The notes under the pieces were generated by a model, which was not told where the DNA came from, did no database searches, and was given only the letters and a program-made list of their open reading frames with translations. Shown in pieces: positions 1 through 64,000 of a stretch of 64,000 nucleotides of DNA. Position numbers and translations under genes: made by a program. Every line of letters begins with the position of its first letter. Position 1 is the first letter of the stretch. The stretch comes from an uncultured delta proteobacterium (GTDB lineage Bacteria > Myxococcota_A > Polyangia > Polyangiales > Polyangiaceae), in contig CAVQUB010000001.1 in the NCBI GenBank assembly GCA_963716725.1, positions 64,001-128,000 on the forward strand. Reading direction: 5' to 3'.

Positions 1-210
1 GCCGGTGCTGCCGCCGGAGCCGCCGGTCGCGCCGCCGGAGCCGCCGGTCGCGCCGCCGGAGCCGCCGGTCGCGCCGCCGGAGCCGCCGGTCGCGCCGCCG
101 CTGCCGCCGGTGCTGCCGCCGGACCCACCGCTGCCGCCACCTTCGTCGGACTCTCCGCCGCAACCGACCAAGACCAATGTCACCGCAAGCAAAGCCGTCG
201 TCCTGAGCAT
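1..210 (-). CDS. Gly-rich-linker lipoprotein, N-terminal part (runs off the window start)
   Basis: ATG at 210 with GGAGGT RBS upstream. Reads MLRTTALLAVTLVLVGC (lipobox) GGESDEGGGSGG, then 21-bp GGATGGS repeats. The + strand PPEPPVA ORF is its shadow. Confidence 0.8.
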   Translation of the reverse strand, partial: MLRTTALLAVTLVLVGCGGESDEGGGSGGSGGSTGGSGGATGGSGGATGGSGGATGGSGGATGGSGGSTG

Positions 211-305
211 CCAGACCTCCGTGCGTTCAGCATACCGCGCCGAGACTGAGGGGCCAGCCCCGTGGGTGGCGAGAGCCCAAACTCGGGCGGCAAGCGCTCC
301 GCCGT

Positions 306-971
306 TCAACGGGCACGCACGGCGTCGAGGACATGAGGCCACTTCTCGCCGGCCTCCTCGGGGGCGTGCGGCTCTCCGGGGCCGCTCGCCGAGAGCGATG
401 CGCCGACGCGCTTCACGATCGCCCTGAAATCCCTGACGGGGTGGTCGGAGGGGAGCTTGCCGAGATTTGCCTCCCACACCCCCGCGGTGGCGAGCTGCTT
501 TCCTCCCGTGCGATAGATGACCGTGACGCTCACCTCATCCGGGATCCCGTCGCGGACGGGAAGCGGCGGCCACGCCTCGGCCAGTCGATCGGCGATGCTC
601 AGAAGCTCGGCCCGGGCGCTCGCGTCGAGTGTGGTTGTCCAGCGCAGCAGTCCGCGGCCGCGGTCGAGACGTTCGTAGAGCACACGGCCATCGCGCGCAA
701 AGGCGAGTCTCTCGCCGTCACCATGAAACACGCTCATGTCCTGGAGCGCGATATCGGCCTCGGGTGACAGCGCGAAGGGCGCTCCGATTTGGGTCGGCGT
801 GCTCGGCCTCTTCGGGGCTTCGTGCGGTCCGAGTCCGCCACGCGCCTGGCATGCGGAGACAGCGAGCACGATGCCGAACCATTGCGCTCGAGCGCTCCGC
901 TTCGAGGCCAAGCGAGGCCGAGGCCTACGCGCGGGCGCCTCGTCGCGGTGCTGCTCCGCTGGATTCCGCAT
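306..971 (-). CDS. hypothetical (lipo)protein
   Basis: Hydrophobic stretch WFGIVLAVSAC (lipobox-like) followed by a globular-looking domain; start uncertain. Confidence 0.55.
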   Translation of the reverse strand: MRNPAEQHRDEAPARRPRPRLASKRSARAQWFGIVLAVSACQARGGLGPHEAPKRPSTPTQIGAPFALSPEADIALQDMSVFHGDGERLAFARDGRVLYERLDRGRGLLRWTTTLDASARAELLSIADRLAEAWPPLPVRDGIPDEVSVTVIYRTGGKQLATAGVWEANLGKLPSDHPVRDFRAIVKRVGASLSASGPGEPHAPEEAGEKWPHVLDAVRAR

Positions 972-1381
972 CAAGCCTTCGACGTGTCTGAGCGGACCAA
1001 AGCGTCTCTGCTGAGCCCGGGGTGCGAGGCGGCATGGCGTTGCGTTCGCAGAGTCCAGAATTCCGTCCGCGGACGCTCCAAAACGTCGCATAGCGTGTGA
1101 TCCGTCGACTTCTTCCACTCGCCCAGCTTCGCCCAGCCGCTTTGGTTTGGCTAGCCTCCGGCGAGAAGCGCCGCGTCGACGACAACTGCGACGCCGACAG
1201 GCGCTGCAACTCGACGGGCATCGAACGCCGCCCAGGCATGCGTTTGCCTGCCCCGAGCGTCCGCTGCGGCTACGGCACTGGCACATCGCCTAAGGTGAAT
1301 TCCACGCCAAAGCGTCGTCCTCGATACGGACGGCGCAGCCCACGTTTTGCGGCTTTTTCTACCGATGGGTCGCCGTCGTGA

Positions 1382-3718
1382 TCACCGCGCGCTGGTGCTT
1401 CCCGGACGCGCGATCGAGCCGATGAGGCCGGTCGTCAGAAGCTCGTCCTCGCAGAGCTCGAGCGGGTGTACGACGGCTCCGACGAGACAACCGAGGGCGT
1501 CGCGGGCCGTCGGATCGAGGAGCTCGACGTTGCCGTTCGGAGCGCGGGCGATCAGCGCGCCGCTGGGGGTCATGGCCTCCAGAGTCACGTACCGATCTCG
1601 ATCTCGCTCGTCCAGCACGGTGAAGCTGCTGCCGGTCCGGGTCAACACCAGTCCGAGGTCGTTTGCCTGCACCTCTTCTGCGCCGACCTGGAGGTGGTGT
1701 ACCTGCTTGTCGGGTTCGATGAAGCGCAAGAGACCACCCGCGGCGACGGCGAGCGCGTGGGAAGGCAACACCGCGAGCCCAGCCGGCTCGCCGTACCAGA
1801 CCAGGCGCGGCGGGTGACGCCCGGCGACGTCGTACTCGCGGAGCGCGCGGAACCCTCCGACGAAGACGCGGCGCGAATCACGCGAGAACGCGAGGTGCAC
1901 GTCCCCGCCCGCCTGCTCGAGCTTGGCCGCACCGCCTCGAGGCTCGCCACTGCGGGCGTCGGCCAGCCGAAATCCCTTTCCTTCGAGCCCGTGAGCCACC
2001 AAGTTCGAGTCCCGACTGAACGCCAGCCCCTGCCCACCCTCGAGCCTCGCGATCAGCCTGCCGGTCGTTGCTTCGATCAGGTGCGCGGCTTCTCCTGTGA
2101 ACGCGGCCAGCGCCGCTCCGTCGGGTCGAAAGCGAACGGCGACCTCCTCATTCGGGTCGCTCGTGTCCGGCTTCGAGATCGCGTACAGCAGGCGACCGTC
2201 GCGCGCGTCGCGTAGCTCTGCTCCATCCCTCCCACCCAGCGCGATCCGGCTGCCGTCGACAGAGAGCGCGACACTGGTCGCTCGGCCGACGCGCGTGTCG
2301 AGCAGCGACTTCGAGTTCTCGAGATCCAGCACTCGCAACCGCGCGCCGTGTTCATCGCCGTGCAGCACCGCCGCGCGGGGAGAGCCGGCGGCGAGCGCGC
2401 CAGCGGCGACCGAGGGCAGCCTGCGCTCGAGTACGCGTCGCTCGCGACCCATCGAGTCGACGAGCAGGAGCGCGCCGTCTCGTCGACACAGCACCTGGCC
2501 GCTGGCGGAATGAAGAGCGATCTTCTCGCACCGGATCTCGAGCACCCGTGCTTTGCGCGTTCGGAGATCCCACACCTCGAGCCCTTGGCGGTCGGTCCGA
2601 ATGAGAGCCGGCGGAGTCGTGTGCGTGAAGAGGAACTCGCCTGTGGCGGCGGCCAGCGTGATGGTCTTCCCGGTACGAGTGTCGTGCACCCGTAGCCAAG
2701 GCTCGACCTCGGTGTACGGCCCCGCCCGAACAATCATCACGTTCATGGCAACGAGCGTTCCGTCGGGACTGAGCGCCAGCCCCCTCTCGGACAAGTCGCC
2801 GCCGGGATCGATGAAGGCGATGGGCTTCTGTTGATCCAGGTCGTGGACGGTGATCACCCGGGCCCAGCCCCGGTACGCGATCCGCCGCCCGTCGCTGGTG
2901 AAGGCGATCTCGTGCCTCCCCTTGAGCTCCAACAGGCGGCGACCACTGGGCAAGTCCCAGACCACGAGGGCGTCTCCGGAGACGACCAATCGTTCTCCTT
3001 TCACGTCGGCTGTCAAGGTGCCGGGAAGCGTGTCGACTCCGACGAGGGTCCGCTCGGTCGCACCGGTCCGGAGGTCGATGAGCGCGACGGACCCGGCGGC
3101 GCCAGCTGTTGCGATCGATCGTCCTCCTCGGACGAGCACGGCGCCGAACGAGCCGAGCGACGGAACGCGGGCGCGCAGCTGACCGGTGCCGGTGTCGAGC
3201 ACGTCCGTCTCGTACTGCATCCGAGGGGTTGCCAAGAGAAAGGCACCGTCTGGACTGAGCGCGAGCTCGCCGTGGCTCACGTCGGGCGGGACCAGGATGC
3301 GAACCTTCTCGCCCGTCGTCCGCTCCAGTGCGCTGAGTGCCCGGTCCAGCAGTCGCTGGCCTTCGATCCGCCGCCCCGCCTTCTTCTCGGACACGCCGCT
3401 GGCCAGAAGAGCGAGCGGGTCCGGGGTCGGCCGCGAGAGCTCGCTTTCGGCCTCCTTCAGCGCAGCGCTCGCCGGGCCCACTCGATCGGGGCAGAGCGTG
3501 CGCGCGCGCGCAAACGCCCGTGACGCCTGGCGCAAGCGACCCTCGGCGACGAGCGCGTCGGCGCGCGCTACCAGGTCGCGCGCGACCGCGCACGCCGGGT
3601 TCACTCGCGCCGACCCCGACGGCGGGGCCGCAGGTCGGGGGGCCTCCTGCACTGGTCCTGCCGTGGCGCAGGCCACGGCCAAAGCGCCAAAGAAAGTGAC
3701 GCCGCGCACCGAGCTCAT
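1382..3718 (-). CDS. lipoprotein with TPR-like helices and WD40/beta-propeller repeats
   Basis: MSSVRGVTFFGALAVAC lipobox; repeated LALSPDG / AFSRD / VWDL motifs; ATGA overlap with the upstream gene at 3715-3718. Confidence 0.8.
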   Translation of the reverse strand: MSSVRGVTFFGALAVACATAGPVQEAPRPAAPPSGSARVNPACAVARDLVARADALVAEGRLRQASRAFARARTLCPDRVGPASAALKEAESELSRPTPDPLALLASGVSEKKAGRRIEGQRLLDRALSALERTTGEKVRILVPPDVSHGELALSPDGAFLLATPRMQYETDVLDTGTGQLRARVPSLGSFGAVLVRGGRSIATAGAAGSVALIDLRTGATERTLVGVDTLPGTLTADVKGERLVVSGDALVVWDLPSGRRLLELKGRHEIAFTSDGRRIAYRGWARVITVHDLDQQKPIAFIDPGGDLSERGLALSPDGTLVAMNVMIVRAGPYTEVEPWLRVHDTRTGKTITLAAATGEFLFTHTTPPALIRTDRQGLEVWDLRTRKARVLEIRCEKIALHSASGQVLCRRDGALLLVDSMGRERRVLERRLPSVAAGALAAGSPRAAVLHGDEHGARLRVLDLENSKSLLDTRVGRATSVALSVDGSRIALGGRDGAELRDARDGRLLYAISKPDTSDPNEEVAVRFRPDGAALAAFTGEAAHLIEATTGRLIARLEGGQGLAFSRDSNLVAHGLEGKGFRLADARSGEPRGGAAKLEQAGGDVHLAFSRDSRRVFVGGFRALREYDVAGRHPPRLVWYGEPAGLAVLPSHALAVAAGGLLRFIEPDKQVHHLQVGAEEVQANDLGLVLTRTGSSFTVLDERDRDRYVTLEAMTPSGALIARAPNGNVELLDPTARDALGCLVGAVVHPLELCEDELLTTGLIGSIARPGSTSAR

Positions 3719-6159
3719 GGCTGCGCTGCCGGTCGGATCGCAGCCGAGATGAGCTGCGGGTCGTGGGCGCACGCCTCCACGGGCAGCACGAAAGGCCCGA
3801 TCCGGCACACGGCGCAGGCGGGGACTCCGCTGCCCACCACTTGCACGCGTCCGTCGGGGGAAACGGCGCAGAGCGCGTCGCCATTCTGCGTGACCGAGAG
3901 CTCGGCGATGAGCTGCCGTTCCCGGGTGCGCCAGACCCAGACGTGTCCCTTTGCCGTCGCGTAGACCAAGGAACCATCCGAGCTGAACGCGAGGTTGGTG
4001 GCGCCGGCCGGAGCGCCATCGAGCGCGCCGACTAGCCGCATCTCCAGCGAGTCCCACAGCGTGATCCGATCCCACTCCTCGGCCAGCGCGATGAATCTGC
4101 CGTCCAGGCTCGTGGACATGCCCGTCGGACCGTGTATTGCCGGTAGGCCGCGGAGATGCCGGGGCTGCGCCGCCGGGTCCGGAGACCAAATCAGGAACCC
4201 CGAACTCGCGCCGGGGAGCCTCGTAGCCACGATGTCCCCCGTGCGACTGAGGGCGCTCGAGCCGAAACTGAAGGTCGCGAAGCCGAGCGTGTGCTCTGTA
4301 CGCCCCGAACCTAGATCGACGATCTGCCAGCGCTTCCCTTCTCCGTCAGCGACCGAGAGGTAGGCGAGGCGTTTGCCGTCGGCGCTGACCGCGGGCAAGG
4401 TCAGGCCCGCGGTGGTCCAGCGCCGAATCTCGGCTCCCGTGGTGGCATTTCTCACCACCAGCTCGGCCTCGGGGGTCGCGTGCCCGCGCCTGGATCCGGC
4501 CTGGGAGATCACCTGCGTCCCGGACGCCCCGAAGGCGACGAAATCCACCGAGGCGGTGTGCTTTCCCAGCGTTCGGCGGCTCCCCGGCTCGGCGAGCGAA
4601 CCCGTGCGGAGGGATCCGTCTTCGAGCCCCACCACCCACCGCGAACCGTGCGTGTCGAGCGCAGTCACTCGTTCTCCCAGAGCCGCGAGGCGCCGGACTC
4701 GTGCGGCCTCCGGTTGCCACTCGATCAGCTCCCCGCTCGTGGTGCCGAAGAACATCGCGCGGCCTTGGTCCGAGACATCAACCACCGAAATCGAAGCGCT
4801 GAGGGCCGGGCGCCGAGTGGTCTTCCCCGCGCATTGCACCGCGCCGAAAGCGTCCATGTACCAGAGCGATCCGTCCCTTCCGAATTGCACGCTCTTGCCG
4901 CGCGCTGGCCGCGGGCCCACGGCTTTCGGCGAGGAATTGTCCAAATCCCAGAGCAAAACTCTCTCCGCAGCGATCGCGACCCGTTTGGCATCCGAGTCGA
5001 AGGAAAGTGCCGTCGCGGGATGGCCCAGTGAAAGCGAGTGCTTGGGCTGGCGCGAACGCGGCGCGGAGACCACCACGGCGGCCGTCTCGGAGAGCGCACG
5101 CGCCGCGAGGCTACAGTTCGAGGCGATGGCAAAAACGTCCGCGAGGTCCGTGGGAGCCGTCGTCGCATCGACGCGGTCGCCGGCCGGCCAGATCCGCGAG
5201 AATCCGTCGGTTTCCCAGACTCGCTCCCCGGACGCGAGGCAGCCGCTGCCTCGACTGAACTCGAGACCCGCTGCCTCGCCGGGGAGCTTCTGAAGCCGCC
5301 CGTCCGCCACGCTGATCACTGCCGCGAAATCTCGCTCTAGCGACGCGATGTGAGCACCGTCGTCGCTCCACACCAGCCCGGGATTCCAATCGTACTCGCT
5401 GGGATGGGCGAACGGGTTGGTTTGCCCCGGGGGAAGTCCGCTCGGGTACTGGCCCACGCTGCGCCCGCTCTCCACGTCCCACACGTAGAGCATCAGGTCG
5501 GCGGCCTTGGTCACGAGGCGACGCCCATCCGGCGAGAGCGCGGCGGCGATCCCGGGCACCGCGAGGTGCGGCGAGGAGGTCTGACGATCGAGGACGACCA
5601 CTTCCTCGAAGGCCTGCGCGGCGATTCGAGTCAGATCGGCGGACCACGAGAGCGTGGAGCTCCAGGGCCCGGGCGCCGAAGCCGCGCGGGCGCGCTTGCC
5701 GGTGTGCCGCTCGAGCTCGCCGAGCCCTCGCTTGATGAGCGCGTCGGCCTCCGCCGCGCGACCGAGCCTGCGCGCCACGACCCCAGCCCAGACGCGCGCG
5801 CGCGCGTCGTCAGGCCAGAGCGCCAGCGCCTCGCGGAACTCGCGCCGCGCCGGCTCGAGCGCGCCTTGGCCGAGATGTTCGAGCCCTGCCTCGTAGCGCG
5901 CCCGCGCCGCCTCGCGATTGGGCTCGCTGACCGACGCTGTTCGGGAGCCGCTCCGCGTGGGCGTGGAAGTGGGAGGCCAGTCCTTCGCGCAGGCCGAGGT
6001 TGCGGCGGCGAGGGCCATGAGGCAGCTCGCCCCGAGGGAGACTCGGACCCAGGAGCGCGGCACGCCCGACGGGCGCCGCGCGGAGCTCGCGCGAGCGGGA
6101 CGTCGCCCAGTCTTGCTGACGGCCAGGTTGGTCCTCTCCACTTCGCCCCGCCCTCGCAT
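3715..6159 (-). CDS. TPR + WD40/beta-propeller (lipo)protein, paralog of 1382-3718
   Basis: TPR-like YEAGLEHLGQG...ARREFREALALWPDD; WD-like ALSPDGRR, VWDVESG, LWDS, AFSSDG. Start uncertain (6159 or about 6019). Confidence 0.8.
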   Translation of the reverse strand: MRGRGEVERTNLAVSKTGRRPARASSARRPSGVPRSWVRVSLGASCLMALAAATSACAKDWPPTSTPTRSGSRTASVSEPNREAARARYEAGLEHLGQGALEPARREFREALALWPDDARARVWAGVVARRLGRAAEADALIKRGLGELERHTGKRARAASAPGPWSSTLSWSADLTRIAAQAFEEVVVLDRQTSSPHLAVPGIAAALSPDGRRLVTKAADLMLYVWDVESGRSVGQYPSGLPPGQTNPFAHPSEYDWNPGLVWSDDGAHIASLERDFAAVISVADGRLQKLPGEAAGLEFSRGSGCLASGERVWETDGFSRIWPAGDRVDATTAPTDLADVFAIASNCSLAARALSETAAVVVSAPRSRQPKHSLSLGHPATALSFDSDAKRVAIAAERVLLWDLDNSSPKAVGPRPARGKSVQFGRDGSLWYMDAFGAVQCAGKTTRRPALSASISVVDVSDQGRAMFFGTTSGELIEWQPEAARVRRLAALGERVTALDTHGSRWVVGLEDGSLRTGSLAEPGSRRTLGKHTASVDFVAFGASGTQVISQAGSRRGHATPEAELVVRNATTGAEIRRWTTAGLTLPAVSADGKRLAYLSVADGEGKRWQIVDLGSGRTEHTLGFATFSFGSSALSRTGDIVATRLPGASSGFLIWSPDPAAQPRHLRGLPAIHGPTGMSTSLDGRFIALAEEWDRITLWDSLEMRLVGALDGAPAGATNLAFSSDGSLVYATAKGHVWVWRTRERQLIAELSVTQNGDALCAVSPDGRVQVVGSGVPACAVCRIGPFVLPVEACAHDPQLISAAIRPAAQP

Positions 6160-6304
6160 CCTGCCCAGAACGGGGGTTCTGGGCAACCACCGATGGCCGT
6201 AGCTGACGAATCCCAAGTTCGCTCTCGTCGTGACCTGGGCTCGACCACGAGTCGCGGCGCCACCCTCGACCCGAACACCGCTGGGGCGAGCGCGTCGGAA
6301 AGAA

Positions 6305-7537
6305 ATGACCACAGCTCGAGTTCTTCTTCGGATCGCTTACAGACAGGACCTGGGTGCTACTCTGGCCTCCGTGGGGAAGACGCAGTTCGCACTACGGGCG
6401 CGATGGGTGACGCTTTTGGAAGCGCTGTACGCGCCGACGCCCGACGACCGTGAATGGGCCAGCGCGGTCGCGAACGCCGGCGACGCGATCTTCGGCGTGA
6501 CCGGGCGCTGCGGCGTCTGGCTGGTGTCGCATCCAGCGCCGTCGCAATCCGTTCAGATTCAGATCGCGGTCGGCACGGCCGCGGAACACGCGCTCATCTC
6601 CGGGAACCAGCACCTCGGCGTCGAGAACATCCGGCGCTTCTTGTATCCGGCGGGGCTGGTGACGACGCACCAAACGTTGGCGCGTGACATGAACGCCGAA
6701 GTGCGCGAGGCCCTCCGCATCGCGCACGAGAGCTTCGATTCCGTCGATGCGCTGGGGCTGCTGGTGCAGCCGAAGCCGGGTGCGGTGGCGGTCCTGTTCC
6801 ACCTCACTCGCCAGCCCATCGAGCTAACGCCCCAGCAGAAGCGCCTGTTGACCCAAGTGGCGCTGCACTTCGAAGTCGCTTGGCGTCTGCGGCTGAACCC
6901 GGACACCGTGCGCGGCGAGATCCTACCGGACGGACGGATCGCCGATCTGGCGGCAGGACAGGTCGACGCAGCGTCCCTCTCGACGCGGGTGCGCGCGATC
7001 GAGCGTGTTCGTACACGGCGTCACCGGAACGAACTCGACGCCATTGACCTGTGGACGGCGCTCGTGGACGGGCGCTTCAGTCTCGTCGAACGCTCCCAGG
7101 GCGGGCGCCGCCGCTACTGGGTCATCGAGAACCCGTCGGAACGTGTGCCGCTGCGGGCCCTGACGCCCGGCGAGGTCGAGGTGATCGCCCAGGCCGCGCG
7201 GGGACTTTCCGCCAAGCTCATCGCCTACTCGCTGGGGATCTCCGAGTCGGCCGTGTCGTCGCGACTGGCGGACGCGGCGAGCAAGGTTGGGACCGGGACC
7301 CGCACCGAGCTGGTGCGCATCGCTGCGCTCCTCGCCCGCGATCCTCGAGCCGGCTTCGCGCTGGAGCTGACGGACGCCGAGCGCAGCGTGCTTGACTTGG
7401 TGGTCCGGGGGTTGAGCAATCGGGAGATCGCGCATATTCGCAATCGCTCCGCGCGCACCATTGCAAATCAAGTCGCGTCGCTCTTGAGCAAAGCGCAAAG
7501 CCCGTCACGGCGTGCCTTGGCGACCCGACTCCTTTGA
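6305..7537 (+). CDS. LuxR-family transcriptional regulator with two tandem C-terminal HTH domains
   Basis: LTPGEVEVIAQAARGLSAKLIAYSLGISESAV and LTDAERSVLDLVVRGLSNREIAHIRNRSARTI. Confidence 0.85.
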   Translation: MTTARVLLRIAYRQDLGATLASVGKTQFALRARWVTLLEALYAPTPDDREWASAVANAGDAIFGVTGRCGVWLVSHPAPSQSVQIQIAVGTAAEHALISGNQHLGVENIRRFLYPAGLVTTHQTLARDMNAEVREALRIAHESFDSVDALGLLVQPKPGAVAVLFHLTRQPIELTPQQKRLLTQVALHFEVAWRLRLNPDTVRGEILPDGRIADLAAGQVDAASLSTRVRAIERVRTRRHRNELDAIDLWTALVDGRFSLVERSQGGRRRYWVIENPSERVPLRALTPGEVEVIAQAARGLSAKLIAYSLGISESAVSSRLADAASKVGTGTRTELVRIAALLARDPRAGFALELTDAERSVLDLVVRGLSNREIAHIRNRSARTIANQVASLLSKAQSPSRRALATRLL

Positions 7538-7710
7538 TCACCTCGCGCGGCTTCGGCGCGTCAAAACTGCGGGTTCCGAGCGATGAGCCGCGCCCCCGCC
7601 GCTTGCCGCAAGCCCCTCCGCTCCCGCCGCTTGCCGCTCTCGACCTCGAACCGCGACGCGCGTACCCTGAGACCGATGCTATCGCGTGTCGGAATGACAG
7701 CGGCGGGCTA

Positions 7711-8166
7711 ATGGCGTCGGTGGGCGACGAGTCGGAGCAAGGCCAACCTGGGGTCGGGCGGCTGTTCATTATCGGCGCTTTGGCCTGCATCGTCGCCGGC
7801 AGCGTGGGGCTGGGCTACGGGTGCCAGTACACCGGCGGCAAGCGGGCGGCGATTGACGACTACGCCGCCGCGCGCCGGGCTGGTCAGGACACAGCCGCGC
7901 CCCTGTTTGCCGACGACGACACTCGCGCGACCGACGCGTGGGTCGCCAAGAGCACGCGTCACAGCGTCTACAACTATCACTCGCGATTCGTCGGCGGTCA
8001 GTCCCGAGCCTGCTTCAGTACGGTGTTCTTCACGCCGGACGGGCTCCGGTGGATCGACGTTCTGCTGCTCGAAGTTCCGGACGGCTGGCGTGTGGCGTCG
8101 CTGAGTGAAGAGCGCGACTGCGAGTGCAAGCCCAAAACGAATCAGCCCTGCGCCATGGTGCCCTGA
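7711..8166 (+). CDS. hypothetical membrane-anchored protein
   Basis: One TM segment (LFIIGALACIVAGSVGLGYG), then a small domain with a C-terminal CECK...C motif. Confidence 0.6.
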   Translation: MASVGDESEQGQPGVGRLFIIGALACIVAGSVGLGYGCQYTGGKRAAIDDYAAARRAGQDTAAPLFADDDTRATDAWVAKSTRHSVYNYHSRFVGGQSRACFSTVFFTPDGLRWIDVLLLEVPDGWRVASLSEERDCECKPKTNQPCAMVP

Positions 8167-8347
8167 TGACGGACGTCCCGGCCCTGTCGCGTGCTGACTT
8201 CTCTACTGCCGTGCGCTGCTCGATGCGGCCTGCCTTCCCTCGACGAGCCGTGCGCATGACCATGATTCGGCCTGAATTGCGCCGCGACGCCCCGAGCACC
8301 CGAGAAACTAGCGCCCCTCCTGCGGCGTATACTCCAGACGAACTCCC

Positions 8348-8911
8348 ATGCGACCGCCGCGCAACAGCCTCGTCGGGCGTCCAGCGCTCCCGTTCGAGCT
8401 GCACGACTCGCACGGCAGCGTCCATCGTCTGTCCAACTACACCGGCAGGTGGCTCCTGCTGGTCTTCCATCGGCACCTGGCCTGACTTCCGTGCCGGGAG
8501 CATGTGGGGCAGTTGTTCCACGAGAAGCCGATGCTCGACAGCCTCGACATCGCGGTGCTGATCGTTTCGTTCGAGAGCCGCGCTTCGGTGGTTCGCTACG
8601 CATCAGATCCGGGGCTGCCGGGCGCGGTCGTGGCCGACACCCAGCGGGAACTCTTCGCTGGTTACGCCATGGGTCGAGCAAGCGTCTACGACGTCTGGGG
8701 CCCGAAGACGTGGTGGGCCTACGCGCGATCCCTGCTCGGAGGCGCGAAGCTTCGGAGCAGTACGGGTGACACCTCGCAGCGTGGCGGAAACGTGCTGATC
8801 GATCCCGAGGGCATCGTGCAAATGCACCACGTCGGACGAGGCCCGTCAGATCGACCGAGCGTGAGTGCGATTTCGGAGGTCGTACTCGCCGCCACCCAGA
8901 GGGGGCCATGA
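8348..8911 (+). CDS. peroxiredoxin-like (AhpC/TSA, PRXL2/SelL-like) thioredoxin-fold selenoprotein, UxxC
   Basis: ATG 8348 is in frame with ORF 8504-8911 through TGA at 8483-8485. Reads ALPFELHDSHGSVHRLSNYTGRWLLLVFHRHLA-U-LPCREH...QRGGNVLIDPEG...DRP. SECIS-like hairpin follows; ATGA overlap with the next gene. Confidence 0.85.
8486..8527 (+). promoter_or_regulatory. putative bacterial SECIS element
   Basis: Directly after UGA: CTTC-CGTG pairs with CACG-A-GAAG, GAGCA pairs with TGTTC, and TGT/GCA closes an apical GGG loop about 21 nt from the UGA. Confidence 0.65.
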
Positions 8912-10254
8912 AACCCCTCACGGTCTGCGTGTTTGCCAAACCTCCTCGAGCCGGCCGCGTGAAGACCCGCCTGATCGCCGGCGTCGGTGAGGGAGGCGCT
9001 GCGCAGCTTGCAGAAGCGTTTCTGCTGGACACGCTGGAGTCGCTGCGGAGGCTGCCCGACGTTCGCGTGATCGTCGCAACCACCGGTGACCTCGGTCTCG
9101 ATGTCGGTCCCGTCGAGGTCTGGGATCAAGGTGGTGGCACTCTCGGCCAGCGACTCGAGCGGGTCCTCGGGCGCGCAATCGGGGGCGGCACCCCAGCTTT
9201 GGCCATCGGCGCCGACACACCAGGGCTGCCGTTGGACCTCGTGACTCGGGCCGGGCTAGCGCTCGAGGCCCACCCGGCAGCCCTGGGCGCCTGCGATGAC
9301 GGCGGCTTTTGGGGCCTCGGGCTGACCTCGATTTCCGATGGGCTGCTCGCGGACATCGATTGGAGCACCGAACGGACCTGCGAACAGACGTGCGCTCGGT
9401 TGGTCGGCGCGGGGCTCGTGCCGCAGCTGCTTCCCGGATGGTTCGATCTGGACACGCCGGGTGATCTCGTGCGCCTCCGCCGGTTGCTCGACCGTCAGGT
9501 CGTGCAGGCGCCACGCACACGCGCCTTGCTCGACTCGTTGCTGCCTGCGCCCGCGATGAAAGTCTCGGTCGTGATCCCCGTCCTCGACGAAGAACGGCGG
9601 ATTGGAAGACTCCTGCGAGACCTGTCACGAACGGACGGGATTTCCGAGATCATCGTGGTGGACGGCGGCAGCCGCGATGGCACTCCCGACATCGTCCGCG
9701 CTTTTCCGGACGCACTGTTGCTGGACAGCACCCCGGGCCGGGGACCCCAACAGAATGCCGGCGCGCGCGTGGCCACCGGCGACGTTCTACTCTTCTTGCA
9801 TGCCGACACTCGCCTTCCGGAGGACGCGATGGCTCACATCCGTTCGGCGCTCGCCGATCCAAGGGTCGTGGCCGGCGCTTTTCGTACTTGGACGGTACGA
9901 GATGAGCCATTCGCCCGGGACGTTGCGCTTCCCGCGGCGCTGCTCCACTTGGCCGACCTGCGTTCGCGCTACACGAGCTTGCCCTACGGCGACCAAGGGA
10001 TCTTCGTGCGGCGCGAGGTGTTCGACCGTGTCGGAGGGTTTCCTCCGCAACCGCTCTTCGAAGATGTCGAGCTGTCACGCAGGCTGCGCCGCCAGGGCCG
10101 CATCGAAACGGTGCGCGCTTCGGTAGAGGTGTCAGGGAGGAGATTCTTCCGCCGCCCGGTCCGAGAGACCCTCCTGGTCAACTTGTTGCCGCTGGCTTAC
10201 CGGCTCGGCGTCTCGCCGACGCGGCTCTCCCGCGTATACCGGAACTTCCGCTGA
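8908..10254 (+). CDS. fusion of TIGR04282-like (CofC-like/DUF2064) and TIGR04283-like (GT2) rSAM-associated, arsenosugar-type transferases
   Basis: N-half: VFAKPPRAGRVKTRL, QGGGTLGQRL, IGADTP, DGGFWGLG, DLDTPGDL. C-half from about 9556: VSVVIPVLDEE, VVDGGSRDGT, LFLHADT, LPYGDQGIFVRR, LFEDVELSRRL. Confidence 0.9.
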   Translation: MKPLTVCVFAKPPRAGRVKTRLIAGVGEGGAAQLAEAFLLDTLESLRRLPDVRVIVATTGDLGLDVGPVEVWDQGGGTLGQRLERVLGRAIGGGTPALAIGADTPGLPLDLVTRAGLALEAHPAALGACDDGGFWGLGLTSISDGLLADIDWSTERTCEQTCARLVGAGLVPQLLPGWFDLDTPGDLVRLRRLLDRQVVQAPRTRALLDSLLPAPAMKVSVVIPVLDEERRIGRLLRDLSRTDGISEIIVVDGGSRDGTPDIVRAFPDALLLDSTPGRGPQQNAGARVATGDVLLFLHADTRLPEDAMAHIRSALADPRVVAGAFRTWTVRDEPFARDVALPAALLHLADLRSRYTSLPYGDQGIFVRREVFDRVGGFPPQPLFEDVELSRRLRRQGRIETVRASVEVSGRRFFRRPVRETLLVNLLPLAYRLGVSPTRLSRVYRNFR

Positions 10255-10261
10255 GGCATGA

Positions 10262-11263
10262 ATGACGATCGCCGAACGCCACCACTTGCCAGTTGCCTCG
10301 CATCGCTTTCCTACGATGCTGCGTGCGCACGGGCGGAAACTGCCGTCGCGCGATGTCGTGACCACCTTGCAGGTCAACGTGGGCAAACGTTGCAATCAAG
10401 CCTGCAGACATTGCCACGTGGACGCTGGTCCGAACCGAAGCGAGAGCATGTCGGCAGAGGTCGCGAATAGGGTGATCCAGCTGTTGGCGGCGAGCCCTAG
10501 CGTCGCCACTCTGGACATTACCGGCGGTGCGCCAGAGCTGAACCCGAGCTTTCGCACCTTGGTCATGAAGGCCCGTGCACGCGGCGTCGAGGTCATCGAC
10601 CGGTGCAACCTCACGGTGCTCTTCGAACCCGAGATGGAAGGGCTTGCAGGGTTCTTGGCGGAGCAAGGCGTGCACGTCGTGGCGAGCCTGCCTTGCTACA
10701 CCGAGGAGAATGTCGATCGGCAGCGCGGTCGCGGCACGTTCGAAAAGAGCGTGCACGCCCTTCGGTTACTCAACTCGCTCGGCTATGCCGCCCGCGATGA
10801 GCTCCGGCTCGACTTGGTCTACAACCCTCTCGGCCCGTCGCTACCGCCACCGCAGGCGCCGCTCGAGCAGGACTACCGCGAGCGCCTCGCCGCGGACTTC
10901 GGCGTCGCGTTTTCCCGACTGCTCACCTTGACGAACATGCCGATCCACCGATTCGCGAACGACCTGGCGCGAACGGGTCGACAAGACGCCTACTGGGCCT
11001 TGCTCGAAGAGAGCTTCAACGCCGCGACGCTGCCGGGGCTGATGTGCCGCTCACTGGTCAGCGTCGACTATCGCGGCCAGCTCTTCGACTGCGATTTCAA
11101 CCAGGTGGTCGGGCTGCGCGCGGGGTCGGGGTCGGACTCGCCCTCGACGATCTGGGAGATCGACTGCCTCGATCAGCTGACTGGCTCGTCGATCGCCGTC
11201 GCCGACCACTGCCTGGGGTGTACCGCCGGGGCGGGTTCGAGCTGTTCGGGTTCACTCGCCTGA
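10262..11263 (+). CDS. arsS: arsenosugar-biosynthesis-type radical SAM protein with Cys-rich C-terminal domain (DUF3641)
   Basis: LQVNVGKRCNQACRHCHVDAGP (CxxxCxxC), DITGGAPELNP, ASLPCY, NMPIHRF, MCR...DCDFNQ, HCLGCTAGAGSSCSG. Confidence 0.92.
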   Translation: MTIAERHHLPVASHRFPTMLRAHGRKLPSRDVVTTLQVNVGKRCNQACRHCHVDAGPNRSESMSAEVANRVIQLLAASPSVATLDITGGAPELNPSFRTLVMKARARGVEVIDRCNLTVLFEPEMEGLAGFLAEQGVHVVASLPCYTEENVDRQRGRGTFEKSVHALRLLNSLGYAARDELRLDLVYNPLGPSLPPPQAPLEQDYRERLAADFGVAFSRLLTLTNMPIHRFANDLARTGRQDAYWALLEESFNAATLPGLMCRSLVSVDYRGQLFDCDFNQVVGLRAGSGSDSPSTIWEIDCLDQLTGSSIAVADHCLGCTAGAGSSCSGSLA

Positions 11264-11304
11264 AGATTTCGACGCGCCCGCGACCGAAACTCCGAAGCGA
11301 GGCG

Positions 11305-11517
11305 TCAGCGCCGGCTGGCGCGCCACGCATAGAGCGCGCCGAGAGCCGCAGCCGCCATGATCAGCCATCCCGAGATGAAGATCGGCTCGGACCTGGCGCC
11401 GAGCACGCTGACCAGACCGACGAGCGAAGCGGCGAAGGCCGCGGCGTACCAGGCCCTCGGTGAGGCGGGCCGCGGTGGCGTGAGCCGAAGGCGGCGCCGA
11501 AACTCTCGGTCACTCAT
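11305..11517 (-). CDS. small two-TM membrane protein
   Basis: ATGA overlap with the stop of 11514-13670; two hydrophobic segments in 70 aa. Confidence 0.55.
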   Translation of the reverse strand: MSDREFRRRLRLTPPRPASPRAWYAAAFAASLVGLVSVLGARSEPIFISGWLIMAAAALGALYAWRASRR

Positions 11518-13670
11518 TGAGACCTCGCGGCGCCTCGGCGCCAAGCGTGGAAGCGTTCCAACCACCCGAGCAGCCTTTCGGGGGCATGCGCCTTCTTCCA
11601 CGCCCCCGCGGCGTAGCGGTTTGCTTCGACGAGGGTCGGATAGATGTGGATCGTCCCGAGCAGTTTGTTCAGCCCGATGCGATGCCGCATCGCGAGCACG
11701 AATTCGGCGATGAGGTCGCCGGCGTGCTCGCCCACGATAGTGACGCCGAGGATGCGATCCTTGCCCGGCACGGTCAGCACCTTGACGAAGCCGTGGGCTT
11801 CTTCGTCAGCGATCGCTCGGTCCAAGTCGTCGATGTCGTAACGGGTCACTTCGTAGGCGATGGCCTTCTCCTGGGCCTCCTGTTCGCTCAGACCGACCCG
11901 CGCCACCTCGGGATCCACGAACGTGGCCCACGGAATGACGGAGTAGTCGGCGCGGAACTTCTTGAGAGGATCGAAGAGCGCGTTGACGGAGGCGTACCAA
12001 GCCTGGTGCGCGGCTGTGTGGGTGAACTGGAACGGGCCAGCGACGTCCCCAGCGGCATAGATGTTCGGGAAGCGCGTCTGGAGAAACTCGTTGACCTCGA
12101 CGGTGCGGGCCACCGGAACGCCCAGCTCCTCGAGACCGTAGCCCTTCACGTTTGCCGCTCGGCCCACGGCTACGAGCATTCGGTCGAACGGGATGCGCAC
12201 CTCGCGACCGGCGTGTTCGGCGACCAACTCGTTCTGTCCCTTCGCGACCTCGACACGCGTCGCGACGTGCTCGACCCGGACATCGATCCCCTCTTGCACG
12301 AAGCGGGCTCGGACGACCTCGGACACCTCGGGATCCTCCCGGGGCAACAGTCGCGGCAGCATCTCGACCTGCGTCACCCTCGACCCGAGGCGTGCGAAGG
12401 CTTGGGTCAGCTCCGAGCCGATGGGGCCTCCTCCGAGCACGACCAGGCGCGGGGGCAGCTCCCGGAGGTCCCACAGGTTGTCCGATGTCAGAACGTCGAT
12501 CTCGTCGAGGCCGGGGATCGGCGGAACGAACGGCCGCGCGCCGGCCGCGATCACGATGGAGCGTGTCGTGAGAGTGCGCTTGCCCGCGGGCAGTGTTACC
12601 TCGACGCTCCAGGGCGTCGTGATTTTGGCGCTGCCTTCGAGCACCTCGACCCCAAGCTCCGTGTACCGCTCGACCGAGTCGTGGGGCTCGATGGCTTTCA
12701 CGACGCGCTGGACGCGATCCATCACTTCACCGAAGTCGACCTCGGCGCTGGCGCTCTTGATGCCAAACTGCTTCGCGCGCGCGATGTGGGACAGGAACTT
12801 GGCGGATCGCAGCAGCGCCTTCGATGGCACGCAGCCCGTGTTCAGACAGTCTCCGCCCATCTTGTGCTTCTCGACGAGCGTGACTTTGGCTCTGAGAACC
12901 GCCGCGATGTACGCGGTCACCAGACCCGCACTCCCCGCGCCGATCACGACCATGTTGCGGTCGAAGCGCTTGGGCTTCTTCCATCCGGAATAGATCCGCC
13001 GCGCCGCGAGCCAGCTCGAGAGTTTCTTGGCGGCGAGGGGCAAGACGCCGAGCAACGCCAGGGAGCCCAACACGCCCGCCGACAGCACGTCTCCAATCGA
13101 CCCGAGCTCGGCCAGGCGCGTCCCCGCGTTCACGAAGACCACCGTGCCAGCGAGCATTCCGGCCTGGCTGACCCAAAAGAAGGTCCGGGTGCGGATCGAC
13201 GTGAGTCCCATCAGCAGGTTCACCACGAAGAAAGGAAACGCCGGCACCAGCCGGAGAGTGAACAAGTAGAACGCACCGTCTCGCTCGATGCCCCGATCGA
13301 CGGCCTCGAGTTGGTTCGCGAAGCGCTCCGCAACCCAGTCGCGGAGCACGAAGCGGGAGATCAAGAAAGCGAGCGTGGCCCCGATAGTCGACGCGATCGA
13401 CACGAGCAACGTACCCCACACGACACCGAACAGCGCTCCAGCACCGAGCGTCATGACCGCGGCCCCGGGGAGCGATAGCGCCGTCACGGCGATGTAGACG
13501 GCGACGAAGAGCGCGCCCGCCCGCACCGGGCTTGCGCTCGCAAGCTCCGCAAGACGAACGCGGTTCGCCTTCAAAACGTCGAAGTCGAGGCTGCGGCCCA
13601 GGTCGAACACGAAAAAGATCGCGACGGCGCAAACCAACGCCAGAGCGATCAGTACCCTCTTGGTGCTCAT
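11514..13670 (-). CDS. VTT/DedA (SNARE-associated) membrane domain fused to a pyridine nucleotide-disulfide oxidoreductase (MerA/Lpd-like)
   Basis: N-term ALSLPGA...LRLVPAFPFFVVN (VTT); VIGAGSAG, GGDCLNTGCVPSK, VLGGGPIG, IYAAGDV, IHIYPT. Confidence 0.92.
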   Translation of the reverse strand: MSTKRVLIALALVCAVAIFFVFDLGRSLDFDVLKANRVRLAELASASPVRAGALFVAVYIAVTALSLPGAAVMTLGAGALFGVVWGTLLVSIASTIGATLAFLISRFVLRDWVAERFANQLEAVDRGIERDGAFYLFTLRLVPAFPFFVVNLLMGLTSIRTRTFFWVSQAGMLAGTVVFVNAGTRLAELGSIGDVLSAGVLGSLALLGVLPLAAKKLSSWLAARRIYSGWKKPKRFDRNMVVIGAGSAGLVTAYIAAVLRAKVTLVEKHKMGGDCLNTGCVPSKALLRSAKFLSHIARAKQFGIKSASAEVDFGEVMDRVQRVVKAIEPHDSVERYTELGVEVLEGSAKITTPWSVEVTLPAGKRTLTTRSIVIAAGARPFVPPIPGLDEIDVLTSDNLWDLRELPPRLVVLGGGPIGSELTQAFARLGSRVTQVEMLPRLLPREDPEVSEVVRARFVQEGIDVRVEHVATRVEVAKGQNELVAEHAGREVRIPFDRMLVAVGRAANVKGYGLEELGVPVARTVEVNEFLQTRFPNIYAAGDVAGPFQFTHTAAHQAWYASVNALFDPLKKFRADYSVIPWATFVDPEVARVGLSEQEAQEKAIAYEVTRYDIDDLDRAIADEEAHGFVKVLTVPGKDRILGVTIVGEHAGDLIAEFVLAMRHRIGLNKLLGTIHIYPTLVEANRYAAGAWKKAHAPERLLGWLERFHAWRRGAARSQ

Positions 13671-14316
13671 TCCTTCGACCCCACCGGACTCATACGGCTG
13701 AAACCGAGCGGCCGTTTCGCCTTTTCTGCACGGATGGACAAGCCGGGCGGGTTGGTGTTTGAGTGGCGATGCCCAGCATCAGCGCCACGGAAACCACCAG
13801 CACGACCAGCACCTGTTGCTGTTTGCCCTGTTGCTTCTTGCCCCGGCGCGTCGGGGCGGGGGCAGCTGCGCGTTGGCGCTCGCGGTTCTGGCGTTTCTGG
13901 GCTCCCTGGGACGCCAACGCGGGCGTGGCCGTTGTGATTGGCAATGGGCAGCTCTGGGTTCGGAAAGCGCCCCTCGGCGTCTGGGCCCGAACGGTCGGCT
14001 ACGCCATGCGCGTGCTTGAGAGCACGCGTCCAGCCGCGCGACTTGAACGCCTGGTCGACGCCGCACGCTACGCAAAGCACCGAGCCCCCGCAGCCCACCG
14101 AGCCGCCCGTGTGGCAGACGCGCCCACGCGTTCATGCGACCTCTCAGATGGGAGGTGCGGCTGGATCCTGCATCCCGCTAGGCTGGGGGAGGAGCCATTC
14201 CAACTTGGGGTCGGTCCCGACGGAGTGGAAACTCTACTTCACCCACCCCATCCACTTGGCCCCCGACCGAACCGCGGGGGGCGCGCCCCCAAAGGGGCTG
14301 AAAGCAGAGCTTCGTC

Positions 14317-15483
14317 ATGTACAAGGTCCTCACGGGATTGCTGACCCTGGCGCTCGCGCTCGGGCTAGTCGGCTGTGGCTCGGACTCGGAGGGCAACCCA
14401 GCAGCTGGCGGCGCGGCGGGAGCCGGCGGCACGGGTGGGAGCAGCGGAGCGCTGACGTTTGCCCTCACGCGCGTCGAACTCAACCAGTCCGTTCCCAAGC
14501 CGCTGTTCGACAAGGGGCAGCCGGTGACCAGTACGGTGCCGGCGTTGGCGGACCGGCCCGGCCTGCTGCGGATCTTCTACGACGCCCAAGGCGACGTCAG
14601 CCAGAAGCTCGAGATCACGGTAGCCATCGGCAGCCAGACGGTGACTCAGATGAGGCAGGCCAAAGCGGGCAACTCCCTCGCGGCGGATCTAACCACGACG
14701 CTGAACGTCGATCTGCTTGGCGTCCACCTGCCGGCTGGCGAGCAGCCCTTTTCGGTGGACGTGAAGATCGCGGGCAGCGACGCCACGCTGGCGCGCTTCC
14801 CGGCCACCGGAACTACGCCACTGAAACTCGAAAAGACCGGAACCATGGATCTGGTGCTGCTGTTGTTTCAGTACGACGCAGACGGCTCGGGTCGCACCCC
14901 GAACCTGGACGCCGCCGCCAGGATGAAAATTGGGGCGGCCCAGCAGGCGCTGTTTCCGGTCGCAGCCGTCAACGTCTCGGTGGCGGGGCCGATTCCGTGG
15001 GCCCAAACCGTGAGTGCAACCGGTCAGGGCTGGTCCGGGCTGATGACGGAAGTACAGCAGGCCCGCAGCGCCGCGGCGGTTCCGGACAACACCTTCTACC
15101 TGGGGCTGGTCCAACCCGCGGCGGACCACGAAGCGTGGTGCGCAAACGGCTGCATCCGGTCAATGGCCTCGCAGCCCAAGAACTTCGACCCGGGTTCTCA
15201 ATTCGGAGTCGGCGTCTACGCTCCGGGCGCCGACGTGAACTACTCGTGGGTCCTGGGCAGCGCCCACGGACGCATGACTGCGGGCTGCGCATCGGGCTCC
15301 GCCGACCCCGCCTTTCCTCACAAGAACGGCCAAATTGGCGGTTACGGCTACGACTCCGTCGGCCAGGTGCTTTACCCGTCGACCACCTCCGACTTCATGA
15401 CCGAGTGTGCGACGCCACACTGGGTCAGTGACTACACCTTCACCGCGCTCTACGATCGGTGGCGCTTGATTCTGGGGAGCTAG
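14317..15483 (+). CDS. lipoprotein with peptidase M66-like domain and degenerate zinc motif
   Basis: Lipobox LVGC; C-term GRxxAGC...DPAFPHKNGQIGGYGYD...DFMTEC..WVSDYTF resembles the M66-like tail, but the HExxH site reads WVLGS. Confidence 0.7.
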   Translation: MYKVLTGLLTLALALGLVGCGSDSEGNPAAGGAAGAGGTGGSSGALTFALTRVELNQSVPKPLFDKGQPVTSTVPALADRPGLLRIFYDAQGDVSQKLEITVAIGSQTVTQMRQAKAGNSLAADLTTTLNVDLLGVHLPAGEQPFSVDVKIAGSDATLARFPATGTTPLKLEKTGTMDLVLLLFQYDADGSGRTPNLDAAARMKIGAAQQALFPVAAVNVSVAGPIPWAQTVSATGQGWSGLMTEVQQARSAAAVPDNTFYLGLVQPAADHEAWCANGCIRSMASQPKNFDPGSQFGVGVYAPGADVNYSWVLGSAHGRMTAGCASGSADPAFPHKNGQIGGYGYDSVGQVLYPSTTSDFMTECATPHWVSDYTFTALYDRWRLILGS

Positions 15484-15668
15484 CATGGGCCGCCAGGCCC
15501 GCCCCGAGAAACGCTCGGGCGCTCTGGCCCCGTCCGCTACGGTCAGCTTTTTGACGAGCCCAATGCGACCAGAGCCGTTCGCGCGAAAACACGGCGAGAG
15601 GGAAGCCAGCGGCAACGTGACCCATCAGCGACGCCGGGATGCGGGTCGCGAAGAATCGTGCGTGGGGA

Positions 15669-16413
15669 TCAGCCCAGCGTTTTCTTGAAGTCCGCAGGCG
15701 TCATGGCCTCGAGCGGCAGCGCAAAGATGTCGCGGTGGGTACCGAGGTGCTCGAGGGCCCTGGCGAGATACGCCCGCGCGGGGACGCGCTGCGCGCGGCA
15801 GGTGGCGATGAAGCCGAGGAGCACGCAGGCGCGGTGGGCCCCTTCGGTGCTACCGGCGAAGAGCGTGTCGAGGCGGAGCTTGGCGACGTTCTGGAACTCG
15901 CGCTCGGTGGGAGAGTTGTCGATGGGGACCAGGGGGTCGTCGACGAAACGGAAGGGCGCGTCCCGGTGGTTCTTGTAGTACCGAATTGCCGCCCCCAGCG
16001 GGTCGGAGGGCAAGAGCGTCGGTTCCACCGCGTCGCGCCAGCTCTCGAAGTCCTGGATAGTGGGGCGAAGATGCCGCTGCCGCTGTTCGCGGAGCGCATC
16101 GCCGACGAGGCCGAGCTTCTGCGCCTTCTCCTCCTCGCCGTAGATCGCCCCGAGCACGCGGCTCGAGGTGAAGACGTCGTTGAAGCGATGCTCGGCGTCG
16201 GCAGTGAGGGTGCCGCGGAAGGCCTGAGCTTCGCGGCGACGACGTCGCCGCTTTTGTCGGGCTCGTACTGGAAGACGGCGACGTCGTTGTTTCGATAGAG
16301 CTCCACGTAGCCGTTGTGCGCGGCGCCGGACGGCGACGGCGAGGGCGTCGAACGAACCGCGCATGTCGAGCGGGGCCACCGCCACGAACACGCGCCGGAT
16401 GCAGGCTCAGCAC
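15669..16413 (-). pseudogene. tnpC: IS66 tnpB N-terminus joined by deletion to fragments of tnpC transposase
   Basis: FVAVAPLDMRGSFDAL (TnpB); VAVFQYEPDKSG..FRGTLTADA; PLGAAIRYY..PIDNSPTERE..LFAGSTEGA (TnpC); frameshifts present. Confidence 0.85.
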
Positions 16414-16766
16414 GAGCGCACAGCCTCGAGCACCCGGCGCAGCGCCGCGACTGAGACCTCGTCACCGAACTCGATGCGCGCTCCGGCGACCTCGACGACG
16501 TACCGGCCCGCGGTGGACCCGCCGACGCCGCGCGCAGCGGGAACGAGCTCGACCAGCCCGCGCGCTGTCGGGGTGGCCCGCGGCGTTCGCCGTCGCGGAC
16601 CAGCGGGCGACCCTCGCCGTCCGAGGTTGGTCTGCCACGCGCGGAGCGAGCGCCCGTCGATGTCGTGCGCCCGGGCCCACTCTCCGGCGCTCAGGCCCCG
16701 ACGCTTCGCCGCGAGAAGGCACCGCCGCGCCTCCGCCTCGTCCTCGATCTTTCGTCCGTTTGCCAC
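16407..16766 (-). CDS. tnpA: IS66 accessory protein TnpA-like
   Basis: GLSAGEWARAHDIDGRSLRAW HTH and LVELVP...VEVAGARIEF...ALRRVLEAVRSC, overlapping the tnpB start. Confidence 0.75.
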   Translation of the reverse strand: MANGRKIEDEAEARRCLLAAKRRGLSAGEWARAHDIDGRSLRAWQTNLGRRGSPAGPRRRTPRATPTARGLVELVPAARGVGGSTAGRYVVEVAGARIEFGDEVSVAALRRVLEAVRSC

Positions 16767-16954
16767 TGATGACCTCCGCTCCGCAGCCGCGCCTCGCGGC
16801 CGAGGCGACGGAAGTCATCCCGGCGTCGCTGATGGGTCACTCAGCGACGCGCACTCCGATCGCACGAGCCCGGTGCGTGTCCCGAGCGGGCTGCACCCGG
16901 GGAGCGATCCCTTGACGGCTCCCGCGCTGCCGACGATCGCCGAGTCATACCCAC

Positions 16955-17773
16955 CTACCGGCTCGGCAGTTCGCGTGGCTTGCGACCCAGCAACGAGGCG
17001 AGCGTCGGCGGGCTGTCAACCATGATGGCGTGAGCGCGCCCGTCCAAGGCTCGTACGAATTCTTCGAGCGTAACGACCTGATAAACGGCCAACTGCCTGC
17101 TGAGGCCAACCACGATGTCACCAACCCAGGGCTCAACCGTGCGGATGGGCATGAGCACCCAAGGCATTTCGTGACGACTCGCGTTGCTGATGCTCTCCGT
17201 CGAAGAATCGTCCCATCCGCCGATGATGCCGTCGACCTGCCGCGTCGCAATTCGACGTAGCGCCGTGTCGCTGTAGCTGATGATGACAATCTTGTCGGCA
17301 AACCCTGACGCGAGCACCGCGTCGACGGCATCGTCCACCTGCGCCACGATCTCGTCTTCCGGGGGAGTGGAGTCCTCGGGCACTTTGATTTCCAGGAAAA
17401 CGATCTTGAAGAGCCCGTCGATCGACCCGAGCATCTCGCCCAGCGTCACGACGCTTTCGCCGTTGCTCAGTGAGCATGAACGGATCTCTTCGAGCGTATA
17501 GTCCTGCACGCGACCGGCACAGTTGGTCATTCGGTCCACAGTTTCGTCATGCATGACTACATTGCGACCGTCCCGCGTCTGCTGAACGTCGAACTCAATG
17601 CCGTCTGCACCCTGTTCATACGCCAACTCGAAACCTGCCAGTGAGTTCTCGGGTGCCTGCAGCGGACTGCCGCGATGTCCGATGAGTAGAACATCGTCGT
17701 AGAACTCTGGGCCGCAGCCGATGGCCAGCATTGCGAAGACCGCGGTGAGTCCGAAGCGGAAGCGTCCTGTCAT
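16955..17773 (-). CDS. glycerophosphodiester phosphodiesterase family lipoprotein
   Basis: Lipobox LAIGC; IGHRG, PENSLAGF, GADGIEFDVQQTRDG, VMHD, FLEIK. Confidence 0.9.
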   Translation of the reverse strand: MTGRFRFGLTAVFAMLAIGCGPEFYDDVLLIGHRGSPLQAPENSLAGFELAYEQGADGIEFDVQQTRDGRNVVMHDETVDRMTNCAGRVQDYTLEEIRSCSLSNGESVVTLGEMLGSIDGLFKIVFLEIKVPEDSTPPEDEIVAQVDDAVDAVLASGFADKIVIISYSDTALRRIATRQVDGIIGGWDDSSTESISNASRHEMPWVLMPIRTVEPWVGDIVVGLSRQLAVYQVVTLEEFVRALDGRAHAIMVDSPPTLASLLGRKPRELPSR

Positions 17774-18447
17774 GGAAGGTATACCCCCAGGTGAAATCCT
17801 CCCTGGACGGTCAGCGGCACGCCGGGTCGCAGGACATGGCTCTCTGTCTTCTCCTGCAAGGTCTGCCGGAAGATCCAGTTGCCCGTCATTTCAGCTCCGA
17901 GCACGTAGCGATCCAACACTCGAGCCTCAAACCCAAGCCCTGTCACGAGCTGGTGGCTGAAAAGATGAATGCCCTGCGGCAATGCGGCGACGGCGAGAGC
18001 ATACCCGGCGGTCGCGTAGGGCGTCAGCGCCGCTCGAGGGAAGATGGGGACCGATAGCGCGCCGGCCATCGAATGCTGTGTTCTGTAACCGTAGGTCACG
18101 GTTGCTCGGAGGTACTCCCACGGAACCAGGGTCAGGCTCGGTCCGAGACCATCGCGATGAACCGAGCCGACGTGCAACCCCACGCGAAATGGGCCTGGCC
18201 CGTCGTCGTAGGCTGTCGCGAATGGGTTTTCGAACTTCCATGCTTCCCGGGGACCGGGTCGTGCCCCACCTGATGCTGGCGTCGACGCAGTCGCTGCAGA
18301 CGACCCCTCGGGACGATCATTGCCTGCCGCTAGCGACGGACGTAGCTCCAGCGTGGAGCTGGCGATGACGACCGCGCCGGCCAAAAGCGCCATCGGGCGC
18401 CTGCGCGTTTCGCGCGTGCAACTAGAGCGCGCCTTCATGTCTTCCAT
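17770..18447 (-). CDS. putative small outer-membrane beta-barrel protein
   Basis: Signal-like N-terminus; amphipathic strands (LTPYATAGY, VTGLGFEARV, GGFHLGVYLP); 4-bp overlap with the GDPD gene. Confidence 0.6.
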   Translation of the reverse strand: MEDMKARSSCTRETRRRPMALLAGAVVIASSTLELRPSLAAGNDRPEGSSAATASTPASGGARPGPREAWKFENPFATAYDDGPGPFRVGLHVGSVHRDGLGPSLTLVPWEYLRATVTYGYRTQHSMAGALSVPIFPRAALTPYATAGYALAVAALPQGIHLFSHQLVTGLGFEARVLDRYVLGAEMTGNWIFRQTLQEKTESHVLRPGVPLTVQGGFHLGVYLP

Positions 18448-18456
18448 ACGTGGGCT

Positions 18457-19149
18457 CTAGCCCAGGTGGTCGTCCTTTGCGCTCAAGGCGCGTCGGGCAG
18501 CGGACAGAGCTGCAATCACGCCGATTGCGTTCATGACTCCGAGGATGCCGACACCTGCAAGCAGCAAAGCGTGGGGCACCACCGGGCTGAAGTCCACAGT
18601 TCCGAGTGCCAAACAACACAGCAGCAGGATGGTGCGCTCAGGACGCCGCATGAACAGTGCCGGCAGCTGAGTGCCCAGCGCCTCGGCGCGGGCGCGCACG
18701 TAGCTCACGCCGAAACCGAATACGAGCGCGCCAACGGGAATCAATGCCAAGCGATCGTACACGAGATAGAGCGATGCGACGCCGATCAGCGGAAAGGCGT
18801 CCGCGAAGCGATCGACGGTGGAGTCGAGCAGTGCGCCCCAGCGCGACGAGGTGCCCGTTGCCCGCGCCACGACGCCGTCAAGGGCGTCGAACACGCCGCC
18901 GACCAAGACCAGGGTGGTGGCGCCCCACAGGTGTCCCGTGGCTACGGCGACGCCTGCCGCGGCGGACAGCGCCAGCGCCAGGATGGTGAGCGCGTTGGCG
19001 CTGATGCCCGCGCGCGCGAGAGCGCGCCCCAAAGCGCTGATCAGAGAGTAGCCGACGTGCGCCAGCTGCACGTCTTGCCACACCGTGCCGCGCAACCGCT
19101 GCGCGGTTGGATCGTTCGGCAGGATGTCAGAGTCTGTTAGAATTTGCAT
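18457..19149 (-). CDS. CDP-alcohol phosphatidyltransferase family protein
   Basis: ANALT and DALDGVVARATGTSSRWGALLDSTVDRFAD signature; SYVRARAEALG, MRRPER. Confidence 0.92.
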   Translation of the reverse strand: MQILTDSDILPNDPTAQRLRGTVWQDVQLAHVGYSLISALGRALARAGISANALTILALALSAAAGVAVATGHLWGATTLVLVGGVFDALDGVVARATGTSSRWGALLDSTVDRFADAFPLIGVASLYLVYDRLALIPVGALVFGFGVSYVRARAEALGTQLPALFMRRPERTILLLCCLALGTVDFSPVVPHALLLAGVGILGVMNAIGVIAALSAARRALSAKDDHLG

Positions 19150-19174
19150 ATTCGATCCGGGTTGCCGTCGAACC

Positions 19175-19190
19175 TGCACATGCCGTTCCA
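19175..19190 (-). promoter_or_regulatory. putative sigma54 -24/-12 promoter (phosphatidyltransferase operon)
   Basis: Minus strand TGGAACGGCATGTGCA, GG-N10-GC. Confidence 0.6.
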
Positions 19191-19277
19191 CAGAACCCCT
19201 TGAGCTTCTCTGACCCCGCGGAGCTTCGGGGCCAAGCCGACCGATGCGTAAGCTTTCATGCCACGTGGCGGTTTCAC

Positions 19278-19311
19278 TGCGGATTGCGCACTACGCGCTG
19301 CGAGATCCGCA
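19278..19311. promoter_or_regulatory. tandem palindromic enhancer (putative EBP binding sites)
   Basis: TGCGGATTGCGCA (19278) and TGCGAGATCCGCA (19299), 21 bp apart. Confidence 0.65.
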
Positions 19312-19385
19312 GTACCTGGCTGCGAGCAGAGGGAGAAGGACCTACGTGGCTGCGCCCGGCGTTCTCCCTGTGCGCAGATAGCCAC

Positions 19386-19401
19386 CGGCATGGAGCGTGC
19401 A
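19386..19401 (+). promoter_or_regulatory. putative sigma54 -24/-12 promoter (CBS gene)
   Basis: CGGCATGGAGCGTGCA, GG-N10-GC. Confidence 0.55.
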
Positions 19402-19434
19402 TTGACACCTCCTGAAAAGCACAGGAGTCAAGAG

Positions 19435-19908
19435 ATGAAACACGCCAAAACCGCCGCAGACTTGATGACGCGCAACGTGGTCGTGGTCTATCCGGAGGAC
19501 AGCCTAAATCAGATCGCCGAAGGCATGGCCCTCTTCGGGTTGCGGCAGATCCCAGTTGTCGATGATGGCGTGCTGGTTGGCGTGGTGGATGAAAGGAGTG
19601 TGATTGGGATGAGGTCGTCGCCAAAGGAAACGCTTCTTTCGAATCTCCTGCGCGGGCTGCGAGCCGAGCGGAGCTTCGTCGCGGAGGTCATGGCTGCCCC
19701 CGCGAGCACCGTGACCACCAGCGCATCGATGAAGGAAGTCATGGAAACCTTCGAGCGCATCGGCGGCAACTCACTGCCGGTTGTGGACGATGTCGGACGC
19801 CTGGTGGGCTTGATCATGCCGGAGCAAGTGGCCCGCTTCGCAGGAAGTCTGATCAAGGAAGCTCCACCCTCCCGGCGCGGCCCCGCCCTTATCCTGCGGG
19901 CAGCGTGA
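19435..19908 (+). CDS. CBS-pair domain protein
   Basis: AADLMTRNVVVVYPED, IPVVDDGVLVGVV, VAEVM, LPVVDDVGRLVGLI. Confidence 0.9.
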   Translation: MKHAKTAADLMTRNVVVVYPEDSLNQIAEGMALFGLRQIPVVDDGVLVGVVDERSVIGMRSSPKETLLSNLLRGLRAERSFVAEVMAAPASTVTTSASMKEVMETFERIGGNSLPVVDDVGRLVGLIMPEQVARFAGSLIKEAPPSRRGPALILRAA

Positions 19909-19922
19909 GCACGTGAGTTCGG

Positions 19923-21260
19923 TCACTCGATTTCGTAGCGTTTGAGCTTTTCGTAGAGCGTCCTGAGCCCGATGCCCAACTGCTCTGCCGCTTTTCGCCG
20001 ATTGCCGTCGACACCAGAGAGCGCGGCTTCGATGGTCGCTCGCTCGACGCCTGCTAGCGTTGTGCCCGCGGCTGGCTCCGAGGCCTGCGAGCGCGTGCGG
20101 CGCCGCCGCACCGGTTCGAGGTCCTCGGCGAGAATTTGGTTAGTCTCGCTCACGATAGCAGCGCGCTCCAGCGCATTGGCCAACTCGCGCACGTTGCCGC
20201 GCCATTCGCCAGCCAGAATGGCCTGCTCAGCGTCTTCACTCAGCTCGAGCGGCGGGCGGCCCAAGCTTGCACAAATCCGACCCAGCAGGCTTCTCGCCAG
20301 AGGCAAGATATCGAGCTTCCGCTCGCGCAGGGGCGGAAGCTCGACGGGGAAGACGGCAATTCTGTGGAACAGGTCGCCGCGGAAGGAGCCGTCTTCCACC
20401 ATCAGATTGAGGTCACGATTGGTCGCGGTGACCCAGCGGACGTCAGCAGCCACAGTGCGCGTGCCACCCACGCGCTCGAACTCGCGTTCCTGAAGTACGC
20501 GCAACAGTTTCGCCTGCAGCGCTGGTTTGAGCTCGCCGACTTCGTCGAGAAAAAAGGTGCCACCCGCGGCGAGCTCTATGCGCCCGCGACGCGCGGCAAC
20601 AGCCCCAGTAAAGGCGCCCTTCTCGTGACCAAAGAACTCGCTTTCGAGCAACTCCTCAGAGAGCGACGCGCAGTTGACTGCAACGAAGGGGCCATCCGCA
20701 CGCCGGCTCCAACGATGAAGAGCGCGAGCGGCCACTTCCTTCCCAGTTCCGCTTTCTCCCATCAACAGCACCGTCGCTTCGGTCGGGGCTACCTTCTTCA
20801 GTGCTTTGACTACGGGCGCCATCGCCTCATCTCCGTAGGTCAATACCGGATCATCACCGCCATCGCGCGTGACGCGCTCCTTGAGCGCAAGAAGGGAGCG
20901 CCGCTCGAGGGCGCGGGCAGCCAATAGTCGGAGCTCGGCCAGGCTCTCGATCGGTTTCTCGAGGAAATCGAAGGCGCCGAGTTTCATCGCTTCAACAGCG
21001 GCGTCGATAGACCCATGTGCCGAGAGCACCACGACCTCGAGATCTGGTTGCAGTGTTCGGGCCCTGCGCAGAAGCTCCAAACCGTCCATGCCGGGCATGC
21101 GCAGATCCGTAAACATCAGGTCGAATGTACGGCGCGCGAGAGCGGCGAGCGCCTGTTCGCCACCCTCAGCGCCGACGGCTTCGTGTTCGTTCCCCCCGAG
21201 CGCTTCCATGACGAACTCGCGAATCCCCTCCTCATCGTCCACGACTAAGATACGCGCCAT
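19923..21260 (-). CDS. sigma54-dependent response regulator (NtrC/AtoC/ZraR family)
   Basis: [16 protein letters not shown] receiver; [29 protein letters not shown]; Fis-type HTH. Confidence 0.97.
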
Positions 21261-21265
21261 GTCCA

Positions 21266-22549
21266 CTACCTCGGGATTCGTACTCGAAACTCGGCACCGC
21301 CACCGGCGTGGTTGATGGCGCTGATACTACCACCATGCAACTCAACGATGCGGCGCGCCACGGCAAGGCCCAGACCCACGCCCTGCGCGCGCGTCGTCCG
21401 AAACGGCTCGAAGATGTGTTCCCGCTCGCCATCGGGAATTCCGTCACCGTGGTCGCGGACCGACAAGAACAGAATGTTGCCATCGCCCGTGAGCTGGACC
21501 TCGACCTTGGCGCCATCCGGCGAGGCTTCCAGGGCGTTGTCGATCAAATTGCGAAAAACCTGCTGGATACGCGGCGGGTCGAGTGCAAAGGAGCCTGGCG
21601 CCGTGTCGTCGCTGATCTCGATGCGCGTTGGGTCGGTGGATTCCACCGTCTGCCGCAACAACTCGCCTGGGTTGACGTCGCGGCGTTGGATGCTGCCGGA
21701 GCGGATGAAGTCGAGCAGCGTTCGGCTCAAGTCCTCGAGTCGACGCGCCTCGACCACGATGCGATCCGCCTTCCTTCGCTGACGACTGTCTTCCGGGAGC
21801 TGTTCACTGAGCAGCTCCGCGTGCCCCTTCAGCGAAGTCAGAGGGTTTCGAATCTCGTGTGCAAGCACGGCAGACATTTCCCCCAGAAGCTTGAGACGGT
21901 GTTCTCGTTGGCGTTGCTCCTCCTCGAACTCGCGCCGACGGAGCACCCAAGATAGCGCCACCGCCAGCAGCATAAAGACTCCCGCGATTCCCGAACTGAG
22001 CAGGAATGCTGTACTTGCTTCTCGCTCCAAGCGGTTCGCAACCAGGGGCTCGAACTCCAGTACCAGGATGCGTCTCGCGGGCGGCGAACGCGGTTCCGAA
22101 GGCGTCGCGCCCGTGCTCGGCGCAGGCGAGTCCGTGATCGCCGCAACTGCAGTCAGGTGGGCTCGCTCGCCTATGCGACGGAGTTCAAAAGGTCGAGCAC
22201 TGGCGACCGTGACCTTTTCACGCAGGACAGCATCCCCAACCTCCACCACGTGCTCTGCGCCAGACTGGTACACGGCGACATAGCGCAGCCCGGCGTCGTA
22301 GTTCTTCGAAAGCACTTGTTGGGCGACGCCCGGATCCGGTCGAGAACCGCCTTGGGCGACGTGGGTTTCGAACAGCTGTTTGCGAAACAGGTCTGCTTGG
22401 CCGCGGATCAACAGCTCGGAAGCCTCTTCGATGCGGCGCTTGCTGGACCACGCAGTGGCCACGAGCGCGGCCGCTAAACCGAGCGCAACTACGAGCAAGG
22501 ACCAGCGCGCCCAACGTGAACGTTTTGTGCGTGTCGTTTTCTGAAGCAT
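21266..22549 (-). CDS. membrane sensor histidine kinase
   Basis: Two TM helices; [10 protein letters not shown]-box, NLIDNA, DHGDGI, FEPF, GVGLGL. Confidence 0.95.
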
Positions 22550-22611
22550 GCGTCACACTCGGACAATAGCGCGCGGGCGCAACTCCGCGTTGGGTTCTTG
22601 GTCAAGACTGT

Positions 22612-22627
22612 TACAAGTGTCGTGCCA
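22612..22627 (-). promoter_or_regulatory. putative sigma54 promoter of the two-component operon
   Basis: Minus strand TGGCACGACACTTGTA: perfect -24 element, TTGT at -12. Confidence 0.6.
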
Positions 22628-22824
22628 ACGTTCGGGGCTCCTCACCCGCATGATGCCGGTATTGCCGTCTCGTGCCCGATCTGGGCTTGACAGCAGACCG
22701 ATGTGACCGCCTTGGGTGCCGTCGCGCCCGCGTGTGGCTCTGTTGCTTGCGCGCTGCCCGCGCTTGGACACACGGGCAAGGCCGACACCGCACACCCCAG
22801 CCAGCTGGTGGTTCCGGCGTGCAC

Positions 22825-22858
22825 TGCCGATGTGGCAGTTCCGGGTGCGGGTTCCGCA
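22825..22858. promoter_or_regulatory. tandem palindromic enhancer (putative EBP binding sites)
   Basis: TGCCGATGTGGCA (22825) and TGCGGGTTCCGCA (22846), 21 bp apart; same motif as at 19278. Confidence 0.65.
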
Positions 22859-22922
22859 TGATGCGCGCGACAGTCTGTCGGATGGCCGTCCAGTTTGTCG
22901 GCACTTATGGCCCAAAGCCACG

Positions 22923-22938
22923 TGGTACGCCGGGTGCA
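22923..22938 (+). promoter_or_regulatory. putative sigma54 promoter (small lipoprotein-kinase operon)
   Basis: TGGTACGCCGGGTGCA, GG-N10-GC. Confidence 0.55.
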
Positions 22939-22951
22939 AGGTGCAAGGTGC

Positions 22952-23191
22952 ATGATCCTTTGCAGCAAAGCAGCACGAGCCTGTTCGATCTGGATCGCGC
23001 CGCTTGCGCTTGCATTTGCGGTCACGACCGCCTGCGCGAACGACGCGACTTCCAGCGGCGACCAACGTTGCGACGCGACGCAGAACTGTGGTGCGGGCGA
23101 TGACGACGGCGAGCCCGAGCTATCCTGGCAAGAGCTCAACGAGCTGCTGGACAAGCTGGAAAAGCAGATTGAGGACCCGAGCGATGAATAG
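22952..23191 (+). CDS. small putative lipoprotein
   Basis: LALAFAVTTAC lipobox-like; acidic amphipathic C-terminal helix. Confidence 0.55.
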   Translation: MILCSKAARACSIWIAPLALAFAVTTACANDATSSGDQRCDATQNCGAGDDDGEPELSWQELNELLDKLEKQIEDPSDE

Positions 23192-24299
23192 ACCGCCGGA
23201 GGCCGTTTCAAGTATCGCGAGGACTGATGCCCCAAGCAACTTGAGCACACCGACGACCCAAGGGCCCGTCAAGGACGTCGTGCTGCAGGAAGCGACCACT
23301 CGCCCGACCGTCTCGCCCGCTGGACGGGAACCGGCGCGGGCACTCCGACGGGAGCGCATCATGCAGGGAGTTCACGAATCAACGACGCCGGCGACCCCGG
23401 AACTGACCGAGGCGGAAGAACCGCTCATCGGCAGAGTGGTCAGCGGCCGCTATCGGGTGCTCGAGCGCATTGGTCGCGGTGGCATGGGCGTCGTGTACAG
23501 GGTGGAACACGTGGAGTTGGGCAAAGTTCTGGCGATGAAGGTTCTTTCGGGCGCCGCCGGCCGCGACCCGACCGTCGCCGCACGTTTCCAGCGAGAGGCC
23601 CGGCTGGTGAGCAAGCTGTTCGATCCTCATACGGTTCAAGTCTCCGACTACGGAGTATCCGACGGCGTGACGTGGATAGTGATGCAGCTGATTTCCGGCA
23701 AGGACTTGTCCCGCGTGCTTGCCGAGGAGGGCAGGCTCCGCGCCTCGCGCGTGGCAATGATCGTCGACGGTGTGTGCCGCTCCCTCAGCGAGGCGCACGC
23801 TTTGGGGATCGTGCATCGCGACATCAAGCCGAGCAACATCATGTTGACCGACGCAGGCGGGGTGATGGTGCTGGACTTTGGCCTGGCCAAGATGCGGGAT
23901 TGCCATGACCTGATCACGCTCTCGGCAGCCGGAGTTGTAGTCGGCACACCCGGCTACATGTCTCCGGATCAAGCGATGGGTGACGACATGGACGGTCGTG
24001 CCGACATCTACGGCATCGGCGCCACAATGTTCCGCATGCTCGTCGGTTACCCGCCGTTCAGCGGAGGCTCGCCCGCAGAGCTTTGCGTTCGGCAGCTTTG
24101 TGAACCACCCCCCTGTCCACATCGCGCAGCTCCCGAGCTCGGCATCCCGCCAGCGCTGTCGGAAGTCGTTAGGCACGCTTTGGAGCCAAAGCGCGAGCGC
24201 CGCTACGCCAACGCAGAAGAACTGCGCGCGGCCGTGCACGCCGCCGTCTACGATCCCGAGGACAGCGTGGTGTTCCCCTTGGTGCGCCGCACGGGCTGA
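23184..24299 (+). CDS. soluble Hanks-type Ser/Thr protein kinase
   Basis: IGRGGMGVVY, AMKVL, HRDIKPSN, DFG, GTPGYMSP; no TM or C-terminal extension; start may be 23361. Confidence 0.92.
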   Translation: MNRPPEAVSSIARTDAPSNLSTPTTQGPVKDVVLQEATTRPTVSPAGREPARALRRERIMQGVHESTTPATPELTEAEEPLIGRVVSGRYRVLERIGRGGMGVVYRVEHVELGKVLAMKVLSGAAGRDPTVAARFQREARLVSKLFDPHTVQVSDYGVSDGVTWIVMQLISGKDLSRVLAEEGRLRASRVAMIVDGVCRSLSEAHALGIVHRDIKPSNIMLTDAGGVMVLDFGLAKMRDCHDLITLSAAGVVVGTPGYMSPDQAMGDDMDGRADIYGIGATMFRMLVGYPPFSGGSPAELCVRQLCEPPPCPHRAAPELGIPPALSEVVRHALEPKRERRYANAEELRAAVHAAVYDPEDSVVFPLVRRTG

Positions 24300-24683
24300 C
24301 CCCGCGACCGCAGCCTCCCCATGTGCCAGCGTCGGATGAGAGAGCTCCCCCTCGAAACCCAAGTACCGATGGGCGGAGAATGGATCGCATGTCGCGCCGA
24401 ACACCGCGTGCGCCAGGACACGCTCGACGCGCGGCAAGCGCTGCACCCCGGTCGCTTTGCGGTGTGTCGTCGAGTGCGTTGCGTTGTTGCTGAGCAGGGC
24501 CTGAGCACGCGCAGATCCGCGCCACTGTCGTTCGTGAGCCCAAGCAAGATGACGGCGACGTCGCGCTGCGCGTCGACGCCAACCCGCCAATCGAGGCCGA
24601 CGCCCGAGTCCGTGCAGCACCAGTGATAGCCCTCGGACGTCGACGCAGCGTCGAGTCCCGAGCTCGGCAACGGCGATGGTGGG

Positions 24684-25226
24684 TTGTCCGAGCTGCCGGC
24701 TCCATTCGCCAAGCTTGGGAGCGCCTGCACACCCAGCGACGCAGGCGCCAGACCCACCGAGCTCTGCGGCGCCTCCGGTCACGTCGTCGGGCTCGAGGCG
24801 ATGGTCGACACCGTCGATGGCGTACCGCCTGCGGGCGCCCAGGTGATTCGCGTCGAGCCGGAGCGCGCAACGAACCCGGGGCGCTCGCTGGTCGTGGCCC
24901 TCGAAGGCGACCGGCTCTGGTTTCGCCTGGTCTCGTGTGGAGCCTGCCGTCGCATCATGGGCCGGGCCTTCGTTGCCGAGCTCTCGAAGCTCTCCGACGC
25001 CCAGCTGAAAGACATCCAGCTGCGCGTTGGGCTACCCGCGGACGTTCGCCCGCTGCACACGCCGGATGCGTGGCGTGCGGCGTACCGTGATCGACCGCTG
25101 CCCCCGCTACCAGACGCCTCGACGCCCCTCGGCAAGCCCCTCTCGGCGCCCCCGGGCGTCCCCGGCGAGTGCATGAATCGCCCGCCGAACGAGCCTTTGC
25201 CCGCGACGTGTCGCAAGCTGAAGTGA
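24684..25226 (+). CDS. hypothetical protein (5' end probably degraded)
   Basis: Coding-like composition with a CGAC motif; in-frame TGA-TAG upstream and no clear start. Confidence 0.45.
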   Translation: MSELPAPFAKLGSACTPSDAGARPTELCGASGHVVGLEAMVDTVDGVPPAGAQVIRVEPERATNPGRSLVVALEGDRLWFRLVSCGACRRIMGRAFVAELSKLSDAQLKDIQLRVGLPADVRPLHTPDAWRAAYRDRPLPPLPDASTPLGKPLSAPPGVPGECMNRPPNEPLPATCRKLK

Positions 25227-25314
25227 GCGGTCGGTCAACACTGGCGGCGGGTCCGGGCGGAACGTGCCTCGACAACCTGTGACGGCTAGCGGCCCCGCTG
25301 CCAAGGTGGCCGGG

Positions 25315-26514
25315 CTACAGCGAACACGTGAGCTCCATGGCTTGCGCGTCGCAAGGGGTGGAGAGCGTGAACTTCTTGCCGATGTTCTTGCCGCCGGTGC
25401 ACTCGCAGCTCTTGCCCCCAGCCTCGCATTTCGCTCCCCAATCGCCGCATCCCTCCCAGCAACTCCCGTCCCCGCTGCCGCCGCTGGTGCAAGCGATGAA
25501 GTCGCAGGAGTCCAAGATGGCCTCGCAAGTTGGGTCCATCACGGGGCTGCCCGTCGAGTCGCACTTGATGCCCTTGGCGAGATCGCACTCCATCTGCTTC
25601 CAGTGAGACTCACCGCAGCGAGAGAACGATGACATCTGCCGCATGCTGAGCTCACAATTGTCTTGGGTGAGCCCGAGCTTGCACGCAGCGATGGCCGCCT
25701 TGCAGTACTCGCGCACGACGTCGGTACCCGACGAGGAGCCGCCGCAGGCCGCCGGGCACGGGGTCGCGAGGCACGCCTGGAAGGCGTCCGCCGCCTTCCC
25801 CGCATCGGGGAACGCTGCCTTGCAGATCGCCAAGCAGTTCGAGACTGAGCATTCTTCGATACAATCCGCGAATCCGAGGCCATCCTTGGCCTGAACCATG
25901 GCCTTGCCCTCGGCGCAGCAGTTCTCTTTTCCGCAGTAGCTGCACAAGCTCTCGTTGCCTGTCTTGAGGCAAGTGGTGCACGTCAGAAGCGCCTTCCGCT
26001 CGGGATCACAACCGGACAACGCCAGTTGAAAGGCGGGGCACGACCAGCAGCCCGCCTTCGCCGCGCACTCGGTCACGGCCAGTGCTTCCTTCGCACAGGT
26101 CGGGTGCTGCGCCAGGGACTTCTCGCAGCGAAGCTTGCAGAGCGCGGGGTCGACTGCGTCGCAGAGCCCGTCCGTGACCGCGGCGCTCTTGGAGCACGAC
26201 TGCTCGCAGATCGTGCCCGTGCCAGGAGCGGGGCCGCACACGCCCCCGTCGCTACCGCCGGTTCCACCCGCGCCAGAGGCCCCACCGGTCGCGCCGGAAC
26301 CGCCCGCACCGGCCGCGGCGTCCATGCCAGCGGCGCCCCCCAGCGCTCCGCCGAGCCCGCCCGATCCGCCGGATCCACCCGATCCACTCGATCCACCCGA
26401 TCCACCCGGGGACGGGCTCCCCCCGTCGTCATCGCTCGAAGAGCATGCGAACGCGAGGGCTATCGCCACTAGCGCGGGCCCAAGCGCCGCGGGCAGAACA
26501 CGTTGAGCCAGCAT
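25315..26514 (-). CDS. Cys-rich lipoprotein with Gly-rich linker
   Basis: IALAFAC lipobox, GGSGG linker, then many CxxxC repeats. Confidence 0.85.
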   Translation of the reverse strand: MLAQRVLPAALGPALVAIALAFACSSSDDDGGSPSPGGSGGSSGSGGSGGSGGLGGALGGAAGMDAAAGAGGSGATGGASGAGGTGGSDGGVCGPAPGTGTICEQSCSKSAAVTDGLCDAVDPALCKLRCEKSLAQHPTCAKEALAVTECAAKAGCWSCPAFQLALSGCDPERKALLTCTTCLKTGNESLCSYCGKENCCAEGKAMVQAKDGLGFADCIEECSVSNCLAICKAAFPDAGKAADAFQACLATPCPAACGGSSSGTDVVREYCKAAIAACKLGLTQDNCELSMRQMSSFSRCGESHWKQMECDLAKGIKCDSTGSPVMDPTCEAILDSCDFIACTSGGSGDGSCWEGCGDWGAKCEAGGKSCECTGGKNIGKKFTLSTPCDAQAMELTCSL

Positions 26515-26679
26515 CCCGTCGAGGATTTGATACGCGCGCCCGGGCAGAGAGCTTCCCCGATCACCGGGTTCGGCCCGCCGGTGACCATCAACCTGCAGAC
26601 CCCGCCGAACAGGGTGCTGTTGACCTCGCAGCGTGAGTTCTGCGTCTCCTCGTCAGGCGTCGTGAATGGCGCCGACTTG

Positions 26680-26830
26680 CGAGGGCCTGGTGCGTTCGAG
26701 CCGCGTGGTAGTAGCTGAGAAATTCATCAAGCGTCTGTCGCAGGTGGGCCTCGTTCCAGACGATCACGTGGTCGAGACAGTCGCGACGAACCGTCCCGAT
26801 CCAGCGCTCGCAGTATGGAGTTTGCCGGTC
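26680..26830 (-). pseudogene. integrase-core (rve) transposase C-terminal fragment
   Basis: QTPYCERWIGTVRRDCLDHVIVWNEAHLRQTLDEFLSYYHAARTHQAL. Confidence 0.85.
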
Positions 26831-26933
26831 CCCGTGCCACGCGCACCCCCCCCCCCTCGGGTCGACCACGAGCATCACCGTGGATGCGCAGGTCCGATTG
26901 GCTGACGGGCGCAGGCGAGGTATCTTGCGTGGG

Positions 26934-27137
26934 GTGACGGACCTGGCACAGCGACTCGAAGACGCGCTCGAACTCGCGGAGCTGGCGGAAGAGATCGTCG
27001 AGCTGCGATTTCGGCGGCAATACCCAGACGCCGACGCGGCCAAGGTGGAGCGCTTGCTGCTCGCGTGGCCCCGCGAGCGACCGGGTGCGCCGCATGGTGA
27101 TGCCTTCGGGCGCCCGGTGACGTTGCCCCGATCATGA
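26934..27137 (+). CDS. menA1: MenA1-like small antitoxin
   Basis: RLEDALELAELAEEIVELRFRRQYPDAD...AWPRERPGAPHGD resembles M. tuberculosis Rv0078B as recalled; ATGA-coupled to a MenT1-like start. Confidence 0.7.
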   Translation: MTDLAQRLEDALELAELAEEIVELRFRRQYPDADAAKVERLLLAWPRERPGAPHGDAFGRPVTLPRS

Positions 27138-27253
27138 AATCCTTGCGAGCCACGCTGCGCAGGGCTGAACGGGATCTGCGCGAGTTGGGGCAGCGTTTCG
27201 CTCTCGCGGGCGGCTTCGCCGTGTCGGTCCGCGCGGAGCCTGATGGCGCGTAG
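27134..27253 (+). pseudogene. menT1: MenT1-like nucleotidyltransferase toxin, truncated after about 36 aa
   Basis: MKSLRATLRRAERDLRELGQRFALAGGFAVSVRAEP, then an unrelated DGA and TAG just before the expected RxTxDxD motif. Confidence 0.75.
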
Positions 27254-27296
27254 GCTGGGAGCCGGCGGGATCGGTCGTTCGATTCTCGCGAGCGCG

Positions 27297-29450
27297 ATGC
27301 AGCAACGCTCAGCCAGCTCGACCGCGCCGCGCCTCGTGCTCCGCCAGAGCGCGGCGCTCTGCGCCCTCGCGATGCTGATGTCCGGCGCGTGCCAACCCGG
27401 GCCTTCCCATGAGCCTCGGTCTGGCGCCGAGGCTCCCGTCCGAGAGCCCCGGGCCAAGAGCTGTCTCCCGGCACCGACCATGAGCTGTCCGCGCGACGCC
27501 CAGCGCGTGCGCGATCGGCCTACTCCCGCCTGGCCGTCGGCGTCGGATGTCTTCATCTTTCGGCAGCGCCCACCCTGGGCTGCGCCGACCTCGGACGCCG
27601 AGCTCGCGAAGCTCGTCCATCGCGACGAGCTGGCTCCGATCCTGGACGCGACTCGACGCGGCCTGCTCGAAACGGCCGACCGCGCCTACCGTGAGGCGCG
27701 AGGGGAACCGCGGCGGTGGAGCAACGCGCGAGCGGCCTACGCGCGGTTCGTCGCGGCGTCGACAGCCGGCGGTCCGCTGCGAGCGTACGCAGAGTACCGA
27801 CTCGCACAGACTCTGTGGAACTCGGGCAAGCACGCCGAAGCCATGGCCGCGCTCGCGCAGCTCTCGAAGCACGCCGTTGCCACGTCCTCCGAGCCCGGCG
27901 CCGCGGAGCTGATGGGTTTGGCAGAGCAAGATCGGGTCGTACTCCACGCCGAGGCCAGCGATGCCCCGACCGCGTACCGCGCGCTCTCGGGTCGCGCGCT
28001 GGACGCGCTGGGTCAGGCCTACTTGGATCGCGGTCGCTTCGGCGAAGCAGAGCGGCTGTACGAGCTGGTCTTGGCGGACGCGCCGGGGGAGCGGCGCTGC
28101 GAAATCCAGGCCCGACTCACCGAAGTGAAGATGGTCGTCGGAGCGCACTCGGCGTCGGCGCTGAAAGAAGCGGCGAGCGCGCAAATCAACGGGTACCGAG
28201 CCTTCCGGCAGGGTGCAGCATCGACGGCGGCCAAGCGGCAGTGCGCGCGCGTCACCGTCGGACAGCTCACGGAGCTGGCCGCCGCTTCTCAGGTGGAGGT
28301 CGTCGGGTCCGACGGCGTGAAAGGGACCGGTGATCGCCGCACCGCCGAGCTCGCTCGCACGCTCCAGCGCTGGCTCGGTGACGACTTCGAAGCGCGGGAG
28401 CTTGATGAACTCACGCCGCTGCCGAGCACCGAGCCGCCCCTGTCCTCGAGGCTCCGACTGGCTCGGGCGGACCTGCTCGCCTTTCTCCAAGAGTGGGAAG
28501 AGTGCGGCCCTCTGTACGACCGTGAGGCGGAGCTCGCGACCGGAGCGAGTGGGGTGTCGCGGGCCGCGCTCGGCGCTGCGCATTGCTACGCCGGGCTTGC
28601 CCATCAGGAGCGCCGTCATCGCGAGCCGGCGAAGAGCGGCGATGCGATCGAAGCGCTGACGTCCGCCGATCAGAGGTTGCTCGCGAGCACGTCGCGCTAT
28701 CTGTGCAGCACCGACCCGACGGACGCCGATCCCCTGGCGCGCTCCCGTCGGATCTTCGCGGAGCTCGCTCGGGCTCGGGTCTACTACGAGCGCCGCCAGC
28801 TCGGGCAAGCCGTCGTCGAGCTCGGCGATGCGGCCCTCGCAGGTCCCGGGTGGGATGACTCGACCCGCGCTGCCCAACTCGAGCTCGAGGCCCTCGCTGC
28901 GCTCCGCTCCAACGAGCTTCCCGATCCGTGCCGGCAGGAGCTGGACCGAATGCGCCCGCGCCTGCTCCAGCTTCACTGCTCGGGTGAACCGCGTGCTGCC
29001 GACTCCGCGTGCGAGAAGCTGCGCGCCGTAGGGGCCGCGCGCTTGGGTGGCCCCCGCGAAGGCGCGCGACGGGCCGTGCCGAGACCACCGACCTTGGACT
29101 ACACCTCGGTGAGCGGCTCGACGCTCCCCGCGACGACGCTCCGCATCGTTCGCCTGCACGCGGGCCAGCTCGACGCCTGTTACCAGGGCGCCTTGCGCCG
29201 GAACGAAGGGCTCGCCGGACAGATCGAAATCGACCTGGAGATCGGTCGCGACGGCAACGTCCGAAACGCTCGGGCACAGCCGTCGCCCTTGGGCGACCGC
29301 GCGCTGATCGCCTGCGTCGTGGGAGTGTTCTCCAGCATGAAATTCCACCAGCCCGAAGGCGGCGTGCCCCACGTCCGGTACGCGCTGGACCTCGGCCCTG
29401 CGCACGGAGTCACTGCTCCGACGCAAATCGACTTCCACATCGGAGAGTGA
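27297..29450 (+). CDS. TPR-rich lipoprotein with C-terminal AgmX/PglI (TonB-C-like) domain
   Basis: LMSGAC lipobox; TPR-like helices (LGQAYLDRGRFGEAERLY); C-term IVRLHAGQLDACYQGALRRNEGLAGQI...CVVGVFSSMKFHQPEGG. Confidence 0.8.
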   Translation: MQQRSASSTAPRLVLRQSAALCALAMLMSGACQPGPSHEPRSGAEAPVREPRAKSCLPAPTMSCPRDAQRVRDRPTPAWPSASDVFIFRQRPPWAAPTSDAELAKLVHRDELAPILDATRRGLLETADRAYREARGEPRRWSNARAAYARFVAASTAGGPLRAYAEYRLAQTLWNSGKHAEAMAALAQLSKHAVATSSEPGAAELMGLAEQDRVVLHAEASDAPTAYRALSGRALDALGQAYLDRGRFGEAERLYELVLADAPGERRCEIQARLTEVKMVVGAHSASALKEAASAQINGYRAFRQGAASTAAKRQCARVTVGQLTELAAASQVEVVGSDGVKGTGDRRTAELARTLQRWLGDDFEARELDELTPLPSTEPPLSSRLRLARADLLAFLQEWEECGPLYDREAELATGASGVSRAALGAAHCYAGLAHQERRHREPAKSGDAIEALTSADQRLLASTSRYLCSTDPTDADPLARSRRIFAELARARVYYERRQLGQAVVELGDAALAGPGWDDSTRAAQLELEALAALRSNELPDPCRQELDRMRPRLLQLHCSGEPRAADSACEKLRAVGAARLGGPREGARRAVPRPPTLDYTSVSGSTLPATTLRIVRLHAGQLDACYQGALRRNEGLAGQIEIDLEIGRDGNVRNARAQPSPLGDRALIACVVGVFSSMKFHQPEGGVPHVRYALDLGPAHGVTAPTQIDFHIGE

Positions 29451-29927
29451 CTCGCAGGCACGGACGTTCGAGCGTCGCAAGCCCGATGGCATCCACGCGA
29501 TCGGAGTCGATGAACTGGGCTGCTCGTGCGGCTGATCGCCAGGGCAGAACGATGGACGAGACGGCCTGTCGGGAGGGCGGTGGATCGCCGTTCCTCGCCG
29601 GTGTGGCGGAGAGAGACGATGTGTACACGAGCCATCCGATCCCGGCCGACGTCACCGCGGAGCTTCGCGCGCATGGCGCAGTCTACGGGGCGGACCAAAC
29701 GGGCATCGCACGCCGTTGGCTCGAGCTGGAGGCCGGAGGTGGTGCTGCTCCGAACGCAGGCGCGGCGCCGACGCACGGCGCTGTGGCTTGCCGACGACCT
29801 CGGCCTACAGCGCCTTTCGTTGAGATGGATCACTTTGTCGCGTAGCCCAGCTGCGGCGCCGAACCTTCTGGAGCTGACGCTGTGCAACTGCGCTCGCCAG
29901 AATTCCCGCGCGAAAGCAGCGTACGCT

Positions 29928-30884
29928 TCATGCGGCGACGTCCTCCTCGTGTTGACGGGAGCACCGGTCGCACGCTTGTTGACGATTGTGCTCCAGCCGC
30001 CGCTTGCGCGCCTCTTGCCGCCGAGCAGCGCGCTCGTCCCACTTCTGGGACTTACCCCTCCGGGTACTTCCCAGGGTCGTCCAAGGGTCGTCAGGCGCTC
30101 GAGCCCCGCGCCCGAAGTACATCTCGTCCGGGGTCTGCCCGTCGAACGCACTGTGGGGCATCCGCTGGTTGTGCTCAGTCACGTAGAAGTCCACGAGCTT
30201 CCTCACCGTGGCGATGTTGTCCAGCTGATGAAGGCACAGCCACTGGTGTTTCAGGGAATGCCACCACGACTCGAGCATCGAATTCGAGAGGCTCACGTCG
30301 ATCTGCGCGATGACGCGGCGAAGTGCTCCGTCGAGAAAGAGGTCGTCAACGCTGTCGTTGAGGTTCTCTGCGCCAGAATCCAGGTAGACCTCTGCGGTCA
30401 TCGGGCGCTCCAGGTTGCTGGCCGCCCTCACGAGCACATCGCGGGTGTTCATGGGCTCGAGTCGGTCGGCGATCGTCCAGGCGAGAATTCTCCGAGAGAA
30501 GTTGTCGATGACCGCGTGCAAGTGGGCCTTCGTACCGTCGAGCAGCTTGATAATCGTGACATCGACGTGCCACGCCACATTCGGCGCGACAGCGCGCACG
30601 CCGACCTTCGGTTTCGGCGGGTAGAGGCGCAGCCTCGGTCGCCGCCACCCGTAGCGTCGGATGAGCACCGCGGTCCGGCGCTCGAGCAGGACGATGCGAA
30701 ACCGAAGCGCGGCCTCCGCGCCAAGGTCCGGGTCCAGAGAGACGACGCTCCCCATGCCTCGCCGGATCCAGCTCCGCACTGTCGAGCGCGGGATCTCGAG
30801 CTCCGGAAACAGCTCCGGATTCCCGGCCTTGGCGATCTGCTGCTTGATGCGGTGGTCGTACGTGCGGCGGGAGCAGGTGCTCAT
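29928..30884 (-). mobile_element. DDE/rve transposase (IS3/IS481-like), internally deleted
   Basis: HTH IPRSTVRSWIRR; APNVAWHVDVT, VIDNFSRRILAW, DSGAEN, NSMLESWWHSLK, HSAFDGQTPDEMY. Confidence 0.85.
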
Positions 30885-31004
30885 GTCGTCAGCAGAGCAC
30901 GCTCGGGCGCGGCAGTATCGGCGCACGGAGAGCCGGAGGCGCGGCGGGCAGCCGCAGCACGCGCCAGCTTGGAGCCGTTACGAACGGAATTCGGGACTCC
31001 GTGG

Positions 31005-31158
31005 GCGTCCGGTCCGAGCGGATGTTCCGAGGCCGCTTCGCCCGTCGCTGGAGCACCGCGAGTTGGTGGCGGAGCGCGACAATCTCGAGCGCGACAGACT
31101 GGCGAGACCCCAAGAAGGACACGGCGGAGTGGACCAGCGCAAGGAGGACCGCGCGCAT
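31005..31158 (-). pseudogene. N-terminal fragment of an integrase-core transposase
   Basis: SRQSVALEIVALRHQLAVLQRRAKRPR..SDR, typical N-terminus of the family whose C-terminus lies at 26680-26830. Confidence 0.75.
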
Positions 31159-31215
31159 GGGGGGCCGAGTCTTGTCTCTTGCCGGGGAAGACCAAAGGCG
31201 AGGAAGCGTTCACTG

Positions 31216-31338
31216 AAGTTCGGGCCCGTGCCGGAAGCTACCGCGGATCGAATCCGGACCGCGCCTGGTGCCGACCTCGACCGCTGGGTCGAGCGCGTGA
31301 TCACTGCGACCTTCCTCGAGTCCGTGCTCGCCGACTGA
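31216..31338 (+). pseudogene. Rpn/DUF4351-like C-terminal domain fragment
   Basis: KFGPVPEATADRIRTAPGADLDRWVERVITATFLESVLAD*. Confidence 0.7.
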
Positions 31339-31480
31339 GCCGGTCGCCCCTCGCCGTGCGATGATGCTCCGCGTGAGCGGGAGCTTCACGGTGCCCGCGC
31401 ACCCAGCGCTGTCCGCAGCGCAGCGCTGACGCTGCTGCTGCCCTCTCTCCGGTCCGCGCAGCGCAACCAGTCTCGGATCA

Positions 31481-33807
<2,327 letters not shown>

Positions 33808-33942
33808 GCCGTCTCCTTGGCCAACGTGCTTCTACATCAACTGGCGGGGCCTGAGCACGCCCTTCTCGTAAATCGGAACCCGGCAGCGGAGCGCGAGTTC
33901 CTTCGCAGGCCGGACCGTGCGAGCGTGCTCGGAACGCCGGTC

Positions 33943-34050
33943 ATGCCCGTGATCCCGACCGTTTCTGCCGCCGTAGCGCGACGACTGTTCTTGGGCTGCC
34001 AAGGGTTACTGCACGACCCGTCACGCCGGGCAACGAAGCGCGGGCTCTCA
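33943..34050 (+). pseudogene. N-terminal fragment resembling YcaQ/AlkZ-type winged-helix DNA glycosylase
   Basis: MPVIPTVSAAVARRLFLGCQGLLHDPSRRAT; similarity is lost after this. Confidence 0.45.
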
Positions 34051-34268
34051 CGTCCTCCCCATCTTGCACGGCGAGCGAGTAGTCGGCCGCATCGAGCCCA
34101 AGTACGCACGGGAGACCCAAACGCTCTCGGTCAGCAACATCTGGTGGGAGCGCGAGTTGGTGGGTGCCGCGCGGCTTGCTGCGCTGCCCAAGGGGTCCAC
34201 GCCCTGACGTGCGGCGCGCATCGCAGCGCCAGCCTCGGCGGGCGCGTCGGTCTAGTCGCGCACGAAGC

Positions 34269-34748
34269 TCATTCCTTGCTCACGGAGCAGTGCCCGGGCG
34301 GGCTGCTCCAGGTGGCTTGGCACTTCTTCGATCCATCCCAGCAGCCGTAGACGTTGCGCCCGCTCTTGGTGCGGAGGTTGGCCTCGAAGTGCAGGTCGCG
34401 ACAGGGCATCCCCGAGGTGAAGCCGGACACTTCGCACGTAGCCTGGTCGAACGTGTATTTGTTTTCACCCACCAACCAGGTCCCGCCCGAGTCCGCAACG
34501 TTGTCGGGGATCGAGAAGCGCTGCTCGATGGCGCCGATGCTGCGGATGTTGCAGGCGCTGTCTGCCTTCACGCTCGGGCACGTGAAGCGCCACGTGCCCT
34601 TGGCCCCGCACACATCGACCTTGGGCTGTGGCGGCGCTGGCGCTGGCGACTCGGTGGCGGCGCTCGGTTCACTCCGCTTGCAACAGAGCAGGAGCAGCAA
34701 CAGAAACACGGAACCGGCGCCCGCGACGCGCTTTACCTCGGTGAGCAC
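34269..34748 (-). CDS. small Cys-containing lipoprotein
   Basis: FLLLLLLCC lipobox-like, Pro linker, six further Cys. Confidence 0.7.
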   Translation of the reverse strand: MLTEVKRVAGAGSVFLLLLLLCCKRSEPSAATESPAPAPPQPKVDVCGAKGTWRFTCPSVKADSACNIRSIGAIEQRFSIPDNVADSGGTWLVGENKYTFDQATCEVSGFTSGMPCRDLHFEANLRTKSGRNVYGCWDGSKKCQATWSSPPGHCSVSKE

Positions 34749-35094
34749 GCCGCGACTCTACGCCGGAGATCTTCGCCGAACAACCGGGTCGAACCGGTTC
34801 AGCTGCCGGCGGCTCGAGCGCACACCCGCTCAGCGGGTGCCCCTTCGGCGGTAGAGCGCGAGCGTCATGGCGGCAATCGCCAGCTCCCAAGGTGATGCGC
34901 GCCCGCTCCCTCCGCTCAGGGCGCAGCCGCCGTTGTCGTCCGCGCCCAACGAACAGCCTGACCGTCGCAAGCCGCCGGGCGTACCTGGGCCTGATAGTTG
35001 GCTCGCGGCTCGCGTGGCGTTGCGGTTGGCCGATCCCGCTATTCCTCGACACCCAACGATGGCATGCCCCCTCTGATCCAATGACGCAAGCCAA

Positions 35095-35335
35095 CGGCGT
35101 CATCCCCATCGACAACGGGATCGTCGAACGCCTGCACGTCAGGGCCGCGCTCACGCGCAAGAATTTTCTCTTCGCCGGCTCCGATGCAGACGGCGGCTGA
35201 GCCGCAATCGCCTACACCATCCTCGGCTGCTGCGCGCTCGCCGGCGTCAACCCCGTCGAGTACTTGGCGGACGTGCTGCCGCGACTTGCACGTCGCGTGC
35301 GCCTGCGAGACCTGCCCGCCTTGCTGCCAGCGCGA
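35095..35335 (+). pseudogene. tnpC: IS66 TnpC C-terminal fragment
   Basis: IPIDNGIVER..TRKNFLFAGSD..*AAIAYTILGCCALAGVNPVEYLADVLPRL with an in-frame stop at 35198. Confidence 0.85.
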
Positions 35336-35339
35336 GCCC

Positions 35340-36070
35340 GCGCCAGCGCGCGTTGCTGCGAGCCCCTGCGGCGCCGCCATCGAGCTGACGAAATCGCTGA
35401 GATCCGAGGGCCGTCTCGATCGCGCGGCTCGCACGCTCGAGCGCGTGATCCCGAGTTGCAACGGGTCCGAGCAGAGCGTCGCGCGCGCTCTCCAGCGCGA
35501 GGTTCTCGTCGAGCTCGGACCGGGTCCGGTATCGAAGGCCCAGCAGGCCGAGCCGCTCGCACCGCTGCGTGAGCCGGACGCGGCCATGGTGAAGGGTGAC
35601 GCGCAGGCGGCCCTCGCCGCGTACGAGAGCGCCTGGAAGAAGCAACCGTGGCATGCCCAGGCGCTGCGCTCGAGGCGCCGAACGGGGCGCGAGCGAGAGC
35701 GACTCAGCTCCGAAACCCATTCGGGTCGCCTCCGGTGGTGAGCTTCAGCGCGCCGAACGAGTTCACCGGCGCCTCAATTCTCATGCGCCGCCATGGGCAG
35801 CGCTGGCTCCCCATGCAGATGCTCCCGGGCGGAGTTCACGGCTGGAGTCGGGGACTACAGGCAGCTCCGGCGGGTGACCGGCTTCGCTTGGTGGACCGGG
35901 ACGGCGTGGAAGTGATCACTCTCGACGGCTACACGAACTTCGTGGTCGCGTCCGACGACCAGCGCCTCGCAGCATGGTCGGACTCGAGGCAAGCGCTGTA
36001 CGATCTGCGAACCGGCAAGGTGATCGCCGAGCGTGCAGGCACCCTTGCCATCGAACCACAGACAACCGCT
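35340..36070 (+). pseudogene. degraded TPR/beta-propeller protein related to 1382-6159
   Basis: SPCGAAIELTKSLRSEGRLDRAARTLERVIPSC parallels PACAVARDLVARADALVAEGRLRQASRAFARARTLC; frame changes near 35665. Confidence 0.5.
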
Positions 36071-36089
36071 CGGCTCGGGAATCACGGGC

Positions 36090-36850
36090 TTCGCCAAGGC
36101 ATCCGCGCGCGTTTCACGGCGGTGTGGCGCTGGCATGCATGGTGGACCACAACGTTTCCGGGGCTCCCGACCTGGGCGGTCCTGCGCGCACGTTTCGCAC
36201 CTCCGCCGCCGGAGGAGATGGCGTTGGCGCAGTCGCTGCTCGACCGTTTCGCTGCCTCGTTGCCGGGCGCGACGGCGGGCGATGTGCTGGTGCTCGTGGC
36301 GCGTGCGCTGGCGCCGCTGACGACCGCATCGGTCCCCGACGGATTACGTTTCGTGTTCGCGGCGCTCAGCCGCTGCGCGCCCGCTGGACCGAGCACATCG
36401 CCACCACGCTCACGTGCCCTGTCTTGATCATCGACGAGGCCCAGGAGGCGCTCAACACCGTCCTCGGCGAGCTGCGCATGCTCTCCAGCAAGGATCTCGA
36501 TTCCCGGCAGCTCCTCTGCGTCGTGCTCGCCGGCGACGCCAGGCTCACCGACCGCCTGCGTTCGCCCGAACTCGCCCCACTCGGCAGTCGCATCCGCCGC
36601 CGCCTCACCCTCGATTACGTCTCGCGCGACCCGCTTCTTGCGTGCCTCGACCACTTGCTCGAGACCGCCGGAAACCCGACCCTGATGACCACCGAGCTCA
36701 AGGCCACGCTCGCCGATCACGCCGCCGGCAACCACCGCGTCCTGACGAATCTGTGCGACGAGCTCTTGGCCCAGGGCGTCGACCGCGAGCTGCCCCGCCT
36801 CGACGAGAAGCTCTACCTCGAGACCTTTGCCCGGCCCGCGCAGAAGAAGG
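36090..36850 (+). mobile_element. remnant of a three-gene transposon (small orf + ExeA-like AAA helper ATPase C-half; DDE transposase deleted)
   Basis: VWRWHAWWTTTFP..LRARFAPP..SLLDRF, then PVLIIDEAQE..VVLAGD..PLGSRIR..HAAGNHRVL. Confidence 0.7.
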
Positions 36851-36944
36851 CACTGGACCGCATCGATGTGCGCGTGAGCGGGGCAGCGGCGAAGCGAAGC
36901 CGTCCTCCGCGGCGCGGCAACTGCGCTAGGCTTCTTCGGCGTAC

Positions 36945-38300
36945 GTGGACAGTTCAGGGCGCGTCGGGCGCTACGTCATTTTCGAGGAAATCGCCGCGGG
37001 CGGCATGGCCACGGTGCACCTTGCACGCCAACGCGGGGAGGCAGGGTTTGAGCGCACGGTTGCCATCAAACGTTTGCACCCGGCGCTGGCTCGGGATCCG
37101 GAAGCCGCCGAGGCGTTCGCCAACGAAGCGCGCCATGTGTCGCGCGTCATGCACGCGAACGTGGTACCCGTCCTGGATGTAGTTCGCGAGGATGGGCAAC
37201 TGGCCCTGGTGATGGAACTCGTGGTCGGCGCACCGCTGTCCGCCCTGGCGAGACAAGCACGTCTGAGCGGAGCACGCTTGCCGCCAAGCGTCGTCGTCGC
37301 CATCGTCTCCGGCATGCTACGCGGACTGCACGCGGCGCACTGCGCTCACGACGAGCAGGGCAATGCACTCCTTCTCGTACACCGAGATGTGTCCCCGCAG
37401 AACGTCTTGGTCGGTGTGGATGGGGTGGCGCGCGTAGTGGACTTCGGCATTGCAAAGGCGATGGCGAAGAGCACCACGACGCGGGGGCAACTCAAGGGCA
37501 AACCGGGATATATGTCACCGGAACAATTGCGCGGCGAACGGCTCGATGCCCGCACCGATATCTACGCGGGCGCGGTCGTGCTGTGGGAGGCGCTGACGGG
37601 GCAGCGACTTTTTGCTGGGGGTACCGACCAAGCCGTCGCCCGCAAGATCCTGGAAAAGGCCGTAGATGCACCGTCCCGGCTGGAGCCCGCGTTGCCGAAT
37701 GCGCTCGACATGCTCACGTTGAGGGGCCTGGCTCGAGGCCCGGCGGACCGCTTCGACACGGCGCTCGCTTTTGCCGAGGCGCTGGAACAGGCAGTGCGCC
37801 CTGCGTCGGCGTCGGAGGTGGCCGCGCTCGTGCGCCGGCTTTGTGGCGAGGAACTGCGAGTCCTGGAAGCGGCGAAGCGACGCACCGAGCCGGATCCGTC
37901 CGATGCTGCCGTCGTGGCGCCTCCCGCGTCGAATGAAACGGCCGGTAACACCTGGGCATACGTGGCGCTGGTCGCCACGGTCTTACTGGCGTCAGTGGGG
38001 ATCGGCCTTGGCTTCGGGTCCGACACGTCGCCAGCAGAAGCACCGCCCTCCGTGACACAGGCCGGCGCCGCCGAGACGGAACCGGGACCATCCCTCCCCG
38101 TTGCAAGCGCAGCTCCGCCGGCGGACGCGGCAGCTGCGGCGGTGACTTCTGCGGCGGCGGCCAAGACGCCCGCGGTCCCCCCCGCGCGGCAGGTTTCGAG
38201 CCCAGCGCCCCGCGTGCTTGCCAGCGCGAAACGCGATTGCGATCCGCCGTACATCGTGGACGCTGACGGCTACCATCGCATGAAACCGCAGTGTTTGTAG
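36945..38300 (+). CDS. membrane Ser/Thr protein kinase
   Basis: IAAGGMATV, AIKRL, HRDVSPQN, DFG, GKPGYMSPE; TM; Pro/Ala linker; C-term CDPPY...KPQCL. Confidence 0.95.
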   Translation: MDSSGRVGRYVIFEEIAAGGMATVHLARQRGEAGFERTVAIKRLHPALARDPEAAEAFANEARHVSRVMHANVVPVLDVVREDGQLALVMELVVGAPLSALARQARLSGARLPPSVVVAIVSGMLRGLHAAHCAHDEQGNALLLVHRDVSPQNVLVGVDGVARVVDFGIAKAMAKSTTTRGQLKGKPGYMSPEQLRGERLDARTDIYAGAVVLWEALTGQRLFAGGTDQAVARKILEKAVDAPSRLEPALPNALDMLTLRGLARGPADRFDTALAFAEALEQAVRPASASEVAALVRRLCGEELRVLEAAKRRTEPDPSDAAVVAPPASNETAGNTWAYVALVATVLLASVGIGLGFGSDTSPAEAPPSVTQAGAAETEPGPSLPVASAAPPADAAAAAVTSAAAAKTPAVPPARQVSSPAPRVLASAKRDCDPPYIVDADGYHRMKPQCL

Positions 38301-38369
38301 CCGCGCCGCCTTGAACGGTGCTGCCGCGGCTTCTCGTCCATTCTCGACCGCGCTAGCGTCGCCCCGGTA

Positions 38370-39206
38370 GTGGACCTTCGTTTCGCATTTGGCATCGCTT
38401 GCGCCTGCATGCTCACCGCGGGAGGGCTCCGCGCGGAGGAGGAACAGGCCTGCGTGACGGCCTACGACGAAAGCCAACGCGCGCGACGCTCCGGCCAGTT
38501 GCTTCGGACCAGAGAGCTGCTCCTCAGCTGTGCTCAGGAGAGCTGCCCAGCTCCCATCGTCAAGGCGTGCACGCGCTGGTTGGCAGATGTCACCGCCAGC
38601 ATTCCGACGTTGGTGGTGGGAGCAAAGGACGCAGAGGGACGCGACTCCATCGACGTACGGGTCTTCGACGGCCAGGTGGTGCTTGCCGACAGGTTGGATG
38701 GGCGCGCCGTGATGCTCGACCCGGGGGCGCATGAGCTGCGTTTTGTCTTCCCAAACGGCAGCGTCGTCGTGGAGCGCGTTCTGGTACGGGAGTCCGAGAA
38801 GAACCGCGTCGTGACGGCGCAGCTGCCTGGTCCGAAGAAAGCGCTGGCGCGCAAGCAGCCACGCGCTGTGCAGAACGGCACCCGAGGTGATCACCAAGAA
38901 ACGACGCCTGGGCCACCGGTAGTCACGATCGTGCTCGGCGCGGTCGGGGCGGTCGCTCTTGCGTCTTTTGGGTATTTCGGTATCGGTGCACAACGCGAGG
39001 CCGACCATCTTGACGCCACGTGTGCTCCCAACTGCCCCAGAAGTGATACCGACGCGATCAAGAACAAGGCCCTGATCGCGGACATCTCTCTCGGTGTTGG
39101 GCTCGCCAGCTTTGCCGGCGCGACGTATTTTTGGGTGACCGCGGCGCCAGGGGCGAGCACTGCGGGGACTGGCGTCACTTCCGTGGGCGTGGCCGGGCGG
39201 TTCTGA
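38370..39206 (+). CDS. exported Cys-rich helical + PEGA-like protein with hydrophobic hairpin and C-terminal Phe
   Basis: Signal peptide; CVTAYDESQRARRSGQL...CAQESCP...C; LDPGAHELRF; CAPNC between two hydrophobic helices; ends VAGRF. Confidence 0.75.
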   Translation: MDLRFAFGIACACMLTAGGLRAEEEQACVTAYDESQRARRSGQLLRTRELLLSCAQESCPAPIVKACTRWLADVTASIPTLVVGAKDAEGRDSIDVRVFDGQVVLADRLDGRAVMLDPGAHELRFVFPNGSVVVERVLVRESEKNRVVTAQLPGPKKALARKQPRAVQNGTRGDHQETTPGPPVVTIVLGAVGAVALASFGYFGIGAQREADHLDATCAPNCPRSDTDAIKNKALIADISLGVGLASFAGATYFWVTAAPGASTAGTGVTSVGVAGRF

Positions 39207-39235
39207 ACGCGTCGTGCTGGGTGTATGGTCGCTGC

Positions 39236-40567
39236 ATGCCGTCGGCCCCGCCGGATGTCACCGCTACGCTGCAGAAAGCGCGCACCGCGCTCGGCGAACT
39301 CCCGCGTTTCGCGTTGCAGGTGCTGGAAGGGCCTGATCGCGGCAAGCGCTGGTTGCTCGATGCGCAGCAGCCAGGGCGCATCTTGATCGGAACGGGCCCC
39401 GCCTGCGCATTTCGCCTGTCGGACCAGCACGTTTCGCGACGCCACCTTGCGCTCGAGACCGACGGCAACGAGTTGCTCCTGACGGACCTGGGTTCAACGA
39501 ACGGGACGCGGGTGGGCGGTGTGCGCGTGATCGAGGCGATGCTTTCCGGTAGTGCACGCGTGCATTTGGGTGACACCACCTTGGGCGTCGAGCCGATTGC
39601 ATCGGAGACGGCGGACAAGCTCTCGCCGGATACGACCTTCGGCAGGTTGGTTGGGCAGAGCGTTGCGATGCGGCGCCTGTATCCACTCTGCGACCGCCTC
39701 TCGTCGAGTGACGTTCCCGTGCTGGTCGAGGGCGAGACGGGAACGGGCAAGGAACTCCTGGCAGAAGCACTGCACGACAAGAGTGACCGTGGTACCGGCC
39801 CCTTCGTGGTATTCGACTGCGCAGCGGTCACGCCGTCGCTGCTCGAGTCGCATCTTTTCGGACATGAGCGCGGGGCATTTACCGGTGCCACTGCAACGCG
39901 CAAGGGGGTCTTTGAGCTTGCTTCAGAGGGCACGCTCTTCATCGACGAAATCGGTGATCTGGATATCGCGCTGCAGTCGCGACTGCTGCGCGCCATCGAG
40001 CGCGGAGAGGTCTGCCGCGTTGGAAGCGAGCGATGGCAGACCGTGGACGTGCGCATCATCGCCGCCACGCGTCGCGATTTGGACAAGGAAGTAGCGGCCG
40101 GGCGTTTTCGTGACGACCTCTTCTACCGCTTGGCTGTGGGGCGTTTGGAGTTGCCACCTCTACGCAGGCGCCACGGCGACGTGGGGCTGCTGGCCCGACA
40201 CTTCTGGGACCAATTGGCGGGGACCGAACGACCGCTGCCCTACGAACTGTTCGAGCGCTTCGAGGAGTACTCCTGGCCTGGCAACGTGCGTGAACTGCAC
40301 AACGCAGTGGCGCGCGCTGCCGCCCTCGGGGACCTGGCCGAGTTCGACATGGATGCCAAGGGTGACACGTCCGATGATTTGGTCGAACGTGTGTTGGCGC
40401 TCGATTTGCCGCTGCCGCGAGCCAAACAAAGGCTGCTTGTCGAATTCGAGCGCCGCTACGTCGAACGCGTGCTGGCGCGATATGGCGGCGATGTGGCAAG
40501 GGCAGTGCAGGCTTCGGGAATCGCGCGACGGTACTTCAACCTGCTACGCGCGCGACATCGTCAGTAG
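39236..40567 (+). CDS. FHA-domain sigma54-dependent activator
   Basis: IG...VSRRH...DLGSTNGT (FHA); [31 protein letters not shown]. Confidence 0.95.
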   Translation: MPSAPPDVTATLQKARTALGELPRFALQVLEGPDRGKRWLLDAQQPGRILIGTGPACAFRLSDQHVSRRHLALETDGNELLLTDLGSTNGTRVGGVRVIEAMLSGSARVHLGDTTLGVEPIASETADKLSPDTTFGRLVGQSVAMRRLYPLCDRLSSSDVPVLVEGETGTGKELLAEALHDKSDRGTGPFVVFDCAAVTPSLLESHLFGHERGAFTGATATRKGVFELASEGTLFIDEIGDLDIALQSRLLRAIERGEVCRVGSERWQTVDVRIIAATRRDLDKEVAAGRFRDDLFYRLAVGRLELPPLRRRHGDVGLLARHFWDQLAGTERPLPYELFERFEEYSWPGNVRELHNAVARAAALGDLAEFDMDAKGDTSDDLVERVLALDLPLPRAKQRLLVEFERRYVERVLARYGGDVARAVQASGIARRYFNLLRARHRQ

Positions 40568-41589
40568 CTCAGCAAAGTCGTTGCGCCCGTTGCCGGGTCG
40601 AGCGTCAGGATACGGCCGTCCGATTCCATGAGGAGGGGCGGCTGCCCCGGACGGACGATCAAGTTGGGAGCATTGACTGGAACGCCGGCATCGAGGGCGA
40701 CGGACACGCTACGTCTCGCTTGCTGCTTGGTGTCGAAAACCTCGAGGGTTGACGGCGCCCGGTACAGGTACGCCGCGCCCTCCGCAATCGCCAACGCTCG
40801 CACTCTCCCGCCGGCGCTTCCCTCCGCGACACCCTCGGCCACAAGGCTGCCGTTGGGGATCTTCCCGAGCTCCCCGGTGGTGGAGTCCGCGTACCAAACT
40901 GCATCTGCCGTGGTCGCGAGCACGAAGGGGCCTTCCGAGGGCAAAGCCGTGGCGTCACATTGGCTTTTCGTCAGAGTGGCGATGCCGTCTAGGCTGATAC
41001 CGTCGACTGAGAGCAACACAGTTCCACTGGCGTTCATCACGGAGTCTGCCGGGTCGGGCCAAAACGTCGCCGACGCCAGGTTTGGACAAAGCAGGCCGAC
41101 CCTCGTGTCTGTTCCGACCTTGCCGGTTTTCGGGTCGATGGGATAGGTCGCGCCTTCGAAGGTAAAACCGTCCCACAAATGCGCGCGCCAGGATCCGTCT
41201 GACAGGCGCGCGATGCTACGGACGTCGCGCAATGCCGGGCCGAAGCCCGCGGTGTGTGGCGTGCCGTTCGCGTCTTCGATCCACCCCGCGCGAATCGTCC
41301 GCTGTCCGGTCTGGAGATCGACGCCCAACACCGCGCCCTGATCGAGAGCACCGTGAACGCGCACCGCCAGCAGCAACTCACCTGCGTCGACAAAGCCTCC
41401 CACGATTTCCCGCTTCGGCAGCCGGTCCCAAGGGATGACGACGCCGGCTCCGACGCAGCCGGGCTTTACTTCGGCAGCGCAGCCGGTTTTGCCTCCGGAG
41501 CCTCCTTCCGAGAGGCGATCCAGATCCAGTGTCACCGTGCAACCACTTGCGTTGAGCAAAGCGAACCCGAGGAAGCTGGCAAGGCGCAT
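40561..41589 (-). CDS. beta-rich (propeller-like) lipoprotein
   Basis: ALLNASGC lipobox; paralogous to 41592-42770. Confidence 0.75.
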   Translation of the reverse strand: MRLASFLGFALLNASGCTVTLDLDRLSEGGSGGKTGCAAEVKPGCVGAGVVIPWDRLPKREIVGGFVDAGELLLAVRVHGALDQGAVLGVDLQTGQRTIRAGWIEDANGTPHTAGFGPALRDVRSIARLSDGSWRAHLWDGFTFEGATYPIDPKTGKVGTDTRVGLLCPNLASATFWPDPADSVMNASGTVLLSVDGISLDGIATLTKSQCDATALPSEGPFVLATTADAVWYADSTTGELGKIPNGSLVAEGVAEGSAGGRVRALAIAEGAAYLYRAPSTLEVFDTKQQARRSVSVALDAGVPVNAPNLIVRPGQPPLLMESDGRILTLDPATGATTLLSY

Positions 41590-41591
41590 GG

Positions 41592-42770
41592 TCAGAAGCT
41601 GATCACGTTGTTGTTGCCGTTGGCCGGGTCGTACACGACGACTGCGCCATCGATGACCAGGACCAGGGCCGCCAAGGTTGGATGCGAAAAAACGAGCTGC
41701 CGCGTCTTGGGCTCCGTGCGCGCCGGGCCCGTGTCTTTCGCCAAAACCCGTCGCTGCCCGGTCGCGCGGCTAACCTCGACGAGACGGAAAGCGTTGAGTA
41801 GTTCACCACCCGCGCCAAACGCGAACGAGTCGTTCACGGCCAAGTGCGCGCTACCGATGGGATTGCCCTCGAAGGCCGGCAGCTTCGCCGTGGATGCAGA
41901 AACGACCATCGATTTGCCGCTGGTTGTGTTGAAGGTGACCAGGTTGCTGCCGAACTGATCGACCAACCACAACTCCCCAGCCTGCCAGTGGATACTCTCC
42001 ACGCTCGCTTCCATGGGCACCTGGCCAACCAACTCGCATTGCTCACCAAAGATGCGCACGATCCACTCGGCTTGTATGTTCTGGCCGATGACGTAGGCAC
42101 TGCTGTCCGGAAGCACCGCGGGGCGTGCGGTTGACTGCACTTGGAGCGCGTCCGGCAGCACCTGAACGCATTTGTCCCCGATCGACCGTGTGGTCCGGTT
42201 TCCGCTGCCAGCTTCAACGTCTAGCACGAAGCCAGAAAATCCCTTGAATGGAGGAAGCAGCAACGCGAACACGTTCCCAGAGCTGCTCACGCCGACGCCC
42301 GAGAAGCCAAAGAAGCCGTCCCCCTCACCCTGGCCGGCGAAGCTTCCTCCTGGGGTGCGCAGCGAGCCACTGATCAGTCGACGCTGCCCGGTTTCGAGAT
42401 CCACGCCCACGATCCCGCCCTCGCCGCCGGAGCCATCACGCCGAACGCCAATGAGCAGTTCTTGGCCGTGAATCGCGCCACCGACGACGTCGAGTCGCAT
42501 CTCTCCGAACTCGCTGCGCCAGTCAATGACCAGGCCCTCGCCGATCGTGCCCGGCTGCAGCGTATCCACTGTTCGGCACCGGTCGTTGGTGCTGTGTACT
42601 GGGTCCATGCACGGCACGAGCGTCGGGGCAGGAAGCGCACCGGCACCGAGTCCTGCGTCCAAGGGGCCGCCGCTGGACTGGCCGCTGTCCACGAACACCG
42701 AGCATGCTTCCCCAAATAGGGCAGCCGCGGCTGTCATCGTGGCGAGATGCGCGAGCAAACGGCGTGACAT
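41592..42770 (-). CDS. beta-rich (propeller-like) lipoprotein
   Basis: LFGEAC lipobox; shares VIxW..VGG..ELL..VR..G..GVDLxTGQR with the downstream paralog. Confidence 0.75.
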   Translation of the reverse strand: MSRRLLAHLATMTAAAALFGEACSVFVDSGQSSGGPLDAGLGAGALPAPTLVPCMDPVHSTNDRCRTVDTLQPGTIGEGLVIDWRSEFGEMRLDVVGGAIHGQELLIGVRRDGSGGEGGIVGVDLETGQRRLISGSLRTPGGSFAGQGEGDGFFGFSGVGVSSSGNVFALLLPPFKGFSGFVLDVEAGSGNRTTRSIGDKCVQVLPDALQVQSTARPAVLPDSSAYVIGQNIQAEWIVRIFGEQCELVGQVPMEASVESIHWQAGELWLVDQFGSNLVTFNTTSGKSMVVSASTAKLPAFEGNPIGSAHLAVNDSFAFGAGGELLNAFRLVEVSRATGQRRVLAKDTGPARTEPKTRQLVFSHPTLAALVLVIDGAVVVYDPANGNNNVISF

Positions 42771-42989
42771 GTTCAAGCGAGCGTTGCGTGAGGCCACCGC
42801 AGAGTCTGCCGTCGAAGCTCGGGTTGGTCCAGTCGCAGAGCAGACTTCGTGCGGAGGCGGGTCTGCGCCCGGGGACGATTGGATTCGCGCCGAGATCCGC
42901 CAGATCCCGGAACGTGCCGGCCCGCGGGCGGCGGGATCCCGCAGATCCCGCCGTGGATGCGCGCGCGCGGGATCCCGCGGGGTTCTCCG

Positions 42990-43005
42990 CGGCACAGGCC
43001 TTGCT
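42990..43005 (+). promoter_or_regulatory. putative sigma54 promoter
   Basis: CGGCACAGGCCTTGCT, near-consensus -24/-12, 58 bp upstream of the ATG at 43063. Confidence 0.75.
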
Positions 43006-43062
43006 CAGGGGTGGCGCACATCGCGACGCGCACGCAGTGCGTCGCCCAGCGAGGAACCGCTT

Positions 43063-44601
43063 ATGAAGCATCGTAGTCGCCACGTCCGTTCACTTCTGCT
43101 CAGTGCCCTTGGTTTGCCAGTGTTGGTTTTCGCCTGCGCCAGCGATGACACCGGCGCCGGCAGGCCTTCAGTGGCACAGACCCCCGGCCAGCAGCTGTGC
43201 GATTCGTTGAAGAAGAACATCACAGCCTGCGGCGCCAGCACCCCTTGCGACGACGCTTTGGTGCGCGATTGCGCCAGCGTCGTGGACATGATGAGCGAGA
43301 ACTATCTGTTCACGACGAAGGGGTGTTTGGAAAGCGGCGGCAGCCCGGCCTCCTGTTTGGCTTCGTCGTTCAAAGGGCTGACGCCGAGTCAGGCACATCA
43401 GAGCTTCGCAAAGACGTTTTGTGGCGAATGCCTTGGCGGAGTCGTGCCCGCGTGTGACGCTCTGTTCTTCGGGCAGGGCGGAAGCATCCCCGACGAACTG
43501 AAAGTTGCGGGAGCGCTGATCTTGCCGCTGGGTGATGGCTTGGTCAGCCAAATCGAAAGTGAGTGCGCCAGGAAGAACCCGCTGACATGCGCGGCGCAGT
43601 TCTCGAGTTGCGCGCAAGGCGTGCTGGCCACTCAAGCGCTGCCCCAAGATACCCTCGCATGTCTCGTCGACGGACTCGTCAACGGCGATACCAGCGGGAA
43701 GACCTGTTCAGGCACCGGCGGCGCCGGAGGCGCATCCGGCTTTGGGGGCACGTCCGGATCGGGCGGCATGTCCGGCGGAGGCGGCGTTGGCACCGGCGGT
43801 TCGGGCACGGGTGGCGTTGGCACCGGTGGCATCGGCGGTTCGGGCACGGGTGGCGTTGGCACCGGTGGCATCGGCGGTTCGGGCACGGGTGGCGTTGGCA
43901 GCGGTGGCATCGGCGGTTCGGGCACGGGTGGCGTTGGCAGCGGTGGCATCGGCGGTTCGGGCACGGGTGGCGGTGGCGTCGGCGGCACCGGCGGCGGGGC
44001 CGGAAACTGCAGCAACGTGAGCGCGTTCAGCTGCGGCGCGTCCGACAAGTATTGCGACGCCGGGAGTTGTTCCAAGTGCGCCAGCGGCAAGCTGAACTGC
44101 AACGGAGTGGCCGGCTGCGAATGCGCCGGAACCTGCAACGGGACGTCGTGCTCCACGTGTACGGATCCAGGACCCGAACCCAACAACAGCATCGCGCAGG
44201 CTTCGCCCGCTTGCGCCAAGGCACCGTGCAATACGCTCGATTGCAATGCCCTGGGCGGCGGCAGCATAGCCGGGGTGGTCAAGCCAGGGGACACGGACTT
44301 CTTCACCTACAACGGCATCGACGACTTGTGCGAAGCCGCGCCTTCGGTCAGCACTCAATCGAGCGGAGTCAAGGCGTGCGTGTTTGCCAAGTGCAAGAAC
44401 GGCGCGAGCGCATTCAAGAGCTGCGCAAAGGGCCTGACGGAAAGTGAAGGCGCCCTCAAAGGCTGCTGCACATCGAAGCCGGGCGAAGCCAAGATGAATA
44501 TCGATTGTCCAGGATTGAACGATTCCGCGACGGTGTACATGCGTGTCACCGGCACGAATGCCAACGCTTGCACGGCATACGACTTGACGTACGACTTCTA
44601 G
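43063..44601 (+). CDS. Cys-rich lipoprotein with Gly-rich repeat linker
   Basis: LVFAC lipobox; two Cys-rich domains separated by 39-bp GGSGTGGVG(T/S)GGI repeats (about 43790-43975). Confidence 0.85.
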   Translation: MKHRSRHVRSLLLSALGLPVLVFACASDDTGAGRPSVAQTPGQQLCDSLKKNITACGASTPCDDALVRDCASVVDMMSENYLFTTKGCLESGGSPASCLASSFKGLTPSQAHQSFAKTFCGECLGGVVPACDALFFGQGGSIPDELKVAGALILPLGDGLVSQIESECARKNPLTCAAQFSSCAQGVLATQALPQDTLACLVDGLVNGDTSGKTCSGTGGAGGASGFGGTSGSGGMSGGGGVGTGGSGTGGVGTGGIGGSGTGGVGTGGIGGSGTGGVGSGGIGGSGTGGVGSGGIGGSGTGGGGVGGTGGGAGNCSNVSAFSCGASDKYCDAGSCSKCASGKLNCNGVAGCECAGTCNGTSCSTCTDPGPEPNNSIAQASPACAKAPCNTLDCNALGGGSIAGVVKPGDTDFFTYNGIDDLCEAAPSVSTQSSGVKACVFAKCKNGASAFKSCAKGLTESEGALKGCCTSKPGEAKMNIDCPGLNDSATVYMRVTGTNANACTAYDLTYDF

Positions 44602-44660
44602 ACGAACTCAAGGCGCGCGGGTCGCGATCTCATGCGGCCCGCGCTGCGAGTCGGCAACGG

Positions 44661-45938
44661 TCACTTCGTCTGCTGGAAGACGCCGCCGTTACCACCCATC
44701 TGAATGAAGTAGACGTGGGTCGCGTCGACTTCGACGGCTTTCGAGTTGGCGAGCCCGGTCACCAGCGCCGCCGCGCCGCCGCCGCCGATCGCCGCGCGCT
44801 TCACCGATACGTAGTCGGTCCAGTAGACGTGAACTCCGTCCGTGACGAGATCGGCAACGCCGCTCGCTGCGCTCACTTCGCTCGGACTGCCGCCGGTCGT
44901 GGGCAGCTTGCGAATCGTACTCTTCGACGTATCGGCGAAGTACACGACGCCGGCCTGGGTGGCGATGGGGCCCGGTGCATTGGTCGAGACGAGGAGCGAG
45001 ACGAGTGCGCCGCCGGTGGTGGGCAGTCTCGAGATCGACGTGGGGTTCGACTTTCCGGCCGCAACTCCAGTCGCTAGGAAGAGGTCGGTGCCCTCGATGG
45101 CCAATGACGATGGAGCCGCGAGGTTGCCCGCGAGCACGGTGAGCGCGCCGCCTCCCTTTGATACACTCACCACCCGGGAGCCCGAAGTATCGCTCACGTA
45201 CGCGTTGGACGTGTCGAGGACCACGCGGCTCGGCAGGGTGAGCCCGGCGGCTACCGTCGCGACCACTCCCCCTCCGATGGAGACGCGGCGCAACTCGTTG
45301 CTCGCCTGGCTGAGCCAGTAAACATGCGTCGCATCCACTGCCACGCTCACGGGTTCCGCCTCGCCGGTCGCCAACGTCGTGGTCACTCCACCCGCCAGCG
45401 GCAGCGACTTCACTTCGCCCGCTGCGTTGATCACGTAGGCATTGCTGGCGTCGATGGCGAGGTCGACGAGCTCCGACTCGAACCCCGAGATCTTCGTGGC
45501 GCCCCCAGCACCACCCCCGATCCCGCCAGATCCACCCGTGCCACCCGCGCCGCCCGCGCCACCCGCGCCACCCGCGCCGCCCGCGCCACCCGCGCCACCC
45601 GCGCCGCCCGCGCCACCCGCGCCACCCGCGCCGCCCGCGCCACCCGCGCCACCCGCGCCGCCGCTGCCACCCGCGCCGCCGCTGCCACCCGCGCCGCCCG
45701 CGCCGCCGCTGCCACCCGCGCCGCCCGCGCCACCGCTGCCGCCCGCGCCACCGCTGCCGCCCGCGCCACCGCTGCCGCCGACGCCACCGCTGCCGCCGCC
45801 CAGGGAGGCATCCGGTGATCCTCCGTCCGGGTTCGCGAACTCGGATTTGTCGAGGGTGGGCGGTTCGGTCTCTATGCTGACGCACGCGCCGACCATCAGT
45901 CCGAGCAGCACCGGAAACCAGCTCTCGCTCGAGCGCAT
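44661..45938 (-). CDS. lipoprotein with Gly-rich linker and beta-propeller (DUF5050-like) repeats
   Basis: LMVGAC lipobox, (GGA/GGS)n, repeated VAVDATHVYW-type units; TGATG coupling with the upstream gene. Confidence 0.85.
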   Translation of the reverse strand: MRSSESWFPVLLGLMVGACVSIETEPPTLDKSEFANPDGGSPDASLGGGSGGVGGSGGAGGSGGAGGSGGAGGAGGSGGAGGAGGSGGAGGSGGAGGAGGAGGAGGAGGAGGAGGAGGAGGAGGAGGAGGAGGTGGSGGIGGGAGGATKISGFESELVDLAIDASNAYVINAAGEVKSLPLAGGVTTTLATGEAEPVSVAVDATHVYWLSQASNELRRVSIGGGVVATVAAGLTLPSRVVLDTSNAYVSDTSGSRVVSVSKGGGALTVLAGNLAAPSSLAIEGTDLFLATGVAAGKSNPTSISRLPTTGGALVSLLVSTNAPGPIATQAGVVYFADTSKSTIRKLPTTGGSPSEVSAASGVADLVTDGVHVYWTDYVSVKRAAIGGGGAAALVTGLANSKAVEVDATHVYFIQMGGNGGVFQQTK

Positions 45939-47167
45939 CACTTCGGTTCCTCCGGGCGATCGAGCGACGCCGTGTAGAACGCCAGATACCCCGCCCAAGA
46001 CCAGTAGGCGTAGAGGCCGAGTCTCGACGGCTCGAGCGCTCCCAGCAAGTAGCTCTCTCCGAAGTTTCGACAGGCGCCCCGAGATCGGCACGGAGTGCAC
46101 GCGGAGGCGAACTGGTCGAAATCATCGGCGCCCGCGAGGCGCGCAGAGCAGCTCAGGGGCACTCGGTATCGTTCGTCGTCGATGTTCGGAGTGAACGCCG
46201 ACATCACCGCCGCCCCCAGCGTGACGCCCAGGTGATCGAATCGAGGCGAAGTCGCCGAGGGCGCGGGCGGAGTGCGGGCCACGAAGGCGCCGGAGCCTTC
46301 GGCGTCCCACGACAGGACTCGACCGTCCAGAGCTTCGAACCAGAAAACCCCGTCGTCGGCGCGGCGCGCTCGGCGAATCGGAACTGCTCCGCCCAGGTTC
46401 ACCGATGCGACGACACCATCCGTGCCGAACCGCGAAAGCGCGTCGTTGCTCTGCACGACGGCGACGAACTGCCCGTCGCTCGCTTCTTCCGCGAAGACCA
46501 CTGGCCCTTGGACGCCAGCGGGAGGCGCGAGGGTCGAGCTGCCGCTCGAGGTCGACGTCGCGACCTGCCACGAGTCCAGCTGCACGTCAGCGGCCTCGAA
46601 GCGCGCCGCGACGTAGTGGCCAGGACGAGAGGAACGGCCCAGCGTTGCACCGCAGTGAGCGAGCGGGACCGAGTGCGCGCGAAGCACGCCATTGGGCAGA
46701 CCGAAGGCCTCGGCGCTCGGACACTGGAGGACCCATCCGGTATCGATGCCATCCACGGCCACGGTCGTGAGCGTCTTGCCCGGCGTCCGCGGGTCGAAGC
46801 TGAACGCGCTCGCCTCCGGGGGCCGCTCGTGACGGGTCACCGCGCCCTCGCCGTCGACGGTGAACCACAGCTCCGCCGACTGCATCGACTCCGTGGGGTC
46901 GGCGGTCGTTGCGAAGAACCCGTGTACCAACAGCTGCCCGCCAACGCTTCGCGCAGCGCTCGTCGCGATCGTATCGATGAACGAGTCGCCCGCGTGCAGG
47001 CGCCCGATGATGCGCTTGAACAGCATCACCTTCGTGGCGCTCGGGTCGAGCGCGGCTTCGACCTGGAGCGAGTAGACAAGCCCGGTGTCGAGCACCACCG
47101 GCGGCGCATCGGCCTTGCCACACGCGGCCAACAGCATCACCGTCGAGAGCGAGAACATTTGCCTCAC
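45938..47167 (-). CDS. hypothetical lipoprotein
   Basis: VMLLAAC lipobox; overlaps both neighbours. Confidence 0.7.
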   Translation of the reverse strand: MRQMFSLSTVMLLAACGKADAPPVVLDTGLVYSLQVEAALDPSATKVMLFKRIIGRLHAGDSFIDTIATSAARSVGGQLLVHGFFATTADPTESMQSAELWFTVDGEGAVTRHERPPEASAFSFDPRTPGKTLTTVAVDGIDTGWVLQCPSAEAFGLPNGVLRAHSVPLAHCGATLGRSSRPGHYVAARFEAADVQLDSWQVATSTSSGSSTLAPPAGVQGPVVFAEEASDGQFVAVVQSNDALSRFGTDGVVASVNLGGAVPIRRARRADDGVFWFEALDGRVLSWDAEGSGAFVARTPPAPSATSPRFDHLGVTLGAAVMSAFTPNIDDERYRVPLSCSARLAGADDFDQFASACTPCRSRGACRNFGESYLLGALEPSRLGLYAYWSWAGYLAFYTASLDRPEEPK

Positions 47168-48456
47168 GATCGATCGCCTCCCTTCCCGAGCTCCGCAACG
47201 GTCCGGACGAGTGGCACCAGAGGGCGGCTCGTCTCGGGGTAACCCAGGATGGCTTGGATGCCGAACACGTGGGCGTTCGGGATCGGAAAGAAGGTCGCGG
47301 TGTCCGGTGTGTTGTAGCTGTACGAAACACCGAAGCCCAAAGGAGCGGTGAACAGGCCCGCCGCAATCTGATTCACGGCGTTATACAGAACATAGCTGTC
47401 CCACGCGCCTTCGAGCCCACCCGATCGCCGATGAACGGTGCCCTTGGCCCCGACTCGCAGCCCGCTGGTCCCGATCCCGAACTCGTCGACGTAGCCCACC
47501 TCGGCTGCCATCAGGCGAAACTGGGGCGAGACCTCCTGAACGACGCGCCAGCGCAGCCCGCCTTGAAGCACGTCGTCGGCTCCGAGCTCTATCTGCCGGC
47601 TCGCGGGCAGCTCCGGCGATGCCGAGGCATTGGGTGAACGCGGCTCCGAGGCGCGCAGTCCACGGTGGTCTTCGATGGCTCGAAGCAATCGCAAGCCGAG
47701 GGTGGGGATGCCGACGGTCGAGACGATGCTCTCGGGCAGGTTCTGCAACGGCTGGAGGTTCAGGCGAACGGAGCGCAGCGTCTTCCTGCTCTCGCCCACC
47801 TCCGTCACCTCGTTCTCCCAAGCCAGCGACGCGAAGGCCCCGGTGCGCCCCTCGTAGGCGGAGAGCACGGTGAAGTCCGCGCCCGTGTCGGGGTACGCGA
47901 GCACGCCGGGGGCACCGGGCCGCAGGCCGTAGTCAGCCTCGCGATCGGTCTGGAAACTGCCCCAAGGATCGCGGCCCAGGGAGCCGGTGCCGAGGAGATC
48001 GGTTTGGGTCGCGTAAGTCAGCTGGACGTCGGCCACTGCGAGACCCACGAACCCGAAGATCTGCCCCCCGAGCGGAGGGTTGAAATTCTCGGTCGTCGTG
48101 AAGGCTGGGCCGGAGACCATGACGATGTCGTAGTTGGCCCCGGCGAACACGCCCAGCTCGGGGCTGCCCAGACCGAGGCCGATGTTGATTTGCTCGCGCG
48201 TCAGGTTGCCCCCGACGCGTTGCCCATCGTTGAGCTCGAAGCGTGCGAGCGCCCAGCGCGTCGTGCTGTTGACATAGCCGAGCAGCGCTCGCCGGGCGGC
48301 CTGCGCCTGCAAGAACGTCAGGTGATTGCTGACCACGTCGATGGATTCGCGCGCGGCGGCATCGACCTCTTGACCGGTGAGCACCGGCTGCGCCAGCGCC
48401 GGCGGGGCATGCAGTGCGCCGACGGCCACGAGCAGGGCGCAGGTTCGTCGACCCAT
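47164..48456 (-). CDS. exported hypothetical protein, possibly outer-membrane beta-barrel
   Basis: Signal peptide ending PPALA; many amphipathic beta-strands (LGVFAGANY, FGVSYSYN). Confidence 0.7.
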   Translation of the reverse strand: MGRRTCALLVAVGALHAPPALAQPVLTGQEVDAAARESIDVVSNHLTFLQAQAARRALLGYVNSTTRWALARFELNDGQRVGGNLTREQINIGLGLGSPELGVFAGANYDIVMVSGPAFTTTENFNPPLGGQIFGFVGLAVADVQLTYATQTDLLGTGSLGRDPWGSFQTDREADYGLRPGAPGVLAYPDTGADFTVLSAYEGRTGAFASLAWENEVTEVGESRKTLRSVRLNLQPLQNLPESIVSTVGIPTLGLRLLRAIEDHRGLRASEPRSPNASASPELPASRQIELGADDVLQGGLRWRVVQEVSPQFRLMAAEVGYVDEFGIGTSGLRVGAKGTVHRRSGGLEGAWDSYVLYNAVNQIAAGLFTAPLGFGVSYSYNTPDTATFFPIPNAHVFGIQAILGYPETSRPLVPLVRTVAELGKGGDRS

Positions 48457-48870
48457 TAGTGGTACGACCTCAATATCCGCTTCCGCGCCTCAATACCAGC
48501 AGCCGAATGGCAGCCACGTCACAGTCGGCTCAACCCTGTCCCCTAGGTGCGAACGGCACGACAATTCGCGCGAAGTTCGTCCGCCCGACACCGAACAAAA
48601 GCTCGGTCACACTCCTCGGACCCGCGCTGATGCCGGACGTGCGCCGCTTCTTCGCCCTCCTCGTCGCGCGCGCTCTCGGCCTCACGGGCAAACAGGCCCG
48701 CTCCGCCGACGACGCCGCGGACTGGGACCGCGCGCGCGTCGTGGCTGACCTCCGGGCGGGCAAGCCCCTGGTCGTGCACGTCACCGTGGCGCTCTGCTCG
48801 AATCGCCAAATCGATTGCGGCAGCGCCATCGCCGGATGGGAGCGCCTGAGCTTGGGCAAAGTCGATGACA

Positions 48871-49211
48871 CCCTGCGTCGGGCGCCGAATGGCGGACATC
48901 GCCGTGCACTTGGAGGAGCGCGTGCTGCCACGTGTCCCCATTCGCCATTGGATCTGCTCATTGCCCTGGTTGTCCCCGCTGCTCCGGTCCGATGCGACGC
49001 GTGCGCACGACGCGCTTCGCGATACTCGCAGGAGTGCTGGGCCGAGGTCGTCACGACGCGTGCTGCCATCACCCGCCTGCTCGCCGAGCACGACCATGGG
49101 AAGTCCCCGGCGGGCCGGCGGGGGATGAGACTCGGGCCGCGAGCGCCGCCGCCTCAACGCGTGAACCTTCGGGTGCCCGAGCAGCTCGTGATGGGGTTCG
49201 GGGAAGGGTGA
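48871..49211 (+). pseudogene. IS91-family transposase remnant (zinc-binding region + C-terminal tail)
   Basis: CVGRRMADIAVHLEERVLPRVPIRHWICSLPW, then EVVTTRAAITRLLAEH...GPRAPPP. Confidence 0.75.
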
Positions 49212-49376
49212 GGTTCCGTCGCGGGTCCCGCCGGGGCGGTGGTCCATGCGCGGTGGCGCTTTCTGCCTCGCAGTGACGGTCAGCAGCGTCAATCAGTGTT
49301 CAGCCAGCCACCCCGACCAGCCTCTCGACCTCCAACCGACACGCGCGTACCCTTGGGCTCCGTGGGTTTTGGCAGT

Positions 49377-49583
49377 TCGTTCTTCCACCACGGCGTCGGC
49401 GTCGGCATCGGCAACTCGCTGCACGCCGGCATGGTCATGGTCGCCGATGGCACCGAAGCTCGCGCCGAACGCCTCGATCGCGTCCTCACCGTCGACCCCG
49501 GCATCGGCGTGGCGCGGCATGCCGCTGCGGGTTACCCGGAAGCCATCGAGACTGCGGCTGCGAAGGGCGTACAGCTGCCCTGA
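49377..49583 (+). pseudogene. hutU: urocanate hydratase C-terminal fragment
   Basis: [52 protein letters not shown]. Confidence 0.88.
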
Positions 49584-50056
49584 CAAGGTCGCGCAACGCG
49601 GTCCACGCGTGGCGTTTGGCGCCCACAGCGACATTGACCACGTCAGAGCGCGCTTTTCGCAGCGAGCGGCGCTCGGTCAGCGCCGTCGGTCCTCAGGGCT
49701 CACTGACGGTGGCTTTCAACGGACAGGTCACCGGGTACATGAATTGCCCCGGAGGCGGCGGCCCAGTCAATGACACGTTCACGGGCACATACCCGGTCAA
49801 GCTCGGCGCGGCACCCGAGTGTCCCTGAGCTAGGGCTGCGGCATGCAAAGTCACCCGCGCACGGCAGAGGCCGGGATGGGTCACCCAATGCGCTGAGACG
49901 GCGCCGATGCCGAACATGCGTTGGCGATGTTCATGCCGACCGCGGCTGCTGTCATCAGGACCCGGAACGCCGCGCGCCGTCCGATCGCTCCGCACGTCAA
50001 CTTAGGCGGGCCGGCCGAGGAAGGCGCGGCTCCGCCCGAACGTAGACGGCAGGGCA

Positions 50057-50919
50057 ATGATGCGTTTCCTCGCCACCATCTCCTTGGCGTCGCTCGGTCT
50101 GCTGGCGGCGGAGGCCTGCAGCTCCTCCGGCAACACGGGCGGGGGCACGGTCGACGGGGGCGGTGGGGCAGCCGGCAGCGCCGCGGGCGGAATGGGCGGT
50201 TCGACGGCTGGGGCCGGCGGAATGGACGGTTCGGCTGCACGGCTGGGAGCGGGGGCGCGAGCGGGAGCGGCTCGGGTGGCATCGGCGGCTCGGGTGGCAT
50301 CGGCGGCTCGGGCGGCATCGGCGGCTCGGGTGGCATCGGCGGCTCGGGTGGCATCGGCGGCTCGGGCGGCATCGGCGGCTCGGGTGGCATCGGCGGCTCG
50401 GGTGGCATCGGCGGCTCGGGTGGCATCGGCGGCTCGGGTGGCATCGGCGGCTCGGGCGGCATCGGCGGCTCGGGTGGCATCGGCGGCTCGGGTGGCATCG
50501 GCGGCTCGGGCGGCATCGGCGGCTCGGGCGGCATCGGCGGCTCGGTGGCGTGTTCCGGCCAATGCCCCAGCCTGGTCCCGCCACAAACTGGCACCAGCGA
50601 CAACTGCACGCCGCCCCTCGACGGCGGCGCGACGGACTTCGACTGCTTGCACTGCGGCGCCCAAAGCTGCGGACCGCACTACGTGTACACGTGCACCGGC
50701 AACATGCCGCCGGCGATCTCCGGCTGTCAGCGCCTGTCGAGCACGCAGAATCGCTACTGCTGCTCGCAGCCCGTCTGCGTGCGCTACGATTCCCTCGATA
50801 GTTACTGCGTGAGCATCAAGAAGCCCCCGAAGTTCCGCTATTGCCACGCCAAAGCCTCTCCGCCGAGCGGCTGCGTGGCGGCGTCGGGGGTGTCGCAGGG
50901 CTTCTGCTGCGCGAGTTGA
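50057..50919 (+). CDS. Cys-rich lipoprotein with (GGIGGS)n linker; one frameshift near 50235
   Basis: MMRFLATISLASLGLLAAEAC in one frame; linker and Cys-rich domain in another. Confidence 0.8.
50269..50544 (+). repeat. 18-bp coding tandem repeat GGCGGCTCGGG(T/C)GGCATC, 15 copies
   Basis: ATC recurs every 18 bp from 50281 to 50533. Confidence 0.95.
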
Positions 50920-50987
50920 GCCGGACGCCCCACCGTCGACGAGCCCGCGGCTGCGCGCTAGCACTCGATCTCGAAAGGGAGTCCGAG

Positions 50988-51467
50988 ATGAAGCCCGTGA
51001 TCAACCTCGACGAACTCGAGCTCGAAGACGAGCCGGCCAAGGGCCACTTCCAGCAGAAGTTCGGCGTCATCAGTCCCAAGATCGGTGCGCAAAAGCTGGG
51101 CTACAACCTGACGATCTGCCCGCCCGGCAAGCGCGCCTGTCCGCTGCACAATCACCACATCAACGAGGAGATGTTCTTCATCCTCGAAGGAGAAGGGCTG
51201 CTCCGTTTTGGCGACCGCGAGGTCCCGTTACGAAAGCACGACGTGATCGCGTGCCCTCCGGGGAAACGCGACGTCGCGCACCAGATCATCAACACGGGCA
51301 GCGTGGACCTGAAGTACCTCGCGGTCAGCACGATGGAGCGCGGCGAGGTCGCGGAGTACCCGGACTCGGACAAGGTGGGGGTCTTCATCGGCGAGTATGG
51401 GAAGATGGATCTGCGCCTTTTGTTCCGGGCCAGCCAGGCCGTCGACTACGACGACGGCGAAGTCTGA
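50988..51467 (+). CDS. cupin domain protein
   Basis: IGAQKLGYN..PPGKRACPLHNHHINEEMFFILEG..AHQIINTG..EYPDSDK. Confidence 0.92.
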   Translation: MKPVINLDELELEDEPAKGHFQQKFGVISPKIGAQKLGYNLTICPPGKRACPLHNHHINEEMFFILEGEGLLRFGDREVPLRKHDVIACPPGKRDVAHQIINTGSVDLKYLAVSTMERGEVAEYPDSDKVGVFIGEYGKMDLRLLFRASQAVDYDDGEV

Positions 51468-51512
51468 CAGCGACCTCCTTGCGGCGCTCAATCCACCACC
51501 CGCGAACCGCGC

Positions 51513-51692
51513 CCACTGCGACCTGGACCACGTCGCAGCCCGATCGCAACACGTTCCGGCGTGGCGTTTGGCGTCCACAGCGACATCGGCCACGTCGCAA
51601 CACGTTCCGCCGCAGCGTCGTTCACGGCGACATCGGCCACGTCGCAGCCACGTCAGCGCGCGCTGCCCCGTGGCGTTTGGCGCTCACAGCAA
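51513..51692. repeat. cluster of degenerate REP-like repeats
   Basis: GCGAC(ATCGG/CTGGA)CCACGTCGCA three times and CGTGGCGTTTGGCG..CACAGC twice; a further copy lies at about 49608-49645. Confidence 0.7.
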
Positions 51693-51723
51693 CTCCCTCG
51701 GGCGTTCAGCTGCCCTGACCCCC

Positions 51724-52866
51724 TCAGTCCTCGGCAACGCAGACCCGGTTCTTGCCCGCGGCTTTCGCGGCCAGCAGCGCTTGATCTGCGCGGCCGATCA
51801 GCGCCTCGGCGTCGTCGTCGCGCCGCCGCGCCGCCACGCCCACCGAACACGTCGCAGCGAGCCGACGCTCGGAATCGATGGCAAAAGGCGCATCCGACAC
51901 CGCTCGTCGGAGGCGTTCGCCGATGCCCAGGAGGTCGCTCGGGGAAGCGCCAGAAAGCAGCACCGCAAACTCCTCGCCGCCGTACCGGAACGGTCGCTCC
52001 CCAGCCCGAAGCGTCGAACGCAATCGCTCGCCCAGCCCGCAGAGCAAGGCGTCGCCCGCCAAGTGCCCGTGCGTATCGTTCACTCGCTTGAAGTCGTCGA
52101 GATCGATCATCGCAACGCCAAACGCCGCGTCCTCCTCCCGCGCCAATGAGCCTTCGAGGGCCTCCATCATTCGGCCGTGGTGTTCGAGTCCAGTCAGCGC
52201 ATCGATGCGCGCGCGCTCGGCCAGCTCCTCGTAGTGGTGGGCGTGCTCGATGGCGCGACCGGCCTGATCCGCGATCAGCGACAGCACGAGCTCCGCCGTT
52301 TCGTCGAGCGGCCGCTCGGTGAAGCAGTTGTCGGCGTAGAGCACGCCTCGGACGCGGTCCGCCCCGCGGAGCGGCGCCGCCACCGCAGTCGGCAGGTGCA
52401 AGAGCCCGTCCAGGTCGTCGGAGCCCTCGCCCTGCACCAGCGCGACCGCGCGCAGCGCCCGTGCGATGGGAGTGTCCCCCGAGACGGGCACCGACAGCGC
52501 TCTGACCCGCAGATCGAGGGCCCCCTGCTCGGCACGCTGCCGAAGGCCGGCTTCGTACAGCGTCAACAAATCCGGAGCGTCGCTCTCGATGGACTTCCAG
52601 ATCCGGTCGGCTTCGGAGTGATCGGCCGGCCCCACCGCTGCGACACCACGCAGGTTCGAGCGGTCACGATCATCGACGAAGAACAGCATGGCTCGGTTGA
52701 AGCCCAGTCCGACGCCGGCCGTGACGCCGGTCAAGAGTGCGTAGCAAGTCGGCTCGAGCTCGAGGGATTGCCTCGCCAAGTTGCTGACGCGATGGAGCAG
52801 GTCGATGGCCTGTCGAAGCGCCGCGTTCTCGCCGCGCAGCTCGGCTTCGTTCAGTTCTTCTGGCAC
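51724..52866 (-). CDS. GAF + GGDEF diguanylate cyclase
   Basis: GLGFNRAMLF..APL..GVLYADN (GAF); DALTGL, IDLDDFKRVNDTHGHLAGD, RYGGEEF, ADQAL. Start approximate. Confidence 0.92.
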   Translation of the reverse strand: MPEELNEAELRGENAALRQAIDLLHRVSNLARQSLELEPTCYALLTGVTAGVGLGFNRAMLFFVDDRDRSNLRGVAAVGPADHSEADRIWKSIESDAPDLLTLYEAGLRQRAEQGALDLRVRALSVPVSGDTPIARALRAVALVQGEGSDDLDGLLHLPTAVAAPLRGADRVRGVLYADNCFTERPLDETAELVLSLIADQAGRAIEHAHHYEELAERARIDALTGLEHHGRMMEALEGSLAREEDAAFGVAMIDLDDFKRVNDTHGHLAGDALLCGLGERLRSTLRAGERPFRYGGEEFAVLLSGASPSDLLGIGERLRRAVSDAPFAIDSERRLAATCSVGVAARRRDDDAEALIGRADQALLAAKAAGKNRVCVAED

Positions 52867-53171
52867 GCGGCGCGGCACGAAGCCTCGATCTGCTCGAGTG
52901 ACACTGCTTGCATTTTGCGGCGCTCGACGCACGCCTTCACGCATTCGTCGCCGGCGCCCGCCCTCGCAGTCCCTGCCGCCGGGCTCGGGGCTGATGGCGC
53001 GGGGCTCGGGGCCAAGGGCGCCGGGCTCGAGGCCGAAGGCGCCGGGCTTCCCGCGGGATCCTCGCGTGCCGGCTCGCGCGGCACGGGCTCCGCCGACGGC
53101 GCAGGCCCGGTGCTCGTTGTCGAGTTGCAGCCGAGCGCGAGCCAGAGAAATCCGAGAGCGATTGGACGCAC
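52851..53171 (-). CDS. small lipoprotein with Pro linker and CxxxC...CxxxC domain
   Basis: LWLALGC lipobox; ECVKACVERRKMQAVSLEQIEASCRAAC. Confidence 0.7.
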   Translation of the reverse strand: MRPIALGFLWLALGCNSTTSTGPAPSAEPVPREPAREDPAGSPAPSASSPAPLAPSPAPSAPSPAAGTARAGAGDECVKACVERRKMQAVSLEQIEASCRAACQKN

Positions 53172-53325
53172 CGGATGAAACTGACGCGACCGCAAGCCGG
53201 GCGCAAGCGGGTCCACCCAGCACCGGCGCCATTGTCGGCATCTCAGAGAGCCGTTCAAGTCTTGTTCGGCCTTCATTTCCGGGCGATCACGGCTCGGATG
53301 CGAGTGGTAGCCTGTGGGTGGCAGA

Positions 53326-53769
53326 ATGTGGCCAAGAAGAACGCACCGGTTGCCAACTAGCCTGCTGGCGTTTGCTCTGGTGGCGTGTGGCATCGGCCAG
53401 CCGGTTGGGCCTTGCCCGAACCGCTTGGAGGTTTTTATTTTCGACGGCACGACGGGGCCCGCGGTCGACTTCGACCGCGTCCGGATCTGCTTCGGCGAGC
53501 AGTGCGTCGCCCTCAGCGGTGCGTGCAAGGTGGTCGAGGGCGCGGTCTCGAGGGTGGATTGCGGCGGCGGCACGCTTTGGCTCAACATCCCGGTCGAGGG
53601 GTACTTCGATGTCGTCACGCTCGCTGCGCTCGATGCCGACGGGAAGGTGATCTACACCGCCAAACAGGCTGGGTTCACAAAGACCAGGTCCGGCTGCGCG
53701 TTCACGGAAGCGAGGTTCATTCTCAACTACATCTCCGAAGGGCCGATGGGTGGCACTGGTGGCAGCTAG
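53326..53769 (+). CDS. hypothetical lipoprotein
   Basis: LLAFALVAC lipobox, several Cys. Confidence 0.65.
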   Translation: MWPRRTHRLPTSLLAFALVACGIGQPVGPCPNRLEVFIFDGTTGPAVDFDRVRICFGEQCVALSGACKVVEGAVSRVDCGGGTLWLNIPVEGYFDVVTLAALDADGKVIYTAKQAGFTKTRSGCAFTEARFILNYISEGPMGGTGGS

Positions 53770-54310
53770 ACACACGCGCCCGCTCGGCGCTGCGGGGCTG
53801 GCCCTCGGGGTGGCGCTTGCAGCATGCTCCGGCGAGACGCAATCGGATCCCGCTTCCCTCCACGAGCTCTGCGCCCGCTTCTGCGCGGACTTCAAGTCGG
53901 GGGGGTGCGCCACGCTTGGAGATATGCACGCGGCAGTCGAGATCGTCGCACAACCCAACTGCGACGCCGATAGCTGCGAGGAGTTCGTCCTCAGCAACCC
54001 GCCCGAGTATCGCTCGCTCTACCTCTGCATTCTCAGCAAGCAGATCGACTGCGGTTTTGGCGAGCTTCCGAGCGTCAAAGGGTGCGACCAGGCCGCCATC
54101 GAGACCGCCGAGGCGATGAGCGAGTGCGAGCGGTTCCCTTCCCTCGCGCAGGGCGCGTGTCCGGACGAGCAGCCGGACCGCTACTACTGTAGCAGCCACT
54201 TCGATCCCGAGCTGGGATACAAGCCGCCGGAGTCGCCCGGCTGCAGCCACCTCGACGGCGGCGAGTACTGCTGCCGGCCCTGGTGGCAGTCGCTCCCTCC
54301 GCCCAAGTGA
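53750..54310 (+). CDS. Cys-rich lipoprotein
   Basis: GVALAAC lipobox; more than 10 Cys. Confidence 0.7.
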   Translation: MALVAARHTRPLGAAGLALGVALAACSGETQSDPASLHELCARFCADFKSGGCATLGDMHAAVEIVAQPNCDADSCEEFVLSNPPEYRSLYLCILSKQIDCGFGELPSVKGCDQAAIETAEAMSECERFPSLAQGACPDEQPDRYYCSSHFDPELGYKPPESPGCSHLDGGEYCCRPWWQSLPPPK

Positions 54311-54354
54311 CACCCTGGGTCTTGAGCGCGGACGCTGCTGCCAGCCGCTAGGGC

Positions 54355-54420
54355 GCTCGTTCTTGGCGAGGTCCATCGCAACCTTGCGGAGCAGCGCGAT
54401 GTCTTCTGGCCCGTGCCTCA
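54355..54420 (-). pseudogene. possible ISAs1 transposase C-terminal fragment
   Basis: RHGPEDIALLRKVAMDLAKNE resembles the ISAs1 C-terminal hAPENhAxLRxhAhNL motif. Confidence 0.4.
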
Positions 54421-55518
54421 GCTCCAGCATTCTAGCCGTCCCAGACCCGCAGCGCCCGCCGCGCGCCGTTGAACGCGGGACATCGCCGAAGTGGTGCGTC
54501 GGGTGCGCGAGGCCCTCAGCCCTTCGCCCCCATCAACCGCGCCGCCTCAATCGCGCCATTCGTAATTGTCCTGCCTCCCCCGGTCGTTGCTCGCGGCGCT
54601 TTGCGCGGCTGTGCCCCTCCGGGCATCACGAAGCGCGTCGCGCCGCCTGCCCCCTCCTTATCCGGCAAGCGCCGCCAGCGGTCGAGAGCGGTCGCCAGAA
54701 CAGGAGTTGCTCCGCGACTGCGTCGCCGACACGACCGCCGCCGGCGCTTGCGCGGGTGGAGGGGGCGAGTTGATCCGAGACTGGCTGCGCGTGCGCGGAC
54801 CGGAGACAGGGCAGCAGCAGCGTCAGCGCTGCGCTGCGGACAGCGCTGGGTGCGCGCGCACCGTGAAGCTCCTCGGCTCTCAGGATCCGTGCACCGGCGC
54901 CGCGTCCGGGCTGAGATTTCTCATGCTCGCTGTCTCATCCGCGTTGATAAATTCCGTCCTACGCGCCTCCGCATCCGCGACATGATCGCGCCGAAACCGG
55001 CTGCGAACATGACTCGAATATGAGGGCTCAGGGCGGCGCCACCGGCGTGAGCCCCGCCGGCCCGCACTGGCGACTGCCGCATCGCGCAGCCTGACACTGT
55101 TCGCGAGTCATCGTCGGGTGACACGGATCCTTGCCCCCGCCCCAACATGAGCACTGCTGGCCCTCGCCACAGTCGGCGAGCGGCCGCACTGGGCTCATCG
55201 AGCTCGCCAAACGCGAGCAGCGCGGTGGAGGACGGTCCGGCGGCGACGAGCTACAGCGCGTCGACCTGTCGATTCAGGGCATCGTCGCCGAGGACGCCCA
55301 TCACTTCGTCCCAGAGCTCGCCGGGCAGCGGCCGCTGCTGAACATCCTCGAGCGTCGACGCCGCGATGGCCGCGGACGGCCCCTGATCGAGCGTCGTCAC
55401 TCTGTGTTGGGAGGGATCTCCGGCTCCACCAGCACCACGTGAAAGGGCTGCTTGGCGGTCCGCCCCCGCAGGCGTGACGAGTCGGACGAGGCCATTCGTG
55501 GTTGCCTGGCTTTTCGCC

Positions 55519-56376
55519 TCAGAAGTGACCCGTGACTCGAAGCTGAGGCATGCCGGCCCGAGCGCCGGACGAGAGCGCGATCGTGCCCGAGTCGTCCTGC
55601 TGCCAGATAACCATGGCTCCACTCAGGGCGACCGCCCCAACGGCCGCAGAGATCCCACCTGCCCACCACAGCGTCCGAATGCCGTCCACGTCGTCCTCAG
55701 AACACGTCGGCTTGCAGGAATCGTCCAGCTCTGCACGCTTGGCGTGTCCGACGACACCGAGCGCGCCGCCGGTGACTAGACCAGCCAATCCCACGGCCCC
55801 CAGGATGTACGCTGCGCTGGGGATCCCAGCATGAGTCTCGGCCTTGGCTGCCGGCGCTCTCACAGGGTGTTCGGCAGGACGTCGTTTGGGCTGACCAAAC
55901 GCCACAGGCAGTTTGTGAGTCGCACGCCCGGGCGCCAGCTGGACAGTGCGGCGCAACGGATCGCTTCCGCTCAGCTCGAAGGTCAACTCATGCTCGCCCG
56001 GATCAAGCTCGATCAAGTCGCCGACATGTGCTGCCAACAGCCGACCTGCTTCAGTGACACGCACCTCCCGAGTGGGTTTGCCCTCGGCATCGAGTGCGGA
56101 GACCCGCAGTCGTGGGATGAGTGCTTCTACCTCCGCCCGCCAGCGATCGCAGTCCTGGACCAGGGCATCTGGACAGCTACTCTGACAGGTGAGGAGCTGA
56201 GCCCGTGCGACCATTAGCTTTCCCGCTGCCCGTTGGCGCTGGGCTTCTTCGTAGGCGCCGGCGCACAGCCCCTTGTCGCTGGCTAGCGCCGGAGAGGCAG
56301 CGAGCCAGAGCGCTCCCATGATCACAATGCTGAGAGCGCTCCGGACGATTCGTGCGCTCGCAGCTGCGGTCACCAT
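55519..56376 (-). CDS. exported Cys-rich helical + PEGA-like protein, paralog of 38370-39206
   Basis: CAGAYEEAQRQRAAGKL...CQSSCP...C; LDPGEHELTF; CKPTC between hydrophobic helices; ends VTGHF. Confidence 0.78.
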   Translation of the reverse strand: MVTAAASARIVRSALSIVIMGALWLAASPALASDKGLCAGAYEEAQRQRAAGKLMVARAQLLTCQSSCPDALVQDCDRWRAEVEALIPRLRVSALDAEGKPTREVRVTEAGRLLAAHVGDLIELDPGEHELTFELSGSDPLRRTVQLAPGRATHKLPVAFGQPKRRPAEHPVRAPAAKAETHAGIPSAAYILGAVGLAGLVTGGALGVVGHAKRAELDDSCKPTCSEDDVDGIRTLWWAGGISAAVGAVALSGAMVIWQQDDSGTIALSSGARAGMPQLRVTGHF

Positions 56377-56425
56377 CCTTCAAATCATGCCAGCCCCAGT
56401 GAGCCGCCACAACACTTCGCGTCGG

Positions 56426-56457
56426 TGACAGCTGTCAACCGTGGGGAGACAGCTGTC
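56426..56457. promoter_or_regulatory. tandem palindromic enhancer GACAGCTGTC x2
   Basis: Identical 10-bp palindromes at 56427 and 56448, 21 bp apart. Confidence 0.7.
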
Positions 56458-56523
56458 GCCCCGGGGGTGATACGCGCAGGGACGCACGCATTCGTCCGCG
56501 CTGGTCCAACGACGGGTCCGTTG

Positions 56524-56539
56524 AGGCACGAACCTTGCG
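56524..56539 (+). promoter_or_regulatory. putative sigma54 promoter
   Basis: AGGCACGAACCTTGCG, GG-N10-GC. Confidence 0.65.
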
Positions 56540-56551
56540 AAGGCGAACGGC

Positions 56552-58042
56552 ATGAGAACGACCACACTGCGATGGGGCGCACTCGGCGTGTTGTTGAGCG
56601 CATGCAGCTTGGGGTCCGTTGGCGAAGAGAATCACGCCGGCGCCGCAGACGCTGGAGCGGCGGGGGCAGGTGGGTCGTCAGGCACGGGTGGCAGCGCCAA
56701 CACAGGCGGTGGGGAGACAGGTGGAGCCGCGGGCGCCGGCGGGAGCGCAGGCGCGTCAGGTGGAGCTGCGGGAACCGGCGGGAGCGCAGGCGCGCCAGGT
56801 GGAGCCGCGGGCGCCGGCGGGAGCGCAGGCGCGTCAGGTGGAGCCGCGGGCGCCGGCGGGAGCGCAGGCGCGTCAGGTGGAGCCGCGGGAACCGGCGGAG
56901 ACGCAGGCGTCGTCGTGACGTCGACAATCTCGGCAACGGCAGTGTCGAGCAGTGCCATTCAGGTGACCGTGAAGCTGAACAAGGCCGCACCTTGCTTGGT
57001 GCAATTCCGTCCCCAAGGCACGAGCACTTGGAGCGACAAACTCCCTTCCGAGAACAGCAGCATTCACGGCGTCAACCCGCCGCACGTGCAGACCGTCTCC
57101 GGACTGTCTCCGGGTGCCTGGGAAGTGCGAGCTCTCGATCATTTGGCGGGCAGCTACACGACGAAAACGTTGGTGGTCAACTTGTCCAACGTGGTTGGCG
57201 GGCTCTCCAAGCAGGGCCTTACGTTCACTACCATTCCGAGCGGTGTAGCCTATGGAGCATGGAGCACCCAACGCTGGACCACGATGTTTGGCAACGTTGC
57301 GCCCAACTACGGCGGCGGAATGGGCCAGGTGAAAACGCAGGTGCTGGACGGCACACTCGCCATAATCCATCGCGTCACACCCACCGCACCACCCGGGACG
57401 AGCCCGGCGCTTCCAAAGAACGGCTCGGACCGCGTCGACGGAGCCTGGAACTTGCCCGCGCAGCCACAAAAACGCTTCGCGCTGATGCAATCGGTTCGGC
57501 TACCCAACGACTTTGCTGCGGGTTGGAAAGAGCAATCGGGCAAGCTGGGCTGGGGGCTCGGTGGAGGTTCCGTGCCCTCGGGTGGCAAGCCGCTCAAGGA
57601 TGGCTTCTCGGCGCGGTTGTCTTTTCGGGGCAACAAAGCCCAGCCGGACACGTCGTCCGTCGTGTATCCAATTCTCTATGTCTACTCAGCGGATTGGCCA
57701 GGACAGTACGGTGAGGACGTCCACTTCGTCGACCCGGCGACGACGAAGGACTTCGAGCTGAAGCGCGGAACCTGGGTCGAATTCGCGTGGGAGGTAGTGA
57801 TGAACAGCGCGCCCGGAAAGAGCGACGGTTCGCTGCGCGGCTGGGTCAATGGCGTGCTGATGATCGAGCGGAAGAACAAGCAGTGGTTCTCCCAGTTGGC
57901 TTCTGGTGATGCCGCTCCGCATGTCGACCGCATCATCTTGTCTACCTTTCATGGCGGCGCGACCAGTGACTGGGCGCCGTCACACGCCAACGAGATTGCC
58001 TTCTCCGGCCTGCACTTCGGTGTCCCCAACCCGCCCTGGTGA
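56552..58042 (+). CDS. lipoprotein: Gly linker + Fn3-like region + polysaccharide lyase family 14-like domain
   Basis: VLLSAC lipobox; GKL..GLGGG..SGG..DGFSARL.FR, YVY..QYGED, RGTW..MNSAPGKSDG, STFHGG..WAP. Confidence 0.8.
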   Translation: MRTTTLRWGALGVLLSACSLGSVGEENHAGAADAGAAGAGGSSGTGGSANTGGGETGGAAGAGGSAGASGGAAGTGGSAGAPGGAAGAGGSAGASGGAAGAGGSAGASGGAAGTGGDAGVVVTSTISATAVSSSAIQVTVKLNKAAPCLVQFRPQGTSTWSDKLPSENSSIHGVNPPHVQTVSGLSPGAWEVRALDHLAGSYTTKTLVVNLSNVVGGLSKQGLTFTTIPSGVAYGAWSTQRWTTMFGNVAPNYGGGMGQVKTQVLDGTLAIIHRVTPTAPPGTSPALPKNGSDRVDGAWNLPAQPQKRFALMQSVRLPNDFAAGWKEQSGKLGWGLGGGSVPSGGKPLKDGFSARLSFRGNKAQPDTSSVVYPILYVYSADWPGQYGEDVHFVDPATTKDFELKRGTWVEFAWEVVMNSAPGKSDGSLRGWVNGVLMIERKNKQWFSQLASGDAAPHVDRIILSTFHGGATSDWAPSHANEIAFSGLHFGVPNPPW

Positions 58043-58101
58043 AGTGCAAAGCAACGCCCTAGCTCGCTTGCCACAAACAAACGCATACGACTGGAATCCA
58101 G

Positions 58102-59487
58102 ATGAGCCTTCGCATCACCAACTTCGAGACACTCGCGCTGCTTGCGACGCTAACTTGCATGGGCTGCGGCGCGGAATCAGATAGCACAGGAAGCGCTGCG
58201 GGCGGTCAGGGGTCCGGCGCGGGCGCTTCCGGCCAGAGCGGCGACGGTGGTGTTGGTAGCGGCGGCTCTCCCTCTGGTGGAATGGGAGGAAGCGGTGGCG
58301 CCGGTACGGGCGGGGCTGCGACTGGCGGAGCGAGCGGCGGCGGCGGGACACCTGCGCCGCCCCAGGTAAGCAGCGATCTAAAGAGCAAGTATGACTTTGC
58401 ACTGATCTTCGACGCGGACTTCTCGCAAACTGCGACTCTCGGAGCCGGAGCGCTGTGGCGTCGCGAAAACATGTCCGCGAGCCACAACTCCAACCAGCAC
58501 AAACACGCTGACGGCCGCCGGCACGCAGCTTGGTACGACCAGTATCAGGAACAGACCGCGTTCTTCCGGGATGGCTATCTAGTCCAAGCGGGCCACGTCG
58601 CGGACGCGAGCCTGTCAGGATTTCAAAGTCGCGACTCCGGCAACGCCCCGCGAAACCATTCCTATGCTGATCCCGATCCGCGGGACGATGGGAAAGGCAC
58701 GGTCAACTTCGCCGATTTCGAGCTCCACACCTCGTGGTTCGACACCTTTGCGTTGAAGTGGTCCCAGGGAAAGAGCGTGCCTGTTCTACCCACGGACAAG
58801 TTGCTGCCGAAAGAACAGTACACCGGGGCACCGGGCACGACGGACACACCCTCCCCGAACATTACCTTCTTGCCGGGAAGCTACTTTGAAATCGAGGTGA
58901 GCTTCGAAGGCATGAAAGCCTTGTCGCATCGCCACTCGCTTTGGTTGATGCCGGCGACGCCGGAAAACCAAGCCTACGACTCAGATTCGAGCAACGGAGT
59001 GGAGATCGACATTTACGAGCACGAGCTGGTGGAGGACGGTGAGCTTTCTCTATCAGAAAACGAGATGTTGCTCATGAAGTCGATTGGCGGCTCGACCAGC
59101 CCGCCAGTCACCAAGAACGAGCTGAAGGGCGATGGGGCTACGAACATCCGGGTGAAGGGCATCAACTCGGGGTGGCACAAGATCGGCTTGCTGTGGACGA
59201 AGGGTGAAGTGATTTGGCTGGTGGACGGCGAAGAGCTCGTCCGCGATTCCCAGCTGGTGCCACAAGTTCCAATGTATTTGCTGCTCACTCGCGAGGCGAA
59301 TACCGGCGCCGTCGACCCGAGCACTGCGGGCCCCCAAGAGCTCAAATCCATGGGTGCCGCGATCCCGCTCGACCCTGGCTTGTTCGGGCGCAACGTAGCG
59401 ACTCCGGACAACCGAGCACTGGTCAAAGCAGGCAGCGACGAAGTTCGCGTTCGCTACGTCCGAGCCTGGCGTGCCAGCGCCAAGTGA
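58102..59487 (+). CDS. lipoprotein with GH16-like (ConA/jelly-roll) domain
   Basis: TCMGC lipobox; YFEI, SLWLMP, catalytic-type VEIDIYE, WHKIGLLWT..WLVDG, VRYVRAW. Confidence 0.8.
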   Translation: MSLRITNFETLALLATLTCMGCGAESDSTGSAAGGQGSGAGASGQSGDGGVGSGGSPSGGMGGSGGAGTGGAATGGASGGGGTPAPPQVSSDLKSKYDFALIFDADFSQTATLGAGALWRRENMSASHNSNQHKHADGRRHAAWYDQYQEQTAFFRDGYLVQAGHVADASLSGFQSRDSGNAPRNHSYADPDPRDDGKGTVNFADFELHTSWFDTFALKWSQGKSVPVLPTDKLLPKEQYTGAPGTTDTPSPNITFLPGSYFEIEVSFEGMKALSHRHSLWLMPATPENQAYDSDSSNGVEIDIYEHELVEDGELSLSENEMLLMKSIGGSTSPPVTKNELKGDGATNIRVKGINSGWHKIGLLWTKGEVIWLVDGEELVRDSQLVPQVPMYLLLTREANTGAVDPSTAGPQELKSMGAAIPLDPGLFGRNVATPDNRALVKAGSDEVRVRYVRAWRASAK

Positions 59488-59553
59488 GCTCATCGCCTGA
59501 TCGGGAACCAAATCGGGTCGGTGAATCCGTGGGCATTGCGGTGGTCCCGGCGC

Positions 59554-61176
59554 TCACAAGCATTCGCGTTTGACCTGTCGGAATCCACCTTTGTCCTCGA
59601 TCCACGGGGGATCACAGTTAGCGGTCTTGGGTCGCCCGGGCCGTTTCGGCGTGGGCGCGAGTCGCGGCTTTGAGCTTGGCGCGGCGGAGGCGGAAGACGC
59701 CGCGCTGTCGGGCGGTGGCGCCGCGCTATTCGGGGCCGTTGGCGATGCGGCGACGGCTTCGGCCGGTGTGGCGACGGTTGCGGCCGCCGTCGACTTCGCG
59801 CCCGGCTGCGGCTCGGCTTCCGTCGAAGGGGTCTCAGGTGCGTCGCGCACGAACTGCATCGCAAGCGCGAGCACCAGGAGTGCCAGCGCAGCCAGGCCGC
59901 CCGCCAACACCCGGCGGCTTCGAGCACGTGTTGGCGCGGGAGCTCCCAGAGCCACCCCATTCGGCGCCGCCGGTCTGACCACGCCGACTTCGAGGGTGGC
60001 GGTGCCAGCTCCCGCCGGTCGGCCCCGGGGCGACGGCGGAGGTCGGGGTGGTGGCGCGTCGGCGGTTGCGTGAACGGACAAGGTCGGTACGTGTCGAGCG
60101 GCAAGCGGAGCGTTCGGGGCGACCCGCGGCGAAGCTCCACTCGGCGGCGGCGTGGCGCCTGGCGCGCCGGGGGCAACGCCACCTCGGACGTAGCGTGCGC
60201 TGCTGCGCTCAATCGCGCGCACTTTCTCAGCGCGTCGGTCCAGTTCATCGCCCACGAGCGCCCGCATCCAGTCCGCGACTTCCCGCGCGGAAGCGGGTGT
60301 CACGGCGCACTCCAGCGCAATGGCCATGTCGCGCGCTGAAGCAAAGCGGTTGGTCGGGTCTTTGGCGAGGCCCTGAAGCACCACGGCATCGAGTTGGGCA
60401 GGAATACTCGACACCAGCTGACTCGGCGCCGGTACCGCTTCATGCAGGATCTTGGAAACAATGCCCGCTTCACTCTTTGCTGCGTGCAAACGCCGAGCGG
60501 TCAGGGTCTCCCACAGCACGACGGACGCCGAGTAGATGTCGGCTTGAGCCGTGACTTCGCGATCCTGCAACTGCTCAGGCGGCATGTAGCGGAGCTTGCC
60601 CTTCAGTTGACCGTCCCGGGTGCTCTGCAAACGCACGGTGGCTTTTGCGATGCCAAAGTCGACCACGCGGGCCACCCCGTCTGCGCCCACCAGGATGTTG
60701 TCGGGAGAAACGTCGCGGTGAATGATGTGCAGCGCCGCGCCGTTTTCATCGGTGGCCTCGTGAGCCGCATGCAAACCGAATAGCGTGTCCGTCGCGGCGC
60801 GTACGGCAATCGTCTTCGGTACGCGAGTTCCCGCGGCCTTCGCCGCCTTGAGCAGTTCCGCTAGTGTTGCCCCCAATACGTACTCCATCACCAAGAACAA
60901 CTCGTCGTCGGAAGCAACCACATCTTCCGGAGCGACGACGTTCGGGTGACGGATTCTCGACGCCAGCCTAGCCTCGTCCACCAACATCGCGACGAACTCA
61001 GGATCCCGGGCGAAGTGAGGGTGCAGGCGCTTGATGGCGACTGCACGTGCAAACCCGGCGGCGCCGGACAGCACGCCCAGATGGATGACTGACATGCCTC
61101 CCGACGCCAACTCGTCAAAGAGGAGGTAGCGACCCAACTCGGTGCCGACGACCTCGGGCGTACTCACAAGACCCAT
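59554..61176 (-). CDS. membrane Ser/Thr protein kinase, paralog of 36945-38300
   Basis: LASGGMSVI, AIKRL, HRDVSPDN, DFG, GKLRYMPPE; TM; C-term CDPPW...KRECL. Confidence 0.95.
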   Translation of the reverse strand: MGLVSTPEVVGTELGRYLLFDELASGGMSVIHLGVLSGAAGFARAVAIKRLHPHFARDPEFVAMLVDEARLASRIRHPNVVAPEDVVASDDELFLVMEYVLGATLAELLKAAKAAGTRVPKTIAVRAATDTLFGLHAAHEATDENGAALHIIHRDVSPDNILVGADGVARVVDFGIAKATVRLQSTRDGQLKGKLRYMPPEQLQDREVTAQADIYSASVVLWETLTARRLHAAKSEAGIVSKILHEAVPAPSQLVSSIPAQLDAVVLQGLAKDPTNRFASARDMAIALECAVTPASAREVADWMRALVGDELDRRAEKVRAIERSSARYVRGGVAPGAPGATPPPSGASPRVAPNAPLAARHVPTLSVHATADAPPPRPPPSPRGRPAGAGTATLEVGVVRPAAPNGVALGAPAPTRARSRRVLAGGLAALALLVLALAMQFVRDAPETPSTEAEPQPGAKSTAAATVATPAEAVAASPTAPNSAAPPPDSAASSASAAPSSKPRLAPTPKRPGRPKTANCDPPWIEDKGGFRQVKRECL

Positions 61177-61300
61177 GAAGCTTCTTGACGGTGAGCATGC
61201 CCGGTAGCGGACGCGTCGGCCAGGGGTGCCAGACTAGCCCACGCGATTGCCGCCCGGGTTGACAGCGCCCTGCGCGTAGCGAAGAAGGAGCAGACTCAGA

Positions 61301-62623
61301 ATGAGCAACAGTGCAAACGCTGCCACGCAAACGACCATCTACCGGGACCGCGTGGAGATGCCGGAACTCGAGCTCGAGGTCACGCAGCCGGATGGTGTGT
61401 CCCAGGGGCATCGCCTGGGATTGGAGGCCCTTGTGATCGGGTCTGGGTCCGACGCAGACGTCGTACTGGTGGACGATTCCGTGTCGCGCAAACACTGCGA
61501 ACTGAGGATGAGCTCCCGGGGGGTCGAGGTGTCGGATCTCGACAGCAAGAACGGCACCTTCGTCAATGCAGTGCGCGTGGGGCGCGCTCTGCTCGAACCC
61601 GGCCAGATTTTGCAGGTCGGGAGAAGTCGGCTCACTCTGACTGCGCGTGCGGGCCGGGTCAGCATGCCCCTGACCATGGACTCGCAGTTCGGAGAAGCGT
61701 CCGGCGTGTCGGTTGTCATGCGGGCAATGTTCGCGCGCTTGGTGCGAGCGGCAGCCAGCGAGGAAACCGTGCTCTTGCTCGGGGAGTCGGGTACTGGCAA
61801 GGAACTGCTCGCGCGTGCCATCCACGAACGCAGCAAGCGCAGTGCCGGTCCTTTTGTCGTGCTCGACTGTAGTGCACTCGCGCCGACTTTGGTTGAAACG
61901 GAGCTTTTTGGACACGCGCGCGGCGCATTCACCGGAGCACTTCAAGTTCGCGAAGGCGTATTCGAGCAGGCCGGTGGTGGCACGGTGTTCATCGACGAGA
62001 TCGGTGAACTGCCCATGGACTTGCAGCCCAAAATGCTTCGGGCGCTGGAGTCCCGAGAGATACGACGCTTGGGGGAAAACGCGGTGCGCCCCATCGATGT
62101 TCGCGTTATCGCTGCAACACACCGGGATATCCGCGGGCGCGCCGTCAGCGGAGAGTTCCGGCAGGACCTGTACTATCGGCTCGCGGTGGTCGAGGCTGCG
62201 GTGCCTCCCCTGCGCGAGCGCAAAGACGACATTCCCATGCTCGTCGAGCGGTTCCTAGGCGAGCGCAAGCCACCGATGACGCTGCGCGATCTTCCACCAA
62301 ACACCCTGGCGCTGCTGTCGGCCCATGACTGGCCCGGGAATGTTCGCGAATTGCGTAACACGATCGCGCGGCTCGTCCTGTTTCCGGAAGCACCCGAAGC
62401 CGCCATTGCTTCGCTTCCACGGCAAGGTGATGCGACGGCTGCGCTCTTTTCACTGACCCTGGGCGATGCGCGGAGCGAAGTCGTCGCGCAGTTCGAGCAG
62501 AGCTATTTGGAGCGCAAGCTAGCCGAGCACGCCGGCAACGTGACCCACGCTGCCGAGTCCGCGGGTGTCTCGCGGCAGTTCTTTCATCGGCTGATTTCGC
62601 GGCACGGCATCGACCGCGAGTGA
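61301..62623 (+). CDS. FHA-domain sigma54-dependent activator
   Basis: [49 protein letters not shown]. Confidence 0.95.
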
Positions 62624-62701
62624 GCAGCACCGCGACCCACAAGTCCGAACCAACACGTTGCGCAGATGGCGCTGTGCAATCCCGCGGCCGCAGGCGCAGG
62701 C

Positions 62702-63532
62702 TTACAGGTTGAAGTTGTCCACTACGGAGCTACCCGACACAGCTAGCGAGGAGTAGGCGTACACTTTCACTCGCGCGTAGTTGAACTTCGCGGGCGTGGC
62801 TTCGCTGCGGATGGTTTTCCATGTGAGCCCGTCGCTCGATCCGAGGATGGTGGTGATCCCTGCGTGACTCGAGATCCGCCACCAGCGAAACTTGCTCTCA
62901 TCGAGTCCTGACGCGACCGTCTTGCCGCCTACATTCGTCTGCAAGTTGTCTTTGATTAGGTTGATCTCGACGCTGTCACTTCCAGTGGAATCTTGCGGGA
63001 TGACCACTAGATTCGTCGATACCGACGCGTTCGAGACGGGAGAAACGACCTGAAGTGAGACATAGCAGTCGGTTAGGTCCTTCAGTTTGGTTTGAAACCC
63101 CGACTCCCCAGCGGTGGCTGGCAACTGCATCGAGAGCACGCCGTTCTTCTCGATCAGCGCCCCGGTGCCGACCTTCGTCAACGCAGGGTCGAGGACTCCG
63201 TTTTCGAAGTCGTCCGAACCCACGTTGCAGGGAGAAATCGATACACCCGCGTCACCGTCGGAGTCCGCTTCGACGTCAACGTCCCCAGCATCGCTCGCGT
63301 CCAATCCGCCCGTGCCTCCGCCATCTACGCCCCCAATGCCGCCGGACGCGCCCACGCCGCCGGACGCGCCCACGCCGCCGGACGCGCTCACGCCGCCGGA
63401 CGCGCCGACTCCGCTGGCCCCGCCAGAGACAGCGCCGCCGAGCGACGGTCCCGCGTCAAGTTCGGGTTTACCCTCGCTCAGGTAGGAGAGGTTGCAACCA
63501 ACCAGGATGAGGCAGCCCACGACGCTTCGCAC
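62702..63532 (-). CDS. lipoprotein with Gly linker and beta-sandwich (lectin-like) domain
   Basis: LILVGC lipobox, GGVGAS repeats, DDFENG...SSDGLTW...VDNFNL; start approximate. Confidence 0.75.
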   Translation of the reverse strand: MRSVVGCLILVGCNLSYLSEGKPELDAGPSLGGAVSGGASGVGASGGVSASGGVGASGGVGASGGIGGVDGGGTGGLDASDAGDVDVEADSDGDAGVSISPCNVGSDDFENGVLDPALTKVGTGALIEKNGVLSMQLPATAGESGFQTKLKDLTDCYVSLQVVSPVSNASVSTNLVVIPQDSTGSDSVEINLIKDNLQTNVGGKTVASGLDESKFRWWRISSHAGITTILGSSDGLTWKTIRSEATPAKFNYARVKVYAYSSLAVSGSSVVDNFNL

Positions 63533-64000
63533 TGTTGGCGCAAGGTTAGCACAATCGCCGCCATGGCTTCGCCGCACCGAAGGCAACAGGAAGCACCCCA
63601 ACTCGTTCGCGCCGCCCGCCGTCCCGGTGCCGTGACGTACGCGGGTGGACAGGTGATATCGTAGCGAACAGGGTTTGCCGCAGTGCCTTCGACGCGGCTG
63701 CAAGAGATCCTCCTGCGTTGTCTATGGAGCGCAGCATGATGTTGTTCGGTTCCCGGCGGGGTCGCAGCTGTCGACTGACGTTGACGGCGTGAACCAGGGG
63801 ACGACACTGCGTCAACTCCCGGGTGTCACCCGGGGGGGACAGTCCCTTGCCCGCGGCGATCCGTCCTGGCATGCCTCATGCACATCCGGCCCGCTGTCCA
63901 ATGATGACTAGGGAGCGAGCATCCGGGATGGCACGACACGGCCGACAGGTTTCCGGTGGTTTGCTGGCAGTGGCTTTGTTTTCGGAAAAGCGCGTCGCCA

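Follow-up and report, generated by a model that had tools for sequence, protein, structure and literature searches.

A predicted SelL-related selenoprotein heads an arsenosugar gene cluster in a Polyangiaceae genome

RESULTS

Organization of the locus

The window, as we call the whole 64,000-nt stretch of DNA that was analysed, comes from an uncultured member of the Polyangiaceae. An earlier note on this DNA had described a hidden selenoprotein gene as the first of an arsS operon, and three tightly packed, co-directional genes were indeed found in the order selenoprotein, transferase fusion, ArsS, with a fourth gene converging on them (Table 1).

Table 1. Features of the selenoprotein-arsS locus (positions in the window)
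Feature	Positions	Strand	Basis
Predicted selenoprotein gene, SelL-related redox protein	8348..8911	+	read-through frame; NF040769, PF00578 and PF13911 profiles
UGA predicted to be read as selenocysteine, residue 46	8483..8485	+	TGA conserved in relatives, Cys in distant homologs
Predicted SECIS hairpin, 7-bp stem and loop AGUU (8511-8514)	8504..8521	+	covariation, folding, bSECIS constraints
Fused TIGR04282 + TIGR04283 'arsenosugar biosynthesis glycosyltransferase'	8908..10254	+	profile matches
ArsS, radical SAM arsenosugar enzyme, Cys form (ends ...GSSCSGSLA)	10262..11263	+	TIGR04167, C-terminal alignment
DedA/VTT membrane domain fused to class I pyridine-nucleotide disulfide oxidoreductase	11514..13670	-	Pfam domains; convergent

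The frame of the first gene runs from an ATG at 8348–8350 to a TGA stop at 8909–8911 and comprises 187 codons and the stop. The codon coordinates confirmed that it reaches this ATG through a lone in-frame TGA, and a Cys codon (TGC) lies at 8492–8494. There is an in-frame TAG upstream at 8309–8311, and none of the start codons ATG, GTG and TTG occurs in frame from there to 8348; thus, ATG 8348 is the sole start 5′ of the TGA. The list of open reading frames made with table 11 gave just the 135-codon tail (8504–8911). The centre of the read-through product would be F-H-R-H-L-A-U-L-P-C-R-E-H, with the redox motif U46-L-P-C49 in a thioredoxin fold. As the earlier note had also observed, the stop of this gene overlaps the next ATG (8908–8910), forming an ATGA at 8908–8911 with a 4-nt start/stop overlap. 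Because of this overlap, the arsenosugar genes most likely share a transcript with the selenoprotein gene and are coupled to it in translation. A simple promoter and terminator scan of 7400–11700 returned neither, and no clear Shine–Dalgarno sequence was seen.

The transferase fusion is 448 aa long and matched TIGR04283 with 218.4 bits (cut-off 182), while TIGR04282, at 134.3 bits, barely reached its cut-off of 134. At another locus, L143, TIGR04282 and TIGR04283 were two adjacent matches. A gap of 7 nt separates the fusion from ArsS, which matched TIGR04167 with 420.4 bits (cut-off 300). The convergent gene encodes a 718-aa product with a VTT_dom at residues 71–184, Pyr_redox_2 at 239–557 and Pyr_redox_dim at 579–685. 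Its reductase part is MerA/GR-like, with a CLNTGC redox motif and an H-x-Y-P-T...E tail that is without a C-terminal Cys pair. About 2 kb beyond this gene, a fragment of an IS66-family transposase (PF03050, residues 80–186 only) lies at 15669–16391 on the minus strand. Upstream of the selenoprotein gene and on the same strand, 6230–7537 encodes a 435-aa protein with two LuxR/GerE HTH domains, possibly a control gene of the operon, and its stop is overlapped by the start of a 210-aa protein that has no family match (7534–8166, plus strand).

The UGA codon is conserved and the genome encodes a selenocysteine machinery

Among 80 relatives taken from species-representative genomes, which spanned at least eight phyla, the codon aligned with the UGA was TGA in 79, the single exception (L129) having TGT. 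It was also TGA in all 39 of the relatives that covered the codon among 48 metagenome loci. A 47%-identical ortholog from G047, a genome of the same family, also had TGA. In the metagenome scan, no relative that covered the TGA site was more than 51% identical. Among 22 relatives in protein databases, 21 started after the TGA and were C-terminal pieces of 109–141 aa, which bore out the expectation that standard annotation would truncate the gene. The sole full-length entry, P0009, reads C-L-P-C, and distant family members read R-H-F-G-C-x-x-C. Homologs thus carried either TGA or Cys at this codon, the alternatives that the earlier note had proposed to look for, and a Sec/Cys pairing at the position of U46 was seen with L129, P0009 and the distant homologs.

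The complete set of selenocysteine genes named by the earlier note was present in the genome. Matches to selA (467 bits), selB (281 bits) and selD (302 bits, in a gene with its own in-frame TGA) all exceeded the curated cut-offs, and a tRNA-Sec gene (selC) with anticodon TCA adjoins selB. Besides selD (G000:C6:227368-228291), further in-frame TGA codons were found in one of the two arsM genes that lie elsewhere in the genome (G000:C32:128462-129247) and in another Prx-like stretch (G000:C15:80899-81132); a similar case was seen in G047 (G047:C12:897660). These TGA-bearing selD, arsM and Prx-like stretches are likely to be further selenoproteins.

The earlier note had listed a sequencing error as a way in which its reading could fail. 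Logan contigs of run X1, which may be the source sample of the window, were identical to it over 8200–9807. Contigs from two other studies, X6 (2015) and X10 (2025), each spanned 8240–11300 with 129 differences and no gaps (approximately 96% identity), and therefore have the same three-gene order. No difference at 8483–8485 was found among the 40 of 125 differences listed, which cover 8278–9253 without a break, so that the TGA was unchanged in X1 and in the contigs of both other studies. Run X5 did not extend over the TGA, and a search for RNA runs containing the stretch returned none. X6 and X10 come from wastewater studies ten years apart with an identical order of the three genes, and this recurrence of the operon indicates that a sister strain is widespread.

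A covarying SECIS hairpin lies downstream of the UGA

A hairpin that begins 18 nt past the UGA, with the arms GUGGGGC and GUUCCAC on either side of the loop, had a folding energy of -8.0 kcal/mol and a z-score of -3.25. To compare this hairpin among relatives, 82 sequences were anchored on the TGA in a gapless alignment, in which columns 22–28 pair with columns 33–39. Standard pairs made up 95.2% of the cells, compared to 75.7% in shuffled alignments (0 of 500 as high) and 20–65% in controls with slid partners, and compensatory changes on both sides were found in five of the seven pairs. The loop codons CAG-TTG had fixed third positions (G30 and G33 invariant) in 82 of 82 sequences, from GC-rich and GC-poor genomes alike, and this fixation irrespective of GC content indicated selection on the RNA. 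The hairpin showed each of the four constraints of the bSECIS model that are given in the legend of Fig. 2 of PMC13188914, namely a stem of 7 bp, a loop of four nucleotides in which the second is G and the third U, a distance of 25 nt from the UGA to the loop, and a minimum free energy below -7.5. In the Cys-form relative L129, the hairpin was degraded to -3.0 kcal/mol. Of the changes in X6 and X10, two (8517 T>C and 8518 C>T) leave base pairing intact, and a third (8521 C>A) disrupts the outermost pair.

The earlier note had correctly expected a SECIS hairpin just 3′ of the UGA, but had placed it directly behind the codon. A candidate at that place, 8486–8500, had 51% of its cells paired, no more than in the shuffled or slid controls, and showed no covariation; it was rejected, and the conserved element is the hairpin listed in Table 1. 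Nor did the description of a G-rich apical loop hold, since the loop contains one G and the G-rich part is the 5′ arm. The whole segment 8483–8545 folded no more stably than shuffled sequences (z 0.28), and only the 18-nt hairpin stood out. An Rfam scan of 8000–11600 at E <= 10 returned no SECIS family and only two chance matches to lncRNAs. The conserved TGA, the SECIS just 3′ of it and the sel genes together upheld the claim of a hidden UxxC selenoprotein.

The read-through product belongs to the SelL-related redox proteins

In an NCBIfam profile search, the read-through protein matched NF040769, 'SelL-related redox protein', with 162.8 bits (cut-off 120), residues 12–178 aligning with profile positions 2–172 of 173. 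NF040769 itself falls within PF13911 (AhpC-TSA_2, Prx-like2). It also matched PF00578 AhpC-TSA (56.2 bits, cut-off 26, 4e-15, residues 9–158) and PF13911 AhpC-TSA_2 (41.4 bits, cut-off 27, 2e-10), and passed the Pfam Redoxin threshold. Both the AhpC-TSA and the NF040769 matches cross the TGA, in line with the earlier placement of this codon at the first redox position of FHRHLA-U-LPC-REH with thioredoxin-fold homology on both sides. Across 39 aligned members, R42, H43, L44, U46, L47, C49 and H52 were invariant and R-H-L-G-U-L-P-C-R-x-H was almost so. The window protein has the same U/C-x-x-C centre as NF040769 and scores over the cut-off along its full length, with no difference in the protein itself; what is unusual is where its gene lies, in first place in an ArsS operon.

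The catalytic peroxiredoxin equivalogs were missed by a wide margin, with 27.9 bits against a cut-off of 260 for PrxQ and 23.2 against 270 for PrxU. The segment G-U-L-P-C occupies the position of a CxxC motif and not that of the peroxidatic T-x-x-C/U motif; TxxU is the motif given for Prx selenoproteins in PMC13188914. No ArsC arsenate-reductase family was matched among the Pfam and NCBIfam profiles at E <= 0.01. A search of solved structures gave only weak matches, the best being ResA (PDB 1st9, E 0.005), in which U46 and C49 fall on the two cysteines of the CxxC. ResA is extracytoplasmic and acts in cytochrome c maturation, whereas no signal sequence was seen in the window protein.

Selenoprotein L of aquatic eukaryotes and marine bacteria shares with the window protein a Prx-like thioredoxin fold and a redox motif that contains Sec. 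Its motif is reportedly UxxU, as Shchedrina et al. are said to have described in 2007. This UxxU motif of Selenoprotein L proper is absent from the window protein, which has UxxC in the form of U-L-P-C. SelL has been termed 'a Prx-like protein' (PMC2398784). A 'Prx-like thiol:disulfide oxidoreductase' selenoprotein with a UxxC motif is tabulated for Geobacter, Syntrophus and Desulfotalea (PMC13188914, PMC1794560), and it has the UxxC motif, PF00578 and the host groups in common with the present relatives. The NF040769 members are most likely this tabulated family. The family is already catalogued, a curated NCBI model exists, and the position in an ArsS operon is the sole unusual point.

Linkage to ArsS is rare and arose at least twice

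An ArsS gene lay within 6 kb of the SelL-related gene in 5 of 80 genome loci (L060, L090, L094, L096 and L099) and in the window, giving 6 of 82, and in none of the 48 metagenome loci. Conversely, a SelL-related gene was absent from all six ArsS loci of same-family genomes and from all 20 that were drawn from across the phylum. In G047, the SelL-related ortholog and ArsS are on different contigs. Among 301 genomes of the phylum, ArsS was present in 133, a SelL-related gene (E <= 1e-20) in 76 and both in 51; by raw counts, uncorrected for kinship, ArsS occurred in 51 of the 76 genomes with the family compared to 82 of the 225 without it. A comparison by eye placed the two genes within 10 kb of each other in 2 of the 51 genomes, that of the window (G000) and G334. 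The G334 gene (L202 10305-10820, minus strand; G334:C34) encodes a UxxU member of NF040769 (122.9 bits) that reads R-H-L-A-U-L-A-U-H-E-H and so matches the diselenide-type motif of SelL proper; it precedes ArsS by 3.6 kb in the same orientation, with unrelated genes between, and adjoins an ECF sigma factor. The exact arrangement of the window was found elsewhere only in X6 and X10. These counts, together with the wide distribution of the family, spoke against the earlier note's claim that the protein is dedicated to the ArsS/transferase pathway.

In a quick tree with SH-aLRT support only, the five ArsS-linked loci formed one supported Desulfuromonadales clade, and the window protein was distant from it on a long branch. 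The gene order in this clade (reductase, DedA, selenoprotein, ArsS, DUF3047, transferase) differs from that of the window. The window ArsS was 42% identical to the ArsS of the Desulfuromonadales clade and 57–58% identical to ArsS of its own family; thus, the linkage was built at least twice. By a rough estimate, approximately 0.1–0.2 ArsS-adjacent loci would be expected by chance among 82, so that two independent recruitments would exceed chance, yet they are two events only.

A DedA gene and a flavoprotein reductase gene were found beside the selenoprotein in six Desulfuromonadales loci, upstream and as separate adjacent genes, in contrast to the fused form in the window. DedA and the reductase also lay directly downstream of ArsS in 3 of the 20 sampled ArsS loci, and in L143 the reductase adjoins ArsS. 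When the neighbouring open reading frames of the 82 loci were clustered, no common neighbour emerged. The largest groups were sensor kinases (11), flavoprotein reductases (11, the window included) and heavy-metal P-type ATPases (10), followed by ABC transporters (7 loci) and rhodanese (6 loci), and because the neighbours vary in this way, the NF040769 family has no single partner.

DISCUSSION

The locus very probably encodes, judging from its sequence, one 187-residue cytoplasmic SelL-related Sec oxidoreductase at the head of a co-transcribed arsenosugar unit. SelB and tRNA-Sec would decode the UGA as Sec, directed by the in-frame SECIS. Sec46 would replace the attacking first cysteine of the CxxC centre, form a selenenyl-sulfide with Cys49 in turnover, and cycle between this and the selenol/thiol form. 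In annotation, the gene needs to be read through the UGA; otherwise the active site is lost, as it has been in 21 of the 22 database relatives.

Two simpler accounts of the TGA were weighed against this assignment. It might be a true stop, leaving a pseudogene or two separate small genes, as the 135-codon piece given by table 11 and the equally truncated public gene calls of relatives would have it. We consider this very improbable, because 118 of 119 pooled genome and metagenome relatives have TGA at this position with homology on both sides, the SECIS covaries, the Sec machinery is complete and the active-site motif would be lost. Even less credible is that a TGC or TGT cysteine codon was misread in sequencing or assembly. 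Single-base errors do occur in metagenome bins, but the contig of X1 is identical, the approximately 96% identical contigs have no difference at the codon among those listed, and the TGA is common to the relatives.

What the predicted selenoprotein does in an arsenosugar operon is a separate question. The window has ArsS (TIGR04167) and the TIGR04282/TIGR04283 transferases in common with the Synechocystis-type ArsM-ArsS pathway, its ArsM genes being elsewhere in the genome. In the text available to us, that pathway is described without a redoxin or selenoprotein, whereas the operon in the window has one. ArsS adenosylates DMAs(III) to DDMAA in what the available text of PMC13598754 gives as a redox-neutral reaction, for which no reductase is therefore needed. 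The selenoprotein could instead maintain in reduced form either the Cys-rich ArsS tail or a methylated arsenical, for instance the DMAs(III) on which ArsS acts, and could itself be re-reduced by the neighbouring DedA-anchored NAD(P)H flavoprotein disulfide reductase. Since a DedA-linked flavoprotein reductase recurs beside both genes, the gene neighbourhood suggests a redox relay from the flavoprotein to the selenoprotein. That the selenoprotein works as a selenol/thiol reductase for the ArsS module, re-reduced by the DedA-fused flavoprotein, is accordingly put forward here as a tentative proposal that may well prove wrong. More doubtful is the wider idea that Sec-redoxin, DedA-linked flavoprotein and ArsS form an optional selenium-dependent module of organo-arsenical synthesis that was assembled at least twice independently, in which electrons would pass from NAD(P)H through the flavoprotein and the U-x-x-C protein and finally reach either the Cys-rich tail of ArsS or a methylated arsenical.

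Much depends on how specific the association with ArsS is. In its strictest form, as the earlier note had it, the protein would be a Sec-dependent reductase that works for the ArsS pathway alone and perhaps acts on a pentavalent organo-arsenical. Possible substrates of such an enzyme would be DMAs(V), yielding the DMAs(III) required by ArsS, and DDMAA, the As(V) product. The coupling of its translation to that of the transferase and ArsS points this way, as do the independent origin of the same linkage in the Desulfuromonadales clade and the use of trivalent DMAs by ArsS (PMC13598754). Sec-containing arsenate reductases and ArsM are also tabulated as selenoprotein families in PMC13188914, and one ArsM here has an in-frame TGA. 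We nevertheless regard such a dedicated reductase as rather unlikely, given the rarity of the linkage (6/82 genome, 0/48 metagenome and 0/20 ArsS loci), the unlinked ortholog in G047 and the lack of similarity to ArsC families. A selenol/thiol-disulfide oxidoreductase of general use under redox or metal stress, whose position next to ArsS is incidental or only regulatory, is a serious possibility that falls somewhat short of an even chance. It would fit the varied neighbours over the 82 loci (P-type metal ATPase, rhodanese, ABC transporter and sensor kinases), the spread of the family over at least eight phyla, and the 25 of 76 phylum genomes that have the family and show no ArsS. However, the 4-nt start/stop overlap argues for co-expression, and the recurrence of ArsS with DedA and reductase in two unrelated lineages is above the roughly estimated 0.1–0.2 loci per 82 expected by chance.

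If the wider idea of a selenium-dependent module is true, the Sec-redoxin and the flavoprotein would be the first named redox helpers of the arsenosugar pathway. No link of arsenosugar genes with a SelL-related protein, a peroxiredoxin-like protein or DedA was found in the literature searched, subscription journals being outside that search. The coupling to ArsS here and in Desulfuromonadales, together with the shared DedA and reductase, offers a concrete lead, though not a result, on the function of the family and on accessory steps of arsenosugar synthesis. The family also recurs in another metal-related setting, with the selenoprotein gene lying directly beside a heavy-metal P-type ATPase gene with HMBD and YHS domains in approximately ten Desulfobulbia-type loci (L053, L055, L061, L071, L084-L086, L101, L109 and L115).
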